A DNA stretch of 63,954 bases, counting the filler, from Caldilineae bacterium (GTDB taxonomy: Bacteria; Chloroflexota; Anaerolineae; DTLA01): assembly GCA_037446815.1 (NCBI GenBank). It is 10 parts of 10 records of this genome, joined end to end, with 100 filler letters (N's around TTAATTAATTAA, not from the genome) between each part and the next. Parts side by side here need not be neighbours in the genome. Positions count along the whole stretch, not along the records: positions 1 to 6,907 come from JBBIHX010000157.1; 9 more parts are not named here. The stretch is one strand, 5' to 3'. The translations under genes and the position numbers were made by a program. Shown here piece after piece: positions 1 to 63,954 of the stretch. The notes under the pieces were generated by a model, which worked only from the letters and a program-made list of their open reading frames with translations, was not told where the DNA came from and made no database searches. Position 1 is the first letter of the stretch, and every line of letters begins with the position of its first letter.

Positions 1-104
1 CACCCCAGCCCTCTCCCGAAGGGCGAGGGCGTATCGCCTTCCGCTCAGCATGACAAAAGCGGGGGGCGGTGCTTGGGAACACCAATGCAAGACGGAACCG
101 AATC
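1..104. mobile_element. Partial MITE copy (type B cargo with BoxC-like insert), truncated at the window start
   Basis: Ends in ACCAATGCAAGACGGAACCGAATC (TIR variant); interior matches the 22097-22270 copy. Confidence 0.7.
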
Positions 105-113
105 GGGGCGCGA

Positions 114-263
114 GACTCGGTTCCAAACTGTGTTGGTGAAGCGCAGACACACTCTCCTCACGTGTCATTGCGAGCGAAGCGAAGCAATCGCACGTCCCGG
201 AGATTGCTTCGGGCGCTCCGCGCCCTCGCAATGACAGTCACCAACAGACTCTGGAACCGAGTC
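114..263. mobile_element. 150-bp MITE (type A cargo, GTCATTGCGAG palindrome)
   Basis: 26-bp TIRs GACTCGGTTCCA(a/g)A(c/g)T(g/c)TGTTGGTGA, 23/26 match; perfect 8-bp direct repeat GGGCGCGA at 106-113 and 264-271. Confidence 0.85.
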
Positions 264-278
264 GGGCGCGAACCCCAT

Positions 279-307
279 TTGCTCACGACCTATCCTCGTC
301 GTATAAT
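279..307 (+). promoter_or_regulatory. sigma70-type promoter for rseP
   Basis: TTGCTC-17 bp-TATAAT upstream of ATG 357. Confidence 0.65.
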
Positions 308-356
308 AGGGCACAGATGCGCCGGCCCACCGGCCCGGGCGCAGGAAAGGGAATGT

Positions 357-1445
357 ATGCTCACGATAGTGGTCCCGTTGCTGGTCTTGAGCGCGCTGAT
401 GATCGCCCACGAGTTGGGGCACTTCGTCGCGGCAAGACTGGCGAAGATTCGGGTTGAGGAGTTCGGGCTTGGGTTCCCGCCGCGCATTCTGCGGGTGGCC
501 AAGCGCGGCGAAACAGAATACACCATCAACGCCATCCCGTTTGGCGCGTTCGTGCGCATGGCGGGCGAGAACGAGCCCGGCGTGGAGGGCGGGTTCGCCG
601 ACAAGAGCAAGCGGGCGCGGATCGCCGTACTGGCCGCCGGGCCGCTGATGAACCTGCTCATGGCGGCGGTGTTCTTCGCCTTCGCCTACATGAGCGGCTG
701 GCCGACGGTGGCCGAGACCAAGCACGCCATGGTGCTCCGCGTGGAGAGCGGTTCCCCCGCGCAGAGCGTCGGTATCCAGGCGGGGGACGTCATTATCCAG
801 GTGGACGGCATAGAGGTAGACAGCGCGGCCAGTTTCTCGCGCTACGTCAGCCAGAAGGCCGGGCAGGAGATTGTCCTGACCATCCGCCGCGGCGTGGGAT
901 ACTTGCAGGTGCGCGTGGTGCCGCGGATTCCGGTTCCGCCGTACCAGGGCGCGCTTGGGGTGAGCATCACAGAGGAGACGACGCGCGTCGCATTGGAGTA
1001 CTCGCCGCCGCTGGAGGCGTTGTACCTGGGGGGGCGGGAAGTGGTGAACACGCTGGCCTTCACGGTGAGCCTGCCGGCGCTCCTGCTTCGGGAGGGGCTG
1101 GATCCGAGCCTGGCGCGGCCTGTGGGGCCGGTGGGCATCTTCCAAATCACGGGGTCCGCCGCCACACAGACAGCGCAGACCGGCTGGTGGTTCCCCATCC
1201 TGCGCCTCATCGGCGTCCTCGGTGTGGCGCTGGGACTGACGAACCTGTTGCCGCTGCCGGCGCTGGACGGCGGGCGGATGCTGTTCATCGTCATTGAGGC
1301 CATCCGCGGCAAGCGGGTGGACCCGCAGAAAGAAGGCTTCGTGCACTGGATCGGCCTGGTGATGCTGGTGCTGGTGATGATCCTCATCACGTACCAGGAC
1401 ATCGTGTCGCCGGTGCCGCAATTCCAGATTCCCAATCCATTCTGA
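357..1445 (+). CDS. rseP: RIP metalloprotease RseP (M50 family, PDZ domain)
   Basis: HELGH zinc motif, AGPLMN, PDZ region, NLLPLPALDGG motif; start moved to ATG 357. Confidence 0.93.
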   Translation: MLTIVVPLLVLSALMIAHELGHFVAARLAKIRVEEFGLGFPPRILRVAKRGETEYTINAIPFGAFVRMAGENEPGVEGGFADKSKRARIAVLAAGPLMNLLMAAVFFAFAYMSGWPTVAETKHAMVLRVESGSPAQSVGIQAGDVIIQVDGIEVDSAASFSRYVSQKAGQEIVLTIRRGVGYLQVRVVPRIPVPPYQGALGVSITEETTRVALEYSPPLEALYLGGREVVNTLAFTVSLPALLLREGLDPSLARPVGPVGIFQITGSAATQTAQTGWWFPILRLIGVLGVALGLTNLLPLPALDGGRMLFIVIEAIRGKRVDPQKEGFVHWIGLVMLVLVMILITYQDIVSPVPQFQIPNPF

Positions 1446-1461
1446 CGGTGAGAATCGGCGG

Positions 1462-1818
1462 ATGAAGTGCCCGGAATGCGGCGCGAAGGTCTCGCGCGAT
1501 AACGCCATCTGTCCAAGTTGCGGCGCGCCGTTGCGCGGGCGCGTGTCCACGGTGCGGTGCCGTATCTGTGGGGCGCGAGTGCCCAGAGGCGTGCACATCT
1601 GCCCCCAGTGCGGGCGCCCGCCGACGTTGCGGGGCCGGTTGGGGTTGCTTGCGGTGTCCATCGTGTTGGGGATCGCCCTGGGCGTCGGCGCGTACATTGC
1701 GGGCCTTGGCTACATGCCCAATCTGCGCTATCGCCTTGGCGTCCTGCTCATCCAGGAGTCGGGGATGAGCGCGGACCCAACGCCGAGCCTCACGCCACAG
1801 GCCACGCCTGGGCCGTGA
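1462..1818 (+). CDS. Double zinc-ribbon membrane protein
   Basis: Four CxxC pairs followed by a TM helix. Confidence 0.75.
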   Translation: MKCPECGAKVSRDNAICPSCGAPLRGRVSTVRCRICGARVPRGVHICPQCGRPPTLRGRLGLLAVSIVLGIALGVGAYIAGLGYMPNLRYRLGVLLIQESGMSADPTPSLTPQATPGP

Positions 1819-1864
1819 GCGGGGCGTCCGGCAGACCGGTTCTGTTCGGGGAGATGCTGGGTAG

Positions 1865-2545
1865 ATGAGACGAATGCTCTTGGTTGCTACGTTGGTGGCA
1901 GTGATCGCCGCGCTGACGTTCACCGCGGTTGTCGCGTTGGCTCAGGGCGGGCAGGCCGTCATCGCGTCGCCGCGCGGGCCTGTGGTTGTGCGCGGAAGCG
2001 TTCTCATCAGCGGGACCGCGATGCATCCGGAGTTCTCCTTCTACAAGGTGGAGTACGCTCCTGGCGCAAACCCGCGCGACGACCAGTGGATTCTCATCGG
2101 CTCTACCCACACCACGCCGGTGCAGAATGGCTTGCTGGAGACCTGGCACACCCAGGGCCTGGTTCCGGATGGGACCTACTCACTGCGGCTGCGGGTGGTG
2201 CGGCGCGACGGCAACTTTGACGAGGACATTGTGCGGCAGATCACCGTGGCCAACGCCGTGCCCACAGAGACCCCCACGCCGGCGGCAACTCCCACGGCGA
2301 CAAAGACTTCCACCCCGCTCCCGCCCACGCCCACCATCGTGATTGAGGTGCCCGTGGTGGTTACGCCGGAACCCCCGACGCCCGCGCCAGACGTGCGGCC
2401 CACGCCGTCATCCGCCGCGTCGTTCAGCCTGGACCGCATTGTGTCGTCCATGTGCTGGGGCGGCGGCATCGCGTTGGGTCTCTTCCTGCTGGTGGGGTTC
2501 TTGGCCCTGGTTCGGCAGTTGTATCGCCTGATTGCGGAGCGTTGA
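1865..2545 (+). CDS. Secreted Ig-like domain protein with Pro/Thr linker and C-terminal membrane anchor
   Basis: Signal peptide, beta-rich domain, TPTP linker, C-terminal TM plus basic tail. Confidence 0.8.
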   Translation: MRRMLLVATLVAVIAALTFTAVVALAQGGQAVIASPRGPVVVRGSVLISGTAMHPEFSFYKVEYAPGANPRDDQWILIGSTHTTPVQNGLLETWHTQGLVPDGTYSLRLRVVRRDGNFDEDIVRQITVANAVPTETPTPAATPTATKTSTPLPPTPTIVIEVPVVVTPEPPTPAPDVRPTPSSAASFSLDRIVSSMCWGGGIALGLFLLVGFLALVRQLYRLIAER

Positions 2546-2613
2546 GGCCTCGCGTGCGCCTCCCTGCGTTTTGGCATCGGGTTTGGGGCAGTTTCACACA
2601 AGGGCGCGACGAC

Positions 2614-3195
2614 ATGGCATCGGAACGACGGGTGTACCTCATCGTCGGGTTAGGGAATCCAGGCCCACGGTATGCTAAGAATCGGCATAACGTGGGCTTT
2701 CAGATTGTGGAGCGCCTCGCGGCCCGCGCGGGAGTTACGTTTGCCAATCATCCGGGCAAGGCGCTGGCGTGCCGCGCAACCCTGGCCGGCGTGCCGGTGG
2801 TGCTGGCGAAGCCGCAGACGTTCATGAACCTGAGCGGCGGCTCCGTGGCGGCGCTGGTGCACTGGTATCACGTGGACCCCCTCAAGAACCTCCTCGTGGT
2901 GTACGACGACCTGGACCTTCCGCTGGGGAAGATTCGGCTGCGACCGACCGGGAGCGCGGGCGGCCACAAGGGGCTGGCGTCCATCATAGAGCATCTACGC
3001 ACGCAGAACTTCGCGCGCCTGCGGGTGGGCATCGGCAGGCCAGCCTACGGGGAGCCCCATCGCTACGTGCTGGAAGACTTCACCCCCGACGAATGGGTAA
3101 TTATGGATGCGGCGCAGGAACGGGCAGCCGACGCGGTGGAGTGCTTCCTCGCCGAAGGGTTGACGGCGGCGATGAACCGCTTCAACGGGGATTGA
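2614..3195 (+). CDS. pth: Peptidyl-tRNA hydrolase
   Basis: LIVGLGNPG, RHNVGF, KPQTFMNLSG, DDLDL, GGHKG motifs. Confidence 0.96.
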   Translation: MASERRVYLIVGLGNPGPRYAKNRHNVGFQIVERLAARAGVTFANHPGKALACRATLAGVPVVLAKPQTFMNLSGGSVAALVHWYHVDPLKNLLVVYDDLDLPLGKIRLRPTGSAGGHKGLASIIEHLRTQNFARLRVGIGRPAYGEPHRYVLEDFTPDEWVIMDAAQERAADAVECFLAEGLTAAMNRFNGD

Positions 3196-3196
3196 C

Positions 3197-6100
3197 ATGA
3201 ACCTCGCAGGGCTTCTGCCGCTGCTGGAACGACAACCGTCCTTTGCGGATTTCCTCCAGCGGGTCGGGGAGGGGGCCGGAGCGCATTCGGCGGTTTACGC
3301 GGGGCTGACCCCTTCGGCCCGCGCGTTCCTCGCTGCCGCGCTGCGCCAGGGCACCCGCCGCCCGCTGCTGTTGGTCGCGCCGCGGGCCGACCGTGCGCGC
3401 GCGCTGGCCGACCAGGTGCGCGTGTACCTGGGCGACGCCCTGGCGGTGCGCGTCTTCGCCGAGCCGGACCCTTTGCCCTACGAGCGCGTCCCGTGGTCGG
3501 TGGAGACGGTCCGCGAGCGGCTGGCGACGCTGGAGGCGCTGACTCCGCCGCCGAGCCTGGCGCTGCGTCAGGATGGGGGCGGCGCGCCCGTTGTGGTCGC
3601 CTCGGTGCGCGCCCTTCAGTCCATGACCATCCCCCCGCGCGAATTCCGCGCCCGCGACCGCACCGTGCGCGCAGGGCAGCGCGTGTCCCCTCGGTCGCTG
3701 GCGCAGTTCCTCGTGGAGGCGGGCTACGAGCCGTCGCTGGTTGTGGATACGCCTGGGACCTTCGGCCTGCGCGGCGGCATCCTGGACATCTTCCCGCCCC
3801 AGGCTGCCTACCCCGTGCGGCTGGAATTCTGGGGCGACGAGATTGACTCGCTGCGCCTGTACGATCCCGCGACGCAGCGCTCGCTGGAGCGTGTGGAGCA
3901 TGTGCGGGTGATTCCCGCGAGCGAGGTGCTGCCCGAACCGGCGCGATTGGCTCCGCCGCGCCTGGCGTGGGACTTCTCCAACTGCCACGGGGCGGCGCTG
4001 GAAGAGATTCAGGGCGAATTGTCGCGCCTGGCCGAGGGGGTGCGGTTCCGAGGCGCGGAGTTCTATCTCCCGTTCGCGTATTCGTCGCCCGCCGGTTTGT
4101 CCCACTACCTGCCGCCCGATACGCTGGTGGTGGCCGAGGATTGGCAAGAGGTGGAGGCCGCCGCTGCGGAGGGCGAGGAACAGGCCGAGGCGCTGCGGGC
4201 GCAGTTGGAAGCGGGCGGGGACCTGCCCGGAGGCGTGGCGCGGCCCTACTTCGCCTGGGCCGAGATTGAGGCGCAACTGGCCCGATTCGCGCGCCTTGGC
4301 CTGGGTTGGCCGCCCGGCGACTCCGCCGAGCCGCACGCGGTGGGCGCGCTCGTTACCCCGGCGACCCACTACGGCGGGCAACTGCGCGCCGCGCTGGACG
4401 GCGTGGCCCAGGCCGCGGAGGAGGGGCGACGGGTCGTGATCGTGTCGCGGCAGGCGCACCGCCTGGCTTCGCTCTTGGAGCCGTATCGGGTGGATGCGGC
4501 GCTGCGCGACGATGTGCCCGCGCCGCCCGATGCCGCCGTTACGCTCGTCCAGGGGATGCTGGAAGGCGGGTGGGCGCTGCGGCCATCCCCCGANNNNNNN
4601 NNNNNNNNNNNNNNNNNNNNNNNNNNNNNNNNNNNNNNNNNNNNNNNNNNNNNNNNNNNNNNNNNNNNNNNNNNNNNNNNNNNNNNNNNNNNNCCACCGG
4701 CGTTGAGCCGCCTGGGCACCGCCGACTGGGCCCTGGTCAAGGCGAGGGCCAAGCGCGCCGTTTCCAACATCGCCAAGGAGTTGCTGGAACTGTATTCGGC
4801 GCGGCAGGTGGTGCCCGGCCATGCCTTCTCGCCCGACACGGCGTGGCAGGCCGACCTGGAGGCGGCATTCCCCTACGTGGAGACCGAAGACCAACTGAAC
4901 GCCGTGCGCGCGGTCAAGGCCGACATGGAGCGGCCCTACCCCATGGATCGCCTCATCTGCGGCGATGTGGGCTACGGCAAGACCGAGGTGGCGTTGCGGG
5001 CGGCGTTCAAGGCGGTGATGGACGGCAAGCAGGTGGCGGTGCTCGTCCCCACCACGGTGCTGGCGCAGCAACACTACGAGACCTTCCGCGAGCGGATGAA
5101 GCCGTTTCCCGTGGAGGTGGAGATGCTGTCCCGCTTCCGCACCAAGCGCGAGCAGCAGCAGGTCATAGAGCGCCTGGCAACCGGCCGCGTGGACATCGTC
5201 ATCGGCACGCATCGCCTCTTGCAGAAGGACGTGCAGTTCAAAGACCTGGGGCTGCTCATCGTGGACGAGGAGCAGCGGTTTGGCGTGGCCCACAAGGAGT
5301 GGCTGAAGCAGAAGCGGCGCGAGGTGGACGTGCTCACCCTCACGGCGACGCCCATCCCCCGCACGCTGTACATGTCGCTGACCGGCGCGCGCGACATGAG
5401 CACCATTGACACCCCGCCGGAGGATCGCCTTCCCATCAAGACCTACGTGGGCGAATACGACGAGTCGCTCATCCGCCGGGCTATCTTGCGCGAACTGAAC
5501 CGCGGCGGCCAGGTGTTCTTTGTGCACAACCGCGTGCAGGGCATCCAACAGATTGCGCAACGGGTGGCGCGCCTGGTGCCCGAGGCCGCGGTGGGCGTGG
5601 GGCACGGCCAGATGGACGAAGCGGAGTTGGAGCGGGTGATGCTGGATTTCGCCGCCGGCAAGTTGGACGTCCTGGTGTGCACCTCCATCATAGAGAGCGG
5701 GCTGGACATTCCAAACGCCAATACGATCATCATCAATCGCGCGGATCGGTTTGGCCTGGCGCAGTTGTACCAGTTGCGGGGGCGGGTGGGCCGGAGCACC
5801 CAACGGGCCTACGCCTACCTGCTGTACCCGCGCCACCAACCGCTGAGCGCCATCGCCCGCAAGCGCCTGGACACCATCATGGAGGCCAGCGAACTGGGCG
5901 CGGGGTTCCGCATCGCCATGCGCGACCTGGAGATTCGCGGCGCGGGCGAGTTGCTGGGCGCGCGGCAGCATGGGCACATCAGCGCCGTGGGGTTTGACCT
6001 GTACTGCCGCCTGCTGGCCCAGGCGGTGCGCGAACTCAAGGGCGAGAGCCCTCCGCGGGTGCTGGACGAGGCGGCGCTCTACGTGAGGCCGCTCCAGTCA

Positions 6101-6559
6101 GCGACGCAGTTGAACCTGCCCATGGCGGCCTATCTGCCCGAGTCGTACATCGTGGACGAGGCGATGCGCCTGCAACTGTACCGCCGATTCGCGGGCGCGG
6201 GGCCGCTGGAGGACCTGGACCGCCTGGCGCAGGAGATGGAGGACCGCTTCGGCCCCATGCCGCCCGAGGCGCAGAACCTGCTGTACCTGATGCGCGTCAA
6301 GGCGCTGGCGACGCGCTGCGACGTCCGCGCCATCGGGCAGGAGGCGGAGCAGATCGTGGTGCGGGCGGGCTGGCTGTACGAGGCGCCGGAAGCCGACTTG
6401 CGCCAACACCTTCCGTCAGGGGCGCGGCTGGGGCGCGGCCAGGTGTGGATCGCGCTGGACGACGCGTGGCGCGACACGCTGGAGCGGACGCTGGTGGCGC
6501 TGAACGAGGCGTTCGCCGCGCTGCCGCGGGCGGTTACGGAGCCGAAAAGGGAACGGTAG
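3197..6559 (+). CDS. mfd: Transcription-repair coupling factor, interrupted by a 100-N gap at 4594-4693
   Basis: [44 protein letters not shown] motifs; the RID/CarD region is apparently lost in the gap. Confidence 0.95.
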
Positions 6560-6599
6560 GGGGCTTCCGCGCGGCGGGCCGGTGCACAAATGCACAGGG

Positions 6600-6880
6600 C
6601 ATCGCGCCTGATGGCGGCAGGAGATTCTTCGCGGCCTCGCGCCTCAGAATGGCAGGAGAACGTGCGACGCACCTCCGAGGTGCGTCGCACGTTGTCGCCC
6701 CACGTGTCATTGCGAGCGAAGCGAGGCAATCTCACGCCCCGGCGATTGCTTCGGGCACTACGTGCCCTCGCAATGACGGGTGGGCAGACTTCCTCGCCCG
6801 TCGGGAGAGGGCTGGGGTGAGGGGCACGCTCCCTCGCACGTTGTCCCCCATCTGTCATTGCGAGCGAAGCGAAGCATCTA
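6600..6880. repeat. Mosaic cluster of palindromic repeats (type B half, 35-bp palindrome, type A, BoxC-like)
   Basis: AACGTGCGACGCACCTCCGAGGTGCGTCGCACGTT at 6659-6693; GTCATTGCGAG..CTCGCAATGAC at 6706-6777; GGGAGAGGGGCTGGGGTGAGGG. Confidence 0.85.
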
Positions 6881-6907
6881 TGAGAGCGCTGCGCCTGTCA
6901 AATCAGA

Positions 6908-7007
6908 NNNNNNNNNNNNNNNNNNNNNNNNNNNNNNNNNNNNNNNNNNNNTTAATTAATTAANNNNNNNNNNNNNNNNNNNNNNNNNNNNNNNNNNNNN
7001 NNNNNNN
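6908..7007. other. Artificial contig linker (also at 13744-13843, 20511-20610, 27253-27352, 33922-34021, 40503-40602, 46828-46927, 53021-53120, 59210-59309)
   Basis: N-run, TTAATTAATTAA (stops in all six frames), N-run; contig lengths decrease along the window. Confidence 0.98.
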
Positions 7008-7151
7008 TTCCCTCTCCCCACGGGAGAGGGCTAGGGTGAGGGCGGCCTCCCTGCTGGGGATTTCTACGCAAAGGCGGGGCAAGACCCAGCCCCGCCGCAC
7101 CTACGGCCTCCTAACTGCATAACGTACAACCGCGTGTTCAGGTGCGCATCC

Positions 7152-8165
7152 CTACAGCCCCACGCCGTCTATGACCGCGCCGCAGTATTCGCATTTCCCG
7201 TCGCGCACATGCCGCTCCCGCACCGAGAACCCAAACCGCCCGATGACGCGCTTGCCGCAGTTCCAGCAGAATGTATTCTCCTCCCGCGCGCCCACCACGT
7301 TGCCGATGTACACGTAGCGCAGGCCCGCCTCCTTGCCGATGGCCCAGGCCCGCTCCAGGGTCTGCACCGGCGTGCTGCCCCGGTCCAGCATCTTGTACAT
7401 GGGGTGAAAGCGGCTCACATGCCAGGGCGTGTCCACGCCCAACTCCTGCGCGATGAACCCCGCCAGTTCGCGCAGTTCGCCCGGGTCGTCGTTGAGGTCG
7501 GGAATCACCAGCGTCGTGATCTCCACCCAGATGCCCTGCTGCTTCATCAGCCGCAGCGTATCCAGAACCGGCTGCAACCGCGCGCCGCACTGCTGGCGAT
7601 AGAACTCGTCGCGAAATGCCTTCAGGTCCACGTTGGCCGCGTCCAGGTACGGGTAGAACGCCTCCAGCATCTCCGCCGTCATGTAGCCGTTGGTAACGTA
7701 GTTGTTCGCCAGGCCGGCCCGCCGCGCCAGCACGGCAATGTCGCGCGTGTACTCAAAGAAGACCGTCGGCTCGGTGTACGTGTACGAGATGCTGCGGCAG
7801 CCGGTGGCCAGCGCATCCTCCACGATGTCCTCGGGCGGGACGTGCCGCCCCACAATGCGGCCTTGATCCCGCGGCATCTGCGAGATGTCGGCGTTCTGGC
7901 AGAAGCGGCAACGGAAATTGCACCCCACCGTCGCCACCGAGTATGACGTGGTTCCCGGATAGAAGTGAAATAGGGGCTTCTTCTCAATGGGGTCCACAGC
8001 CTGGGATATGGGCCGCGCATACACCAGCGAGTACAAGACACCGCCCCGGTTCTCTCGCACGCCGCAGATGCCCGTGTCGCCATCCCGAATGGCGCAGCGA
8101 TGCGCGCAAAGATGGCAGCGCACGCGCCCACCGTCCAACTTCTCGTACAGCCACGCCTCCTTCAT
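7152..8165 (-). CDS. amrS: AmmeMemoRadiSam system radical SAM enzyme
   Basis: N-terminal CHLCAHRC, DPIEKKPLFHF, CNFRCRFC (CxxxCxxC), YTYTEP, C-terminal CxxC pairs. Confidence 0.92.
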   Translation of the reverse strand: MKEAWLYEKLDGGRVRCHLCAHRCAIRDGDTGICGVRENRGGVLYSLVYARPISQAVDPIEKKPLFHFYPGTTSYSVATVGCNFRCRFCQNADISQMPRDQGRIVGRHVPPEDIVEDALATGCRSISYTYTEPTVFFEYTRDIAVLARRAGLANNYVTNGYMTAEMLEAFYPYLDAANVDLKAFRDEFYRQQCGARLQPVLDTLRLMKQQGIWVEITTLVIPDLNDDPGELRELAGFIAQELGVDTPWHVSRFHPMYKMLDRGSTPVQTLERAWAIGKEAGLRYVYIGNVVGAREENTFCWNCGKRVIGRFGFSVRERHVRDGKCEYCGAVIDGVGL

Positions 8166-8170
8166 CAGCC

Positions 8171-8644
8171 TCACCTCCCCAAGTCCAACCGCCACTCGCA
8201 GCCTTCGTCCGTCCTGCGAAACGAAACGGGCCGCGCCGATATGCCCCGCACGTGCAGAAGCGCCGCCAGCAGGCCAACGAGGACACACGGCGGCGCGGCA
8301 TCGGGCTGTTCCGCCCGCAGGCGGTCCACCACCTCCAGGCACGCGCACGCCCGAAAGGTGCACGTCAGGCCGCCTTCCGAACGGGTGAACCCGCACCCCT
8401 CCACCAGTCCTTGCGCCCGCAGCCAGTCGCCGAATGCGCCAACGACCTCCGCCTGGCTTCGCAACAACTCGGGGCTGGGCAAGCCCGCGGCGTCGGCCAG
8501 GCGGCGCCCCGCCGGGGAATCAAAGGCTGCCACGAGGGCCTGGGACAAGGCCGCCTGTGTCAGGGGCGGCTCGTTGTGCGCCGCCAAAGCGTACAACACG
8601 AACCCCAACAGACCGCGACATTCCCCCGGTACGCGCCCATCCAT
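8171..8644 (-). CDS. Hypothetical Cys-containing protein, possibly V4R/methanogen-output-like
   Basis: RBS GGAGG before ATG 8644; CTFRACAC..PPC..C pattern; abuts amrS. Confidence 0.55.
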   Translation of the reverse strand: MDGRVPGECRGLLGFVLYALAAHNEPPLTQAALSQALVAAFDSPAGRRLADAAGLPSPELLRSQAEVVGAFGDWLRAQGLVEGCGFTRSEGGLTCTFRACACLEVVDRLRAEQPDAAPPCVLVGLLAALLHVRGISARPVSFRRTDEGCEWRLDLGR

Positions 8645-8661
8645 CGCCACCTCCCGCGTTC

Positions 8662-8705
8662 TTGACACAACCGCACAATCCGGCTACAATACCCCTATGG
8701 GGTAT
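8662..8705 (+). promoter_or_regulatory. sigma70 promoter overlapped by a CsoR-type operator
   Basis: TTGACA-17 bp-TACAAT, overlapped by palindrome ATACCCC-TAT-GGGGTAT (8689-8705). Confidence 0.75.
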
Positions 8706-8860
8706 ATGGTCGCACCCATACGCGCGGCGCGCACGTGCCTGCGTTCGCGTCCAGTCCGAGCCGCGCCGATTCCCGTGCGAGCCCGCGCGTCATCTCGGGC
8801 GAAGCGAAGGCTTCTGGGGTTGCGACACGATCAAACCACCCTGGTATCGGAGGTACAATC

Positions 8861-9118
8861 ATGGACTTGTCGGATTCTCACACCCTCTCGCCCGAAGCGT
8901 TGCGCGAGGAACTCCAGAAGGCCCAGCGTGCGCTGGAAGACCTGGAGGAAGAGCGACTGCTCACCCTGGGCCAGACAGGCGTTCACATCGGCGCGAAGGA
9001 ACTCAACCGTTTGACCTCCTCGTTCGCGCGGGACGAAGCGCGCCTGCGGGCACGCATCCAGGAACTTGCCGCGCTTCTGGAGCAGCGCCAAGAGCAGCGC
9101 CAGGAGCAGCCGCAATGA
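8861..9118 (+). CDS. Small coiled-coil hypothetical protein
   Basis: GGAGG RBS, ATG 8861, heptad-rich; overlaps the next ORF by ATGA. Confidence 0.7.
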   Translation: MDLSDSHTLSPEALREELQKAQRALEDLEEERLLTLGQTGVHIGAKELNRLTSSFARDEARLRARIQELAALLEQRQEQRQEQPQ

Positions 9119-9309
9119 GCACCGAGCAGCGCATCCGCGAACTCCAGAAGCGGCTGGACGACCTGCGAGCGCGCCTGCCGAAGCATTCCGTCCCTGCCGC
9201 CATGATTCTGGAACTGGAAGCGATGGAAGAGGAACTTGCAGACCTGCAAGCCCAGTCCGAGGGGAATTCTAGCACGTCCTCAGCGCCCGCGCAACCGCGC
9301 GACGCATGA
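9115..9309 (+). CDS. Small helical-hairpin protein (RLPKHSVP motif)
   Basis: ATGA coupling; MSTEQRIRELQKRLDDLRARLPKHSVPAAMILELEAMEEEL. Confidence 0.7.
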   Translation: MSTEQRIRELQKRLDDLRARLPKHSVPAAMILELEAMEEELADLQAQSEGNSSTSSAPAQPRDA

Positions 9310-9460
9310 GATTCCGTTCCAAAGTCCGTTGGCATCTACCGTCATTCTGAGCGGCGAAGCCGCGAAGAATCTCGCTGACCGAGATGCTTCGCCTTCGGCT
9401 CAGCATGACAGGGCCGGGAGGCGGTGCGCTGGACAGACCAACACAAGATGAAACCGACTC
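9310..9460. mobile_element. 151-bp MITE (type B cargo, GTCATTCTGAG..CTCAGCATGAC)
   Basis: Same TIR pair as 114-263, opposite orientation; perfect 8-bp TSD ACGCATGA at 9302-9309 and 9461-9468. Confidence 0.85.
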
Positions 9461-9482
9461 ACGCATGAGGATATGCAGGTTC

Positions 9483-9625
9483 ATCCACGAATAACACGAA
9501 TTTACACGGATATAGCATAGACCCCAAGGGCCTCCAAGACCCTTGGGGTCTGAGCCTAGCATCCCGACTGAAGCGAAGCCATCTCGCGGGAGTTCATCCC
9601 CAGATGACGCGGATGTGCGTGAATG
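9483..9625. repeat. Cluster of 9-bp-period repeats and a CCCCAAGGG..CCCTTGGGG palindrome
   Basis: ATCCACGAATAACACGAATTTACACGGAT; AGACCCCAAGGGCCTCCAAGACCCTTGGGGTCT. Confidence 0.65.
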
Positions 9626-9703
9626 GGAACGGGCGTCGCGCGTCGTTCGCCCGCCTCACCTCACCCCCGCGTCGCCGCCGGCCATCAGCCTCGCGCCGCG
9701 CGC

Positions 9704-9901
9704 CTAGCAACAGTGGCCGTGCGAGTGGTGGCCTTGGTGCGAGCCCGATTCGGCCTGCACGTACTTCTCGGGGTCTTTCTCAAACGCCACCTTGCAACCC
9801 TGCGCGCAGAAGTAGTAGACCTTGCCCTTGTACTCGCTTCTTGCCGGTGCGGTCTCTGTATCCACCGTCATCCCGCAGACTACATCCTTGACCTTCGCCA
9901 T
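9704..9901 (-). CDS. YHS domain protein with His/Cys-rich tail
   Basis: DVVCGM..YKGKVYYFCAQGCK..FEKDPEKY; tail HQGHHSHGHCC. Confidence 0.9.
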   Translation of the reverse strand: MAKVKDVVCGMTVDTETAPARSEYKGKVYYFCAQGCKVAFEKDPEKYVQAESGSHQGHHSHGHCC

Positions 9902-9914
9902 AGCCTCTCTCCTT

Positions 9915-10181
9915 TCATGCTCCGAGTCGTTTCCGAATCTCCTCAAACTCCTGGACGCCGATCTCGCCCGCCGCCAGCCTGCGCCGCGCGATTTCCAGCG
10001 CATCGGTCTGGGCCGGCCCTGCGTCGCCTCGCGGCGCGAACTGCCGCGCCACCCACCGGACGCCGAGAACCACCAGTATCCCCAGGCCGATAACCAACAC
10101 CACGTTCAGGATGAGCCCCAGGATGCCGAGACCTCCCCAGCCTCCCAGGCCCCATCCCAAGCCACCACAGCAGAATCCCAT
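9915..10181 (-). CDS. SHOCT domain membrane protein
   Basis: TM helix plus ALEIARRRLAAGEIGVQEFEEIRKRL. Confidence 0.85.
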   Translation of the reverse strand: MGFCCGGLGWGLGGWGGLGILGLILNVVLVIGLGILVVLGVRWVARQFAPRGDAGPAQTDALEIARRRLAAGEIGVQEFEEIRKRLGA

Positions 10182-10190
10182 GTCTGCCTC

Positions 10191-10409
10191 CTATTGTCCG
10201 ATCTTCGCGCGAAGACTGTCGTACTCCTCGCGCGTGATTTCCCCGCGGGCGAGTCGCTCGTCCAGAATCTGGCGGGCCGTCGGCTTGCTCTGAGCGTTGG
10301 GCGACGCGAGGCCGCTCGCCTGACGCACCAGCAGCGCCACTCCACCCGCGATAAGGGCGATGATCACGCCCCAAAACAACACCATGCCAATCGCTCCGAA
10401 TCCCATCAT
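10191..10409 (-). CDS. SHOCT domain membrane protein
   Basis: MMGFG start, TM helix, ILDERLARGEITREEY. Confidence 0.85.
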   Translation of the reverse strand: MMGFGAIGMVLFWGVIIALIAGGVALLVRQASGLASPNAQSKPTARQILDERLARGEITREEYDSLRAKIGQ

Positions 10410-10547
10410 GGGTGTACCTCCAAGAACCAGTTTTCGCCTCCATCGTACCACACATTGCCGCGAAAGGGCAGGGGTGTTTCGCCTGGGCGCGGCACAGCCG
10501 TTCGGCGCACGGCCCCGAATAGGCCGTTTGGCGCATGGGCGGCGCGC

Positions 10548-10985
10548 CTACTTCCGCACCAGGGTGTACCCAGCAGCCTCCCACGCCGACATCCCGCCGG
10601 CCAATTCCATGACGTTCGTGTACCCTGCCGCCGCCAGCGTCTGCGCCGCCGACGTGCTCATAGGCCCGCTGCGACAGTACACAACAATGCGCGCGGTCTT
10701 GTCGGGCAACTTGCCCAACTGGCGTGAGAGTTCGTTATACGGGATGAACAGGTCGGTTTGCGCGATTTCCCCGTCGTAGGGGACGTGCACGTTGACCAGC
10801 ACAAAATCCTTGTTGGCGAGCATGTCATACAACTGTTCCGGGGTCAGGCGGATGTAGCCCGGCGCGGCCCGCGTTGGAGTCGTTGCGGGCGCCGTCGGGG
10901 TCGGCTGCGGGGCGGCACATGCGGCCAAGAGGCCCACCAGCACGGCCAGCAGCCCTACAGCCCAAAGCGCGATGCGCGATTTCAT
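10548..10985 (-). CDS. Rhodanese-like lipoprotein
   Basis: Lipobox LAAC; VYCRSGPMS active-site loop; LAGGMSAW. Confidence 0.88.
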   Translation of the reverse strand: MKSRIALWAVGLLAVLVGLLAACAAPQPTPTAPATTPTRAAPGYIRLTPEQLYDMLANKDFVLVNVHVPYDGEIAQTDLFIPYNELSRQLGKLPDKTARIVVYCRSGPMSTSAAQTLAAAGYTNVMELAGGMSAWEAAGYTLVRK

Positions 10986-11109
10986 GGCCTTGCTCCTTGT
11001 GTTATCCGATCTACAAGGATTGTACGCTGCTTGCGTGCGCGCACATGCGCCAAATGGCGCGGGGAGAGCGGGGAGAATGGCGGGGAAATCAGCCGACCGG
11101 CGCGCCTAC

Positions 11110-11259
11110 GATTCGGTTTCATCTAGTGTTGGTGAACCGCAGGCGCGATCTCCTCGTGTGTCATTGCGAGCGAAGCGAAGCAATCCCACGCCCCGGAGAT
11201 TGCTTCGGGCACTGCGTGCCCTCGCAATGACGGCTACCAACAGACTTTGGAACCGAGTC
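11110..11259. mobile_element. 150-bp MITE (type A)
   Basis: TIRs GATTCGGTTTCATCTAGTGTTGG / CCAACAGACTTTGGAACCGAGTC; degenerate TSD GCGCCTAC/GTCCCTAC (6/8). Confidence 0.8.
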
Positions 11260-11263
11260 GTCC

Positions 11264-12520
11264 CTACGGCGCGCTGCCCAGTTTCCGCGTGATTCGGTCT
11301 CTGCGATGCTGCAAGTCGGCCAGGACGCGCGTCTTCTGAGCGCTCGGCGGCCACGCCTGCACCTTCGCCAGCGCCTGCTCGGTGTAGGCCAACGCGGCGG
11401 CGTAATCGCGCTGCCCATGCTCGCAGTCCTTCGCCAGTTCCACCAGCGCGGCAACGTCGGTTCCGTATCGCGCCTCGGCCAGGGCGCGCCAGATGTCGCG
11501 GGCCTCGTCGCGGCGTCCCTGTCGCTTCAGGAGCAGCGCCAGGCGGTGGAGCGCCTCCTCGCGGGCCTCGTGCGGCAGGGACGAGGCGATGGCGCGGCGG
11601 TATGCGGCCTCGGCCTGAGCGGTGTCGCCCGCCTGTTCCAGAATCGCCGCGGCGCGGAGCAAGTCCTCGCCCGGAGCGGCAGCGGCATCGGGTGCATGCA
11701 ACAGGCGGCACATGTGCCCGGCCAGCGCCGCCAGCGACACGATGTCGTACAGGTTGTGGTAGAACACGCGCGCGATCTCGCGGGCATCGCCCGTCCGCAG
11801 ATACTCAAAGTAAATCTGCGGCACCAGATACCCCGGCACGTCGGCCTGATCGCGGTAGAACCCCAGGATATCCTTCTCCAGCGCGCCCAACCGACACGAA
11901 GGCAGGCGCGCCTTCCACAGGCGGCGCGCCGGGTGGAGCAAGTCCAGGTGCGGCGCGTCGGCCAGGCGGGGCGGCATGCGGTTCATGATGAAACGCGTGG
12001 TCAGGATGGGCAGGTCAAACCCCCGCCCGTTGAAACTCACCAGCCAATCCATCCCATCCAGGCGCTGGGCCAGCGCGGCAAGCATGGCCGGCTCCTCGGG
12101 GAAGTCGCGCATGAAGTACTGCTCCACGCGGAAGACGTCGTCCTCGTAGAACCCCAGGCCCACCATAAACGCCACCGTGCCCGTGCCCCCCGCCAGCCCG
12201 ATGGTCTCAATATCCAGAAAGGCGGCGCGGCGGTAGTCCAGGCCCGCGATGGCGGGGTCGCCGGCCAGGCGCGCAGGGACGTGGCACGGGCACACCAGCA
12301 GGTCGCCGAGGGTCGGGCCGCCGTGGGCGTGGTGCAGCGGGAACGTCTCCTCCACCAGGTAGAACGCACCGGCGTCGCTCTCCACCACGCGCCCGGACAC
12401 CAGTTCCTCCACCGGGTAGCGACGACGGGCCGGTGGCGCGGGCTTCAGGTGCGCCGCCCCCTTATGCACTCCCAGCGACCTCAGTTTGCGCAGGCGTTCC
12501 TCAAAGTCAGCCAATTGCAA
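11264..12520 (-). CDS. YprB/MrfB-like RNase H-fold (DEDD) exonuclease with TPR repeats
   Basis: FLDIETIGL, SFNGRGFDLP, HLDLLH, HNLYDIVSL; C-terminal TPR-like helices. Confidence 0.88.
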   Translation of the reverse strand: MQLADFEERLRKLRSLGVHKGAAHLKPAPPARRRYPVEELVSGRVVESDAGAFYLVEETFPLHHAHGGPTLGDLLVCPCHVPARLAGDPAIAGLDYRRAAFLDIETIGLAGGTGTVAFMVGLGFYEDDVFRVEQYFMRDFPEEPAMLAALAQRLDGMDWLVSFNGRGFDLPILTTRFIMNRMPPRLADAPHLDLLHPARRLWKARLPSCRLGALEKDILGFYRDQADVPGYLVPQIYFEYLRTGDAREIARVFYHNLYDIVSLAALAGHMCRLLHAPDAAAAPGEDLLRAAAILEQAGDTAQAEAAYRRAIASSLPHEAREEALHRLALLLKRQGRRDEARDIWRALAEARYGTDVAALVELAKDCEHGQRDYAAALAYTEQALAKVQAWPPSAQKTRVLADLQHRRDRITRKLGSAP

Positions 12521-12612
12521 TCAGCCTTTGGGCATGAGCCTTTGCCGTTAGCCTGCGAACCCCACCCAGGAGGACAGGGCCGACGGCCAAGGGCTAGAGG
12601 CTAACGGCTGCT

Positions 12613-13581
12613 TCACGGAAACAGCGGCAACAGCAGCACATCCACGAAGTTGTACAGGACGTGAATGGCGATGCACGTCGTCGTGTTGGTGCGATTGCGG
12701 ATCACGCCCAGGATGATGCCGATGAGCAGAATCTCCAGCGTGGCGGGGCTCAGGCCATACTGCGTGTGGCCGGCGGTGAACAGCAGCGCCGTGATCCACA
12801 GGCCAAAGCGCGGCTGCACCGCGCCGCGGAACAGCACCTCCTCGCCGATGCCCGCCGACAGGCCGATGGCCGCCGCCTTGGCGACGCTCATCTCGCCGAA
12901 CAGGCCCAGGCTTACGCGCCCGATAAGGTCGTACTGTTCGGGGGCAACGGCGTGCCACCCTACTGCCACCGCGTAGTCCAGCAGGAGAAATCCGGCGACC
13001 GCCCCGACGGCGAAGGCCGCCTGGCGCAGCGTGGGCAGGCGCAACCCCAGGCGGCGCAACGTCTCGCCCCAGGCGCGGCGAATGGGCCACCCCACCCCGA
13101 ACACGCCGAACAGCACCATGGCCAAGCCGGTCAGCAGCAGGTCGGCCAGGGTGGCCTCCATCGGCAGCGCGGCCAGCCCTTCCAGCCCGCCGACGAGGAG
13201 CACCTGCCCCACGCTCGCGCCGACGTAATAGGCGGCGAGGGACAGGGCCACCACTCCCACCGGCGACGCAGGGTTGGTGTCGGTGAAGCGGGCGATCCAG
13301 CGGCGAACCGGCGGAAGGAGCACCGCCAGCCCCACCCCGCCCACGAGGAAGAGCATCAGCGCCAGCCCGTACAGGTTGCTGCCCAGGAACACGAAGAACT
13401 CCACCGGCGCATACGGAGCCACGGCGCCCGCGACGGCGAACAGCAGCGCGCCCGCCAGGCACGCCACGTCAATGAGGGCCAGCAGGGCATAGACAACGTA
13501 CTTGACCGCCTCTTGCCGCTCGGCATAGTTGGCCAGGAGCACCAGAACGAGAAACGGGATGAACTGGAGAAATGCCAGCAT
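12613..13581 (-). CDS. CPBP (CAAX/Abi) intramembrane metalloprotease
   Basis: GEEVLFRG, FTAGH, HVLYN motifs; multiple TMs. Confidence 0.9.
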   Translation of the reverse strand: MLAFLQFIPFLVLVLLANYAERQEAVKYVVYALLALIDVACLAGALLFAVAGAVAPYAPVEFFVFLGSNLYGLALMLFLVGGVGLAVLLPPVRRWIARFTDTNPASPVGVVALSLAAYYVGASVGQVLLVGGLEGLAALPMEATLADLLLTGLAMVLFGVFGVGWPIRRAWGETLRRLGLRLPTLRQAAFAVGAVAGFLLLDYAVAVGWHAVAPEQYDLIGRVSLGLFGEMSVAKAAAIGLSAGIGEEVLFRGAVQPRFGLWITALLFTAGHTQYGLSPATLEILLIGIILGVIRNRTNTTTCIAIHVLYNFVDVLLLPLFP

Positions 13582-13626
13582 CGCATCATCCTTTCGTGCC
13601 GCGTTCGGAAACCAAATTGCAGGGCG

Positions 13627-13655
13627 ATTATACCCTGCGCGGGGCGCGGCGGCAA
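13627..13655 (-). promoter_or_regulatory. sigma70 promoter for the CPBP gene
   Basis: TTGCCG-17 bp-TATAAT on the minus strand. Confidence 0.65.
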
Positions 13656-13670
13656 AGTCATGCATGCCCC

Positions 13671-13743
13671 GACTCGGTTCCATCTTGTGTTGGTGAAACG
13701 CATGGACACTCTCCTCGTGTGTCGTTGCGAGCGAAGCGAAGCA
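13671..13743. mobile_element. MITE left part (type A), truncated by the contig end
   Basis: GACTCGGTTCCATCTTGTGTTGGTGAA..GTCGTTGCGAGCGAAGCGAAGCA. Confidence 0.8.
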
Positions 13744-13843
13744 NNNNNNNNNNNNNNNNNNNNNNNNNNNNNNNNNNNNNNNNNNNNTTAATTAATTAAN
13801 NNNNNNNNNNNNNNNNNNNNNNNNNNNNNNNNNNNNNNNNNNN

Positions 13844-14172
13844 CGCTCCCTCGCCCGCCGGGAGAGGGCTGGGGTGAGGGCGTCGCTCCCTCGCCCGCTG
13901 GGAGAGGGCGGGGGTGAGGGCGTCGCTCCCTCGCCCGCTGGGAGAGGGCTGGGGTGAGGGCGTCGCTCCCTCGCCCGCCGGGAGAGGGCCGGGGTGAGGG
14001 CGACGCTCCCTCGCCCGCCGGGAGAGGGCCGGGGTGAGGGCGTCGCTCCCTCGCCCGCTGGGAGAGGGCTGGGGTGAGGGCGACGCCCCCTCGCCCGCCG
14101 GGAGAGGGCTGGGGTGAGGGCGACGCCCCCTCGCCCGCCGGGAGAGAGGGACGCCGAAGGCCGGGGGTGAGG
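13844..14172. repeat. Tandem array of a 40-bp BoxC-like unit (7 full copies plus a partial one)
   Basis: CGCTCCCTCGCCCGC(C/T)GGGAGAGGGCTGGGGTGAGGGCG(T/A) starting at 13844, 13884 and so on to 14124. Confidence 0.92.
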
Positions 14173-14348
14173 TGTCTCCGCCCGCGCCCAGAGCAATCCC
14201 CCGTTCCCATCCGCCCAATCCGTGTTGTCAGCGCATACGACCGCCGCACCGCGGTGTAGGGCCCCTCGGCCCCCAACCGCTCCCCTTCGCTCGCAACGAC
14301 AGACAGGGGACAACGTGCGAAGCACCTCGGAGGTGCGTCGCACGTTCC

Positions 14349-14774
14349 CTACCCGACCGTCAGCGTGATGATTCCCCCCACGGTCAACAGCATCCCCAGC
14401 GCCGTCTTCCACGTCAGCGGCTCGCCCGCGAAGAGGATGCCCATCAGCGCACCGAACAGGGGCGACGTAAACGCAATGGGCATCACGCGGCTCAGCGGCG
14501 CGCCCTTGATGGCCGCGTAGAAGCACAGCATCCCAACGGAGCCGGCGAGGATGCCGCCCCCGAGGACCATCATCAGCAGCGGCTTGGTTCCCGCCTGCGC
14601 CACCGTCTTCCACTGGGGGAAACTGACCGCCCCCAGGATGACCAGCGCCACCGCCGTGCGAATCGTGATCCCCATCTGCGGCGACAGGTGGCCCAGGTGA
14701 AGCCCCTTCTTCTCAAAGAAGCCGCCAACGCCCCAGGCGATGGCCGTGAACAGTGCCAGCAGTTGTGGATTCAT
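14349..14774 (-). CDS. EamA/DMT family transporter (single repeat)
   Basis: AIAWGVGGFFEK, FYAAIK..SRVMPI..SPLF, LFAGEPLT. Confidence 0.88.
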   Translation of the reverse strand: MNPQLLALFTAIAWGVGGFFEKKGLHLGHLSPQMGITIRTAVALVILGAVSFPQWKTVAQAGTKPLLMMVLGGGILAGSVGMLCFYAAIKGAPLSRVMPIAFTSPLFGALMGILFAGEPLTWKTALGMLLTVGGIITLTVG

Positions 14775-14950
14775 TCCTTGTCCCCCCGCGTGGAGTGTAT
14801 TTGCGCGAGTATAGCACAGATGCGGCCCGATGCCGCAACTGCCCCCGCCGAATGGCGTATGGGCGACCCCGCCATTATCCTCTCCCCTTCACCCGCTCCG
14901 TTCCGTATACTTATCGTGATACAGCCATTACCAACCATGAGGAGGAATCC

Positions 14951-15592
14951 ATGGCACGAAACACAGTCGCAGGTCAGCCTGCCCGCGAGCGCAAGCGCGC
15001 CCGCTTTCAAGCGCAGCCGCAAGTGGGCCCGCGCCGCAAGTCGCCCATTCTGTGGATTATGGCCGCGGCGCTCGTCCTGCTCATCGCAGGCGGCGCCATC
15101 CTCACCTTCGGGAAGCCGCCGACGGCCACAGGCAGCGCGCCGTCGAGCGCGCCGGCGGTTGCCGCGGGAAACACGGCTCAGCAGGCGACAGCCCCTTCGG
15201 TCAAGGCCGCGACGGTCGGCCACGCCCCCTACCCACTGGTGGAGGCTGAAAACGGCATCGTCCGCCTCCCGCTCGCCACGTTTGATGACGGCAAGGCTCA
15301 CTACTACACCTACATGCACAACGGCCGCCCTGTGGAGTTCTTCATCCTGAAGAGCGCCGATGGAGTAGTGCGCGCGGCGTTCAACGCCTGCGATGTCTGC
15401 TACCCGTTCAAGAAAGGCTACCACCAGGAAGGCGACGAGGTCGTGTGCAACAACTGCGGCAGGCGCTTCCCGTCCAACCAGATCAACGTCGTGCAGGGCG
15501 GATGCAACCCATCGCCCCTGAACCGCACGGTGGACGGGGCCGACCTGGTCATCCAGGCGTCGGACATCGCCGCCGGCCTCAAGTACTTCTAG
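14951..15592 (+). CDS. DUF2318 (predicted Fe-S) membrane-anchored protein
   Basis: AFNACDVC..GY..VVCNNCG..GGCNP; GGAGG RBS. Confidence 0.85.
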   Translation: MARNTVAGQPARERKRARFQAQPQVGPRRKSPILWIMAAALVLLIAGGAILTFGKPPTATGSAPSSAPAVAAGNTAQQATAPSVKAATVGHAPYPLVEAENGIVRLPLATFDDGKAHYYTYMHNGRPVEFFILKSADGVVRAAFNACDVCYPFKKGYHQEGDEVVCNNCGRRFPSNQINVVQGGCNPSPLNRTVDGADLVIQASDIAAGLKYF

Positions 15593-15613
15593 CCGCATGC
15601 CAGGGAGGACCGC

Positions 15614-16774
15614 ATGAGACTCACCGACGTAGCGCTCAAGAACCTGTGGCGGCGCAAGGGCCGCATGGTCCTGCTCGTCCTGGGGCTTGCCATCGGCGTG
15701 GCGACCGCGGTTGCCCTCATGGCCATCACCGAGGCGATGCAGGCCGATGTCGCCGTCAAGATGGATGAATACGGGGCCAACATCCTCGTCGTGCCCAAGG
15801 CGAACGACCTCGCCCTGTCCTACGGGGGCATCACCGTAGGCTCCGCCGCTTACGACGTGGCCGCCCTTAGCCTGTCGGACGTGGAGCGCATCGGCACCAT
15901 CAAGAACGCGGCCAACATCAGCGTGGTCGCGCCCAAGTTGCTCGGCGCCGTGCCCATCGGCGGGCGCCCCGTGCTCATGGCGGGCGTGCGGTTCGCCGAC
16001 GAGTTGCGCCTGAAGCGGTGGTGGCGCGTGGAGCAAGGGATGGAGCCGACCGAACCCGCCGACGCCCTCGTGGGAGCCAGGCTAGCCCAGAGCCTGTCCA
16101 TCAAGCCGGGCGTTGCGATTGAGGTGAACGGCCAGGCGTTCCGAGTCGTGGGCGTCCTCGCCGAAAACGGCTCGCAGGACGACGACATCCTGTTCGTGGA
16201 CTTGTCGGCGGCGCAGCGCGCGCTGGGCAAGCCCGATGCGGTGAGCCTGGTAGAAGTCGCCGCCCTCTGCACGGCCTGCCCCGTGGAGGACATGGTGGAG
16301 CAAATCGGACAGGCGTTGCCCCAGGCCCGCGTAACCGCGCTGCGGCAAGCGGTTACCTTGCGCATGGAGACCGTGGGCCAATTGAGCCGATTCGCCCTGG
16401 CGGTGTCGGCGGTAGTCATCGCCATCGGCGCGCTGGTCGTGCTGACCACCATGCTGGGCGCCGTGGCCGAGCGGCGGCAGGAAATCGGCCTGTTCCGCGC
16501 CCTGGGGTTCCGCCAGCGCCACGTGGGGCGCGTCATCCTCACCGAGGCGGCGCTGGTGAGCGTCGCGGGCGGTGTCCTCGGCTGGCTGGTGGGCATGGGG
16601 GCGGCCGTCTTCTTGGCTCCGCGCGTGGCCAACGTGGCCGCGCCCGTGCCGCTGGACCCCGTGCTGGGGGCCGCTGCCGTCGGGTGCGCCCTCTTGGTGG
16701 GCGTGCTGGCGAGCCTGTACCCCGCGTCGCAGGCCGCGCGTGTGGATCCCACCGTGGCGCTGCGGGCGCTCTAG
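15614..16774 (+). CDS. ABC transporter permease (FtsX/MacB type)
   Basis: YGANILVVPK, ERRQEIGLFRALG, YPA..AARVDP; periplasmic CTAC motif. Confidence 0.92.
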   Translation: MRLTDVALKNLWRRKGRMVLLVLGLAIGVATAVALMAITEAMQADVAVKMDEYGANILVVPKANDLALSYGGITVGSAAYDVAALSLSDVERIGTIKNAANISVVAPKLLGAVPIGGRPVLMAGVRFADELRLKRWWRVEQGMEPTEPADALVGARLAQSLSIKPGVAIEVNGQAFRVVGVLAENGSQDDDILFVDLSAAQRALGKPDAVSLVEVAALCTACPVEDMVEQIGQALPQARVTALRQAVTLRMETVGQLSRFALAVSAVVIAIGALVVLTTMLGAVAERRQEIGLFRALGFRQRHVGRVILTEAALVSVAGGVLGWLVGMGAAVFLAPRVANVAAPVPLDPVLGAAAVGCALLVGVLASLYPASQAARVDPTVALRAL

Positions 16775-16812
16775 ATCCTCACCGGACAACACCCTTGTGG
16801 AGACAAACGTAG

Positions 16813-17538
16813 ATGATTGAACTGCACAATGTGAGCAAAGTCTACAATTCGGGCGGCGCGCCGGTCGTGGCCCTTCGCAACGTCAACCTGACCATCGCCG
16901 AGGGTGAATTCGTCGCCCTGATGGGGCCGTCGGGCTCGGGCAAGAGCACCCTGCTGACCATCGTGGGCGGGATGAATTCGCCCACCAGGGGGTGCGTCCT
17001 CGTGGACGGGATAGACGTGTACAGCCTCTCACCGGAGCGTCAAGCCGATTTCCGGTACGAATACATTGGCTTCGTGTTCCAACAACTGCAACTGCTGCCG
17101 TATCTGACGGCGCTGGAAAACGTGCTGCTCGCGCTGGCCATTGCGCCGACGCCTCGCGCCGAGAAGATCGCCCGCGCCCGCGAGGTCTTGGCGCAGGTGG
17201 GGCTGAAAGGCAAGGAGCACCGCCTGCCCTCCCAACTGTCGGGCGGCGAGCAGGGCCGAGTGGCCGTAGCGCGGGCCATCGTCAACCGCGCGCCCATCCT
17301 CCTGGCCGACGAACCGACCGGCAACCTGGATCGCGCCACCGGCGTGCAGGTGCTGGAACTCCTGCGCGACCTGAATCGCGGCGGCCAGACCGTTGTCATG
17401 GTAACCCACGACCCGCAGGCCGCGGGCTATGCCAGCCGCGTGGTCAACATCCTGGACGGGCAGATCGTCGGCGATGCCGCGCCCGCCCATGCGCTGGAGT
17501 CGCTCCACGTCGTCATGGCTGCGCCCCCTTCGCGCTAA
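16813..17538 (+). CDS. ABC transporter ATP-binding protein (LolD/MacB-like)
   Basis: [27 protein letters not shown]. Confidence 0.95.
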
Positions 17539-17668
17539 CCGCGGGGCGCCATCGGCCCGACACCGCACAGAAAGACAAACTCCGACGCCCCATGCAGAGG
17601 CGTCGGAGTTGCGTTTGCGAGTCCTCCGCGCGGGCCTGTCGGCATTCTCCACCCGCAGGCGGCCATCT

Positions 17669-18844
17669 TCAGCCCGTTACCACGAACGGCACGTGCGGCG
17701 AGATGATGAACGGCCGCAGCAGCGTGAAGAACGCCAGCGCCGCGCTCCCCGCGAGCAGGAGCAACGTCCATCGGTCGCGGCGGACGCCATAAGCCAACAC
17801 GAGCAGCGGGAACATCCCCGCGAACACCCGTCCGGCCGAGGCATACGCTTCCCAAATATCGTAACTGGCGCACACGGCAAACAGCGCATGGATGAGGACT
17901 CCGCCCGCATAGGCGTCGTAGCCGCGGCGCAATCGCCACGCCGATACAACCAGCGCGCCGAGCACCAGCGCCATCACCGCGACCACGCTCCCCTGCCGCG
18001 CCATCGCCGCAAGCCCCTGCCCGACGCTCGCCGCAGCGCCCCGCAGCGCCCGCGCCATGCCTACCCCCGGCGCCACAACCTGCCCCGCCGAGACGCCCAT
18101 CCCGCCCGCGCCCAGCCAAACCTGCAACGCGCCTTGCCAGGCCAGAAATGCCGCCGCGGGCAGGCACAAAATCGCGACGGCGCGCCACCGCCTGCCCAGC
18201 GCCTCGGCCACGACCAGCGGGAGGAGAAACAGCACGGCGCTCTCGCGCGTGAGCAGGGCCGCCGTCAGCAGCGCCGCAGCCGCTCCCACGCGCCGCCGCT
18301 CCCAGCATAGGTACGCGCCTGCGGTCAACGCCATCACCATCGGCAGCGCCAAATCCATCTGCACCGCCAGAATCTGGCCCGAGTTCAGCGCAAAAAGCAG
18401 GCTCCACCATGGGCTGAGGCCATGGCGACGCAACAGGCGGATGAACACGGCCGTCCCCGCCGCCACAGCCAGCAGGTTCACCGCGACGAGTGCATAGGGA
18501 ATCGCGGCCTCTCGCCCCAGCGACAACAGCGCCGCCGCCATGGGGTACCCGATGCGCTGGACGCGGACAGGCGGCACGGCAGGCCGTTCCCCGCGCACCA
18601 AATCCCGCGCGATGTGATAGAAATGCTGCCCGTCGTAGCCGATGCCCTCAAAGACGATGAGGCCATCGGGCAGCAAGGCAGCATCATTCAGCGGGTTCGT
18701 CGCGCCCAGGCCGATAAGCGCCGACGGATTGAAACCGTATGGGGCCAGGATGAGCGCCAAGAAGGCCAGATACACGCCAAGGGCCACCAGCACCGGAGCC
18801 CATGCTCTGCACGCCCTCGCGCTCGTTCCCTGTTCCATGAGCAT
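17669..18844 (-). CDS. GT-C-like membrane protein (AZOBR_p60025-like glycopolymer formation protein)
   Basis: GYDGQHFYHIARD, RVQRIGYP, LTRES; many TMs. Confidence 0.7.
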   Translation of the reverse strand: MLMEQGTSARACRAWAPVLVALGVYLAFLALILAPYGFNPSALIGLGATNPLNDAALLPDGLIVFEGIGYDGQHFYHIARDLVRGERPAVPPVRVQRIGYPMAAALLSLGREAAIPYALVAVNLLAVAAGTAVFIRLLRRHGLSPWWSLLFALNSGQILAVQMDLALPMVMALTAGAYLCWERRRVGAAAALLTAALLTRESAVLFLLPLVVAEALGRRWRAVAILCLPAAAFLAWQGALQVWLGAGGMGVSAGQVVAPGVGMARALRGAAASVGQGLAAMARQGSVVAVMALVLGALVVSAWRLRRGYDAYAGGVLIHALFAVCASYDIWEAYASAGRVFAGMFPLLVLAYGVRRDRWTLLLLAGSAALAFFTLLRPFIISPHVPFVVTG

Positions 18845-18859
18845 CTCCTGGCCGAACGC

Positions 18860-20071
18860 CTACGCCATGTGCAGCACCGCTTCCACCTGATCCAGCGCCC
18901 AGTCCAGGTCGGCCTCGGAAATCACCAGCGGCGGGGCCAGGCGGATGACGTGCTCGTGGGTCTCCTTGGCCAGCACGCCGCGCTCCTTCAGCGCCTCGCA
19001 GAAGCGGCGCGCCCCTCCGGCCTCGCGCTTGAGGACGACGCCCACCAGCAGCCCCTTGCCGCGCACCTGTTCTACATGCCGGCTTTGGATGCGGCGCAGG
19101 CGGGCCATCATGCGCTCGCCCAGGGCTTCCGCGCGCTCGGGTAGGCGCTCGTCCACCAGCACCCGCAGCGCCTCCCGCGCCACGGCGCACGCCAGTGGGT
19201 TGCCACCGAAGGTGGAGCCGTGGTCGCCCGGCCGGAACACGCCCAGCACCTCGCGCGACCCCAGCACCGCCGACACCGGATACAGCCCGCCCGACAGCGC
19301 CTTGCCGATGGTAACCATGTCCGGGCGGACGCCCTCGTGGTCGCAAGCCATCATCTTGCCGGTGCGCCCCATGCCGGTCTGAATCTCGTCGGCGATCATC
19401 AGCACGCCGCGGCGGGTGCAGATTTCCCGCACGGCGCGCAGGTAGCCCGCGGGCGGCACCACAACGCCCGCCTCGCCCTGAATCGGCTCAAACAGGAAGG
19501 CTGCCGTGCGTGGCGTGATGGCCCGCTCCAGTTCGTCGGCGTCGCCAAACGCGATGAGTTTGAACCCCGGCGTGTATGGGCCAAACCCGTCGCGATACTG
19601 CTCCTCGCTGGAGAAACTGATGACGGTGGTGGTGCGCCCGTGGAAGTTCCCCGCGCATGCGATGATCTCGGCCTGCTCGTCGGGGATACCCTTGACCGTG
19701 TACGCCCACTTGCGCGCCGCCTTGATGGCAGTCTCCACCGCCTCCACGCCCGTGTTCATGGGCAACATCATCTCGTACCCGAGAAGTTCGCATAGTTCCT
19801 TGGCCAGCAGCGGGAGTTGGTCGTTGCGGAAGGCGCGGGAGGTCAGGGTTACCCGCTGCGCCTGCTCCACCAGCGCCTGCACGATGCGCGGATGGCAGTG
19901 GCCCTGATTGACAGCGGAGTAGGCCGAGAGGAAGTCCAGGTACTTGCGCCCCTCCACGTCCCACACCCACGCGCCGCGTGCCCGCGTGATGACGACATCC
20001 AGCGGCTTGTAGTTGCGGGCATTGTATTGCTCTTCCAGGGCGATGTAGTCCTCGGTTCGCATGGTCGGCAT
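18860..20071 (-). CDS. rocD: Ornithine--oxo-acid transaminase
   Basis: LSAYSAVNQGHCHP, NFHGRT, EPIQGEAG, DEIQTG, GKALSGG, HGSTFGGNPL. Confidence 0.95.
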   Translation of the reverse strand: MPTMRTEDYIALEEQYNARNYKPLDVVITRARGAWVWDVEGRKYLDFLSAYSAVNQGHCHPRIVQALVEQAQRVTLTSRAFRNDQLPLLAKELCELLGYEMMLPMNTGVEAVETAIKAARKWAYTVKGIPDEQAEIIACAGNFHGRTTTVISFSSEEQYRDGFGPYTPGFKLIAFGDADELERAITPRTAAFLFEPIQGEAGVVVPPAGYLRAVREICTRRGVLMIADEIQTGMGRTGKMMACDHEGVRPDMVTIGKALSGGLYPVSAVLGSREVLGVFRPGDHGSTFGGNPLACAVAREALRVLVDERLPERAEALGERMMARLRRIQSRHVEQVRGKGLLVGVVLKREAGGARRFCEALKERGVLAKETHEHVIRLAPPLVISEADLDWALDQVEAVLHMA

Positions 20072-20195
20072 ATGTTCACTCCTTTGTGAGCATTGGACGC
20101 GGCGCTCGGCCGCAGGGATGGGATGATACCACAGGGCATGCGGGCAGGCAAAAGCGCGCACCGCCGCAATCTGACCCCCAAGCCCGCTCACAGCA

Positions 20196-20510
20196 ACGTC
20201 ATTCAGAGGCGCGGAGCGCCGAAGAATCTCGCTGACCGAGATGCTTCGCCTTCGGCTCAGCATGACACAATAAGGCCGTCATTCTGATCGGCGGAGGGCG
20301 AAGAATCTCGCACCGCATCCGCGCTATCCGTGCTATCCGTGCTATCCGTGGATGCCGTTTCCCATTCGCGTGGATTCGTGTTATTCGCGGTTACGAAGAC
20401 CGTCATTCCGAGCGGCAAAGCCGCGAGGAATCCCGCAACCCGAGACCCTTCGCTTCGCTCAGGGTGACAGGACCGGGCCCTGCTCCCTCGCCCGCCGGGA
20501 GAGGGCTGGG
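20196..20510. repeat. Mosaic palindromic repeat cluster
   Basis: Three GTCATTC-type palindromes, (ATCCGTGCT)n 9-bp repeats and their inverse ATTCGCGTGGATTCGTGTTATTCGCG, BoxC-like unit. Confidence 0.85.
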
Positions 20511-20610
20511 NNNNNNNNNNNNNNNNNNNNNNNNNNNNNNNNNNNNNNNNNNNNTTAATTAATTAANNNNNNNNNNNNNNNNNNNNNNNNNNNNNNNNNN
20601 NNNNNNNNNN

Positions 20611-20880
20611 CGCCTCACCCTAGCCCTCTCCCGCGGGGCGATGGCCCTCACCCTAGCCCTCTCCCACAGGGAGAGGGAACGATGGCCCTCACCCTAGCCC
20701 TCTCCCGCGGGGAGAGGGAACGATGGCCCTCACCCCTGGAACGCACCCGCGGGAGGAATGACGATGCGCGTAGATTTCGTGTTATGCGTGGGTATAGGTC
20801 TGGAGATGGCTTCGCGTGGCTCGCAATGACGCACGAGGAGCGTGCGCATGCAATTCGCCAGCACAGGATGAAACCGAGGC
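20611..20880. repeat. BoxC-like tandem units plus a degenerate MITE end
   Basis: CCCTCACCCTAGCCCTCTCCC three to four times; CTCGCAATGAC..CCAGCACAGGATGAAACCGAG. Confidence 0.75.
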
Positions 20881-20884
20881 GGCG

Positions 20885-21454
20885 CTACACGAGGCCCGGT
20901 AGCAGGTGGACGGTCATTCGCCGTTGCTCCAGGTCAATGTTCAGCACGACATCGGCGATGGCGGGGAGCCAGACCTCGCCCTGCGCCGTGTCCACGACGT
21001 AGACATCATTTGCGGGAAGGGACAGGACTTCCGTGACGGTGCCGAGCCTCTCGCCCTCGTCTGTCCACACGTGCAGGCCGACAATCTGATGGACGTAGAA
21101 CGTGTCTTCGGGCAGGGGCATGGCGTGTTCCGCCGGCACCGAGACCTCGGCGCCGCGGAAGGATTCCACGGCGTCGCGGTCGTCCAGGCCGACCAGTTTG
21201 ATGAGGACATCGCCTTCGTGGAACCGCGCCTGCTGGATGGTGTAGGGGCGCGGCTCGGGGCCAATCCAGACTTCAGCGCCCTGGCGGAACCGCTCGGGGA
21301 AATCGGTGAGGATTTGCACGCGCACCTCCCCGCGAACGCCGTGGGGCGCGCGCACCTGGCCCACAATCAAAAAGCGAGGCTCAGCCGGCAGATGGGACTC
21401 GGCTGAGCCATTCTCGTCGCGGGGAGATGGACCGCGTGTCCGACTCGGCATCAA
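20885..21454 (-). CDS. rimM: 16S rRNA processing protein RimM
   Basis: VGQVRAPHGVRGEV..TDFPERF, ANDVYVV; follows rpsP-khpA. Confidence 0.93.
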   Translation of the reverse strand: MMPSRTRGPSPRDENGSAESHLPAEPRFLIVGQVRAPHGVRGEVRVQILTDFPERFRQGAEVWIGPEPRPYTIQQARFHEGDVLIKLVGLDDRDAVESFRGAEVSVPAEHAMPLPEDTFYVHQIVGLHVWTDEGERLGTVTEVLSLPANDVYVVDTAQGEVWLPAIADVVLNIDLEQRRMTVHLLPGLV

Positions 21455-21678
21455 TCAATCTCCAGGACGTAGGGCTTGCCGCGCTGGGCAGCGCCTACAC
21501 GGAGCAGCGCGCGCATGGCGTTGGCGACGCGCCCTTCCTTGCCGATGACACGCCCCATGTCTCGGGATGCCACGCGCAGGTGAATGATGATGCGCGAGGA
21601 GGTTACGCGCTCATCCACGCGTACCGCCGACGGGTCGTCCACCAGGGACTTGCTGATGTACTCAATGAGTTCTTTCAC
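21451..21678 (-). CDS. khpA: KH domain RNA-binding protein
   Basis: MKELIEYISKSLVDDP..DMGRVIGKEGRVANAMR. Confidence 0.93.
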   Translation of the reverse strand: MKELIEYISKSLVDDPSAVRVDERVTSSRIIIHLRVASRDMGRVIGKEGRVANAMRALLRVGAAQRGKPYVLEID

Positions 21679-21728
21679 AGGTTTGCCTCTCCGCGCCGCG
21701 GCGATGGCCGACGGCGAGCGGGCGCCCG

Positions 21729-22016
21729 CTAGGCCGAGGGCTGTTCAGTGCTGCCCCGCTTGGCGGCGGCCCACTTGTCCATGATGCCGGTCTTGGTGAG
21801 CATGCGCAACACCGCATCGGTAGGCTGCGCGCCCTGGGAAAGCCAATGCAGCGCGCGCTCCTCATTGACCTCCACGGTTTCCGGCTCGGTCCGCGGGTTG
21901 TAGAAGCCGATGATTTCAAGGAACGCGCCATCACGGGGCGCTTCGCGCTCGGTTACCACGATGCGGTAACTGGGCTGTTTCTTGGCACCAACTCGTCGCA
22001 AACGAATACGCAACAT
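21729..22016 (-). CDS. rpsP: 30S ribosomal protein S16
   Basis: MLRIRLRRVGAKKQPSYRIVV..RDG..IGFYNP..WLSQGAQPT. Confidence 0.97.
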   Translation of the reverse strand: MLRIRLRRVGAKKQPSYRIVVTEREAPRDGAFLEIIGFYNPRTEPETVEVNEERALHWLSQGAQPTDAVLRMLTKTGIMDKWAAAKRGSTEQPSA

Positions 22017-22050
22017 ATCCTTCAACCTACTCCTGAGAAGTTAGCAATAT

Positions 22051-22079
22051 ACTATACCACAATGTTGGCGAAATGCCAA
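22051..22079 (-). promoter_or_regulatory. rpsP promoter
   Basis: TTGGCA-17 bp-TATAGT, with TG upstream of the -10. Confidence 0.7.
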
Positions 22080-22096
22080 AATCGCGAGGGGCAGGT

Positions 22097-22270
22097 GATT
22101 CGGTTCCAAAGTCTGTTGGCATCTACCGTCATTCTGAGCGGCGAAGCCGCGAAGAATCTCGCCCCTCACCCCAGCCCTCTCCCAAAGGGCGAGGGCGTAT
22201 CGCCTTCGGCTCAGCATGACAGGGTCGGGAGGCGACGCGCGGGGCAGACCAACACAACATGGAACGAGTC
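22097..22270. mobile_element. 174-bp MITE (type B cargo with a nested BoxC-like unit)
   Basis: TIR pair present; TSD GGGCAGGT (22089-22096) / GGGCCGGT (22271-22278), 7/8. Confidence 0.85.
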
Positions 22271-22403
22271 GGGCCGGTCGTGGGGCAGGTATCAGACGTG
22301 CCCCGCTCTGCTTCGCGGTTTCCGTACCCAGGCCCTTTCGCGCGGGGCGGGGGAGCGACGCCCTCACCCCAGCCCTCTCCCAAAGGGCGAGGGAGCGATG
22401 CCC

Positions 22404-23726
22404 TCATCGGAACAGGTTGAACATCCCGCCCTTCTTGCCGCTTGCGAGGCTCTTCATCATGCGCTGCATCTGCCGAAACTGCGACAGGAGTTGATTCACG
22501 TCCTGGACGGTGGTGCCGCTGCCGCGGGCGATTCGGCGTTTGCGGCTGGCGTTGAGGATTTCGGGCCGGCGTCGCTCCTCCGGCGTCATGGAGTTGATGA
22601 TGGCCTCCACCTGCTTGACCTGCTTTTCGGTCAGGTCGGCGGGGATGTCGCGGCCGGCCTGGGCGAAGCCGGGAATCATCTCCAGCAACTGGCTCAGCGG
22701 CCCCATCTTGCGGACTTCGCGCAACTGCTTGCGGAAGTCCTCCAGGTCAAAGGTGGCCGAGCGCAGTTTGCGGGCCATGTCCATCGCCGACTCTTTGTCC
22801 AGCGATGCCTCGGCCTTTTCTATGAGGGTGAGCACGTCGCCCATGCCCAGGATGCGCGACGCCAAGCGGTCGGGGTGGAAGACCTCCAGCGCGTCCAGTT
22901 TCTCGCCCACGGCGAGGAATTTGATGGGCACGCCGGTAACCTCGCGCATGGAGATGGCCGCGCCACCGCGCGCGTCGCCGTCCACCTTGGTCAGGATGAG
23001 ACCGGTGAGGCCGACCTGCTGGTTGAACTCGGTGGCCACGCGCACGGCATCCTGGCCGGTCATGGCGTCGGCCACCAGGAGCACCTCGCTGGGCTTGACC
23101 GTCGCCTTGATGACCTTCAACTCGTTCATCATCTGGTCGTCAATGTGGAGGCGGCCCGCCGTGTCCAGGATGACGACGGTGTAGGCGCTCTTGCGGGCGC
23201 GGTCAAGGGCATTGGCGCAGATTTTTGGGGGCGGCACGCTGGTTCCCTCGGCGTGCACGGGGATGTCCAGTTGCTTGCCGAGAACCTCCAACTGCGTTAC
23301 GGCGGCGGGGCGGTAGGTGTCGGCGGCGACGAGCAGGGGGCGCTGTCCGGCCTTGCGCAGGTTCAGGGCCAGTTTGGCGGCGGTTGTGGTCTTGCCGGAG
23401 CCTTGGAGGCCAACCAGCATGATAACGTTGGGCGGCGGCCCCGACAAGTCCAACTTGGACGGCTCGCCCAGCGTGGCGATGAGTTCCTGGTGCACGATTT
23501 TGATGACCTGCTGCGCGGGGGTGAGGCTTCGGGCCACCTCGGCGCCCATCGCGCGCTCCTTCACGCGGGCAAGGAACGCCTTCACGACGGTGTAGTTGAC
23601 ATCGGCCTCAAGCAGGGCAAGCCGAACCTCGCGGAGCGCGGCGTCTATGTCCTGCTCGGACAGTTTGCCGCGGCCCGACAGTCGGTCAAAGATGCCTTGT
23701 AGCCTGGCGGTTAGGGTGTCAAACAC
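22404..23726 (-). CDS. ffh: Signal recognition particle protein
   Basis: ALLEADV, GLQGSGKTT, DTAGR, TKVDGDARGG, M domain INSMT. Confidence 0.98.
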   Translation of the reverse strand: MFDTLTARLQGIFDRLSGRGKLSEQDIDAALREVRLALLEADVNYTVVKAFLARVKERAMGAEVARSLTPAQQVIKIVHQELIATLGEPSKLDLSGPPPNVIMLVGLQGSGKTTTAAKLALNLRKAGQRPLLVAADTYRPAAVTQLEVLGKQLDIPVHAEGTSVPPPKICANALDRARKSAYTVVILDTAGRLHIDDQMMNELKVIKATVKPSEVLLVADAMTGQDAVRVATEFNQQVGLTGLILTKVDGDARGGAAISMREVTGVPIKFLAVGEKLDALEVFHPDRLASRILGMGDVLTLIEKAEASLDKESAMDMARKLRSATFDLEDFRKQLREVRKMGPLSQLLEMIPGFAQAGRDIPADLTEKQVKQVEAIINSMTPEERRRPEILNASRKRRIARGSGTTVQDVNQLLSQFRQMQRMMKSLASGKKGGMFNLFR

Positions 23727-23797
23727 ATGTGCCCCTTTCGCGTGATTGGAGACGCATTCTAGCCTCGGAACCGTTCGGCGTCAAATCGGCCCGCGCC

Positions 23798-24385
23798 CTA
23801 GTCCTGCTTCTCCTCGGTCTTGCGCCAGACGAAGTACATGCGCTGGAAGGCGGTTACGTTTGTCAGGATGGCCAGCACCCACAGCGCAAGCGGCACCACG
23901 TCCAGCAAGAGGGCGATCACCAGGATGGCGATGCGCTCAAAGCGCGTGAGCATACCTTCCTTGCACTCCACGCCGATGCCCTCGGCCCGCGCCCGCGCAT
24001 AACTGACCATGATGGAACCGATGATGGCCGCGTAAATCAGGATGGTGTGCAATGTGGTGCCGTAACGGGTGTAGTACAGGAGGAGGCCGAAGTACATCAG
24101 GGCCTCGGAGAAACGGTCCAGGTTGGAGTCCAGGAAGGCGCCGAAGCGGCTCACGCGGTTGGCGGCCCTGGCGACCGCGCCGTCCAGCGCGTCAAACAGG
24201 CCCGCGAAAATGATGAGCAGCGCGCCCCAGAAGAACCAGCCCTGAGCGAGGATGTAGGCGATGCCCACGTGCATGGCGAAGCCCGTCAGCGTCAGCGCGT
24301 TGGGCGAGATGCCCGTCCGCGCGATGGCCTGGGCCACCGGATTCACAATTCCATACGTCCATTTTCTCAAGCGTTCACCGATCAT
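23798..24385 (-). CDS. CDP-alcohol phosphatidyltransferase, phosphatidylinositol-phosphate-synthase-like
   Basis: SPNALT, DALDGAVAR..GAFLDSNLDR, SYARARAEG, RFER. Confidence 0.88.
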   Translation of the reverse strand: MIGERLRKWTYGIVNPVAQAIARTGISPNALTLTGFAMHVGIAYILAQGWFFWGALLIIFAGLFDALDGAVARAANRVSRFGAFLDSNLDRFSEALMYFGLLLYYTRYGTTLHTILIYAAIIGSIMVSYARARAEGIGVECKEGMLTRFERIAILVIALLLDVVPLALWVLAILTNVTAFQRMYFVWRKTEEKQD

Positions 24386-24394
24386 AAGTCCCGT

Positions 24395-25540
24395 CTAGCC
24401 TCCCCCTTTGCGCCGTTTATAGAGCAGTTCGTCGTAGAACTCCAAGACCTTGTCCGTAACCGTGTCCCAACTGAACTCGCGGGCGCGTCGCAACCCTGCC
24501 TCTCCCATCGCGCGGGCCATGTCCGGATTGCGCAGGACGCGCTCCAGGGCGGCGGCGAGCGCCTCTTCGTCCTCAGGTGGCACCAATAGACCCTGCACGC
24601 CGTTCTGCAAGACCGAGCGGTAGCCTGGGATGTCGGTGGCGACGACGGGCCTCCCCGACGCCATGGCCTCCAGCAGGACGATGCCGAAACTCTCCGAGCC
24701 GGTAGACGGCGCACAGTACACGGTGCAGGTTCGGTAGTAGCGTGGCAGCGCCCCCGACGGCACGTAGCCGACGAAGCGCACGTCGCGGATGCCGCGCTCG
24801 CGCACGTAGCGGACGTAGGGGTCCCTGTCCTCCTTGCTGAACGCGCCGGCCACGATGAGCCGGGCTTCGGGCATGCGGGGCTTGAGGATTTCAAACGCCC
24901 GCAGGAGATGGCGGAACCCCTTGCGCTTCTCCAGGCGGCCCAGGAACAGGATGTTCGGGCGGCCGTCGTTGAACCGCTCAATCGGCTCCACCTTCGGGTC
25001 GGAGAAGGCGTCCACGTCAATGCCGTTTGGGATGACGCGGTACTCGCCCGGAAAGTACGAGGCGACGTAGTCGCGGGCGGCCTCGGAGACGGCGATGCGC
25101 CCGTCCAGGCGCTCCATCAGCCGCTCCAGGATCACCTTCCACGCGGAGTAAGTGATGCTGGTCTCCCGATAAGCGTGGAATGTCCCCACGTTCACCGCGT
25201 TGGAGTGGTAGAGCATGGCCCAGGGCAGGGTGGGCGTCAGCGGCTCCTGAAGGTGGACGACGTCAAACCGATGCTCGTCCAGAATATCCTTGGCGCGATT
25301 GTACACCCTGGGCGACAGGGAGATGCGCGCCTGCGAGCCGGCGAACGGGAACGAGACGATGTGCTTCGTCGCGGCGATGACGTGCTCGGGGAGTTCCGCA
25401 TCCTCCGGGCATGGGGCGATGATATGCACCTCGTGCCCCTTCTTGCGCAGCGTGGCGCTGAGGTGGCGGATGTGCTCGGTAACGCCGCCCGGGTAAGGGT
25501 ATTCGTATGGCGCGACCATGGCTATCGTTAGTCGTTCCAT
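24395..25540 (-). CDS. GT4 glycosyltransferase, PimA-like
   Basis: PYEYPYPGGVTEH, HLQEP, GTFH, IPNG, RLEKRKG, ESFGIVLLEAMA. Confidence 0.85.
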   Translation of the reverse strand: MERLTIAMVAPYEYPYPGGVTEHIRHLSATLRKKGHEVHIIAPCPEDAELPEHVIAATKHIVSFPFAGSQARISLSPRVYNRAKDILDEHRFDVVHLQEPLTPTLPWAMLYHSNAVNVGTFHAYRETSITYSAWKVILERLMERLDGRIAVSEAARDYVASYFPGEYRVIPNGIDVDAFSDPKVEPIERFNDGRPNILFLGRLEKRKGFRHLLRAFEILKPRMPEARLIVAGAFSKEDRDPYVRYVRERGIRDVRFVGYVPSGALPRYYRTCTVYCAPSTGSESFGIVLLEAMASGRPVVATDIPGYRSVLQNGVQGLLVPPEDEEALAAALERVLRNPDMARAMGEAGLRRAREFSWDTVTDKVLEFYDELLYKRRKGGG

Positions 25541-26391
25541 ATCTTCCTAAACACCACCCACTGGGAAGGGTCTCGCTGCATCTCGCGTTCCGCCAGCGAT
25601 AGGACCTGGCGCATGGTCTGCTCTACCGTCGCGTCGTCGGGCTGTTTCACCGTGGGGAAGAGCATGGGCGGATAAGCCTGCAAGCGGTACCGTGCGCCGG
25701 GGAGCCGCCGATTTAGGATGAGCAGCACCGGGGCGCCGGTCCGCAGCGCCAGCAGCGCGAAGCCATCGGGAAGGGGCGCGGGCCTGCCGAAGAACTCCAC
25801 CGTGCGGCCGCTGTTGGTCGCGTCGCGATCCAGCGCCAGGCCCACCCCTTCGCCACGCCGCAGCGCCCGCAGGATTTCCGTCAGCGGGCCGTCCACCGGC
25901 AGTAGGTGGAGCCCCTTGGCGGTCCGTAGGCGGCACAGATACTGAAACAGGGCTTCGGGCTGCACGTGCTCGGCCGGGGCCCAGCACGGCTTGCCCACAA
26001 GCGGCACGATTTGGAGCGCCAATTCCGGGTTGCCGTAGTGGGCCGAGACGATGATGACGCCGCGGCCCATGGCAAATGCCTGCTCCACGTTCTCCCAGCC
26101 CTCGGTCTCCACCCGCTGGCGCACCTGTTCCAGCGGCCGCTTTGCCATCCAGAACAGGTCAAAGTAGTTCTTGAAACTGCACCGATACGCGTTGCGGGCC
26201 AACCGATTGAGTTCCTTGTCGCTCGGGTCGGTGCCGAGTACCTGGCGGATGTTGGCCTTGACAATGGCGCGCTCGCGGGGCCGCAGGAACGCCACGATGT
26301 CGGCGGCGCGGTCCAGCAGCCAGTGCCCAAGCCGCACCGGCACAAGGGGCACGAGAGCCCCCGCTACCCGATACAAGTAGTACATCCACAT
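25528..26391 (-). CDS. Lipid acyltransferase (PatA/HtrB family)
   Basis: SAHYGNPE, LALDRD, VEFFGRPA, PSQW. Confidence 0.85.
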   Translation of the reverse strand: MWMYYLYRVAGALVPLVPVRLGHWLLDRAADIVAFLRPRERAIVKANIRQVLGTDPSDKELNRLARNAYRCSFKNYFDLFWMAKRPLEQVRQRVETEGWENVEQAFAMGRGVIIVSAHYGNPELALQIVPLVGKPCWAPAEHVQPEALFQYLCRLRTAKGLHLLPVDGPLTEILRALRRGEGVGLALDRDATNSGRTVEFFGRPAPLPDGFALLALRTGAPVLLILNRRLPGARYRLQAYPPMLFPTVKQPDDATVEQTMRQVLSLAEREMQRDPSQWVVFRKIWND

Positions 26392-26408
26392 GGTCTGCCC
26401 CCGGAGTC

Positions 26409-26723
26409 CTAACCCGCAGCCTGGTCGGGCGGGTCGTTGTTGGGCGAAAGGATATGCGAGACGTGCGCGATGTGCAAGCGAAGGGCATCGGGGCTGAGGG
26501 AGCAGTACACCTCGCGCCCGACCTTGCGGACCCGTACCAGGCCGGCTTTGGTGAGCAGGCGCAGGTGCCACGAGACCAGGGGCTGGCTCACCCGCAGCGT
26601 CTTCGCCAGGCCCGACACGTTAATTTCGCCGCCGTCGGCGAGCAGCGTGAGGATCCGCAGCCGCAACCCGTCGGCCAGGGCCCGGAAGTATTCGGCTAGG
26701 GCATGGTAATCCGATTGGAGCAT
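26409..26723 (-). CDS. ArsR/SmtB family regulator
   Basis: FRALADGLRLRIL..SQPLVSWHLRLL..GLV..GREVY. Confidence 0.9.
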   Translation of the reverse strand: MLQSDYHALAEYFRALADGLRLRILTLLADGGEINVSGLAKTLRVSQPLVSWHLRLLTKAGLVRVRKVGREVYCSLSPDALRLHIAHVSHILSPNNDPPDQAAG

Positions 26724-26738
26724 GACGTACCTGCAGGG

Positions 26739-26789
26739 AAACGCATAAAGAAGCGTTTATAGATTACACCGATTCGTGGGATTTGTCAA
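26739..26789 (-). promoter_or_regulatory. Promoter with a possible ArsR operator
   Basis: TTGACA-17 bp-TAATCT; palindromes AAACGC..GCGTTT and ATAAA..TTTAT at 26739-26760. Confidence 0.6.
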
Positions 26790-26799
26790 AGTGGGGGTG

Positions 26800-26949
26800 G
26801 ACTCGGGCTCATCTTGTGTTGGTGAACCGTAGGCGCTCTCTCCTCGTGTGTCGTTGCGAGCGAAGCGAAGCAACCTCGCGCCCCAGGGATTGCTTCGGGC
26901 GCTCCGCGCCCTCGCAATGACAGATACCAACAGACTTTGGAACCGAATC
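26800..26949. mobile_element. 150-bp MITE (type A), followed 2 bp later by a second partial copy (26952 to about 27033, type B)
   Basis: GACTCGGGCTCATCTTGTGTTGG..CCAACAGACTTTGGAACCGAATC, then GACTCGGGCTCATCTGGTGTCGG..GTCATGCTGAG. Confidence 0.82.
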
Positions 26950-27039
26950 TGGACTCGGGCTCATCTGGTGTCGGTCTGTCTCGCGCGGCCTCTCCCTCGC
27001 TTGTCATGCTGAGCCGAAGGCGAAGCATCTCGGTGGATT

Positions 27040-27230
27040 GTAACCGCGAATAGCGCGAATCTACGCGAATAAGGTCTGGTGGTTGATCTCACCTCTGGAG
27101 GCCGAAGGCCGGGGTGAGGTGTGGCCGCGGGCGCGAGACTCTTCGGCGCTTCGCGTCGCAGCGCGAGCGGGCGCGAACCCGGGCGAATAGGGAACGTGCG
27201 ACGCACCTCCGAGGTGCGTCGCACGTTGGC
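27040..27230. repeat. 9-bp-period repeat, BoxC variant and 35-bp perfect palindrome
   Basis: ACCGCGAATAGCGCGAATCTACGCGAAT; palindrome at 27193-27227. Confidence 0.8.
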
Positions 27231-27352
27231 TCCAAAGAGGCCCACGGCGGCGNNNNNNNNNNNNNNNNNNNNNNNNNNNNNNNNNNNNNNNNNNNNTTAA
27301 TTAATTAANNNNNNNNNNNNNNNNNNNNNNNNNNNNNNNNNNNNNNNNNNNN

Positions 27353-27528
27353 GAGCGAAGGGTCTCGGTTTGCGAGATTCTTCGCGGCTGCGCCGCTCAG
27401 AATGACGGTTGTGGGGGGACCGCGCGGGGCCCGGCCTGTCACCCTGAGCGGAGCGAAGGGTCTCGGTTTGCGAGATTCTTCGCGGCTGCGCCGCTCAGAA
27501 TGACGGTTGTGGGGGGACCGCGCGGGGC
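27353..27528. repeat. Tandem duplication (period about 98 bp) of a type B palindromic unit
   Basis: GAGCGAAGGGTCTCGGTTTGCGAGATTCTTCGCGGCTGCGCCGCTCAGAATGACGG twice. Confidence 0.85.
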
Positions 27529-27591
27529 TAAAGCATGGCAGTTGACGACGCTGACCCGCCTGTAGTACACTACCGCCATCGGAGGGATGCC

Positions 27592-28128
27592 GTGACGGAT
27601 TTCCGATACGCGAGGGTACAATCGCCCTTCGGTGCGTTGGCCGTGCTGTGGCGGGACGCGCACGACGGCCCACGCGTGTTCCGCATCCTGTTGCCCCATG
27701 AAGTGTCGGGGGGGCTGTCCCAGTCGCGGGAGGACTCCTGTGGCCCGATTGATGCCCTTGTGCGCCGCATTTCGGCGTACCTGGCCGGCGAATGGGTCGC
27801 GTTTGACCTGGGCCTGCTGGCCCTGGAGCGGTGCGGCGAGTTCCAGCGTCGGGTCCTGCTGGCCGAGTTTGGGATTCCCCGCGGCTGGGTGAGCACCTAC
27901 GCGCGAGTCGCCGCGCACCTCCGATCTCCCCGCGCCGCGCGGGCTGTGGGCACGGCGCTCGCCCGCAACCCGTTCCCCATCGTGATTCCCTGCCACCGCG
28001 CCGTCCGCTCCGACGGAAGCCTGGGCGGGTATCGTGGCGGTCTGGCCATGAAGCGCGCTCTCCTGGAGATGGAGGGCGTCGCCTTTGAAAGCGAAAACGT
28101 GGTGCGCCTGGACAAGGTCTGGTACTAG
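27592..28128 (+). CDS. ogt: Methylated-DNA--protein-cysteine methyltransferase
   Basis: IPRGWVSTY, AARAVG, NPFPIVIPCHR, GGYRGG; GGAGG RBS before GTG. Confidence 0.9.
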   Translation: MTDFRYARVQSPFGALAVLWRDAHDGPRVFRILLPHEVSGGLSQSREDSCGPIDALVRRISAYLAGEWVAFDLGLLALERCGEFQRRVLLAEFGIPRGWVSTYARVAAHLRSPRAARAVGTALARNPFPIVIPCHRAVRSDGSLGGYRGGLAMKRALLEMEGVAFESENVVRLDKVWY

Positions 28129-28188
28129 CGTCGGCTCCGAATCCCTTCGCTCCTGGATGGGGCGTACATTGACATAAGGAGGGATACC

Positions 28189-29502
28189 ATGAGCGATCAG
28201 ACCCTGCAGATGCCCTGGGGTAGGGAGAGCCTTTCCCTGCGTCTGCCCGAATCCTGGACTCTGGCCGGAATCCACGAGCCTGCCTCGCTCCCGCCCGCCC
28301 CTGACCCTGCCGACGAGGTTTGCCGCAGTATCCAACAGCCCTTCGGGATGCCGCGCCTGCGGGAATTGGCCCGCGCCGGGATGAAGGTCGCGCTGGTGGT
28401 GGACGACGGGAGCAGGCCCACGCCTGTTGCTCTCATGGCGCCGCTGGTCCTGGCCGAACTGGAGGCCGCGGGCGTGGCGCGGGCCGACATCACGCTGGTC
28501 CCCGCCCTGGGCGTGCACCGCCCCATGACCGAGGGCGAACTGGCCGCCCGCGCGGGGCTGGCGGATTTCGCGGGCCTGCGATGGGAAAACCCTGACGGCG
28601 ACGATCCCGCGAGACTGGCCTTCTTGGGCACGACGGCGCGGGGAACCCCCGTGCGCATCCACAAGACCGTGGCGGAAGCGGACCTGGTCGTCTCCATCGG
28701 GTGCATTGAGCCACACATCATCGCCAGTTTCGGGGGCGGGTACAAGAACATCGTGCCGGGCGTGGCAGCGCGGGAGACCATCGCCCACAACCACGCTCTG
28801 AACTGCGCGCCGGCTACCTTCAACATGGTGGGCCAGCCCATTGACCGCAACCCCATGCGCCTGGACCTGGAAGAGGCCGGGCGTATGCTCAAGCCGCCGG
28901 TGTTCATCGTGAACGCCGTGCTGGACAGCCGCCAGCAGGTGGTGCGCGTGGTCTCGGGCGATCCCGTGGCGGCGCACCGCGAGGGAGTTCGCACCAGCGC
29001 CACGTTGTACGGCGTCGCCGTGCCCGCCCCCGCCGATGTGGTCATCACCGATTCCAATCCCATGAACCAGGACCTGCGCCAGGGGGTGAAGGCGCTGGCC
29101 AACACCATCCGGGCCGTGCGACGGGGCGGGGTGCTCATCACGCTGGTCAAGGCGGATGAGGGCGTGGGCGTCTTCGGCCTGGCGAATCGGAAGTTGCCGC
29201 TGGGACGGGGCGCGTTGCGGGTGCTGGCTCCGATGCTCCTGAGGGCCATTCCGAAGATGAAGATGCGCGGCATGGGGGAGGAGGATCGCTTCTTCCTGTA
29301 CTTCGCGTTGCAGGCCATGCGCCACGCCACGCTGGTAATCTACGCGCCGACCATCCCCGCCGAGGTGCGCGGCAATCTCCCGTTCGTGGAGTTCGCCGAC
29401 ACGCCCGAGGCGGCCATTGCCCGCGCCCGGAGCCGATTCCCGCGTCGGGCTACCGTCCGCGCTTTCCCGCACGGCGGCATTACGTTCCCGATCCTGGGGT
29501 GA
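28189..29502 (+). CDS. LarA-family nickel-pincer-dependent hydroxyacid racemase/epimerase
   Basis: VDDGSRPTP, ALGVHRPM, GTTARGTP, EPH..FGGGYK..PG, HNH, QGVK. Confidence 0.88.
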   Translation: MSDQTLQMPWGRESLSLRLPESWTLAGIHEPASLPPAPDPADEVCRSIQQPFGMPRLRELARAGMKVALVVDDGSRPTPVALMAPLVLAELEAAGVARADITLVPALGVHRPMTEGELAARAGLADFAGLRWENPDGDDPARLAFLGTTARGTPVRIHKTVAEADLVVSIGCIEPHIIASFGGGYKNIVPGVAARETIAHNHALNCAPATFNMVGQPIDRNPMRLDLEEAGRMLKPPVFIVNAVLDSRQQVVRVVSGDPVAAHREGVRTSATLYGVAVPAPADVVITDSNPMNQDLRQGVKALANTIRAVRRGGVLITLVKADEGVGVFGLANRKLPLGRGALRVLAPMLLRAIPKMKMRGMGEEDRFFLYFALQAMRHATLVIYAPTIPAEVRGNLPFVEFADTPEAAIARARSRFPRRATVRAFPHGGITFPILG

Positions 29503-29516
29503 GCGGCAGGCGGGGA

Positions 29517-29620
29517 TTGCACCGCGGAGAGGGAGAGGGCGCAGAGGGAGAGAAGGATTCACCGCGGAGGCGGAGAGAGCGCAGAGGGAGAGAAAGGTTC
29601 GCCGCAGGGGGCAGAGAATT
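29517..29620 (+). repeat. Array of a ~40-bp (TT)CACCGCGGAG..CGCAGAG unit, about 2.5 copies
   Basis: Units start at 29517, 29558, 29598; same family as 31431-31640. Confidence 0.85.
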
Positions 29621-29695
29621 ATCCCTGCGCGCTGTGCCGCCAAGAACATCGTTGGTTAGCACATCCTACGGTTTATGTGTCGTGAGGAGGTAGAG

Positions 29696-31420
29696 ATGGG
29701 TGCCATAATGGGTGCAGATGTTCTGGTCAAGTGCCTGATTCAGGAGAAGGTGCGGTATGTCTTCGGCATCCCCGGCGGGCAACTGTGTCCCATCCTGGAC
29801 GGTATCCGGCGCTTCGGGAGCGACGCGGGCCTGCAGTTCATCATGACGCGCCACGAGCAGGCCGCCGCGCACATGGCCGATGCCTACGCCAGGGTTACCG
29901 GCGAGCCGGGCGTGTGCATGGGCACGGTCGGCCCTGGAGCCGCGGACCTAGTGCCCGGAGTGTACGCGGCCTGGGCCGACTCCATCCCCATGGTGGTGCT
30001 CACGGCCCAGAACCAGACGTGGAAATCGTACCCGGAGCGCGGTTCCATGCAGTCGCTGGATCAAATCGGCCTGTTCCAGCCGATTACCAAATGGAGCGCG
30101 CGGGTGGCCCACTGGAAGCGCATCCCCGAACTGGTGCATGCGGCGTTTCGCGCGGCCGTGTCGGGGCGGCCTCGGCCTGTGCACCTGGACCTGCACGTGG
30201 ATGTGATGATGGCAACGGGCGACGAGGACACGCTGGACATCTCGCCGCCTTCGCGCTATCGCGCAGACCGCGGGCCGGTGGCCCAGGCCGAGTTGATAGA
30301 ACAAGCGGCGCGGATGCTGGTGGAGGCCGAGCGCCCGCTCATTCATCCGGGCGGCGGCGCGCTGCGGTCGGGCGCGTGGGATGAGGTGCGCGAACTGGCG
30401 GAGTACCTGTCGGCCCCCGTTACCACCAGCCAGGGCGCGTGCGGCGTCATCCCGGAAGATCATCCCCTGTGTCTGATTCCCGGCGGCTTCGGTGCGCTGG
30501 GCGCCCAGGCCATGGCCGACGTGGTGCTTCTGGTGGGCGGGCGACTGGGCGACGTGGACTTCTGGGGCCAGCCGCCCTACTGGGGCGAGCCGGACGCGCA
30601 GAAACTCATCCAGATTGACATTGAGCCGCAGGTGGTGGGGCTGAATCGGCCGGTGGATGTGGCGCTCATCGGCGACGCCAAGGCCACCCTGCGCCTGCTG
30701 ATTGAGGCGGTGGAGCGCCTCACGGGACCCATCCCCGAACGCCCCGACATGGCGGAGTACCGCGCGACGCAAGAGGCGTGGCTGGCCCAGTTTGCCGCCG
30801 ATGCGGCATCGGACCGCGCGCCGATTCACCCGCTGCGCCTGATTCGCGATGTGCGGGCGTTCTTCCCGCGCGACGCCATCACCATCGTGGACGGCGGCAA
30901 TACCAACGTGTGGGCGCATTACCTGAATCGGGTGTACGCGCCGCGCTCGTTCCTGTGGGCGGCCGACTCGGGGCAACTGGGCACGGGGCTGCCCTATGCC
31001 ATCGGCGCGAAACTGGCCGCGCCCGACCGGCCGGTGTACGCCATCTGCGGCGATGGGGCCTTCGGGCTGAATATGCAGGAGTTGGAGACGGCGGCGCGGC
31101 TGAAACTGCCCTTCGTGGTCGTCGTGGCCAACGATTGCCAGTGGGGGATGATCAAGGGGGCGCAGATGGCCGCCTACGACGCGCGGTACATCGGCGTGGA
31201 TTTTGACGACGTGCGCTATGACTTGGTGGCGCGGGCGATGGGGTGCTACGGCGAGCGCGTGGAGGAGCCGTCGCAGATTACGCCCGCCCTGGAGCGCGCG
31301 GTCAGGTCGGGGAAGCCGGCGGTGCTGGACGTGGTGGTGGATAAGTGGGCCAATCTGACGCCGCCCGACCTGGAGAACCTGGACGCGGTGTGGATGGAGG
31401 GGTGCGAACTGCCGTGGTGA
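29696..31420 (+). CDS. ThDP-dependent enzyme (acetolactate synthase / 2-hydroxyacyl-CoA lyase family)
   Basis: VFGIPGG, RHEQAAAHMA, GPG, GDGAFG..N ThDP motif, WGMIK. Confidence 0.9.
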   Translation: MGAIMGADVLVKCLIQEKVRYVFGIPGGQLCPILDGIRRFGSDAGLQFIMTRHEQAAAHMADAYARVTGEPGVCMGTVGPGAADLVPGVYAAWADSIPMVVLTAQNQTWKSYPERGSMQSLDQIGLFQPITKWSARVAHWKRIPELVHAAFRAAVSGRPRPVHLDLHVDVMMATGDEDTLDISPPSRYRADRGPVAQAELIEQAARMLVEAERPLIHPGGGALRSGAWDEVRELAEYLSAPVTTSQGACGVIPEDHPLCLIPGGFGALGAQAMADVVLLVGGRLGDVDFWGQPPYWGEPDAQKLIQIDIEPQVVGLNRPVDVALIGDAKATLRLLIEAVERLTGPIPERPDMAEYRATQEAWLAQFAADAASDRAPIHPLRLIRDVRAFFPRDAITIVDGGNTNVWAHYLNRVYAPRSFLWAADSGQLGTGLPYAIGAKLAAPDRPVYAICGDGAFGLNMQELETAARLKLPFVVVVANDCQWGMIKGAQMAAYDARYIGVDFDDVRYDLVARAMGCYGERVEEPSQITPALERAVRSGKPAVLDVVVDKWANLTPPDLENLDAVWMEGCELPW

Positions 31421-31430
31421 GGGAGAAGGA

Positions 31431-31640
31431 TTCACCGCAGAGGCAGAGAGGACGCAGAGGAGAGAAGAATTCACCGCGGAGGCAGAGAGGACGCAGAGGA
31501 GAGAAAGATTCACCGCGGAGACAGAGAGGGCGCAGAGGGAGAGAAGGGTTCACCGCGGAGACGGAGAGGACGCAGAGGGAGAGGAGGGTTCACCGCGGAG
31601 GGGGAGAAGGGTTCACCGCGGAGACGGAGAGGGGGCGCGG
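31431..31640 (+). repeat. Six-unit purine-rich repeat array upstream of the GxxExxY gene
   Basis: TTCACCGC at 31431, 31470, 31509, 31549, 31589, 31612. Confidence 0.92.
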
Positions 31641-31641
31641 C

Positions 31642-32025
31642 ATGGATATCAATCGGATAACCGAGGTTGTCATAGGTGCGGCCATGGACGTGCACCGTGC
31701 ACTCGGTCCGGGCCTGCTGGAGTCTGCCTACGAAGAGTGCCTGAGCCATGAGTTGACGTTGCGGCAGGTGCCCTTTGAGCGCCAATACCCCCTTCCGTTA
31801 GTGTACAAGGGGCTCCGCCTTGACTGCGGATACCGCCTTGACTTGCTGGTAGGGGGCGCTGTCGTTGTAGAAATCAAATCCGTGGAAGCGCTGCTTCCGA
31901 TTCACGTGGCGCAGGTGCTGACCTACCTGCGGATAGGCGGCTGGCATGCTGGCCTGCTCATCAACTTCAACGTGCCTGTGCTGAAACAAGGGATTCGCCG
32001 CCTGGTGTGGGAGTTGAAAGAATGA
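31642..32025 (+). CDS. GxxExxY protein (PD-(D/E)XK nuclease-like)
   Basis: VHRALGPGLLESAYEECL, YRLDLLV, VVEIKSV, AQVLTYL, GLLINFN. Confidence 0.93.
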   Translation: MDINRITEVVIGAAMDVHRALGPGLLESAYEECLSHELTLRQVPFERQYPLPLVYKGLRLDCGYRLDLLVGGAVVVEIKSVEALLPIHVAQVLTYLRIGGWHAGLLINFNVPVLKQGIRRLVWELKE

Positions 32026-32034
32026 TTCTGTCGT

Positions 32035-32110
32035 TCTCTGCGCACTCTGTGTCTTGCGGTGCAAGCCCAGCATTCAACTTCTCTGCGTGCTCTGTGTCTC
32101 TGCGGTGCAA
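32035..32110 (-). repeat. Two inverted copies of the CACCGC..CGCAGAG repeat
   Basis: TCTCTGCGCACTCTGTGTCTTGCGGTG and TCTCTGCGTGCTCTGTGTCTCTGCGGTG are the reverse complement of the upstream unit. Confidence 0.85.
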
Positions 32111-32129
32111 TCCATTCTAGGAGGAGCGC

Positions 32130-33164
32130 ATGAAGGCAGTCGTTGTGCGTGGAATCCGGCACTTTGAGGTCGCCGACGTGCCCAGGCCGGAACCCGGCCC
32201 GGGCGAGGTGCTCATCCGCGTGGGATACTGCGGCATCTGCGGCTCCGACATGGAGGCGTACCACACGGGCATGTACGCGCCGGGGCTCATCGTGGGCCAC
32301 GAATTCGCGGGCGTCATCGCCGAGGTCGGGCCTGATGTCCCCGACTGGCGGCCGGGCGACCGCGTCGTGGTCAACGATGCTGTCCCCTGCGGCGAGTGTC
32401 GGCCCTGCCGCGACGGGCGGCTGGATGCCTGCGAGAGCCTGTACATGATCGGCGTAACCCACGACGGGGCCATGGCCGAGCACTGCGTCGCGCCCGTGCG
32501 CGGGGTCCATCGCCTGCCCGATGGGGTGAGCCTGCGGCGCGGGGCGCTGGTGGAGCCGCTGTCGGTGGCGCTGCACGGCGTGCACCGCTCGCGGCTCAAG
32601 CCGGGCGACCGCGTCCTCATCATGGGGGCGGGACCCATCGGCTTGCTCACGCTGCAGTGCGCGCGGCTGGCCGGGGCGCGGGCCGTGGCGGTAACGGAGG
32701 TGGATTCTACCCGCGCGGCGCTCGCCCAGCGGTTGGGCGCGACGGTGGTTCTGGATCCCACGCGCGACAACGTGGGCGTGGCGCTGTCGGCCCTGACCGA
32801 CGGCCAGGGGCCCGATGTGGTTTACGTGTGTACCGGCGCGCCCCAGCCCTACCGCGACGCCATCTCGCTGGTGCGAAAGGGTGGGCAAATCTTCGTGCTG
32901 GGGTTGTGCGTGGAGCCGGTGGAGGCGGATTTCATGAGCGTGGCGCTGGGCGACCTGTGCATTGAGGGGAGCCTGGCGGGACGCGCTCAGTTCACCGCCG
33001 CCATTGACTTCGTGGCGCAGGGACGGGTGGATGTGGACGCGCTGGTTACCCACGAGATCGCGCTGGACGACGCGGTGGAGAAAGGGTTCAATTTCCTGGA
33101 CACGCCCGGCTCGGGCGCGGTCAAGGTTCTGGTGCGAATCGGCGGCGAACAGGCCGCCGGCTGA
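32130..33164 (+). CDS. Zn-dependent alcohol dehydrogenase (MDR family)
   Basis: CGICGSD, GHE, CGECRPC..C, GAGPIG. Confidence 0.93.
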   Translation: MKAVVVRGIRHFEVADVPRPEPGPGEVLIRVGYCGICGSDMEAYHTGMYAPGLIVGHEFAGVIAEVGPDVPDWRPGDRVVVNDAVPCGECRPCRDGRLDACESLYMIGVTHDGAMAEHCVAPVRGVHRLPDGVSLRRGALVEPLSVALHGVHRSRLKPGDRVLIMGAGPIGLLTLQCARLAGARAVAVTEVDSTRAALAQRLGATVVLDPTRDNVGVALSALTDGQGPDVVYVCTGAPQPYRDAISLVRKGGQIFVLGLCVEPVEADFMSVALGDLCIEGSLAGRAQFTAAIDFVAQGRVDVDALVTHEIALDDAVEKGFNFLDTPGSGAVKVLVRIGGEQAAG

Positions 33165-33215
33165 CGGCCAACCGCTGATCGCTGACGGCTGATCGCCACA
33201 CAAGAGGAGGTGCGC

Positions 33216-33644
33216 ATGAAACTCGCCAGTCTGGAATACCTGGAGGAAGTCAAGAAGCGTTCCAATGCCGACGCGCAGTATCTGGAATTGGCCAAGGGCA
33301 ACAATGAGTCGTACACGCTGGTGCTGGAGCCGGAGCCGGCGCAGGGCGTGCACGAGCGCGTCGTCATTGGGTTCAACAACGTGGACGGCAAGATGAACGA
33401 GGTGTGGATCGGCGAGCGGCCCACGTTGTTCACCCTATCGGCTCCGTATGGGGTGTGGGTGGACATCCTGCGGGGCAAGATGGGCGCGACCAAGGCCATC
33501 ACCATGCGCAAACTGAAGACGCAAGGCCCGTTCCTGCAACTGCTGCAGGGGGCGAATCGCATCATCCGCTGGGTGGAGATTCTGACTACCATCCCGACGG
33601 AGTTTGAGGGCGCCTACGCGCAGTACAACCTGCCGGGTAAGTAG
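33216..33644 (+). CDS. SCP2 sterol/lipid-binding domain protein
   Basis: FTLSAPYGVWVDILRGK..KAITMRKLKTQG pattern. Confidence 0.75.
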   Translation: MKLASLEYLEEVKKRSNADAQYLELAKGNNESYTLVLEPEPAQGVHERVVIGFNNVDGKMNEVWIGERPTLFTLSAPYGVWVDILRGKMGATKAITMRKLKTQGPFLQLLQGANRIIRWVEILTTIPTEFEGAYAQYNLPGK

Positions 33645-33883
33645 GCGGACGGCAGGGTAAGAGCAACTGGGCCTGTTCGCGCCCGACGCCCGACGGGGAG
33701 CCGGGCGCGAAGGGGGCGGGGCAGGGCGCTGCGTATGACGACCTGCGCTTCACCCGCGCCGCGCCCGATGCCGCTTGCCGCCCCCGCATGGACATCCGGG
33801 TCTGGGTCGGCCTGCCGAGGCAGGCCCTCGTCAACACCTCGCCGCAAGGTTTCGACAGCGCGCTGCGGGTGGTGTAATATAGT

Positions 33884-33901
33884 TTGTGAAATAACACACA
33901 A
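33884..33901. promoter_or_regulatory. Possible Rex operator
   Basis: TTGTGAA-ATAA-CACACAA versus consensus TTGTGAA-N4-TTCACAA; follows a TAATAT -10-like box. Confidence 0.45.
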
Positions 33902-34125
33902 TCCCGACCCGCGACGCGTTTNNNNNNNNNNNNNNNNNNNNNNNNNNNNNNNNNNNNNNNNNNNNTTAATTAATTAANNNNNNNNNNNNNNNNNNNNNNN
34001 NNNNNNNNNNNNNNNNNNNNNGGATCGGTTGGAGGCGGTGGGGCTGACCAACCGGTATTTGGGGCTGGCGCCGCACCGATGAAAGCCTGAACCCATCCGC
34101 CACAACTTTCAGGAGGTTATGAATT

Positions 34126-35409
34126 ATGGGTATTGAATTGGAGACGGTTATTCCCCTGAACGCTGCCAAGATGAAATTCGGCCCGGGCGCGACGGAAGAA
34201 GTCGGGTAGGAGGCGCGTGATCTGGGCGCGAAGAACGCGCTTCTTGTCGCCGACAAGCAACTGTGGCAATTTGGCTTGGTGGACAAGGTGAAGGCGGCTC
34301 TTGAAGCGGAGGGGTTGTCGGTCGCGATCTACGACGACATCCATATTGAGCCGACGGATGAATCGTTCACCAAGGCCGCGGAGACGGCGAGGGAGATTCC
34401 TTTTGACGCCATCGTCGCGCTGGGCGGGGGCAGCACCATTGACACGGCGAAGGCCATCAACCTGCTGACCACCTATCCGGCGGACATCCACGACTACATC
34501 AACAAGCCCATCGGGAAGGGCAAGCCCGTGCCCGGGCCGCTGAAGCCGCTGGTGGCCCTTCCCACGACGGCGGGGACGGGCAGCGAGACGACGCCGACCA
34601 TCGCGCTGGAGGTCGTGTCGCTGCGGGTGAAGACGGGGATGTCGCATGCGTTCAATCGCCCGACGATGGCGATTGTAGACCCCCTGAACACGATGACCAC
34701 GCCGCCCGCGGTTACCGCATCTGCCGGGCTGGATGTCTTCACCCATGCAGCGGAGTCGTACACCATCAAGCCGTACAACGTGAGGCCCAAGCCGCAGGAC
34801 CCGGGGCAGCGGCCCGCGTACATCGGCGCGAATCCCATCTCCGATATCTGGAGCGAGAAGGCGCTGGAGTGGATGGGCAAGTACCTGCGGCGCGCGTACT
34901 ACAACGGCTACGATTTGGAGGCCCGCGCCTACATGGCCCTGGCCGCCTCGTTTGCGGGTATCGGCTTCGGCACGGCGGGAGTGCACATTCCTCACGCCCT
35001 CGGGTATCCCATCGCCGGCATGATTCGGGACTGGGTGCCCGAAGGGTATGCGGTGGATCATCCGATGGTGCCCCATGGCCTGGCGACGGCCCTTACCGCG
35101 CCGGCCAGTTTTCGCTTCACCGCGCCCAGCAGCCCCGAGCGGCACGCGCGCATCGCGCAACTGCTCGGCGTGAACACGGATGGGATGTCCGTCATGGACG
35201 CGGCGCTAGCGTTGCCCGCGGCGTTCACGCAACTTATGCGCGACCTGGACTGCCCCAATGGGCTGGCGGCGCTGGGCTATACGGAGGCCGACATTCCCGA
35301 GATGGTGGAGGGTGGCTGGAAGCAGCAGCGGCTGCTGGTCGGAAGTCCGCGGCCGCTTACCAAGAAGGACCTGGCGCGCATCTTTGAGGAGTCCATGGTG
35401 CTCTGGTAG
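34126..35409 (+). pseudogene. Fe-dependent ADH / hydroxyacid-oxoacid transhydrogenase-like gene with an in-frame TAG at 34207-34209
   Basis: AGGAGG RBS, ATG 34126; reads MGIELETVIPLNAAKMKFGPGATEEVG*EARDLG in frame with GGGSTIDTAK, PTTAGTGSE, HIPHALGYP, VPHG. Confidence 0.75.
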
Positions 35410-35436
35410 GGCCAGGGACACCGGACAGACCCAACA

Positions 35437-35476
35437 CAAACCGCGACCTCCCACGGGCTGGGACGGTCGCGGTTTG
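35437..35476. terminator. Hairpin between convergent genes
   Basis: CAAACCGCGACC-TCCC..GGGA-CGGTCGCGGTTTG. Confidence 0.7.
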
Positions 35477-35495
35477 CTGTCGGTGCGTTGCGCGC

Positions 35496-36197
35496 CTATT
35501 CATCCAGGATGGCGACTGCCCGGACCGGCGAGCCGGTGCCCTTGCGGATTCGCAGAGGCAGGGCGATGAACGTGAATCGCTTTCCCACCAGTTTGTCCAG
35601 GTTGCACAGGTTCTCAATGTGGGTTACGCGGCGCTCGGCGCAGACGGTGTGGCATGGGTATGTCTTGTCCAGCCACATGTCCGGGCTGGTGTTGTCCACG
35701 CCGAAGTTGACCGCCCCCTGGTCAATGATGAACTCGGTGGCGTCGCGCGTGAGGCCGGGCTGGTGCGTTACGTATTCGGGCTTCCCGTAGTACCGATCGT
35801 AGATGCCGGTATAGAAGAGGACGGTATCGCCCGGGCGTATGTCTAGGTTCCACCGTTTGAGTTCTGCCTTGATCTTGTCGGCGCCGAACTGGGTTTGTGG
35901 CGGCACGTCGCTGACGTCAATGCAGATGGCCGACGTGATGCAATGCTCCAGCGGAATCTCGTCCACGGACGGAGCGTCGGGATCGCGCGACAGGTGGCTG
36001 ACCGAGTCAATGTGGGTGGGGCCGTGATCGCACATCATGATGCCGCTGGAGCGATACGAGAAGCCGGTGCCGATCATGCGGGCGGACTCCTCGTGGGACA
36101 TGTGCTCCCAAATGACCGTCTTGGCGTGCCCAGGGTAGACGGGCATGCCGGTGTAGATTTCCTGGCTCAGGTCTATGATCTTGCCTTTCAGGTTCAT
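35496..36197 (-). CDS. Cyclase family protein (kynurenine formamidase-like)
   Basis: IIDLSQEI..PVYPG, DHGPTHIDSVSH, HIENL, GTGSPVRA. Confidence 0.9.
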   Translation of the reverse strand: MNLKGKIIDLSQEIYTGMPVYPGHAKTVIWEHMSHEESARMIGTGFSYRSSGIMMCDHGPTHIDSVSHLSRDPDAPSVDEIPLEHCITSAICIDVSDVPPQTQFGADKIKAELKRWNLDIRPGDTVLFYTGIYDRYYGKPEYVTHQPGLTRDATEFIIDQGAVNFGVDNTSPDMWLDKTYPCHTVCAERRVTHIENLCNLDKLVGKRFTFIALPLRIRKGTGSPVRAVAILDE

Positions 36198-36229
36198 GGT
36201 GAACCCTCCCTGTGATGAGAGATGATGTG

Positions 36230-36265
36230 CCAGAGGACGGAGCGAAGCCTTGCCCCGTCCTCTGG
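36230..36265. terminator. Intra-operon hairpin
   Basis: CCAGAGGACGG..CCGTCCTCTGG. Confidence 0.5.
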
Positions 36266-36290
36266 ATTGTGCCACCGCGGGGCCGGCACG

Positions 36291-37289
36291 TCAAGCATGC
36301 GCCGCTTCCAGCGCCTTGAGAATGCGCTCCGGTGTGGCGGGGTAGTCCGTAACCCAAACGCCGATGGCGTTGTGGATGGCGTTCAGGATGGCGGGGCCGG
36401 CCAGGCTGGCCGTCATCTCCGAATATCCCTTCGCGCCATGCGGGCCATTCGGGTGCGGGACCTCTACGATGTCCTCCACCATCACCGGCGGCATGTCGGC
36501 GGCTGTGGTGATGACGTAGTCGGTCAGGTCCTGGACGGCGAAGTCCATGCTGGGGTAGTACGGGCAGGTGTTCTCGGTGAGGCCGAAGCCGATGCCCATC
36601 ATGGCGCCGCCGTTGTTCTGGCCTTTGCACAGGAGGCGGTTCATGGCCTTGCCCACTTCAAAGACCTGGACCAGTTTGAGCACGTCCACCACGCCGGTCT
36701 CGGTATCCACCTCCACCTCCGCGACGCAGCAGCCGAAGGCGAGGGACGCGATGGCCGTCATCTTGCCCGTCTCGGGGTCAAACTGCTGACCGGGGCCAGG
36801 GGTGAAGGCGCCGGTGCCGACGAGGAACTTGCCGCCCCAGTTCACCATTGCGCCGACCTCGGCCATGGAGAGCGATTTCTCCGGGACACCCTTGACGAAC
36901 ACGCGGTTGTTGGCTACCTCCACGTCGGCAGGGCTGCACTCAAAGTACTCGGCGGCCCACTCGCAGAGTTTCTTCCTCAGGTCGGCGGCCGCCGCCAGCA
37001 CGGCGTTGCCGTCCATGAAGGTAACGCGGCTCGCGAAGGTGCCGGTGCACATGGGGCCGGTGTCGGTGTCAATGTTGTGATGGGTGATGTTCTCCAGGGG
37101 CACATCCAGCGCGTCGGCAGCGATCTGGCGCAGGATGGTCTTGCATCCCTGGCCGATGTCCACCGCGCCGTTGAGCAGGTCAAAGGTCCCGTCCGGCTTG
37201 AGGCGGATTTGCGCCTGGCTGGGGTCGCCGCCGCCTTTGAGTCCCGCCGGGTGCGTGCCCACGGCAATGCCGATACCTCTCTTCTTCAT
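36291..37289 (-). CDS. Mo-hydroxylase molybdopterin subunit, C-terminal half (NdhM-like)
   Basis: MKKRGIG.., DIGQG, GTFASR, EVEVDTETG, GAKGYSE. Confidence 0.9.
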   Translation of the reverse strand: MKKRGIGIAVGTHPAGLKGGGDPSQAQIRLKPDGTFDLLNGAVDIGQGCKTILRQIAADALDVPLENITHHNIDTDTGPMCTGTFASRVTFMDGNAVLAAAADLRKKLCEWAAEYFECSPADVEVANNRVFVKGVPEKSLSMAEVGAMVNWGGKFLVGTGAFTPGPGQQFDPETGKMTAIASLAFGCCVAEVEVDTETGVVDVLKLVQVFEVGKAMNRLLCKGQNNGGAMMGIGFGLTENTCPYYPSMDFAVQDLTDYVITTAADMPPVMVEDIVEVPHPNGPHGAKGYSEMTASLAGPAILNAIHNAIGVWVTDYPATPERILKALEAAHA

Positions 37290-37294
37290 GCTAC

Positions 37295-38590
37295 CTACCT
37301 CCCTCGCGAACTCATGGCCATCAGGTGGGCCGGAAGTTGGATGCCGGCCAATTCGGCGGCGCGCTTCATGGCTTCAATGAGGCCCGCGGCCTCTACCTTG
37401 AACTGGGTAGCGCCCAGGTCGCCGTCGCGCCAGGCGTTGATGAAGTGGACTTCCCACGGGTCCTTGCCGATGGCCTCCGCGACTCTTGCCGTCTGCAACT
37501 GGTCCGCAGCCGTGCCGTTGATGATGCCGAAGCCGCGCATGGAACTGGCCGGGGGCTTGTTGGTGAAGACGCAGATGCCGTCCACCCAGATGTTGGGGAT
37601 GGCGTATGGCCCGGCCACCAGGATGGAGTTCTTGTCCACTACATAGGGGCCCATGCCCGCATAGCCGCCCGTGTCGTGGACGGTCTTGACATAACGGGCG
37701 ACGATGCGCCCATCCTTCTTGACGCCGTCCTTGAAGTAGAAGGTCCAGGGGCCGCGCTTGGTGGTGTACAGGGTCTCCTCGCGGCGAGTGTGGCGGTACT
37801 TCACGGGCTTGCGGATCTTCAGCGCCATGAGTCCCGCGACGTGGTCGCAGTGGATGTCGTTCTTCGCGCCGAAGCCGCCGCCGACCGTGCCGCCGATGTA
37901 GCGAATCTTGTTCATCGGCAGGTTGAAGATGGCGGTCAGCATGCCCAGGTGGAAGTACAGGTCCTGGCTCACGGTGTAGATGGCCAGGCGGTCGGTTTCG
38001 TCAATGTACGCCACCGACACCTGGGGCTCCATGGGCGCGTGGTCGTTGGTAGCGGTCGTGTAGGTGCCTTCCACGATGACGTCGGCCTCGGCGAAGCCTT
38101 TCTCCACGTCGCCCAGGCGAATCTTGCGGGTCTTGCCGCTGTTGAACTCCCAGACGTTGCCCTCGGGCCGCACCAGTGGAGCGTCAGGCTCCATGGCCTT
38201 GAAGGGGTCAAAGACGGGCTCTTGCTCCTCAATGTCCAGTTTGATTTTCTCAACCGCCTCCATGGCCGTATCTTCGTCCACCGCGGCGACTGCGGCGATG
38301 CGCTCGCCCTTGTAGCGGATGTGCTCCGGGGTGAAGACCGGCTGGTCGGGGATGAGCCCGTAGGCGTTCTTGCCCGGCACGTCCTTGGCGGTGATGACGC
38401 CGGCCACGCCCGGCATCCGCTCGGCCGGGGAGGTGTCCAGGTGGCGGATGATGCCTTTGTGCACCGGGCTGGTGAGCACCTTGATGTAGAGCATGCCGGG
38501 GAGTTGGATGTCGTCCACGTAGCGCGTACGGGCCGTTACGTGGCCGATACCATCGTATCGTAGCACTGGTTTTCCTACATACTCTGCCAT
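37295..38590 (-). CDS. Mo-hydroxylase molybdopterin subunit, N-terminal half (NdhL-like)
   Basis: YVDDIQLPGML, HAPMEP, VGGGFGAK, GPYAIPN, SMRGFG. Confidence 0.92.
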   Translation of the reverse strand: MAEYVGKPVLRYDGIGHVTARTRYVDDIQLPGMLYIKVLTSPVHKGIIRHLDTSPAERMPGVAGVITAKDVPGKNAYGLIPDQPVFTPEHIRYKGERIAAVAAVDEDTAMEAVEKIKLDIEEQEPVFDPFKAMEPDAPLVRPEGNVWEFNSGKTRKIRLGDVEKGFAEADVIVEGTYTTATNDHAPMEPQVSVAYIDETDRLAIYTVSQDLYFHLGMLTAIFNLPMNKIRYIGGTVGGGFGAKNDIHCDHVAGLMALKIRKPVKYRHTRREETLYTTKRGPWTFYFKDGVKKDGRIVARYVKTVHDTGGYAGMGPYVVDKNSILVAGPYAIPNIWVDGICVFTNKPPASSMRGFGIINGTAADQLQTARVAEAIGKDPWEVHFINAWRDGDLGATQFKVEAAGLIEAMKRAAELAGIQLPAHLMAMSSRGR

Positions 38591-38595
38591 CGTCC

Positions 38596-39069
38596 CTACT
38601 CCTTGTACTTGCCGGCGGCCACTGCCTGAATGGCCTCAACGACTTCCACATACGTGCCGCACCGACACAGGTTGCCGGAGATGCCCTCCACGATTTGCTC
38701 GCGCGTCGGTTTGGGGTTCTTGTCCAGCAGGGCCTTGGCCGCCATCAACATGCCGGGCGTGCAGAAGCCGCACTGCGCGGCATAGTGCTCGTGGAAGGCG
38801 CGCTGCAGGGGGTGGAGGTTGCCATCCTGCAGGAGCCCTTCCACCGTCTGGACGCTCTTGCCGGCGACGGTGAGCCCGATGGTCAGGCACGCACGCACCG
38901 GCTCGCCGTTCACCAGCACGGTGCAGGCCCCGCAATCGCCATTGTCGCAGCCGCGCTTGGCGCTGACGACGTTGAGTTTCTCGCGCAGAACGTCCAGCAG
39001 CGTGTCCGTGGCCTTGACAAGGGTCTCTACCGGCAGACCGTTCAGGTTGAAGGATAGTACGTATTTCAT
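38596..39069 (-). CDS. 2x[2Fe-2S] subunit
   Basis: GCDNGDCGACTV, QCGFCTPG, NLCRCG. Confidence 0.95.
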   Translation of the reverse strand: MKYVLSFNLNGLPVETLVKATDTLLDVLREKLNVVSAKRGCDNGDCGACTVLVNGEPVRACLTIGLTVAGKSVQTVEGLLQDGNLHPLQRAFHEHYAAQCGFCTPGMLMAAKALLDKNPKPTREQIVEGISGNLCRCGTYVEVVEAIQAVAAGKYKE

Positions 39070-39090
39070 GGTCAATTTGCCTCCTTACCT

Positions 39091-39978
39091 CTAGATGGCA
39101 ACGCCGGCAGCGGATGCGATCGCGCGCGCCACAAGAACCTTGCCGGCCTTGCGCCGATACCAGGCCGTCGCCCGCTGGTCATCTATCGGCGAACTCTCCG
39201 CGATGGCCAGTTCTGCCGCCTTCTCAATGCGCGCCTTGTCCAGGAACTCAGCACCCTCCAGCGCCGACATCGGCAGCACGCACCCGTGCAGCACGCCCTC
39301 GGCCTTCTTGCAGCGGAGCGGGGTTGGAGCCATGGCGCCCAGCGCGACCCGAGCATCCACGCACTTCTGGCCCTGCTCCATCTCCACGTAGACGGCCACG
39401 TTGACCACCGATAGCGTCATGGCCTTGCGCCGCCCCAGTTTCAGGAAGACCGACTTGCCTTTCCTCACAGGGACGTGGACTTCTTTGATGAGTTCGCCGG
39501 GCTTAAGCACGGTCGTGCCTGGGCCGGTGAAGAAGTCTTCCACGGGCACCTGCCGCTCACCCTGCGCGCTGATGAGGACGAGGGTGGCGCCCAGGGCGAT
39601 GAGGGGAGTGGCCAAGTCCGCGGCGGGGGACGCATTGGCCAAGTTGCCGCCGATGGTGCCTGTGGTGCGGACGGCCGGGCTTGCGGAGAGGCGGGCCGCC
39701 TCCGCGAGGGCTGCTGCCTTCTCGGCGATGAGCGGACTCGCGGCGATTTTCGCCGTGGGGGTCGCCGCGCCGATAATCAACTTGCCATCGGCCTGCTCAA
39801 TGTAGTCCAGCCCGAGATTGCCGATGTAGACCAGGACTTCGGGTTTCAGTTCGTAGTAGTTGATGCGAGGGACGAGGTCGGTGCCTCCGGCCAGAACGGT
39901 TGCCTTCTCTCCATACTCTGCCAGGAGTTTCAGTGCCTCCGTAAGTTCGGTCGGAGCGAAATACAGGACATCCTTCAT
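39091..39978 (-). CDS. FAD-binding subunit of a xanthine-dehydrogenase-family enzyme
   Basis: LAGGTDL, TIGGNLANASPAAD, DDQRATAWYR. Confidence 0.93.
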   Translation of the reverse strand: MKDVLYFAPTELTEALKLLAEYGEKATVLAGGTDLVPRINYYELKPEVLVYIGNLGLDYIEQADGKLIIGAATPTAKIAASPLIAEKAAALAEAARLSASPAVRTTGTIGGNLANASPAADLATPLIALGATLVLISAQGERQVPVEDFFTGPGTTVLKPGELIKEVHVPVRKGKSVFLKLGRRKAMTLSVVNVAVYVEMEQGQKCVDARVALGAMAPTPLRCKKAEGVLHGCVLPMSALEGAEFLDKARIEKAAELAIAESSPIDDQRATAWYRRKAGKVLVARAIASAAGVAI

Positions 39979-40272
39979 GTTCAGCCCCCTTCCTCTGTGG
40001 TTACTGATCCAATCCAAACGCTGATTGTATCCGTCATAGCCTCTTGTGTTCCGGGTGATCACCTCCTTCCGGCGCTGCGCCAGCGGGCAAGCCACGGGCG
40101 TGCGTTGCCAGCAAGCCCCGTGTTGGCTCCACGATTGAGGCACCACGATGACCAGTGTCATGAGTCAGGGGCGGTGGGTGAAAGGGCCTGCGGGGTTGAT
40201 CCCTGCCCGCCGCCGGCGCGCTTCGTCGCGCAGCCCTCGTTTGTTTGCAGCAGTACTCGGGGTTCAGAGCAA

Positions 40273-40323
40273 ATTCCAACGTTGTAACAATTCTATTGTA
40301 CTACAAATCCGCCGCGATGTCAA
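40273..40323 (-). promoter_or_regulatory. Strong sigma70 promoter with a downstream palindrome (possible LacI-type operator)
   Basis: TTGACA-17 bp-TACAAT; CAACGTTG-centred palindrome at about 40275-40286. Confidence 0.7.
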
Positions 40324-40435
40324 GACTTTTCTGGGGATTTTTCGGGGCGATTGTAAAGTCTACGCCGCTGCCCGGTTGAGACGGTCGGGGCGTAGGATAA
40401 GTTAGCAACTTGGCCGGGCGATCGTGGGCGGTACG

Positions 40436-40470
40436 AACGTGCGACGCACCTCCGAGGTGCGTCGCACGTT
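40436..40470. repeat. 35-bp perfect palindrome
   Basis: Identical to 6659-6693 and 27193-27227. Confidence 0.9.
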
Positions 40471-40788
40471 GCCTCCCCAAGGCCGGGGATGCGGTGCGCC
40501 GCNNNNNNNNNNNNNNNNNNNNNNNNNNNNNNNNNNNNNNNNNNNNTTAATTAATTAANNNNNNNNNNNNNNNNNNNNNNNNNNNNNNNNNNNNNNNNNN
40601 NNGCTCCCTCGCCCGTCGGGAGAGGGCTGGGGTGAGGGTACTGCTCCCTCGCCCGCGCACTCGCGGTGACAAATGCCAACAGCCCTTGGAACCGGGTCCG
40701 CTGTGGATCATGCTGGCGAATTGCACGCGTGGTTGTGGGGCAGGTCCCAGACCCGCCCCTCCCGTCCCCACGCCCGGGCGCGTAGGCG

Positions 40789-43086
40789 TCAGCGCAGCAT
40801 GCGGGCCACCATGCGCCGCAGGTCGTCCGCGCCAAAGGGCTTCACCAACCGCGGCTGGCCGGTCTCCTCCAGAAACGCCACCGTGCGCTGGTCGGCCACG
40901 TCGCCCGTAATGAATAGCACGCGGGGGACGAGGTCGGGGTACAGGACCTGCAACTCCATGAAGAACTGATCGCCGCGCATGGACGGCATCTTGATATCCG
41001 TGATGATGAGGTCCGGTTTCTCGTCGGCCAGGGCCGCCAGGGCCGACTGCCCGTCTGCCGCGCAACGCACAACATGCCCCTCGCGCTGCAGCGCCTTGGC
41101 GATGAAGTCGGCGACGGCAGGCTCGTCTTCCACCACGAGGATTTTGGCGGGGGCAACGGCCGGCAACTCGCCCTCTCTCTCGCCCTCGCCGAGGGCTTCC
41201 ACAGCCGTCGCCACGGGCAGATCCACGAAGAACCGGCACCCCTGCCCCGGCTGGCTTTCAAACGAGATGGAGCCGCCATGCTGCCGCACGATCCCCTCGG
41301 CGATGGACAACCCGAGGCCGGTGCCATCGCGTTTGGTGGTGAAGAATGGTTCAAAGACCTTGTGCTGCAGGCCCTGGGGGATGCCCGGGCCGTCGTCCGC
41401 GATCTCTACGCGGATGGTGCGCTCGTCCAACAAATAGGAGCGCACCGTAAGGTTCCCCCGTCCGTGGGCGCGGGCCATTGCCTGGTGGGCGTTGTTCACC
41501 AGGTTGAGGAACACCTGATGGAGTTGGTGGGCGTCGGCAAGGGTCTTGGGCAGATACGGGTCTAGTTCCGTCTCCACGGCGATGTTGTCCAGGTGCAGTT
41601 GGTAGGCTTTCAGTTGCAGCACCTCTTGGACTGGCGCGTTGACGTCCACCCATTCGCGGCGCGGCTCGTGCTTGCGCACCACGGAGAGCAGGCCCTGAAC
41701 GATGGTGCGGGCGCGCAACGCCGCCTCGGTGATCTGGTGCAGGTCGTCTTTCAACTGGGGCGCCTGGGTATCCTCCTCCAGCATCTGGGCGTAGCCAAGA
41801 ACCGTGGTCAATGGGTTGTTGAGTTCGTGCGCCACGCCCGACACCAACTCGCCGATGAGGGAGAGTTTCTCGTTCTGGACGAGCAGTTCCCGCGCGGCCT
41901 GCAACTGGCTCAGTTGCTCGGAGACCTTGTTGTACAGTTGGGCGTTCTGAATCGCTGCCGCCGCCTGGCCCGAAAGGGCCGTGAGGAAGACGTGGAGCGC
42001 GCGGTCAAACCCCCGCGCCGTGCTGGCGAAGACCGACAGGACGCCGATGATCTGATTGCCTGCGATGAGGGGAAAGCCCCAATAGGTCTGGATTCCCGCC
42101 GCGCCCATGGGTTTCAGCGCGGGCGTGTCCTGCCGTGTGGCCAGGCCCGACACCGACACGGCGCTCTGCGCTTGGAGCACCTGCTCGCCCAGGTAGTCCA
42201 GCGCCGCCCATCCGCCTGGGGTTTCCAGCAGCGCGTCCAGCCCCGATTGCTCGGCCAGCGTCTGCAAGCGCGAGCCGCTGTCCACCAGCGTAACCGCCGC
42301 GCCCACCACGCCCTCCAGGCGGCGAATGTGTTCCAGCAGGATGCGCAGCGTCGGACGCAGTTCCAGCGTGGTGGAAACAGCCGTGTCCACATCGCGGAGC
42401 GCCGTCAGCCGCGCCAGATTCTGCTCCGACTCCTCGGCAAGCCGCATGCGGACGATCCCCAGCGCCACCTCGCGGCCCGCGCTGGCCAGAATCTCCAGCC
42501 GCGACGCCGCAATAGGCTTGTCTTTGCGCAGGGCGAGGCACATCGTGCCCAGTTGACGCCCCTGGTGTAGCAGCGGGATGGAGATGGTCGCCGCGATGCC
42601 CTTGTCCTTGAGGCTTGGTGGCGCCGAAGGGCCGATGCGCACCACCTGAATCGCCTCGCCGGCGCACGCCGGTTCCGTCTTGCCCAGCAGGCGCATCAGT
42701 TCCTCGGCCTCGGCCAGGGGCATCTGGTGGGCCACGGCCACCTGCCCCGCGTCGTTGTGCCGAATGCACATGGCGCCCGCGACGGCATCCAGCAAGCGGA
42801 CGGTGCGCGCCAGCACATCCGAGAGCATGGGCTTCAACTCACGGGCCTCGGCGACGATGTGGGCGACCTCGGCCAGTAGGGCGCGCTCCGCTTCCTGTCG
42901 CCGAAGCCGCGCCCGCAGGCCCAGGGCGATGGCGGCCATCGCCACAATCAGCGCGGCGCCCAAGAAGAGCGCCCACGGGAACACGGCATCCAGATTCTCA
43001 GCCTGTAACTCTTGCGCCTGGAGCAGAGCAGGCGAAAACAGCGCAAGGGACAACAGCCCCTGCGCCCATGACCGTTTTGGCCACAT
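40789..43086 (-). CDS. Hybrid sensor histidine kinase (TM, two GAF domains, HisKA, HATPase, REC)
   Basis: GVAHELNNPL, QVFLNLVNNA, DDGPGI, FFTTK..GTGLGL, LVVEDE..TDIKMP..KPF; start position uncertain. Confidence 0.92.
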   Translation of the reverse strand: MWPKRSWAQGLLSLALFSPALLQAQELQAENLDAVFPWALFLGAALIVAMAAIALGLRARLRRQEAERALLAEVAHIVAEARELKPMLSDVLARTVRLLDAVAGAMCIRHNDAGQVAVAHQMPLAEAEELMRLLGKTEPACAGEAIQVVRIGPSAPPSLKDKGIAATISIPLLHQGRQLGTMCLALRKDKPIAASRLEILASAGREVALGIVRMRLAEESEQNLARLTALRDVDTAVSTTLELRPTLRILLEHIRRLEGVVGAAVTLVDSGSRLQTLAEQSGLDALLETPGGWAALDYLGEQVLQAQSAVSVSGLATRQDTPALKPMGAAGIQTYWGFPLIAGNQIIGVLSVFASTARGFDRALHVFLTALSGQAAAAIQNAQLYNKVSEQLSQLQAARELLVQNEKLSLIGELVSGVAHELNNPLTTVLGYAQMLEEDTQAPQLKDDLHQITEAALRARTIVQGLLSVVRKHEPRREWVDVNAPVQEVLQLKAYQLHLDNIAVETELDPYLPKTLADAHQLHQVFLNLVNNAHQAMARAHGRGNLTVRSYLLDERTIRVEIADDGPGIPQGLQHKVFEPFFTTKRDGTGLGLSIAEGIVRQHGGSISFESQPGQGCRFFVDLPVATAVEALGEGEREGELPAVAPAKILVVEDEPAVADFIAKALQREGHVVRCAADGQSALAALADEKPDLIITDIKMPSMRGDQFFMELQVLYPDLVPRVLFITGDVADQRTVAFLEETGQPRLVKPFGADDLRRMVARMLR

Positions 43087-43295
43087 GGGGAACCGTAACC
43101 GAACTTTCACGTTGTCCGCCACCTCGTTGCAGAGCGCCGTCCAGCGCAGCGCCCTGTAATCGCTGGTGCGCTTATAGAATACCACGCACCCACTCACTTG
43201 GCACTCACATGGACGCCGATTGTGCCCCGTTACGTTAAGATTTGCACACGTTGACAAAGCGCCGCGCCGGTGATACCATGAAACCGGAGGCGCAA

Positions 43296-43715
43296 GTGTC
43301 CGATTTGGGTGAGGAATACGTCATCCCTCTGGGTGAACTCAAGTTTCGGTTCTCGCGCAGCAGCGGGCCAGGCGGCCAACACGTGAACCGCTCGGCCACG
43401 CAGGTGGAACTACTGTTTGACGTGGCCTGCTCTCCGAGCCTGACCGAGGAGCAGCGGGCACTCGTCCTGCGCCGCCTGCGCGGGTACATTGACGGCAACG
43501 GTGTGCTTCATCTGGTCTCCGGCGGCACGCGCAGCCAGATGCGCAACCGCGAGGAGGTCATCCGTCGCTTCGCGCAGATGATGGAGCGGGCGCTGCGCGT
43601 GTCAAGGCCGCGCCGTTCGACCCGCCCCTCTGCCGCTGCGCGTCAACGACGGCTGTTGGAAAAGCGTCGCCGAGCCGCAATCAAGCGCCTGCGCAGTAGG
43701 CCCGACGACGTATAA
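43296..43715 (+). CDS. arfB: Alternative ribosome rescue factor ArfB
   Basis: SRSSGPGGQHVN, RSQMRNR, basic tail; TTGACA-17 bp-TACCAT promoter and GGAGG RBS favour GTG 43296. Confidence 0.92.
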   Translation: MSDLGEEYVIPLGELKFRFSRSSGPGGQHVNRSATQVELLFDVACSPSLTEEQRALVLRRLRGYIDGNGVLHLVSGGTRSQMRNREEVIRRFAQMMERALRVSRPRRSTRPSAAARQRRLLEKRRRAAIKRLRSRPDDV

Positions 43716-43757
43716 CCCAAACCTGAAGACACCGACGTTACGCGCGAGGTTCAATGC

Positions 43758-44585
43758 ATGAGTGGAAAGAAATGCCGGTTTGCGCTGCTCGTGGCGGCAA
43801 TCCTTACCGGCATGGTGGTGGGCTACAGCCTGGTGGAACCCCACCTGCTGCGGGTAACTCGCCTCACGGTGAGATCTCCCGACGTGCCGCCAGCGTTTGA
43901 CGGCAAGCGCATCGCGTTCCTGTCGGACATCCACCATGGCCCAGATTTCTCGCTGGGGCGGGTGAGGCAGGTGGTGAACCTCGTGAACGGCCTGCAGCCC
44001 GATATCATCTGTCTGGGCGGCGACTACGTTCACAGCGACGCCATGTACATCGCGCCAGTGTTCGCCGAACTGGCCCGGCTCCGTGCGCCGCTCGGCGTGT
44101 TCGCCGTTGCCGGCAATCACGATCACTGGGAGGGGATTGACCTGACCCGCCGGGAGATGGCGAAGGCTGGCCTTACAAACCTGGACAATCGCGCCCAATG
44201 GGTTGAAGTCGGGAGCGACCGCATCAAGATCGGCGGGGTAGGCGACCTGTGGGAGGACGAGCAAGACCTTGCTCCCACGCTGGACGGCGTAGACGAGTCC
44301 GACTTCGTCATTCTGCTGTCCCACAACCCCGACTACGCCGAGCGGATCACGACCGACAGGATTGACCTGATGATGAGCGGTCATACCCACGCCGGGCAGG
44401 TTACATTGTTCGGCCTGTGGGCGGCCTTTGTGCCCTCGGCCTACGGGCAGAAATACCGCAGCGGATTTGTTGACGCGGGGCACACGCGGGTGTATGTTAC
44501 CACCGGCGTCGGCACGATCACGCCGCCCGTGCGGTTCTGCGCTCCGCCGGAGGTTGTGCTCATCACCCTGGTGCGCGAGGAGTAG
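43758..44585 (+). CDS. Metallophosphoesterase (YkuE-like)
   Basis: SDIH, GGDY, GNHD, SHNPD, GHTHAGQ. Confidence 0.93.
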   Translation: MSGKKCRFALLVAAILTGMVVGYSLVEPHLLRVTRLTVRSPDVPPAFDGKRIAFLSDIHHGPDFSLGRVRQVVNLVNGLQPDIICLGGDYVHSDAMYIAPVFAELARLRAPLGVFAVAGNHDHWEGIDLTRREMAKAGLTNLDNRAQWVEVGSDRIKIGGVGDLWEDEQDLAPTLDGVDESDFVILLSHNPDYAERITTDRIDLMMSGHTHAGQVTLFGLWAAFVPSAYGQKYRSGFVDAGHTRVYVTTGVGTITPPVRFCAPPEVVLITLVREE

Positions 44586-44595
44586 GAACACGGCC

Positions 44596-44666
44596 TTACC
44601 CGAGGGACGCGGGGAACGCAGAAGTGGCCCCAACCCCTCTGCGCCCATGCGCCTCTGCGGTGATTC
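44596..44666. repeat. Gene-free inverted doublet of the GxxExxY-flanking repeat
   Basis: TTACCCGAGGGACGCGGGGAACGCAGAAG ... CCTCTGCGCCCATGCGCCTCTGCGGTGA. Confidence 0.6.
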
Positions 44667-44729
44667 AACGCGGATGCCGTGTAAGGGAAACAGGCCGATA
44701 GGCTCCGCGAACAGGAGGAAACCGAACCC

Positions 44730-45455
44730 ATGATACCGAACAGCACCGTATCCAGAAGGCTTCCGTCCGCCGCCGTGCGCGTCAGCCAGATTCTCATCGG
44801 TGTGGCGCTGCCCATTGCGCTCATCCTGAGCAACGTGTTCCTCATCGCCAGCGACGCCTTCATCCGCCACGAGTACGACAAGCCATCGTTCCCCGCCGAC
44901 GAATACTACCCGCCCGGCGGCTACCCGTTGCCGCGGGCCGAGCGGGAGGCGCTGGCGAAACTCGGCCTGGCGTCGGTGCTGCGGCCCGACGGCATCCGTC
45001 TGCTGGAAGAGGCCCGCTTTGAGCGCACGGGCGAACCCGCGTTCAACGAGCGCGAAATCCGCCACATGCGCGATGTGAACATGCTGATTCAGCGGGTGCG
45101 GTGGGTGCTATGGATCGCGTGGGCGGTGCTGGCGGGCGAGGCGGTTCTGCTGCTGGTCGCGGGCGAGCGCCGCGCGCTGTTCCGCAGCCTGTGGGCGAGC
45201 AGCGCGGCAAGCCTGGTAGCCTTCGCCGCGCTGGGGCTGTTCATCGGCTTGGGGTTCAATGTCTTCTTCACGGCGTTTCACCGCGTGTTCTTTGAGGGCG
45301 ATACGTGGCTGTTCTTATACTCGGACACGCTCATCCGCATCTATCCGACCAAGTTCTGGTTTGACGTGTCGCTGCACCTGGCGGGGATGACGGTGGCGGA
45401 GTTGGGGCTGGTGGCGGCGGGGAGCCGCTGGGCCCTGCGGCGTGCATCGGGCTAG
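44730..45455 (+). CDS. DUF1461/TIGR01906 membrane protein (Lit-like)
   Basis: FNEREIRHMRDV, FFTAFHRVFF..WLF..DTLIRIYP..FW. Confidence 0.82.
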   Translation: MIPNSTVSRRLPSAAVRVSQILIGVALPIALILSNVFLIASDAFIRHEYDKPSFPADEYYPPGGYPLPRAEREALAKLGLASVLRPDGIRLLEEARFERTGEPAFNEREIRHMRDVNMLIQRVRWVLWIAWAVLAGEAVLLLVAGERRALFRSLWASSAASLVAFAALGLFIGLGFNVFFTAFHRVFFEGDTWLFLYSDTLIRIYPTKFWFDVSLHLAGMTVAELGLVAAGSRWALRRASG

Positions 45456-45507
45456 ACGACGAGGCGGCCTAGCCTCCCGCCCCGGTCGGCCAACAGGTAG
45501 CGCACCG

Positions 45508-46827
45508 ATGAGAGCAGTTGACACCCTCCTGGCCCACGGCGAAAAGCACGCGACCCGCATCCTGGGCGCGCTGTCCGTCCTCGCGCTGGCGGCATTCCTG
45601 GCGACGATTCCCATCCCCCGCGCCGACGGGATGCTCATCGGCTCCGATGGCATCGGCTACTACATGTACGTCCGCTCCATCGCGCTGGATGGCGACATTG
45701 ACTTCACCAACGAGGTGGCGCGCCTGAACGCCGCCAAGTACATAGACGTTTACCGTACCCCCACGGGACGCATCTCCAACCAGTACGCCATCGGCACGCC
45801 GATTTTGTGGCTCCCGTTCTTCGCCGTCGCGCATCTGCTTTCGCTCGCGCTGCGGGCGGTGGGCCTGCCCGTGGCCGCCGATGGGTACGGCTACATCTAC
45901 CAGGCGGCGGTCTGCATCGGGAGCATCGCCTACGGCTCGTGCGCCATGCTGCTGATGCACCGGACGGCCCGCCGACTGTTCCCGAGCACGGCCCTGGCCG
46001 CGTGCGTCGCGCTCTACCTGGCGACCAACTTCGCCTACTACCTCATCGCCGAGCCTTCCATGGCGCACATGTGCTCGGCCTTTGCCACGTCGGCGCTTGT
46101 GTACCTGTGGCTGGCCCGGCGCCCGCCGATGAGCGCGGGGAGATGTTTCGCCATCGGCGTGGCCGGTGGGCTGGTGGGCCTGGTGCGGCAACCCGACGCG
46201 CTCCTCCTGCTCATGCCGATGGCCGACGCCCTGCTCGCGCGCGGGCCGGTCGCGGAGCGGGTGAAGCGGCTGGGCGCGATGGCGGCGGGATTCCTGGCCG
46301 TGTTCTTGGTGCAGATGTGGGTATGGTACATCCTGAACGGAAGCCCGTTCCTGAGCGGCTACCTACTGAAGGGCGACCAGGGGTTCGTGTGGGGGGCGCC
46401 GCGCGTGCTGGAGGCCCTGTTCTCCACGCGGCACGGCCTGTTCCTGTGGCACCCGGTGCTGTTGCTGGCGGTCGCGGGGCTGGCGCTGGTGACCCGGCAG
46501 GACGCCGCCACGGGGGCCTTGCTCCTCGCGGGGTTCGCGGGCCAGACTTACGTCATCGCGTCGTGGTCGGCGTGGTGGCAGGGCGACTCCTTCGGCGGGC
46601 GCATGTTCATGGCGACCCTGCCCATCTTCGCCATCGGCCTGGCGGCATTTCTCGAGAGCGTTCGGTCGCGGCCGAGCGTGGCGGCGACTGTGCTCGGAAT
46701 CATCGCCGCCCTCGTCGTGTGGAATGCGCTGTTCATGGCGCAGTATCGGCTGGGCTACATCTCCCGCGGCGGGCCGTACACCCTGCGCGAACTCACGTGG
46801 GGAAAGGCGGAGATGGTGGGGGATATG
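45508..46827 (+). CDS. GT-C membrane glycosyltransferase, 3' truncated
   Basis: SDGIGYYMYVRS..DGD, YAIGT, HGLFLWHP, WWQGDSFGGRMF. Confidence 0.8.
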
Positions 46828-47088
46828 NNNNNNNNNNNNNNNNNNNNNNNNNNNNNNNNNNNNNNNNNNNNTTAATTAATTAANNNNNNNNNNNNNNNNN
46901 NNNNNNNNNNNNNNNNNNNNNNNNNNNCACTGACCATAACGGTCAAGTTAGTGGGCGCACCGCATAGCAACGTGCAAGTATATGCATAACGCCCCCTGTG
47001 TCAAATTGAGCCGGCGCTTTGCAATCTGCCGCCACCTGTGGTAAAACAGGGCCAACAATCACGAACCGTTGCCTGGAAGGAGTGGGAC

Positions 47089-48420
47089 ATGCCCGAACGC
47101 ATCACGCCGCGCTTGCCCAGGGGGATGCGCGACATCCTGCCGGAGAAGATGATCCTCCGCAACTACGTCATGGACACCATCCGAACCGTGTTTGAGCAGT
47201 TCGGGTTTGAGCCACTGCACACGCCCGCCGTGGAACTGGCCGAAACCCTCATGGGCAAGTACGGCCCCGATGCCGAGCGGCTCATCTACGACGTGCGCCA
47301 GCGCCAGGGGCACGAGGATCTGGCGCTTCGGTACGACCTGTCGGTGCCGCTCAGCCGCGTCGTCGCCATGAACCCCGACCTCCTACTGCCCTTCAAGCGC
47401 TACCAGATCGCGCCCGTCTGGCGGGCCGAACGCCCCCAGAAGGGCCGCTATCGGGAGTTCTACCAGTGCGACGCCGACATCGTGGGGTCCGCCAGCATGT
47501 TGGCCGACGCCGAAATCATCGCGGTCATCTACACGGTCCTGGAGCGCCTGGGCTTCCGCCGCTACACGACGCGCATCAACAACCGCAAGGTCCTCACCGG
47601 CATCGGCATCTACTCGGGCGTGGAGGGCGAGGCCCTGGGCCAACTCTATCGCTCCATTGACAAACTGGACCGCATCGGCATGGATGGCGTCCGCGACGAA
47701 CTGCGGGCCGGGGGCATCGCCGAGGATGTCGTCGCCCGCATGGTGGACCTGCTCCAGATACGCGGCTCCACGTCCACGATCATCCCCGAGATGGCGCAAC
47801 GCCTGGCCGGCATTCCCATCGCCGAGGAGGGCCTGGCCGAACTGCGCGATCTCGTATCGTACCTCGGCGCCATGGGCGTGCCCGAAACCGCATACCAGAT
47901 TGATTTCGCCATGGTGCGCGGCCTGGACTACTACACCGGCCCCATTTACGAGACCGTCGTGGAAGAGCCGAAGATCGGCAGCATCACCGGTGGGGGACGG
48001 TACGATCGCCTGATAGAAATGTTCTCCGAGAGGGGCTATCCGGCCACCGGCACGACCATCGGGATTGAGCGCATCATTGACGTGATGGATGAACTGGGCA
48101 TGTTCCCGCAGTCCCTTCGGCGCACGCTGGTGGAGGTGCTGGTGCTCCAGTTTGACCCGGCGCTCCTGGCGCAGACGCTCCAACTTGCCCGAGACCTGCG
48201 CGAACAGGGCCTGCGCGTGGAAGTGTACTTTGAGCCCGACTCGGTGAAGAAGCAGTTCCGGTACGCCAGCCGCAAGGGCATCCCGTTCGCCGCCATCCTG
48301 GGCCCCGACGAGGCAGCCCAGGGCCAGGTTACCATCAAGAACCTGGACTTGGGCGAACAGCGCACCGTGCCTCAGTCCGAGGCAGCGCAGGCAATCCGTA
48401 CCTGGAGCGGGGGAGCGTAA
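47089..48420 (+). CDS. hisS: Histidine--tRNA ligase
   Basis: PRGMRD, LRYDLSVP, RAERPQKGRYREFYQCD, RGLDYYTG, GGGRYD, GIERI. Confidence 0.98.
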   Translation: MPERITPRLPRGMRDILPEKMILRNYVMDTIRTVFEQFGFEPLHTPAVELAETLMGKYGPDAERLIYDVRQRQGHEDLALRYDLSVPLSRVVAMNPDLLLPFKRYQIAPVWRAERPQKGRYREFYQCDADIVGSASMLADAEIIAVIYTVLERLGFRRYTTRINNRKVLTGIGIYSGVEGEALGQLYRSIDKLDRIGMDGVRDELRAGGIAEDVVARMVDLLQIRGSTSTIIPEMAQRLAGIPIAEEGLAELRDLVSYLGAMGVPETAYQIDFAMVRGLDYYTGPIYETVVEEPKIGSITGGGRYDRLIEMFSERGYPATGTTIGIERIIDVMDELGMFPQSLRRTLVEVLVLQFDPALLAQTLQLARDLREQGLRVEVYFEPDSVKKQFRYASRKGIPFAAILGPDEAAQGQVTIKNLDLGEQRTVPQSEAAQAIRTWSGGA

Positions 48421-48436
48421 CCCATCGGCGTGCGAA

Positions 48437-48469
48437 GGCGGGACGGGGCTACCGAGAACCCGTCCCGCC
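48437..48469. terminator. Hairpin between convergent genes
   Basis: GGCGGGACGGG..CCCGTCCCGCC. Confidence 0.65.
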
Positions 48470-48496
48470 AACACGCGCCGATTGCCAATGCGCGGC

Positions 48497-49021
48497 TCAC
48501 TTCACCGTCGTAACGACCTCGTCTAGTCCCCTGCGCGGGGTGTGCGCGCCGCCTTCCTTCGCAGGGTAGCCGATGGGCACAATGGCCACCGGCCGCAGCA
48601 CCGCCGGCAGCCGCAGCACCGCGGCCGCCTGCTCCTCGTCAAAGGCCCCCACCCAGCACGCGCCGAGGCCCATGTCCACGGCGGCCAGCAGGATGTACGT
48701 CGTCGCGATGGCCGTGTCTTGGATGCAGTACAGATCGCGCCCGCGGCTCCCGTAGCGGGCGGACGACCGCGCCGCGTCGGCGCAGACCACGATGACCACC
48801 GGCGCTTCGGCTACGAACGTCTGATCAAACGCCGCCGCCGCAAGCCCGTCCTTCACGTCCTGCGACCAGACCACGTAGAAATGCCACGGCTGCCGATTGC
48901 CGGCCGACGGCGCGCGGATGGCCGCCTCCAGCAACTTCTGCACCTGCGCCTCTTTCACCGGCTTGTCCTGCCGAAACTGGCGCACGCTGCGCCGAGCATG
49001 GATGACGTCCCAGAACTCCAT
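48497..49021 (-). CDS. Nitroreductase family protein
   Basis: RRSVRQF, APSAGNRQPW, GLGACWVG, IGYP. Confidence 0.93.
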   Translation of the reverse strand: MEFWDVIHARRSVRQFRQDKPVKEAQVQKLLEAAIRAPSAGNRQPWHFYVVWSQDVKDGLAAAAFDQTFVAEAPVVIVVCADAARSSARYGSRGRDLYCIQDTAIATTYILLAAVDMGLGACWVGAFDEEQAAAVLRLPAVLRPVAIVPIGYPAKEGGAHTPRRGLDEVVTTVK

Positions 49022-49026
49022 GAGCC

Positions 49027-49794
49027 CTACCTCTCCAGTTGTAGATTCCAGCCGCGCACGCTTTCCAGGAGCGCGTAGTCGGTCAAGTCCAATTTGAGGG
49101 GCGTGATGGACACGTAGCCGTGCTTGATGGCCCAGAAGTCCGTCCCCTCCAGCGGTTCGCCATCGGGCGGGTCGCCGCCGATCCAGTAGTAACTCTCGCC
49201 GCGGGGGTCTTTGCGCTCAATGAGCACATCCTTGTACACCCTACGCCCCAGACGGGTTACCAGCACGCCCTTCAGCGCGTCGTAGGGAAGCGCGGGCACG
49301 TTCACGTTGAGCAGCGTCCCCGCCGGAAGGCCGCGAGCCAGCACCTCGCGAGCCACCTGCTCCACGACCCGCGCCGCCGGCCCGAAGTCCCACCCCTCCC
49401 AGCCATCCACCGAGGCGGCAATGGCCGGAATGCCGGAGACCACGCCTTCCATGGCCGCGGCCACCGTGCCCGAGTACGTTACGTCCTCGCCCATGTTCGG
49501 CCCTTTGTTGATGCCCGAGACCACCAGATCGGGCCGCCTGTCCAGGATGCCCAACAGGGCCAGCGCCACGCAGTCCGACGGCGAGCCGGTGGTAACCCAC
49601 GCCTCCGAGCCGTCGGCCAGCGCGCCGCGCCGCACCCGCATGGGCTTGTGCATCGTCTTGGTGTGGCCGGCCGCCGACCAACTGTGGGCCGGCGCGAACA
49701 CCGCCACCTCGCCCAGCCACCCCAGCGTCTGCTTCAGCGCCACCAGCCCGGGCGAATCTATGCCGTCGTCGTTGGTGATGAGGATGAGGGACAT
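49027..49794 (-). CDS. surE: 5'/3'-nucleotidase SurE
   Basis: ILITNDDGI, GSPSDCV, SGINKGPN..YSGTVAAA, NVNVP. Confidence 0.96.
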   Translation of the reverse strand: MSLILITNDDGIDSPGLVALKQTLGWLGEVAVFAPAHSWSAAGHTKTMHKPMRVRRGALADGSEAWVTTGSPSDCVALALLGILDRRPDLVVSGINKGPNMGEDVTYSGTVAAAMEGVVSGIPAIAASVDGWEGWDFGPAARVVEQVAREVLARGLPAGTLLNVNVPALPYDALKGVLVTRLGRRVYKDVLIERKDPRGESYYWIGGDPPDGEPLEGTDFWAIKHGYVSITPLKLDLTDYALLESVRGWNLQLER

Positions 49795-49804
49795 GCTGCC
49801 TCTC

Positions 49805-52800
49805 CTACACGATGAGATTCCACGCGCGTCGGTCGTGCCACGCCACCGGCGCGACCGGAGTGCTCACGGAACTCTTCTTCTCCGGCTTGGGCCGGTGAAT
49901 CACCTGCGCGTGCACCTTCTCGCTCTCGGTGGTATTCCCCGCCGAATCATAGGCCACGGCGTGAATCGTGTGCGTCTCCGTGTACCCGTGCGTGTCGGAG
50001 ATGATGCTCATCCCGTTGGCCCACACCTGTATCAGGCGACCGTTCTCATCGGCGATGACCTCGGTTACCGTGATGACGCCCTCCGTAACCACGCCATCGG
50101 GGCCGGTAATCGGGCCGGTCGTCGTGATGACCGTCCCGGGAATGGGAATCGTGTCCGACATGACAATCGTCCACTTCAGGCTATACGGCGCCACCGTGGT
50201 GAACCCCACCGACTGCCCGTCCACGAAGAACTCCACCCGATCCATGGACAGGTTGTCGCGGACATCCGCCTGGATGTTGATGTAGTCGTCCTGCTCCTTG
50301 ATGTAGACCCTACCCTCATCGGGATTGATGATTTGAATCTTGGGCGGCTGGTTGTCCACATTCACTTGGATTGCGGTCTGGCGCACGCTCTGATCCTGGC
50401 GGACGACGGTCAGTTGCAGCGTGTACAGGCCGTCCAGTTGGCTCACGTCCCAGTACTCCAGCGGGCCGTTGCTGACCTGGTTGTAGTGCTCGCCGCCGAC
50501 TTGGCTCCAGGCCGAGGGATTCAACCCCTGGCCGTATTCCAGCCGCCAGTAGTGGAAGTTATCGGAGCGCGCGTTGCCCATGATGACCACGCCGCCCCGC
50601 ACGTAGGAATAGGGCGCGGGCGAGATGATGGCCACGTCGCCCTGGGCAGGCCCCGGGCCGAACATGTCGTCGTACTCCGTCGGCGGCTGCGGGATGCCCT
50701 GCTCGCGCACCCAGTCGGCGGCGCGCGGCGGGTAAATCTCGTACACCCGCGACTCCACTAACTCCGGCGGCGTGTACACCGTCGCCAACTTGCCCGTGAG
50801 TTTGTTGATTTTGAACTCGCGGTGCATGTCGCACGGCTGGGTCGGCTCGGTTCCGGCGATGAAGATTTCCTTCACCGGGCTTGGGCAGTGCTCCGTCGGC
50901 AGCAGGCCCGACAGCGGGCACACGTACACCTCAATGATTCCCGGCGGCCGCTTGAACTCCATCACCGGCAGATTCTCGTGCACCTTCTCCATGAAGTCGT
51001 GCCAGATGGGCCCGACCGCCCGGCTTGCCGGGATGCGGCCCATCGGCTCGTAGTCGGTGTTGCCGCACCACACGCCGGTAACCACCTGCGGCGTGTAGCC
51101 GATAATCCAGTCGTCGCGGAAGTCGTTGGTGGTGCCGGTCTTCACCCCCGCCGGGCGGCTGAGTTTCAGCGGGCTATCGGGGCCGAAGGCCGCCGCCCGC
51201 GCGTTGTTGTCCGACATCATGTCCTGCATCAGGTAGGCCAACTGCGGACTGAGCACCTCGCGGGTCTCCGGCTGCTTGAACTGCTTGAGCACCTTGCCAT
51301 CGCGGTCGGTAACCAGCAGGATCGCCACCGGGTCCAACTGCCGGAACCCGGGCCGCAGGCGGCTGGGCGGGATCGGCTGGCCGGCCATGACGCCGTTGTT
51401 CGCGAACACGCTGTAGGCATAGGTCATGTCCAGGAGCGTAACCTCGCCGCCGCCCAGCGTCAGGCTCAGGCCGTAGAAATCCTTGGTCAGCGTGTTGATG
51501 CCCATCTGGTGCGCCGTGTTGATGACGTTCTTCACGCCGACCTTGCTCAGCATCTCCACGGCGGGGATATTCAGCGAGCGCGCCAGGGCCAGCCGCATCC
51601 GCTGGGGCCCGCGATAGTTGAGGCCGTAGTTCTCGGGCACATACGGCGGGTTGGGGTAGTCGTCAAACGCCTGGCGCACGTCCAGGAGCATGGTCGCGGG
51701 CGTGTACCCCTGGGCCAACGCAGTAACGTAGGTGAACGGCTTGAACGATGACCCGGGCTGCCGCTCCGACAGCGCCACGTTCACCTGGCCCTTGATAGTC
51801 GTGCTGAAGTAGTCCAGCGACCCCACCATGGTCAGAATCTCACCGGTGTTGGGGCGGATGGCGACGACGGCGGCGTTGTTGATGTCCCAGTTCTCGGCGC
51901 GCAGTTTGGCGATTTGGTCGCGGGCCAACTGCTCGGCCAACTTCTGCATGTCGTAGTCCAGCGTGGTGTAAACCTTCAGCCCGCCCCGATACACCATGTC
52001 CGCGCCGAATTCGTCCACCAGGAGTTGGCGCACGTACATGGAGAAGTGCGGCGCCTCTATGTCAAATCGCTGCTGCTCCGCGATTTGCAGCGGGGTGTAC
52101 TTGGCCTCCACGGCCTGCTCCTCGGTGATGTACCCCTCGCGGAGCATCTGATCCAGCACCAGGTGTTGGCGCTCCTTGGCCTTGTCCGGGTTGTCAATGG
52201 GGTTCATCCCGGGATATTGCGGAATGGCGGCAAGCATGGCGCACTCGGCCAGGTTCAGGTCGCGCACGCTCTTGCCGAAGTAGGTCTGCGCCGCTGCCTC
52301 CACGCCGTAGGCCAGGTTGCCGTAGAAGTTGTTGTTCAGGTACCATTCCAGAATCTTGTCCTTGCCCTCGCGCCCGGGATAGCGCCGCGAAATCTCCAGC
52401 GCCAGAATCGCCTCTTTAATCTTGCGCTCGTAGGAGATTTTGTAGCGCTCCTCGGGCGGGATGAGGACGTTCTTGACCAGTTGCATGGTGATGGAACTGG
52501 CGCCTTGAATCTGCTCGCCCCGCAGGTTGGACAGCGCCGCGCGCGCGATGCCGCGAAGGTCCACGCCCGGGTTCGCGTAGAACGACTTGTCCTCAATGGC
52601 AATGGTGGCCTGGCGCAGGTAGAGCGGAATCTGATCCAGCGGGATGTACGTGCGGTCTCCCCACTTGGGGTCAAAAATCTCGTACAGCAGGTACTGGCCC
52701 GTGCGGTCGTATATCTTCGTCGTCTCAAAGTCCTGCTCGGCGATCTCAATCGCGCTGGGGTCGGGCAATTCCTGCGCGAAGTAGGCGTACACGCCCACCA

Positions 52801-52945
52801 CGGCGGCCACGCCCGTGAGGGCGAGCGCCAGGATTCCGCCCAGCATCAGGGCAACAAACGCCAGCGCCCCCTTGGCAAAGATGCTCATCCCGCCGTTCTT
52901 TCGGGCGCGACGGCGGATCAAGACCTGCTTCGTAGACCGTCTCAT
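49805..52945 (-). CDS. Class A penicillin-binding protein with C-terminal Ig-like domains
   Basis: IAIEDKSF, GASSITMQL, RKIKE, PGSSFKP, SLN, KTGT. Confidence 0.93.
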   Translation of the reverse strand: MRRSTKQVLIRRRARKNGGMSIFAKGALAFVALMLGGILALALTGVAAVVGVYAYFAQELPDPSAIEIAEQDFETTKIYDRTGQYLLYEIFDPKWGDRTYIPLDQIPLYLRQATIAIEDKSFYANPGVDLRGIARAALSNLRGEQIQGASSITMQLVKNVLIPPEERYKISYERKIKEAILALEISRRYPGREGKDKILEWYLNNNFYGNLAYGVEAAAQTYFGKSVRDLNLAECAMLAAIPQYPGMNPIDNPDKAKERQHLVLDQMLREGYITEEQAVEAKYTPLQIAEQQRFDIEAPHFSMYVRQLLVDEFGADMVYRGGLKVYTTLDYDMQKLAEQLARDQIAKLRAENWDINNAAVVAIRPNTGEILTMVGSLDYFSTTIKGQVNVALSERQPGSSFKPFTYVTALAQGYTPATMLLDVRQAFDDYPNPPYVPENYGLNYRGPQRMRLALARSLNIPAVEMLSKVGVKNVINTAHQMGINTLTKDFYGLSLTLGGGEVTLLDMTYAYSVFANNGVMAGQPIPPSRLRPGFRQLDPVAILLVTDRDGKVLKQFKQPETREVLSPQLAYLMQDMMSDNNARAAAFGPDSPLKLSRPAGVKTGTTNDFRDDWIIGYTPQVVTGVWCGNTDYEPMGRIPASRAVGPIWHDFMEKVHENLPVMEFKRPPGIIEVYVCPLSGLLPTEHCPSPVKEIFIAGTEPTQPCDMHREFKINKLTGKLATVYTPPELVESRVYEIYPPRAADWVREQGIPQPPTEYDDMFGPGPAQGDVAIISPAPYSYVRGGVVIMGNARSDNFHYWRLEYGQGLNPSAWSQVGGEHYNQVSNGPLEYWDVSQLDGLYTLQLTVVRQDQSVRQTAIQVNVDNQPPKIQIINPDEGRVYIKEQDDYINIQADVRDNLSMDRVEFFVDGQSVGFTTVAPYSLKWTIVMSDTIPIPGTVITTTGPITGPDGVVTEGVITVTEVIADENGRLIQVWANGMSIISDTHGYTETHTIHAVAYDSAGNTTESEKVHAQVIHRPKPEKKSSVSTPVAPVAWHDRRAWNLIV

Positions 52946-53120
52946 CTCTTCTTCAAGCCTGTGGATTCGGGGTATGGTGTGGATTCTATACTATCAGAAA
53001 AGGGTATGCGGGGCAAATGGNNNNNNNNNNNNNNNNNNNNNNNNNNNNNNNNNNNNNNNNNNNNTTAATTAATTAANNNNNNNNNNNNNNNNNNNNNNNN
53101 NNNNNNNNNNNNNNNNNNNN

Positions 53121-53211
53121 CACCCCAGCCCTCTCCCGATGGGCGAGGGAGCGTTGCCCTCACCCCAGCCCTCTCGCGACGGGATTGGCCAAACACACTT
53201 GGAACCGAATC
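53121..53211. repeat. BoxC-like units ending in a MITE terminus
   Basis: CACCCCAGCCCTCTC twice; CCAAACACACTTGGAACCGAATC. Confidence 0.7.
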
Positions 53212-53219
53212 GGGTAGGT

Positions 53220-53369
53220 GATTCGGTTCCATCTTGTGTTGGTGAACCGCATGTACACTCTCTTCATGTGTCATTGCGAGCGAAGCGAAGCAATCCCACG
53301 CCCTGGAGATTGCTTCGGGCGCTCCGCGCCCTCGCAATGACAGCCACCAACAGACTCTGAAACCGAGTC
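53220..53369. mobile_element. 150-bp MITE (type A)
   Basis: GATTCGGTTCCATCTTGTGTTGG..CCAACAGACTCTGAAACCGAGTC; no clear TSD. Confidence 0.82.
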
Positions 53370-53453
53370 GGTCGCGTGCTCCGCTGTACGCGGGCCGCAA
53401 TATGTGGCATAATGTGAGCGCGGGTTCCGTCTGTACGTTTAGACAAGGAGGGC

Positions 53454-53909
53454 ATGATGTCTGAGCAGTCGCGGCCGCATGACGAGAAAGAGGAAGAGAA
53501 GCGCCACGAGAAGGAGGACGAGAAGCGGGAAGAGAAGAGCGCGGAGGAGAAGTGGCAGCGCGACCCTCTGGGAACGCTCATTTGGGCGGGGATCCTCATC
53601 TGGGCAGGCGTGGTCCTGCTGGCCAGCAACTTGGGCTATCTGGACACGTGGGCCACGCAACTCGGCGTGCCCGATTTGACCGCGTGGAACTTCGTGTTTC
53701 TGGGCGCGGCGCTGCTGCTGGTGCTGGAGATTGTGCTGCGCCTGGCTATCCCCGCCTACCGACGCCCTGTCGTGGGCACGGCGATCTTCGCGCTCATTCT
53801 GTTTGGCATCGGCCTGGGCGACCGATTCGGGTGGGAACTCATCTGGCCGGCGATTCTCATCATCTTGGGCCTGTCCATTCTCTTGCGGGGGTTCACCCGG
53901 CGGCGGTAG
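53454..53909 (+). CDS. Membrane protein with LiaF/LiaI-like TM region and charged N-terminus
   Basis: EKEEEK-rich start, four TMs, IWPAILIILG. Confidence 0.75.
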   Translation: MMSEQSRPHDEKEEEKRHEKEDEKREEKSAEEKWQRDPLGTLIWAGILIWAGVVLLASNLGYLDTWATQLGVPDLTAWNFVFLGAALLLVLEIVLRLAIPAYRRPVVGTAIFALILFGIGLGDRFGWELIWPAILIILGLSILLRGFTRRR

Positions 53910-53912
53910 GCG

Positions 53913-55058
53913 CTACAGCCGCCCCAGGTTGAACGTCATGAACTCGTCCCACAGGTAGCGCAGGGGCGTGTGCCAACGGTCGCGCCCAATGCAGCGGTAG
54001 TACGGCGGGCGCACCGCTAGGATGAGGTCGCCGATGCGGTAACGCGCCAGGATGGGCGTGGACACCACCAGGCTGCCCATTTCGCCCGGGCGCATCTCGT
54101 GGAGCATCTTCACCCCCGCGCGCGTCTGCACCTCAAAGAAGAACAGGTCGTAATTGGGAACCCAGGCGCGTTTTTCGTCCATCTGCTGGCCGAACATCCC
54201 CTCCGTCGCGCCGTAGATTTCGCGGATGGCAACGCGGCCGTACAGGGCCGTGAGCGATGGCTCCAGGCGCGTGTTGATGCCCGGCACGGAGCCCAGGGTC
54301 ATGATTTGCGTCTTCCACAGGTCTTTGGGGTAGACGCCGCGCTTCCTCTTGAGGTATCGCGCGAACTTCACGGCCGTCGGCGCGACGCCACCCACAAGTG
54401 TAACGTTCAGGTCTTTGCACTTCTGATAGGCCAGTTCAAACCGCGCTTCCCAGTCTCGGAGGGTCTTGCCGCCGCCGAGGGCGTCAATCTCGGGCTGGGA
54501 TGGCACCGAGCGGATGGGCGTGCGCTCCGAGACGTACTTGGCGTAGATGCCGGAACTGTAGCCATACTCCACTTCGCGATCGCCGACCTTCACCGTGCCT
54601 ACCACCGAGGGGAAGTTGAGGTTCAGGTTCACGCCCTGGAACAGGTCAAAGCGGCGGGTAGAAAGGACGTAATTGAGCATGGCGCGGCCCGCGCTGACGC
54701 GCATCTTCAGGTCGGTGGCGGTCATTGGGATGAACTTGGAGTCGCCGGTGGTGCCGCGGGTGATGGCCCAGCCGACCGGCGGTTCGGTGAGGAGGAGGCC
54801 CACATCGCCGGCCATCACGCGGTCAATGAGGGGCTTGTAGTCCTCGGAGGTCATGATGGGGAAGGCGCGGCGGAAGTCGTCTAGAGAGCCGATGTGCTGC
54901 GCGCCGTGTTGTTGGCCGTAGGTGGTGGCGGCGTAGATTTGCAGGTAGCGGTGAAGGACGGCGTCCTGAGCCCGGGCGGGGTCGGCGACGGCATCGTGCC
55001 AGGGCTGCACCTGGGCATGGAGCAGGGTGAGCATTTGCTGGGGGTCGGGTGTTGCCAT
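53913..55058 (-). CDS. GH3 (acyl acid-amido synthetase-like) family protein
   Basis: TTYG..FRRAFPI..DY, TRGTTGDSKFIP, YGATEG, RYRIGD. Confidence 0.8.
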   Translation of the reverse strand: MATPDPQQMLTLLHAQVQPWHDAVADPARAQDAVLHRYLQIYAATTYGQQHGAQHIGSLDDFRRAFPIMTSEDYKPLIDRVMAGDVGLLLTEPPVGWAITRGTTGDSKFIPMTATDLKMRVSAGRAMLNYVLSTRRFDLFQGVNLNLNFPSVVGTVKVGDREVEYGYSSGIYAKYVSERTPIRSVPSQPEIDALGGGKTLRDWEARFELAYQKCKDLNVTLVGGVAPTAVKFARYLKRKRGVYPKDLWKTQIMTLGSVPGINTRLEPSLTALYGRVAIREIYGATEGMFGQQMDEKRAWVPNYDLFFFEVQTRAGVKMLHEMRPGEMGSLVVSTPILARYRIGDLILAVRPPYYRCIGRDRWHTPLRYLWDEFMTFNLGRL

Positions 55059-55213
55059 AGGGCCTCCTGCCGATGGGATGTAGCCCGCACTGTGGGATAC
55101 TCTAGCACAAGCCCGCCGTGAGCGCAAACAGGCTCACCGAAGGATCAGCGCGCCCGAAGCCATCTCCAGGGCGCAAGGTGGATCCGCTTCGCTTACAGGG
55201 ATGGTGGGGCGAC

Positions 55214-55346
55214 AACGTGCGACGCACCGCCGAGGTGCCTCGCACGTGGCCCTTCCCGCGCGGGGCCGCCCCCCCGCGCTGAGGGAGCGAAGCGCCTTCG
55301 GGGCGGCCTGTTCTCTATTCGCGTGGATTCGTGGCATTCGCGGATA
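55214..55346. repeat. Degenerate 35-bp palindrome and 9-bp-period repeat
   Basis: AACGTGCGACGCACCGCCGAGGTGCCTCGCACGT; ATTCGCGTGGATTCGTGGCATTCGCGGAT. Confidence 0.7.
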
Positions 55347-55475
55347 GGGTCGGGGACTGTTTCGCTCCGCTCGCAATTCAGGCAGAAGGACGCCGGTTGA
55401 CCGCGGGGCCCGTGGCGGGTAAAATGGCACACCATCGCGGCGAGGCCGCTTGACTCAGCCAGCATAGAGGATGCC

Positions 55476-56706
55476 ATGTCCGCCAGCGCCACAAGCGTAT
55501 CCGAGACAAGTCGCGTTTCCCTGCGGCGCATTGCCGCGACGTGGTGGCCGTTGGCGGCGTCGTGGTTGCTCATGAGTCTGGAGGGGCCTGCGCTCAGCGC
55601 CTTCGTGGCCCGCCTGGCGCATCCCGAAATCCATCTGGCGGCTTACGGGAGCGTCGTCTTCCCCCTGGCGCTCATCATTGAATCCCCCATCATCATGCTG
55701 TTGGCCGCTTCTACGGCGTTGAGCCGAGATTGGGCTTCGTTCGCCAAAGTGCGGCGCTTCATGATGCGCACGTCGGCGATCTTGACGGCGCTGCACGCGC
55801 TGGTGGCGTTCACGCCGCTGTACTACGTGGTGGTGCAAGGGCTCATCGGCGCGCCCGAGGAGGTCATCGGGCCAGCCAGACTCGGGCTCCGCATCATGCT
55901 GCCGTGGACGTGGTCTATCGCATACCGGCGGTTCCATCAGGGCGTGCTCATCCGATTCGGCCGATCGCGCTCGGTGAGCGTGGGCACGCTGATTCGGCTG
56001 CTGGCGGATTTGGCGGTGCTGGCGTGCGGATTTGCCATCGGGACGTTGCCCGGCACGGTTGTGGCGACGGGGGCGGTGGCAGCGGGCGTCGTGAGCGAGG
56101 CTGCTTTCATCGGGCTTCGGGCGCGCCCCATCGTCAACGGCGCGCTGCGCCAAGCCCCGCCTGTGGAACCCGCGCTGACCTGGCGAGCGTTCTTCGCCTT
56201 CTATGTTCCCCTGGCGATGACGTCGTTGCTGTCGCTGTTGATGCAGCCCATCGGCGCGGCGGGCCTGAGCCGCATGCCCGATGCGCTCTCATCGCTGGCG
56301 GCCTGGCCGGTGGTGTCGGGTTTGGTGTTCATGCTGCGCAGCGTGGGGATGGCATACAACGAGGTGGTGGTGGCCTTGCTGGATGAGCGGGGCGCATGGC
56401 GGAACCTGCGGCGCTTCGCCGTGATTCTGGCGATTGCTCTCGGCGGGCTGCTCCTGGTTCTGGCTGCGACGCCGCTGGCGAAGTTGTGGTTTCAAACGGT
56501 GTCGGGGTTGAGTCCAACGCTGAGCGATTTGGCGAAGCGCGCCATCTGGTATGCGCTGCCGCTTCCCGCGCTCACGGCGGTGTACAGTTGGTACCAGGGC
56601 GTGCTGGTGCATAGCCGACATACGCGAGGCATCACCGAGGCGGTGGTCATCTTTCTGCTGGTTACCAGTGGGCTCATGGCGGCGGGAGTGGCATGGGGCA
56701 AGGCGA
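55476..56706 (+). CDS. MATE/ANKH-like (MOP superfamily) membrane protein, cut by the gap at 56707-56806
   Basis: Duplicated halves (WWPLAASWLL..ARL..LAAY / YVPLAMTSLL..SRM..LAAW), RRFHQGVLI. Confidence 0.75.
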
Positions 56707-56861
56707 NNNNNNNNNNNNNNNNNNNNNNNNNNNNNNNNNNNNNNNNNNNNNNNNNNNNNNNNNNNNNNNNNNNNNNNNNNNNNNNNNNNNNNNNNNNNNN
56801 NNNNNNGCTTGACGCCTGGCGCGGTTACCGTAGAATGTCCCCGTAACTGAGGAGCGTAACC

Positions 56862-58976
56862 ATGGGCGGAACCCCGAGGATTTCCCCATTCTCCAGGCGC
56901 TGGTGGACGCGCCGCCGCACCATTGCTGCCATCGTCTTGCTGGCGGCGCTCCTGCGGCTGTGGGCCGCATGGCAATTGCCGGTGGACTACGACGAGCCGG
57001 TGTACATCAAGGTGGCGTTTGACTATGCAGCGGCGATCCGCGCGGGCGACTGGAGCGCGGTCATAGACTACGCGGGCAACCGCGAGCACCCGCCGTTGGT
57101 GAAACTCCTGTACGGCGCGGGCGTGCTTGCCCTGGGGGAGGGGGCCACATGGGACGGCGCGCTGCTGATGGGGCGGCTCATCTCGGCCCTGTTCGGAACG
57201 CTGGCGGTGCTCCTGCTGTCCCTGGCTGACCCGCTGGCGGGCGCGATGCTGGCGGTGGATACGCTGGCGGTGAAGTACACGAGCCAGGCGTACTTGGAGG
57301 CGCTGCCTTCGTTCGCGTGCATCGCGGCGGTGTTGGCACTGCGCCGCTCCGCCGGACGCGATCGGTATCTGTACCTGTCGGCGGCGGCTTTGGGACTTGC
57401 GCTGGCGGGCAAACTCTCGTATGCGCCCGTGGTGTTCGCCATCGGGTACATTGTGTTGTGGGAGAGGCAGTCGAGCCGCTCGGACCTTGTGCCGTATCTG
57501 GCGCTGGCCGCTGCCGTGTTCCTCTTGCTCAACCCCACGCTGTGGCATGAGCCGCTGTCGCGCCTGGCGGAAGCCCTCACGTATCATGCCCAGTACTCGC
57601 GCAGCACCCACGTGCAGCAAATCGGCTATCCCTGGTTTCAGCCCATCCTGTGGGTTGCGTTCTCGGTTCCCTGGCATCCGGAGGTCTTCTTCTACGGCGG
57701 GTTTGACGGGCTGTTCTTCCTGCTGGCTGTCGGCGGGGCGTGGTGGCAGTGGCGCGAGCGGCGCTGGGCGGTGGTGTGGGCCGCGACGTCCATGCTGGCG
57801 CTGCTCGCCTGGCCGACGAAGTGGCCGCAGTACGCGCTCGTCGTCGTACCGGCGCTGTGCCTGATGGCGGCGGGGACGGCGCGACGTGCCTATCGGTGGG
57901 CCGCCGAACAGGAGACGTACTGGGAGTGGCTGCGCCAGATGGTGCCCATACCGCCGAGGGCCTTCTGGGTCGGGTTGGGGCTGGTCGCGCTGGCGTTTGT
58001 CGGCCTGTACGTGGCGGCGGGGGTGCAGACGGCGCTGGAGCAACGCCACTGGAGCCACATTACCAGCGCCAACACGCCCTTGCCCGCCAACGCCGTGCGC
58101 GATATCGCCACCCTGCCGGACGGGCGCGTGGCGCTGGGGACGAGCGCGGGGGGCGTGGTCTGGTCTCCCCCAACCGCGAGCGGGCCGGAATCGTGGGCGG
58201 TGTTCACCCGCGAGAACTCGGGCTTGCCCGACAATGATGTGCTGGCGGTGGCCGGGGACCCATCGGGCGCCGTGTGGTTCGGGACGGCGTCGGGGCTGGC
58301 GCGCTATGCAGGCGGCCAATGGCAGGTTTTTCGCGCTTCCGACATGGGCGTGGGCAGCGACCGCGTGCTCGCGCTTGCCGTGGGGCCAGACGGGGTGCTG
58401 TGGGCAGGGACGCAGAAGGGCGCGGCGGCCTTTGACGGTGCGACGTGGACGCCGCTCGCGCCGGAGTCGGGCCTCGCCGATGCGCTGGTGCTGTCTATCG
58501 CCGCGGAGCCGACGGGGAGGGCGGTGTGGTTCGGGACGGCGAGCGGCGCCGCGCGACTGGACGTGGGCACGGGCGGGTGGACGCGCTTCACGCCTGAGAA
58601 TTCGCCGATCGGCGTGGGCGGCGTGGCGGATCTGCTGGTGGACTCGGCCGGGCGCGTGTGGGCGGCGACGTTGGGCGGGGGGCTGGGCGTGTGGGATGGC
58701 GAGGCTTGGCGCGTGTTCAACGTGAGCAACTCGCGCATTCCGTCCAACACGGTGCAGGAGGTTCTTGAGGATGAGGCCGGCGTGCTGTGGGTGGGGTTCT
58801 CGTGGCCGACGGAGTTCGGCGGGGCGCTGGCGTCGTTTGACGGGCACTCGTGGAGGCGGTACGTGGCCGGACGCGCGGGGTTTTCCGGCGGAGAGGCGCT
58901 GGCCATCGCGCAGGACGCGCTGGGGCGCATCTGGGTCGGGACGCAGTCCGCGGGCGTGGATGTGTATAGCCGGTGA
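56862..58976 (+). CDS. GT-C (PMT-like) membrane domain fused to a Reg_prop-type beta-propeller
   Basis: DYDEPVY, EHPPLVK, TMs; then repeats NSGLPDNDV..GAVWFGT..GL; upstream TTGACG-16 bp-TAGAAT. Confidence 0.8.
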   Translation: MGGTPRISPFSRRWWTRRRTIAAIVLLAALLRLWAAWQLPVDYDEPVYIKVAFDYAAAIRAGDWSAVIDYAGNREHPPLVKLLYGAGVLALGEGATWDGALLMGRLISALFGTLAVLLLSLADPLAGAMLAVDTLAVKYTSQAYLEALPSFACIAAVLALRRSAGRDRYLYLSAAALGLALAGKLSYAPVVFAIGYIVLWERQSSRSDLVPYLALAAAVFLLLNPTLWHEPLSRLAEALTYHAQYSRSTHVQQIGYPWFQPILWVAFSVPWHPEVFFYGGFDGLFFLLAVGGAWWQWRERRWAVVWAATSMLALLAWPTKWPQYALVVVPALCLMAAGTARRAYRWAAEQETYWEWLRQMVPIPPRAFWVGLGLVALAFVGLYVAAGVQTALEQRHWSHITSANTPLPANAVRDIATLPDGRVALGTSAGGVVWSPPTASGPESWAVFTRENSGLPDNDVLAVAGDPSGAVWFGTASGLARYAGGQWQVFRASDMGVGSDRVLALAVGPDGVLWAGTQKGAAAFDGATWTPLAPESGLADALVLSIAAEPTGRAVWFGTASGAARLDVGTGGWTRFTPENSPIGVGGVADLLVDSAGRVWAATLGGGLGVWDGEAWRVFNVSNSRIPSNTVQEVLEDEAGVLWVGFSWPTEFGGALASFDGHSWRRYVAGRAGFSGGEALAIAQDALGRIWVGTQSAGVDVYSR

Positions 58977-59027
58977 GCGGCGCGAGGGGCACAGTTCCCG
59001 CGCCGCGCCTCAATCTCGGAGGGTTGT

Positions 59028-59206
59028 ATCCGCGGATGACACGGATTTGCACGAAATGGGGTTGGTGTGAGGTAGTGGCCTCGCACGTATCGGTTTCGTG
59101 TTGTGTTGGTCAGTCCGCGCGTTGCCTCTCCCTATGCCGCGCTGAGCCGAACGTGAAGCCTCTCGGTTGCCGAGATTCTTCGCGGCTTCGCCGCTCAGAA
59201 TGACAG
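59028..59206. repeat. 9-bp-period repeat plus a degenerate MITE (type B) cut by the contig end
   Basis: ATCCGCGGATGACACGGATTTGCACGAA; TCGGTTTCGTGTTGTGTTGGT..CTCAGAATGAC. Confidence 0.65.
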
Positions 59207-59350
59207 TTCNNNNNNNNNNNNNNNNNNNNNNNNNNNNNNNNNNNNNNNNNNNNTTAATTAATTAANNNNNNNNNNNNNNNNNNNNNNNNNNNNNNNNNNN
59301 NNNNNNNNNAGCGGCATTGAACTCCCTTGCTTCAGCAGCGTGCGTGGGCC

Positions 59351-59365
59351 TTGACAAACGTTTGT
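59351..59365. promoter_or_regulatory. LacI-type operator overlapping TTGACA
   Basis: Perfect palindrome ACAAACGTTTGT (59354-59365) just upstream of the LacI gene. Confidence 0.7.
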
Positions 59366-59386
59366 ATTGGCGTCGGAGGCGGGGAG

Positions 59387-60394
59387 ATGGCTGCGTCCAT
59401 CAAGGATATCGCCAGACAAGCCGGGGTGTCCTACAGCACGGTGTCCCGCGCCCTCAGCAATAGTCCCCGCGTAAAGGCCGAGACGCGCCACCGCATTCAG
59501 CAACTCGCCGCCGAAATGGGCTATCTCCCCAGCGCCGTTGCTCGCAGCCTGGTTACCCGCCGAACTATGACCCTAGGCGTCGTTGTCTCCACCATCACCG
59601 ATCTCTTCTTCGCGGAAGTCATCCAGTCCATTGAGGAGACGGCCCTCCAGTACAAGTACCAGGCCATTGTGGCCAGTTCCAACGGGGAACGCCTCCGCGA
59701 GTTGGAGGCCATCCGCGCCCTGTTGGAGCGGCGCGTGGATGGGATCATCCTGGTGTCCGCCTGTTGCCGCAGAGAGGACCTGGCTGGCAACGGGCCGGAT
59801 GTTCCCGTGGTCAGCATCAACAACCTCGGCCGGGAGCACCTCGGCTACTCCATTGAAGTGGACGACGTGGATGGGGGCAGGCAGGCCACGCGCCACCTGC
59901 TGGCCTTGGGACACCGGCGCATCGCCCATATCACCGGCCCAAGCGAGGATTGGGACAGCGTTGAGAGGCGCGAGGGATACACGCAGGAACTGCAGGCCTG
60001 GGGAGTGCCCGTGGATTCATCGCTGATCGTACACGGCGGCAACCGTCCCCCGGACGGTGTGAGGGCCATGGAGCGGCTGCTCACCCTTCGACCACGCCCC
60101 ACCGCGGTCTTCTGCTACAATGACGCAGTGGCGTTGGGGGCCATGCGCGCGGCCTACGCAGCGGGCCTGCGCATTCCCCAGCATCTGTCCGTCGTCGGGT
60201 TTGACGACATTGACCTTGCACCATTCCTTGAGCCTCCGTTGACCACCGTGGCCCAGCCCAAGCGGGAGATGGGCGCGCTCGCCGTCCGGATGATTTTAGA
60301 CCTTCTGGCAGGCGAGCAGTCGGCGCAGGACAGGGTGTTGCCGAGCCGCCTACTGATCCGCGGCTCCACCGCGCCGCCCGGCGGCAGCGAGTAG
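59387..60394 (+). CDS. LacI family transcriptional regulator
   Basis: SIKDIARQAGVSYSTVSRAL, VDGII, SVVGFDD, PPLTTV. Confidence 0.96.
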   Translation: MAASIKDIARQAGVSYSTVSRALSNSPRVKAETRHRIQQLAAEMGYLPSAVARSLVTRRTMTLGVVVSTITDLFFAEVIQSIEETALQYKYQAIVASSNGERLRELEAIRALLERRVDGIILVSACCRREDLAGNGPDVPVVSINNLGREHLGYSIEVDDVDGGRQATRHLLALGHRRIAHITGPSEDWDSVERREGYTQELQAWGVPVDSSLIVHGGNRPPDGVRAMERLLTLRPRPTAVFCYNDAVALGAMRAAYAAGLRIPQHLSVVGFDDIDLAPFLEPPLTTVAQPKREMGALAVRMILDLLAGEQSAQDRVLPSRLLIRGSTAPPGGSE

Positions 60395-60448
60395 GCGGCC
60401 GTGGCCGGGCGCGGCGCGCTACGCCACACAGGGAGGAATGTGGACATC

Positions 60449-61354
60449 ATGCCCGACAAACACATGCTGGCAGCCGTCTTTGCGGATGAGGGCACGCTGG
60501 TTGTGCGCGAAGTGCCGGTTCCGAGCGTTCGCGCTGCCGACGACGTTGTCATACGGGTTGAGGCGTGCGGCGTGTGCGGCACGGACCTTCGCATTCTGGC
60601 CGTCCCGCCGCTGGTTCGGGCCAGGAAAGGGGTCATCCTGGGGCACGAGTATGTGGGCGAGGTCGTGGAGGTAGGGCGGGGTGTGGTAGAGGTTCGCCCC
60701 GGCGAGCGCGTAACCGTGGTGCCGGACTTGCCTTGTGGGCATTGCCGTTTCTGCACGGAGGGGCGGCCGAACCTCTGCGAAAACATGGTCAGCATAGGCG
60801 GCGACCTGGACGGCGGATTTGCTCACTACTGCGTAGCGCCTGCAAGGGCCGTGCGGAAAATCAGCCCTGACCTGGCGGTGGAGGAGGCGGTGTTTGCGGA
60901 ACTCCTCGCGTGTGTCATGGGAGGGGTTCAGAAAGCCGCGTTGCTTCCGGGAGAGGATGTCGTGATTCTGGGCGCGGGGCCGGCGGGTTTGTTGTTCATG
61001 AAAGTCTTTCGGGCCGCTGGCGCGGGCAAGGTGATTATGGCGGAGGTCTCGCCCTGGCGGGCCGACTTCGCCCGTCGGGTGGGGGCCGACCTCGTCGTGA
61101 ACCCGAAGGAACATGACCTGCGCGAGGCGGTATTGGCTGCCACCGACGGTGGGGCGCATGTGGTGGTGGATGCCGTCGGTTCTGAACTGGCGGCAGCGTT
61201 GTCCATAGCCAGGAAGGGAGCGCGAGTCATTGTTTTCGGCGAGAATCAGAGGGCCGAATGCGCGATTCGCCCCTATCTCATCCAAAGCCAGGAACTGCGC
61301 ATCCTCGGAAACTACATCGGCGTTGACGTTTTCCCCAAAGCCATTGGTTTGTGA
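60449..61354 (+). CDS. Zn-dependent dehydrogenase, C-terminally truncated (possible pseudogene)
   Basis: CGVCGTD, GHE, CGHCRFC..C, GAGPAG; stops at FPKAIGL and lacks the usual last ~40 aa. Confidence 0.8.
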   Translation: MPDKHMLAAVFADEGTLVVREVPVPSVRAADDVVIRVEACGVCGTDLRILAVPPLVRARKGVILGHEYVGEVVEVGRGVVEVRPGERVTVVPDLPCGHCRFCTEGRPNLCENMVSIGGDLDGGFAHYCVAPARAVRKISPDLAVEEAVFAELLACVMGGVQKAALLPGEDVVILGAGPAGLLFMKVFRAAGAGKVIMAEVSPWRADFARRVGADLVVNPKEHDLREAVLAATDGGAHVVVDAVGSELAAALSIARKGARVIVFGENQRAECAIRPYLIQSQELRILGNYIGVDVFPKAIGL

Positions 61355-61503
61355 GCGCGGCGCATACGGACGACGATTTGTCCCGCACTCTAGAGGTGTG
61401 CGAGGCGGCTTTGCGCACGGTCAAGAAGGAACTGGCGCGCGGCTACCGCGCTCCGTCCACGTCCATGGTGCAGGTAACGGTTTCCACGCGACTTGACACA
61501 TAA
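61342..61503 (+). pseudogene. Orphan 3' fragment of a class III (HemL-like) aminotransferase
   Basis: A different frame reads HWFVSAAHTDDDLSRTLEVCEAALRTVKKEL..stop. Confidence 0.65.
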
Positions 61504-61533
61504 CACACGAAATCCGATTCCAGGGAGGGTATC

Positions 61534-62820
61534 ATGAAAGGCAGACTAGCAATCCATGGCGGGCCTCGCACGGTTCCCGAGGGTCTCAAGAAGCGTTGGC
61601 CCGAGATCACCCAGGAGGACAAGGAGGCTATCCTGGCGGTACTTGATCGCGGCATCCTCTCGGGCGTGCACGGGCCGGAGGCGACGGCACTGGAACACGA
61701 GTGGGCGGCATTTACGGGGAGCAAGCACGTGCTGAGTTTCAACAGCGGCACGGCGGCATTGCACTCGGCGCTGTTCGCGGCAGGAGTCGGCCCCGGCGAC
61801 GAGGTCATCACGACGGCGTTTTCTTTCTCCGGCACATTCCACCCAATCTTGCAGCAGAACGCTATTCCCGTCTTCGTAGATATTGATCCGCGCACCTACA
61901 ACCTGGATGTCCGAAAGGTGGAGGCCAAAATCACCGACCGCACCAAGGTGCTCATGCCAGTGCACATTCACGGGTTGCCGGCGGATATGGACGAGGTGAT
62001 GGCCTTGGCCAGGAAATACGGGCTCACCGTGATTGAGGATGCGTGCCAGGCGCACGGCGCAACGTATCGGGGGAAGATGGCCGGCTCCATCGGCGATATG
62101 GGGTGTTTCAGTCTGAACGTAACCAAGAACCTGTCCGGCGGAGAGGGCGGGTTTCTCAACACCGACAACGAGGAATTTGCGGAGCGCGCCCGGATGATCC
62201 GCACGTTCGGCGAGAAGGTGGGCAAGGAGAAGGAGAAGATCCGCCCGTACTACAGTTACGTCATCGGGTGGAACTACCGCACGCAAGAGTTGCCCGCTGC
62301 TTTCGCCCGCAGCCAGTTGAAGCGACTGCCTCGCTACAACGCGATCGCGCAGCGCAATGGCGACTTCCTCAGCAGGGAACTGGGCAAAATCAAGGGACTC
62401 ATCCCGCCCTATGTACCACCCGACCGCACGACCATCTACCACAAGTATCGCATCCGGTTTGACCCGGACGCGCTGGGGATAACCATGCCCGCGAGCGAAT
62501 TCCGCGACCGGCTGGTGAGCGCCCTGGAAGCGGAGGGCGTAGAGGCTACCCTGTGGCATGTAACGCCGTTGACCTCTTTCCCTATCTTCCAGCGGCTGAA
62601 TGAGGGATATGGCAAGGGCTGCCCGTGGAGTTGCCCGTACTACGGCCGGGCTATCCAGTACAATCCGGAGGACTACCCCGAAGCCATCCGCCTGCTGGAC
62701 ACGTCATTGGTCGTCAACTCGGAGACGTACCCCATCTACATTCAGGATATGGAATTGATGGAATGCTACGTCCAGGCGTTCCGCAAGGTGTTTGACAACC
62801 TGGACGAACTGCTGGCGTGA
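61534..62820 (+). CDS. DegT/DnrJ/EryC1/StrS aminotransferase
   Basis: NSGTAAL, GPGDEV, PVHIHG, IEDACQAHGA, FSLNVTKNL..GEGG, GWNYR. Confidence 0.94.
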   Translation: MKGRLAIHGGPRTVPEGLKKRWPEITQEDKEAILAVLDRGILSGVHGPEATALEHEWAAFTGSKHVLSFNSGTAALHSALFAAGVGPGDEVITTAFSFSGTFHPILQQNAIPVFVDIDPRTYNLDVRKVEAKITDRTKVLMPVHIHGLPADMDEVMALARKYGLTVIEDACQAHGATYRGKMAGSIGDMGCFSLNVTKNLSGGEGGFLNTDNEEFAERARMIRTFGEKVGKEKEKIRPYYSYVIGWNYRTQELPAAFARSQLKRLPRYNAIAQRNGDFLSRELGKIKGLIPPYVPPDRTTIYHKYRIRFDPDALGITMPASEFRDRLVSALEAEGVEATLWHVTPLTSFPIFQRLNEGYGKGCPWSCPYYGRAIQYNPEDYPEAIRLLDTSLVVNSETYPIYIQDMELMECYVQAFRKVFDNLDELLA

Positions 62821-62846
62821 AGAGCGGGACAGGGAGGCAGGCTCAC

Positions 62847-63860
62847 ATGGACAAAGTGAGAATCGGGGTGCTGGGCACCGGCATCATCATCCGGGACTAT
62901 CACCTGCAGACATTGCGAAACAATCCTCGGGCCGAAGTGGTGGCAGCAGGCAACCTGCATGGCGAGTCGTTGCAGCGCCTGGCGAGGGACTTTGGCATCC
63001 CGAAGGCTTATACTAACTTTGCGGCGATGGCGGCCGACCCGACGATTGACGCCGTCGTCATCGGCTTGCCAAACTACCTGCACGCACCTGTAACGATCCA
63101 GATGTTGGAAGCAGGCAAGCATGTGCTGTGCGAGAAGCCCATGGCCATGAGCGTGGCCGAGGCTCAGCAGATGCTGGACGCGGCGCGGCGCACGGGTCGC
63201 AAACTGATGATCGCCCACATGTGGCGGTTTGACCGCGAGATACGGTGGCTGCGCGACCTGGTGGCGAGCGGCGCGCTGGGCAAGGTGTTCAAGGTGAAGT
63301 CGCACGCCATCTGGCTCTATGAGGGCCCGCGGCCGGACAGTTGGTTCGTCCGCCGGAACCTGGCGGGCGGCGGAGCGCTGGCAGACATGGGCGTGCATTC
63401 CATTGACACGCTGCGGTTTGTGCTGGGCGGAGCGCGCCCAACCAAGGTGTTCGCCAACGTGGGGACTCACTTCGCGGACATTGAGTTGGAGGACACAGCC
63501 ACGCTTCTGCTTGAGTTTGAAGGTGGAATCGTGGGGGTCATTGAGTCGGGCTGGTACCACCTGTACGCCGACGGGCTGGAGGGGTACACGCAAGTCTATG
63601 GCACCCGGGGATACGCCCGCGCCTTGCCGTCGGAATTCCATTCATTTACGCAGGGGGTGTGGGGCGTTACCTATCCGAAAATGCCGCCGCGCAAGCAGCA
63701 GTGCGACCTGCCAATGTACCAGGCGCAGATGGATGCGTTCTTGGACTGCATTCTGCACGACACGGCGCCCACGCCCAGCGGCGAGGATGGCCTGTGGGCG
63801 ATGCGCGTGCTGGAGGCTGCGTACCGCTCCGCAGTGACGGGCGAGGCAGTCGCCATATAG
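62847..63860 (+). CDS. Gfo/Idh/MocA oxidoreductase
   Basis: IGVLGTG, GKHVLCEKP, GGGALADMGVHSID. Confidence 0.94.
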   Translation: MDKVRIGVLGTGIIIRDYHLQTLRNNPRAEVVAAGNLHGESLQRLARDFGIPKAYTNFAAMAADPTIDAVVIGLPNYLHAPVTIQMLEAGKHVLCEKPMAMSVAEAQQMLDAARRTGRKLMIAHMWRFDREIRWLRDLVASGALGKVFKVKSHAIWLYEGPRPDSWFVRRNLAGGGALADMGVHSIDTLRFVLGGARPTKVFANVGTHFADIELEDTATLLLEFEGGIVGVIESGWYHLYADGLEGYTQVYGTRGYARALPSEFHSFTQGVWGVTYPKMPPRKQQCDLPMYQAQMDAFLDCILHDTAPTPSGEDGLWAMRVLEAAYRSAVTGEAVAI

Positions 63861-63954
63861 CCTGGCCGCTGGCGGGCCCACCCAGATAGCGCCAGAATCC
63901 TGCTCCCGCTTCATCGGGCGCGCGGGGGCCTCTCTGCGCTGCGTGCTGGGGCGA

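Follow-up and report, generated by a model that had tools for sequence, protein, structure and literature searches.

REP-like palindromes inside a high-copy, promoter-adjacent MITE that shares its ends with Mutator-type insertion sequences in Anaerolineae

Bacterial IS-derived MITEs, as outlined in PMC10969869, are short and non-coding, share identical TIRs with an IS, generate target duplications of fixed length, reach high copy number and are mobilised in trans. The ~150-bp element described here has the same properties, but it is unusually abundant (~330 copies, 2.1% of 3.2 Mb), has no partner IS in the assembly and draws its interior from an independent palindromic repeat family. As regards target choice, it resembles TnGBS/ISLre2 (p-MULT 3) and the ISKra4 group (p-MULT 4), which belong to the same Mutator superfamily and, in the account of Guerillot et al. 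2014 (PMC3942029), also insert 15-17 bases upstream of the -35 box. In that account the ISKra4 group, like the present MITE, has promoters on either side of the element, and the available text reports no promoter-distance enrichment for p-MULT 1 (IS256). In contrast to ISLre2/TnGBS and ISKra4, the transposase associated with our element falls below every curated model, the best being IS256 and ISH6 at 33-47 bits.

The palindromic interior is best compared with REP-type repeats. As described in the accessible text of Di Nocera, De Gregorio and Rocco 2013 (PMC3733652), CGTC-tagged REPs share with the units found here a TGTC/CGTC start followed by AT, an organisation in inverted dimers, clustering in intergenic mosaics and the lack of a dedicated transposase; they differ by their 8-9-bp stems, 4-5-nt loops and CCA tail, none of which our units have. 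The same text notes that in two species longer inverted repeats regularly surround the REP dimers, whereas the inverted repeats around our units are shown by their duplications and a matching IS to be the ends of a transposon. REPIN/RAYT systems, as presented in the accessible text of PMC3337134, also consist of two inverted REP hairpins that are high-copy and intergenic, but the genome carrying the MITE has no Y1 transposase, and its element lacks the GTAG tag and has an 8-bp duplication. The NTS/SRM hairpins that accompany Ssn GIY-YIG nucleases (available text of Chenal et al. 2025, PMC11893778) show the same HGTCWY start and the same clustering, yet the SRM pattern is unenriched here and leaves our units unmatched, and no TGTCAT repeat was found near the one small GIY-YIG gene, a possible Ssn. 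Apart from section 7 of PMC3733652, keyword searching of open-access text returned no description of REP cargo in a MITE.

Ends, copies and target duplications of the MITE

The window, i.e. the whole stretch of DNA analysed (63,954 nt), joins 10 contigs from G000, an Anaerolineae MAG of 3.19 Mb and 93.6% completeness. The element at 114-263 (type A, + strand, 150 bp; nhmmer 166.9 bits, model positions 1-150) is confirmed as a genuine ~150-bp non-coding MITE, with hundreds of copies in the genome. It comprises a left TIR (114-136), a spacer (137-163), a 72-bp hairpin dimer (164-235), a second spacer (236-240) and a right TIR (241-263), and its predicted fold is a TIR stem with a central cruciform (-48.2 kcal/mol, z -7.7). 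The two copies of its 8-bp target duplication, GGGCGCGA, lie at 106-113 and 264-271. Beside the element we read from the sequence a sigma-70-type promoter (279-307, + strand; TTGCTC-17 nt-TATAAT), the -35 hexamer of which begins 16 bases beyond the right end of the MITE. The resident gene downstream (357-1445, + strand) encodes a 362-aa M50 site-2 protease with a PDZ domain (Pfam PF02163 at 5.3e-53; PDZ_6 at 2.9e-13).

In the window, each of the two terminal motifs has 8 matches at ≤3 mismatches, versus 0 expected from 100 shuffles, and motif matches together with nhmmer confirmed all ten copies listed by the initial annotation. Next to the focal element lies a type B+C copy truncated at the contig start (1-104, - strand), the left TIR of which (82-104) faces the focal MITE with 9 bp between them. 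Further type A copies stand at 11110-11259 (+, 150 bp, duplication 6/8), 26800-26949 (+, 150 bp) and 53220-53369 (+, 150 bp, 170.8 bits), with a left half at 13671-13743 (+) that is truncated at a contig end. Type B is represented by a 151-bp copy at 9310-9460 (-, 144.8 bits), flanked by the perfect duplication ACGCATGA at 9302-9309 and 9461-9468, by a left end at 26952-27068 (+) that continues into other short repeats, and by a decayed copy at 59087-59209 (+), truncated at a contig end. In the second B+C copy (22097-22270, -, 174 bp, duplication 7/8), the loop of the B dimer is replaced by a third palindrome, of the GGGAGAGGG type. The duplications quoted for these copies in the initial annotation (GGGCGCGA and ACGCATGA at 8/8, one at 7/8 and one at 6/8) were correct. 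As for the other sites, the flanking 8-mers of 53220-53369 match at 4/8 only, and 26800-26949 abuts a neighbouring copy, which begins 2 bp on. Two fragments beyond the ten copies were also observed, a partial type A left end at 20797-20880 (-; motif match and nhmmer) and a MITE right end at 40653-40698 (+), at a contig start. An Rfam search of the whole window gave no family at the gathering score.

Genome-wide, nhmmer recovered 637 loci in G000 (228 full length; 67,493 bp in total). The two TIRs, 23 bp each, have 12 outer and 4 inner bases in common, and their halves occur largely as pairs: 428 of 663 ends form 214 inward-facing pairs; of the remaining 235 ends, 144 point towards a contig end no more than 400 bp away. 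The total amounts to ~330 elements in the 3.19-Mb genome (2.1%). A strong excess of 8-bp duplications was found: 80 of 187 pairs have a perfect 8-mer and 139 match at 6/8 or better, whereas the shuffled pairing control gave a mean of 0.475 perfect 8-mers and a maximum of 3. The signal is specific to this register, with 0-4 in registers 4-7 and 9-12; 34 of the 187 pairs have flanks matching at only 0-3 of 8 bases. Copies are on average 89% (type A) and 92% (type B) identical to each other, which indicates that they are not very young. TIR matches number 510 in G000 versus 47, 47, 12 and 6 in four congeners.

Most pairs measure 150 bp (122 pairs) or 151 bp (33), the others including 174-175 bp (17) and 357-358 bp (4), up to a maximum of 473 bp. 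The constant length of 150-151 bp noted in the initial annotation holds for types A and B, but does not extend to the other versions, since those of 172-175 bp and 358 bp transpose too. The 358-bp version is a composite with four copies, three of which have duplications (8/8, 8/8 and 7/8), showing that flanking DNA can be carried along by transposition of the MITE. Ten clustered ends with an interior unlike that of the MITE proved to belong to this composite and not to an IS.

One public contig lacks the 11110-11259 copy. Record 4 of run X1 aligns to 10530-11109 and 11271-12415 with 3 letters between them, thereby skipping 11110-11270, which agrees with the loss of the element plus one 8-mer. 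The evidence for this empty allele is thin: a single contig, with ~97% likeness, at a site where the duplication is only 6/8. At the 9310-9460 copy, contigs of the public runs X1, X2 and X3 run into both ends of the element. For runs X2-X4, only those parts of 7008-13743 that their contigs cover are taken into account. When the 9310 and 11110 sites were aligned across species, no clean empty site emerged: the coding flanks align at 73-89%, but the DNA between the genes does not; in G004, the 9310-equivalent site holds other palindromes, and at the 11110-equivalent site synteny is lost.

Partner insertion sequences and insertion beside promoters

Autonomous elements with the same TIRs around a transposase gene were found in other Anaerolineae genera. 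One of them, L030, is 1541 bp long, with a right-type and a left-type TIR around a 434-codon frame. Eight further IS (1349-1548 bp) from other Anaerolineae genomes have TIRs that fit the MITE pattern at ≤5 mismatches; six of the eight have one end of each type, L039 has two left-type ends and L045 has divergent ends. L035 is flanked by a perfect 8-bp duplication. In every IS that has an AAAG-type end, the transposase gene starts at that end.

The partner transposase (~428 aa) is a DDE protein of the Mutator superfamily with an N-terminal zinc ribbon, scoring 23.9 bits against Pfam PF00872, just above the cut-off of 21. All seven members are matched by the NCBIfam models of IS256 and ISH6 (best 5e-13 and 1e-12), though at 33-47 bits versus cut-offs of 150 and 240: NF033543 (IS256 family, p-MULT 1) gave 33 bits, and NF041731 (ISH6 family, p-MULT 2) 47.4 bits, with 7/7 members at E ≤ 0.01. 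The ISLre2 model matched one of the seven members, at 6.5e-5, the ISKra4 model none at E ≤ 0.01, and a search of PDB sequences with the transposase profile returned nothing below E 0.18. Judged from these profiles, the transposase appears nearest to IS256 and ISH6 and outside every curated family. The initial annotation had proposed a DDE mobiliser, either IS256/Mutator-like or of the IS1595 type. The former stood, as a Mutator-superfamily enzyme with IS256/ISH6 likeness; the latter did not, since none of the genus's five genomes contains a match to the IS1595 domain PF12762. Among IS1595-related models, only the shared N-terminal zinc-ribbon model matches the partner transposase.

Searches with one transposase protein and with the 7-member profile found the partner transposase in none of the five genomes of the genus; G000, in which PF00872 has 0 matches, is 93.6% complete and broken at repeats. 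Weak matches in G001 and G002 are ordinary IS256 genes without the MITE TIRs, and three TIR pairs of 3.1-6.5 kb in G002 (L018, L020 and L021), which show no transposase-like frame by eye, were set aside as chance pairings of separate copies.

The sites of insertion are strongly patterned. TTG starts at offset 16 in 37/152 and 42/152 flanks on the two sides, versus ~0-9 at most other offsets, and the secondary TTG peaks at offsets 23 and 28 come from stacked copies. Of 304 flanks, 64 have the full TTGNNN-N16-18-TANNNT motif at offset 16; when offsets 15-17 are allowed, 80 of 152 elements carry it. Whichever way the element is oriented, the -35 hexamer begins at base 16 counted from one of its ends, a targeting that was absent from the initial account of the MITE.

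Palindromes inside and outside the MITE

The MITE interiors are TGTC-tagged hairpin dimers, with heads that read (C/T)GTCAT in types A, B1 and B2. Each hairpin unit has a 5-bp stem, a G.A internal loop, an inner stem of 2-6 bp and a 3-nt GAA or GGA loop, with no CCA tail. The stems of the type A dimer do not differ between three species. The core is thus an inverted pair of REP-like hairpins, as would be expected of a REPIN-like unit moved by a RAYT/IS200-type tyrosine transposase or an Ssn-type nuclease, and a small GIY-YIG gene does occur in G000 (C99:3514-3732, 59 bits). We nevertheless regard such a mode of movement as extremely improbable, from the following lines of evidence. First, a search of G000 (93.6% complete) for Y1_Tnp (PF01797) gave 0 matches. 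Second, the element has a fixed 8-bp duplication, which the Y1 enzymes (IS200/IS605) are not known to produce. Third, no TGTCAT repeat lies around the GIY-YIG gene (C99:2900 to 4400). Fourth, the published SRM pattern has 14 matches versus 38-51 in five mononucleotide shuffles, and 0/4 units match it.

Cargo versions A, B and B+C each move with the MITE, and each has its own duplications, which are perfect over 8 bp in 56/117, 11/26 and 4/16 cases, respectively. Two sister species have a 100-bp version of the MITE with a fourth palindrome, of the GCGACGCAC type. No palindrome-free MITE was found in G000, none of the 214 pairs being of ~77 bp. As every version has some palindrome, the palindrome could be needed for mobility rather than being mere cargo. 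The absence of a ~77-bp form also bears on the idea that the MITE does not carry the palindromes about but serves them as a preferred landing pad, each resident copy having received its own by repeated insertion. This idea would fit the REP dimers lying within longer palindromes, read as targets, in Anabaena variabilis and Halothiobacillus neapolitanus (accessible text of PMC3733652), as well as the mixed or nested interiors seen here (B+C, A plus other repeats, A/B chimeras). It seems improbable to us in view of the more than 100 type A copies that have identical junctions, spacers and 150-bp length, and duplications of their own, in addition to the missing palindrome-free form.

The palindromes also exist outside the MITE, so that one selfish repeat is carried by another. 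The two dimers free of TIRs reported in the initial annotation were both found in the window, at 6706-6777 (type A, + strand) and 20196-20267 (type B, - strand). Across G000, free heads amount to 39/464 for A, 60/163 for B1 and 126/235 for B2, dimers of 68-69 and 92-93 bp also stand free, and A/B chimeras occur. In G004, where the TIR has only 6 matches, a first look gave 356 candidate type A cores, and tandem arrays with an 83-bp period follow a stop codon. In the class-level genomes, G011, G017, G023, G030 and G039 have core matches with 0 TIR matches, and G012 has core matches with 1 TIR match. The earlier claim that the element captures and spreads REP-like palindromes is supported, and each of the three outcomes that would have refuted it (no duplication excess, TIR halves occurring independently, no empty allele) was contradicted by the results; the separate nature of the repeat system and the duplications of each cargo version are observed, and the act and direction of capture are inferred.

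These free copies could conversely be worn MITEs that have lost their TIRs, the palindromes being the original interior of the MITE, with no capture at all. That ~92% of the type A heads in G000 are associated with TIRs, that some apparently free dimers (e.g. C10:13-84 and C110:9869-9936) retain bases of the MITE spacer, and that no version is devoid of a palindrome would all agree with it. It can hardly be reconciled with the clean, TIR-free 83-bp arrays and the many candidate cores of the TIR-poor G004, with the class-level genomes that have cores and at most one TIR match, with the unrelated flanks of the free type B dimers, or with the autonomous IS, which have no such palindrome just inside their ends, and we hold it to be quite unlikely.

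Types A and B differ in their 27-28-nt left spacer besides the palindrome, which argues against a clean cassette swap; the subfamilies could be old and independently derived. Another reading is that A and B were derived separately, by internal deletion of a palindrome-bearing IS, the capture having taken place in the IS rather than in the MITE. Consistent with this view, A and B are unlike across the whole interior, left spacer included, and the MITEs of other lineages (99-148 bp) combine the same TIRs with unrelated interiors. However, a TGTCAT-type palindrome lies next to the ends in 0/9 IS copies examined, and both the chimeras and the 358-bp composite point to rearrangement at the level of the MITE, so that separate deletion appears unlikely, if worth keeping in mind.

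Proposed origin of the loaded MITE and its significance

On the observed TIRs, duplications, copy number, IS with matching ends, target offset, independence of the palindromes and one empty allele, we base the proposal that the MITE is probably a deletion derivative of a ~1.5-kb Anaerolineae IS, moved in trans and loaded with host palindromes. Its right end would correspond to the end of the IS that precedes the transposase gene, and its left end to the one that follows the gene. A Mutator-superfamily transposase, supplied in trans, absent from the assembly and presumably still active, would cut at both TIR tips and paste the element with an 8-bp staggered cut, at a site that sets the -35 hexamer 16 bases from the element end. 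Repeated insertion at one promoter would yield copies stacked 8 bp apart. Everything between the TIRs would be passenger DNA, drawn in this genus from a host pool of TGTC-tagged hairpin-dimer repeats. The palindromes may have entered master copies of the MITE a few times, by insertion, by gene conversion between palindromes, or through the use of another, more distal TIR in transposition, of which the 358-bp composite is an example. The loaded copies would then have been amplified, leaving ~92% of the type A heads in G000 beside TIRs.

The duplications, the matching IS and the empty allele support the view that the palindromes travel inside a transposon, and thus join REP-like palindromes and TIR transposons, which are usually treated apart. 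MITE hitch-hiking is one testable spreading route for the CGTC-type REPs, which are said, in the accessible text of PMC3733652, to have no dedicated transposase. Similarly, promoter-upstream targeting, known for ISLre2/TnGBS and the ISKra4 group, is extended to a Mutator-type lineage that appears to lie outside the curated families. The MITE also explains many of the assembly breaks of the MAG, as 144 unpaired ends face a contig end, and because it creates spurious ORFs as well as breaking the assembly, its recognition improves the annotation of Anaerolineae genomes.

More tentatively, and with considerable doubt, orphan REP-type dimers might have changed vehicle: in this lineage a Mutator-type MITE that seeks out promoters would now carry them as its usual payload, having multiplied them about tenfold as compared with sister species and set a strong, cruciform-forming palindrome at a constant spacing upstream of well over 100 promoters. 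If the payload also helps the MITE, through promoter insulation from read-through or through end synapsis, the pair would be a cooperative composite, which would suggest a general spreading route for orphan REP families.

Copies, target duplications and an empty site

Reading out every place that the initial annotation had listed for the MITE, we found the copies present, with lengths of 150, 151, 150, 150, 150 and 174 bp, and the quoted 8-bp duplications correct. Its "partial" copies are also real, but several are merely elements cut by contig ends, the window consisting of ten contigs (C157, C160-C164, C166, C168, C169 and C202) of one MAG (3,187,165 bases; 265 contigs; G+C 65.4%) joined by N runs. 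Each terminal motif matched the window eight times at up to three mismatches versus zero times in 100 shuffles, and Rfam gave zero matches across the whole window. In the focal copy (114-263), which is flanked on both sides by GGGCGCGA, the left TIR (114-136) and the right TIR (241-263) are separated from the 72-bp hairpin dimer (164-235) by spacers of 27 and 5 nt, respectively. As single-stranded DNA, this copy is predicted to fold into a TIR stem and a central cruciform with a side hairpin (−48.2 kcal/mol; z −7.7). Owing to the high G+C and the repeat, long spurious frames run through the MITE at 69-1445 and 165-1697; the real gene start is 357.

In the MAG (G000), profiles built from the window copies detected 637 loci (228 of full length), which cover 67,493 bases (2.1%). 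A direct search returned 663 ends, 428 of which make up 214 inward-facing pairs, including pairs of 150 bp (122), 151 bp (33), 174-175 bp (17) and 357-358 bp (4); none of the 214 exceeds 473 bp. Since 144 of the 235 ends without a partner point towards a contig end no more than 400 bp away, the MITE repeat is a main cause of assembly breaks. Target duplication was assessed on the 187 pairs that measure 140-180 bp and for which both flanks were available. The 8-mers on the two sides were identical in 80 pairs and alike at six or more of the eight positions in 139; shuffled pairing gave a mean of 0.475 perfect 8-mers (maximum 3). The per-position identity was 0.73-0.83 in the 8-bp register versus about 0.3 in all other registers. 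This excess settles that the MITE was pasted in by an enzyme making an 8-bp staggered cut.

To look for an empty site, window 7008-13743 was compared with the Logan contigs of four public runs. In run X1, one contig of 2144 bases, about 97% alike (53 differing letters in 1725 aligned bases), places its letters 416-996 on 10530-11109 and its letters 1000-2144 on 11271-12415, thereby skipping 161 window bases with three letters in their place. At this one site, in this one contig, the gap is what the precise absence of the 150-bp element and one 8-mer predicts. X1 contigs from both sides run into the ends of the 9310-9460 copy, which is therefore present in that run.

Insertion next to promoters

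Of the flanks of 152 oriented elements, 37 on the right and 42 on the left have a TTG that begins at base 16 counted outward from the element, versus roughly 0-9 at most other offsets. Both orientations are equally common (43 right only; 46 left only). The full TTGNNN-N16-18-TANNNT motif occurs at offset 16 in 64 of the 304 flanks and, for 80 of the 152 elements, at offsets 15-17 from one or both ends. Beyond the right duplication of the focal copy lie seven bases, TTGCTC, 17 bases, TATAAT and then the gene of an M50/PDZ protease, from 357.

Two secondary peaks, at offsets 23 and 28, stem from the TTGs in the TIR of an adjacent copy 8 bp away, showing that copies stack at one promoter. Genome-wide, the TIR of another copy abuts at exactly 8 bp in 13 and 17 of the 152 flanks on the two sides. 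Four copies lie 7-8 bp apart in a stack outside the window (G000:C4:59052-59676), and within the window the 26800-26949 copy is stacked with that from 26952 onward, and 1-104 with 114-263. This stacking is consistent with repeated insertion at one promoter target. In the sections of Guerillot et al. 2014 (PMC3942029) considered here, the same promoter specificity is described for p-MULT 3, in an oriented form, and for the ISKra4 group of p-MULT 4, with promoters on both sides, and no promoter enrichment is reported for p-MULT 1 (IS256). In a few cases from other lineages (loci L030, L042, L029 and L010), the −35 hexamer starts from base 6 and overlaps the duplication, i.e., one helical turn closer to the element end than base 16.

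Cargo classes and their relatives outside the element

The cargo palindromes are inverted pairs of hairpin units, each starting with TGTCAT or CGTCAT, in which a G.A internal loop separates a 5-bp stem from a short G+C inner stem capped by GAA or GGA. Perfect duplications flank 56 of 117 class A elements (119 clear and 23 slightly decayed pairs; typically 150 bp), 11 of 26 class B elements (27 pairs; typically 151 bp) and 4 of 16 elements of class B+C (16 pairs; typically 172-175 bp), in which the B dimer has a GGGAGAGGG-type palindrome in place of its loop; rarer mixtures make up 29 pairs of various lengths. As each of these three classes has perfect duplications of its own, each therefore moves as a unit. 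The left spacer also differs between types A and B, which therefore are two subfamilies rather than one chassis with a swapped cassette. At least three more short repeat families occur in the same intergenic mosaics (window 27070-27110 and other G000 loci), namely GGGAGAGGG/CCCTCACCCC hairpins, GCGACGCAC..GTGCGTCGC hairpins and AATCCGTG/GATTCGCG-type direct repeats.

The unit heads also occur free of TIRs in G000, in 39 of 464 cases for type A, and in 60 of 163 and 126 of 235 cases for the type B heads B1 and B2, respectively. Among the free forms are a 68-69-bp B dimer, A/B chimeras and a 92-93-bp B+C dimer whose junctions are those of the MITE-borne version. G000 has 510 TIR hits versus 47, 47, 12 and 6 in its four congeners. 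Tandem arrays of the type A dimer, with an 83-bp period, immediately follow a stop codon in the congener G004, where the type A core has 356 first-look candidates versus just 6 TIR hits. In genomes sharing only the class, the core was matched with no TIR hit in G011, G017, G023, G030 and G039, and with one in G012.

Across G000 and the congeners G003 and G004, the type A dimer has almost letter-identical stems and a variable loop, though the intergenic DNA of these three species does not align. The side hairpin displays, in all three species, the paired changes GGGCAC..GTGCCC versus GGGCGC..GCGCCC (A-T/G-C). Compared in this way, the near-identical stems and paired changes suggest either a conserved trans-acting partner or an ongoing homogenisation. 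The other two congeners, G001 and G002, harbor a 100-101-bp MITE with the same TIRs and a different palindrome, of GCGACGCAC type, and G003 has a 143-bp form made of a GCGACGCAC-type palindrome and half a type A dimer. At a further G003 locus (L065, G003:C288:8700-9100), three tandem type A half-units (37-bp period) lead into a full dimer and a right TIR; a left TIR is missing there.

Parent insertion sequence and proposed route of cargo capture

The initial annotation had regarded IS256/Mutator-like or IS1595 transposases as compatible with the 8-bp duplications; IS256-type and IS1595-type domains were not found in the MAG. When the right-end motif was searched for in one genome per species, at least 11 loci emerged, of which those listed come from Chloroflexota MAGs (10) and a Planctomycetota MAG (1). 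Eight of these listed loci are short elements (pairs of 71-148 bp) that have unrelated interiors and, in several cases, perfect 8-bp duplications; another two are truncated at contig ends. A MITE of 131 bp (L022), which has the same TIRs and is flanked by a perfect 8-bp duplication, is on a contig labelled Planctomycetota; this could be due to horizontal spread or to a binning error.

From the following observations, we conclude that the MITE derives from an unclassified insertion sequence (IS) of the Mutator superfamily, the autonomous form of which was not found in the assembled genomes of this genus. First, locus L030 is a 1541-bp element with a right-type TIR at one end, a left-type TIR at the other and a 434-codon frame between them, and eight more IS copies (1349-1548 bp) have ends fitting the MITE TIR pattern at up to five mismatches. 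Six of these eight have one end of each type, with the gene start at the AAAG-type end, the exceptions being L039 (two left-type ends) and L045 (divergent ends); the IS copy L035 has the perfect duplication ACTCCCTG. Second, the L030 protein, which has an N-terminal IS1/IS1595-type zinc ribbon, scores 23.9 bits against Pfam Transposase_mut (cut-off 21), and 47 and 33 bits against the NCBIfam models of ISH6 (cut-off 240) and IS256 (cut-off 150). All seven aligned transposase members match the latter two models weakly, none at cut-off. Third, the L030 protein has matches (E <= 1e-10) in 17 of 301 Anaerolineae genomes and in none of the five genomes of the source genus, and the seven-member profile finds nothing in G000. 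The congener matches to this profile are just ordinary IS256 genes or a zinc ribbon.

As a model for the entry of the cargo palindromes into the MITE, we propose a 358-bp composite, in which a second right-type TIR lies beyond a type A copy, the inner right TIR of which is mutated, and a 185-bp stretch of other DNA with many further short repeats. It has four paired copies (G000:C117:6753-7110, C86:5033-5390, C121:56-412 and C172:24-381), three of which have duplications (8/8, 8/8 and 7/8), and six further ends of this kind lie mostly near contig ends. These duplications of its own show that any DNA between two usable ends gets moved. The MITE lands just upstream of promoters and the REP-type arrays lie just downstream of the preceding gene, so that both meet in the same short intergenic spaces. 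The junctions that B+C dimers have in common, whether free or inside the MITE, fit gene conversion between palindromes. Di Nocera et al. 2013 (PMC3733652), in the part consulted, describe REP dimers regularly occurring within longer inverted repeats in two species, and read these repeats as targets, whereas the enclosing repeats are here shown to be transposon ends.

Turning to known hairpin-repeat systems, no Y1/RAYT gene was found in the MAG, and no TGTCAT repeat was found around its single small GIY-YIG gene (C99:2900-4400). The SRM pattern published for the Ssn system shows no enrichment (14 matches versus 38-51 in shuffles) and fits none of four cargo units. CGTC-type REPs share the tag and the AT start with the cargo units, but differ from them in stem, loop and tail. 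Together, these data confirm the repeats initially observed and support their reading as a non-autonomous element that spreads REP-like palindromes: it is a Mutator-type, promoter-seeking MITE, the payload of which probably comes from an independent family of REP-like hairpin dimers.
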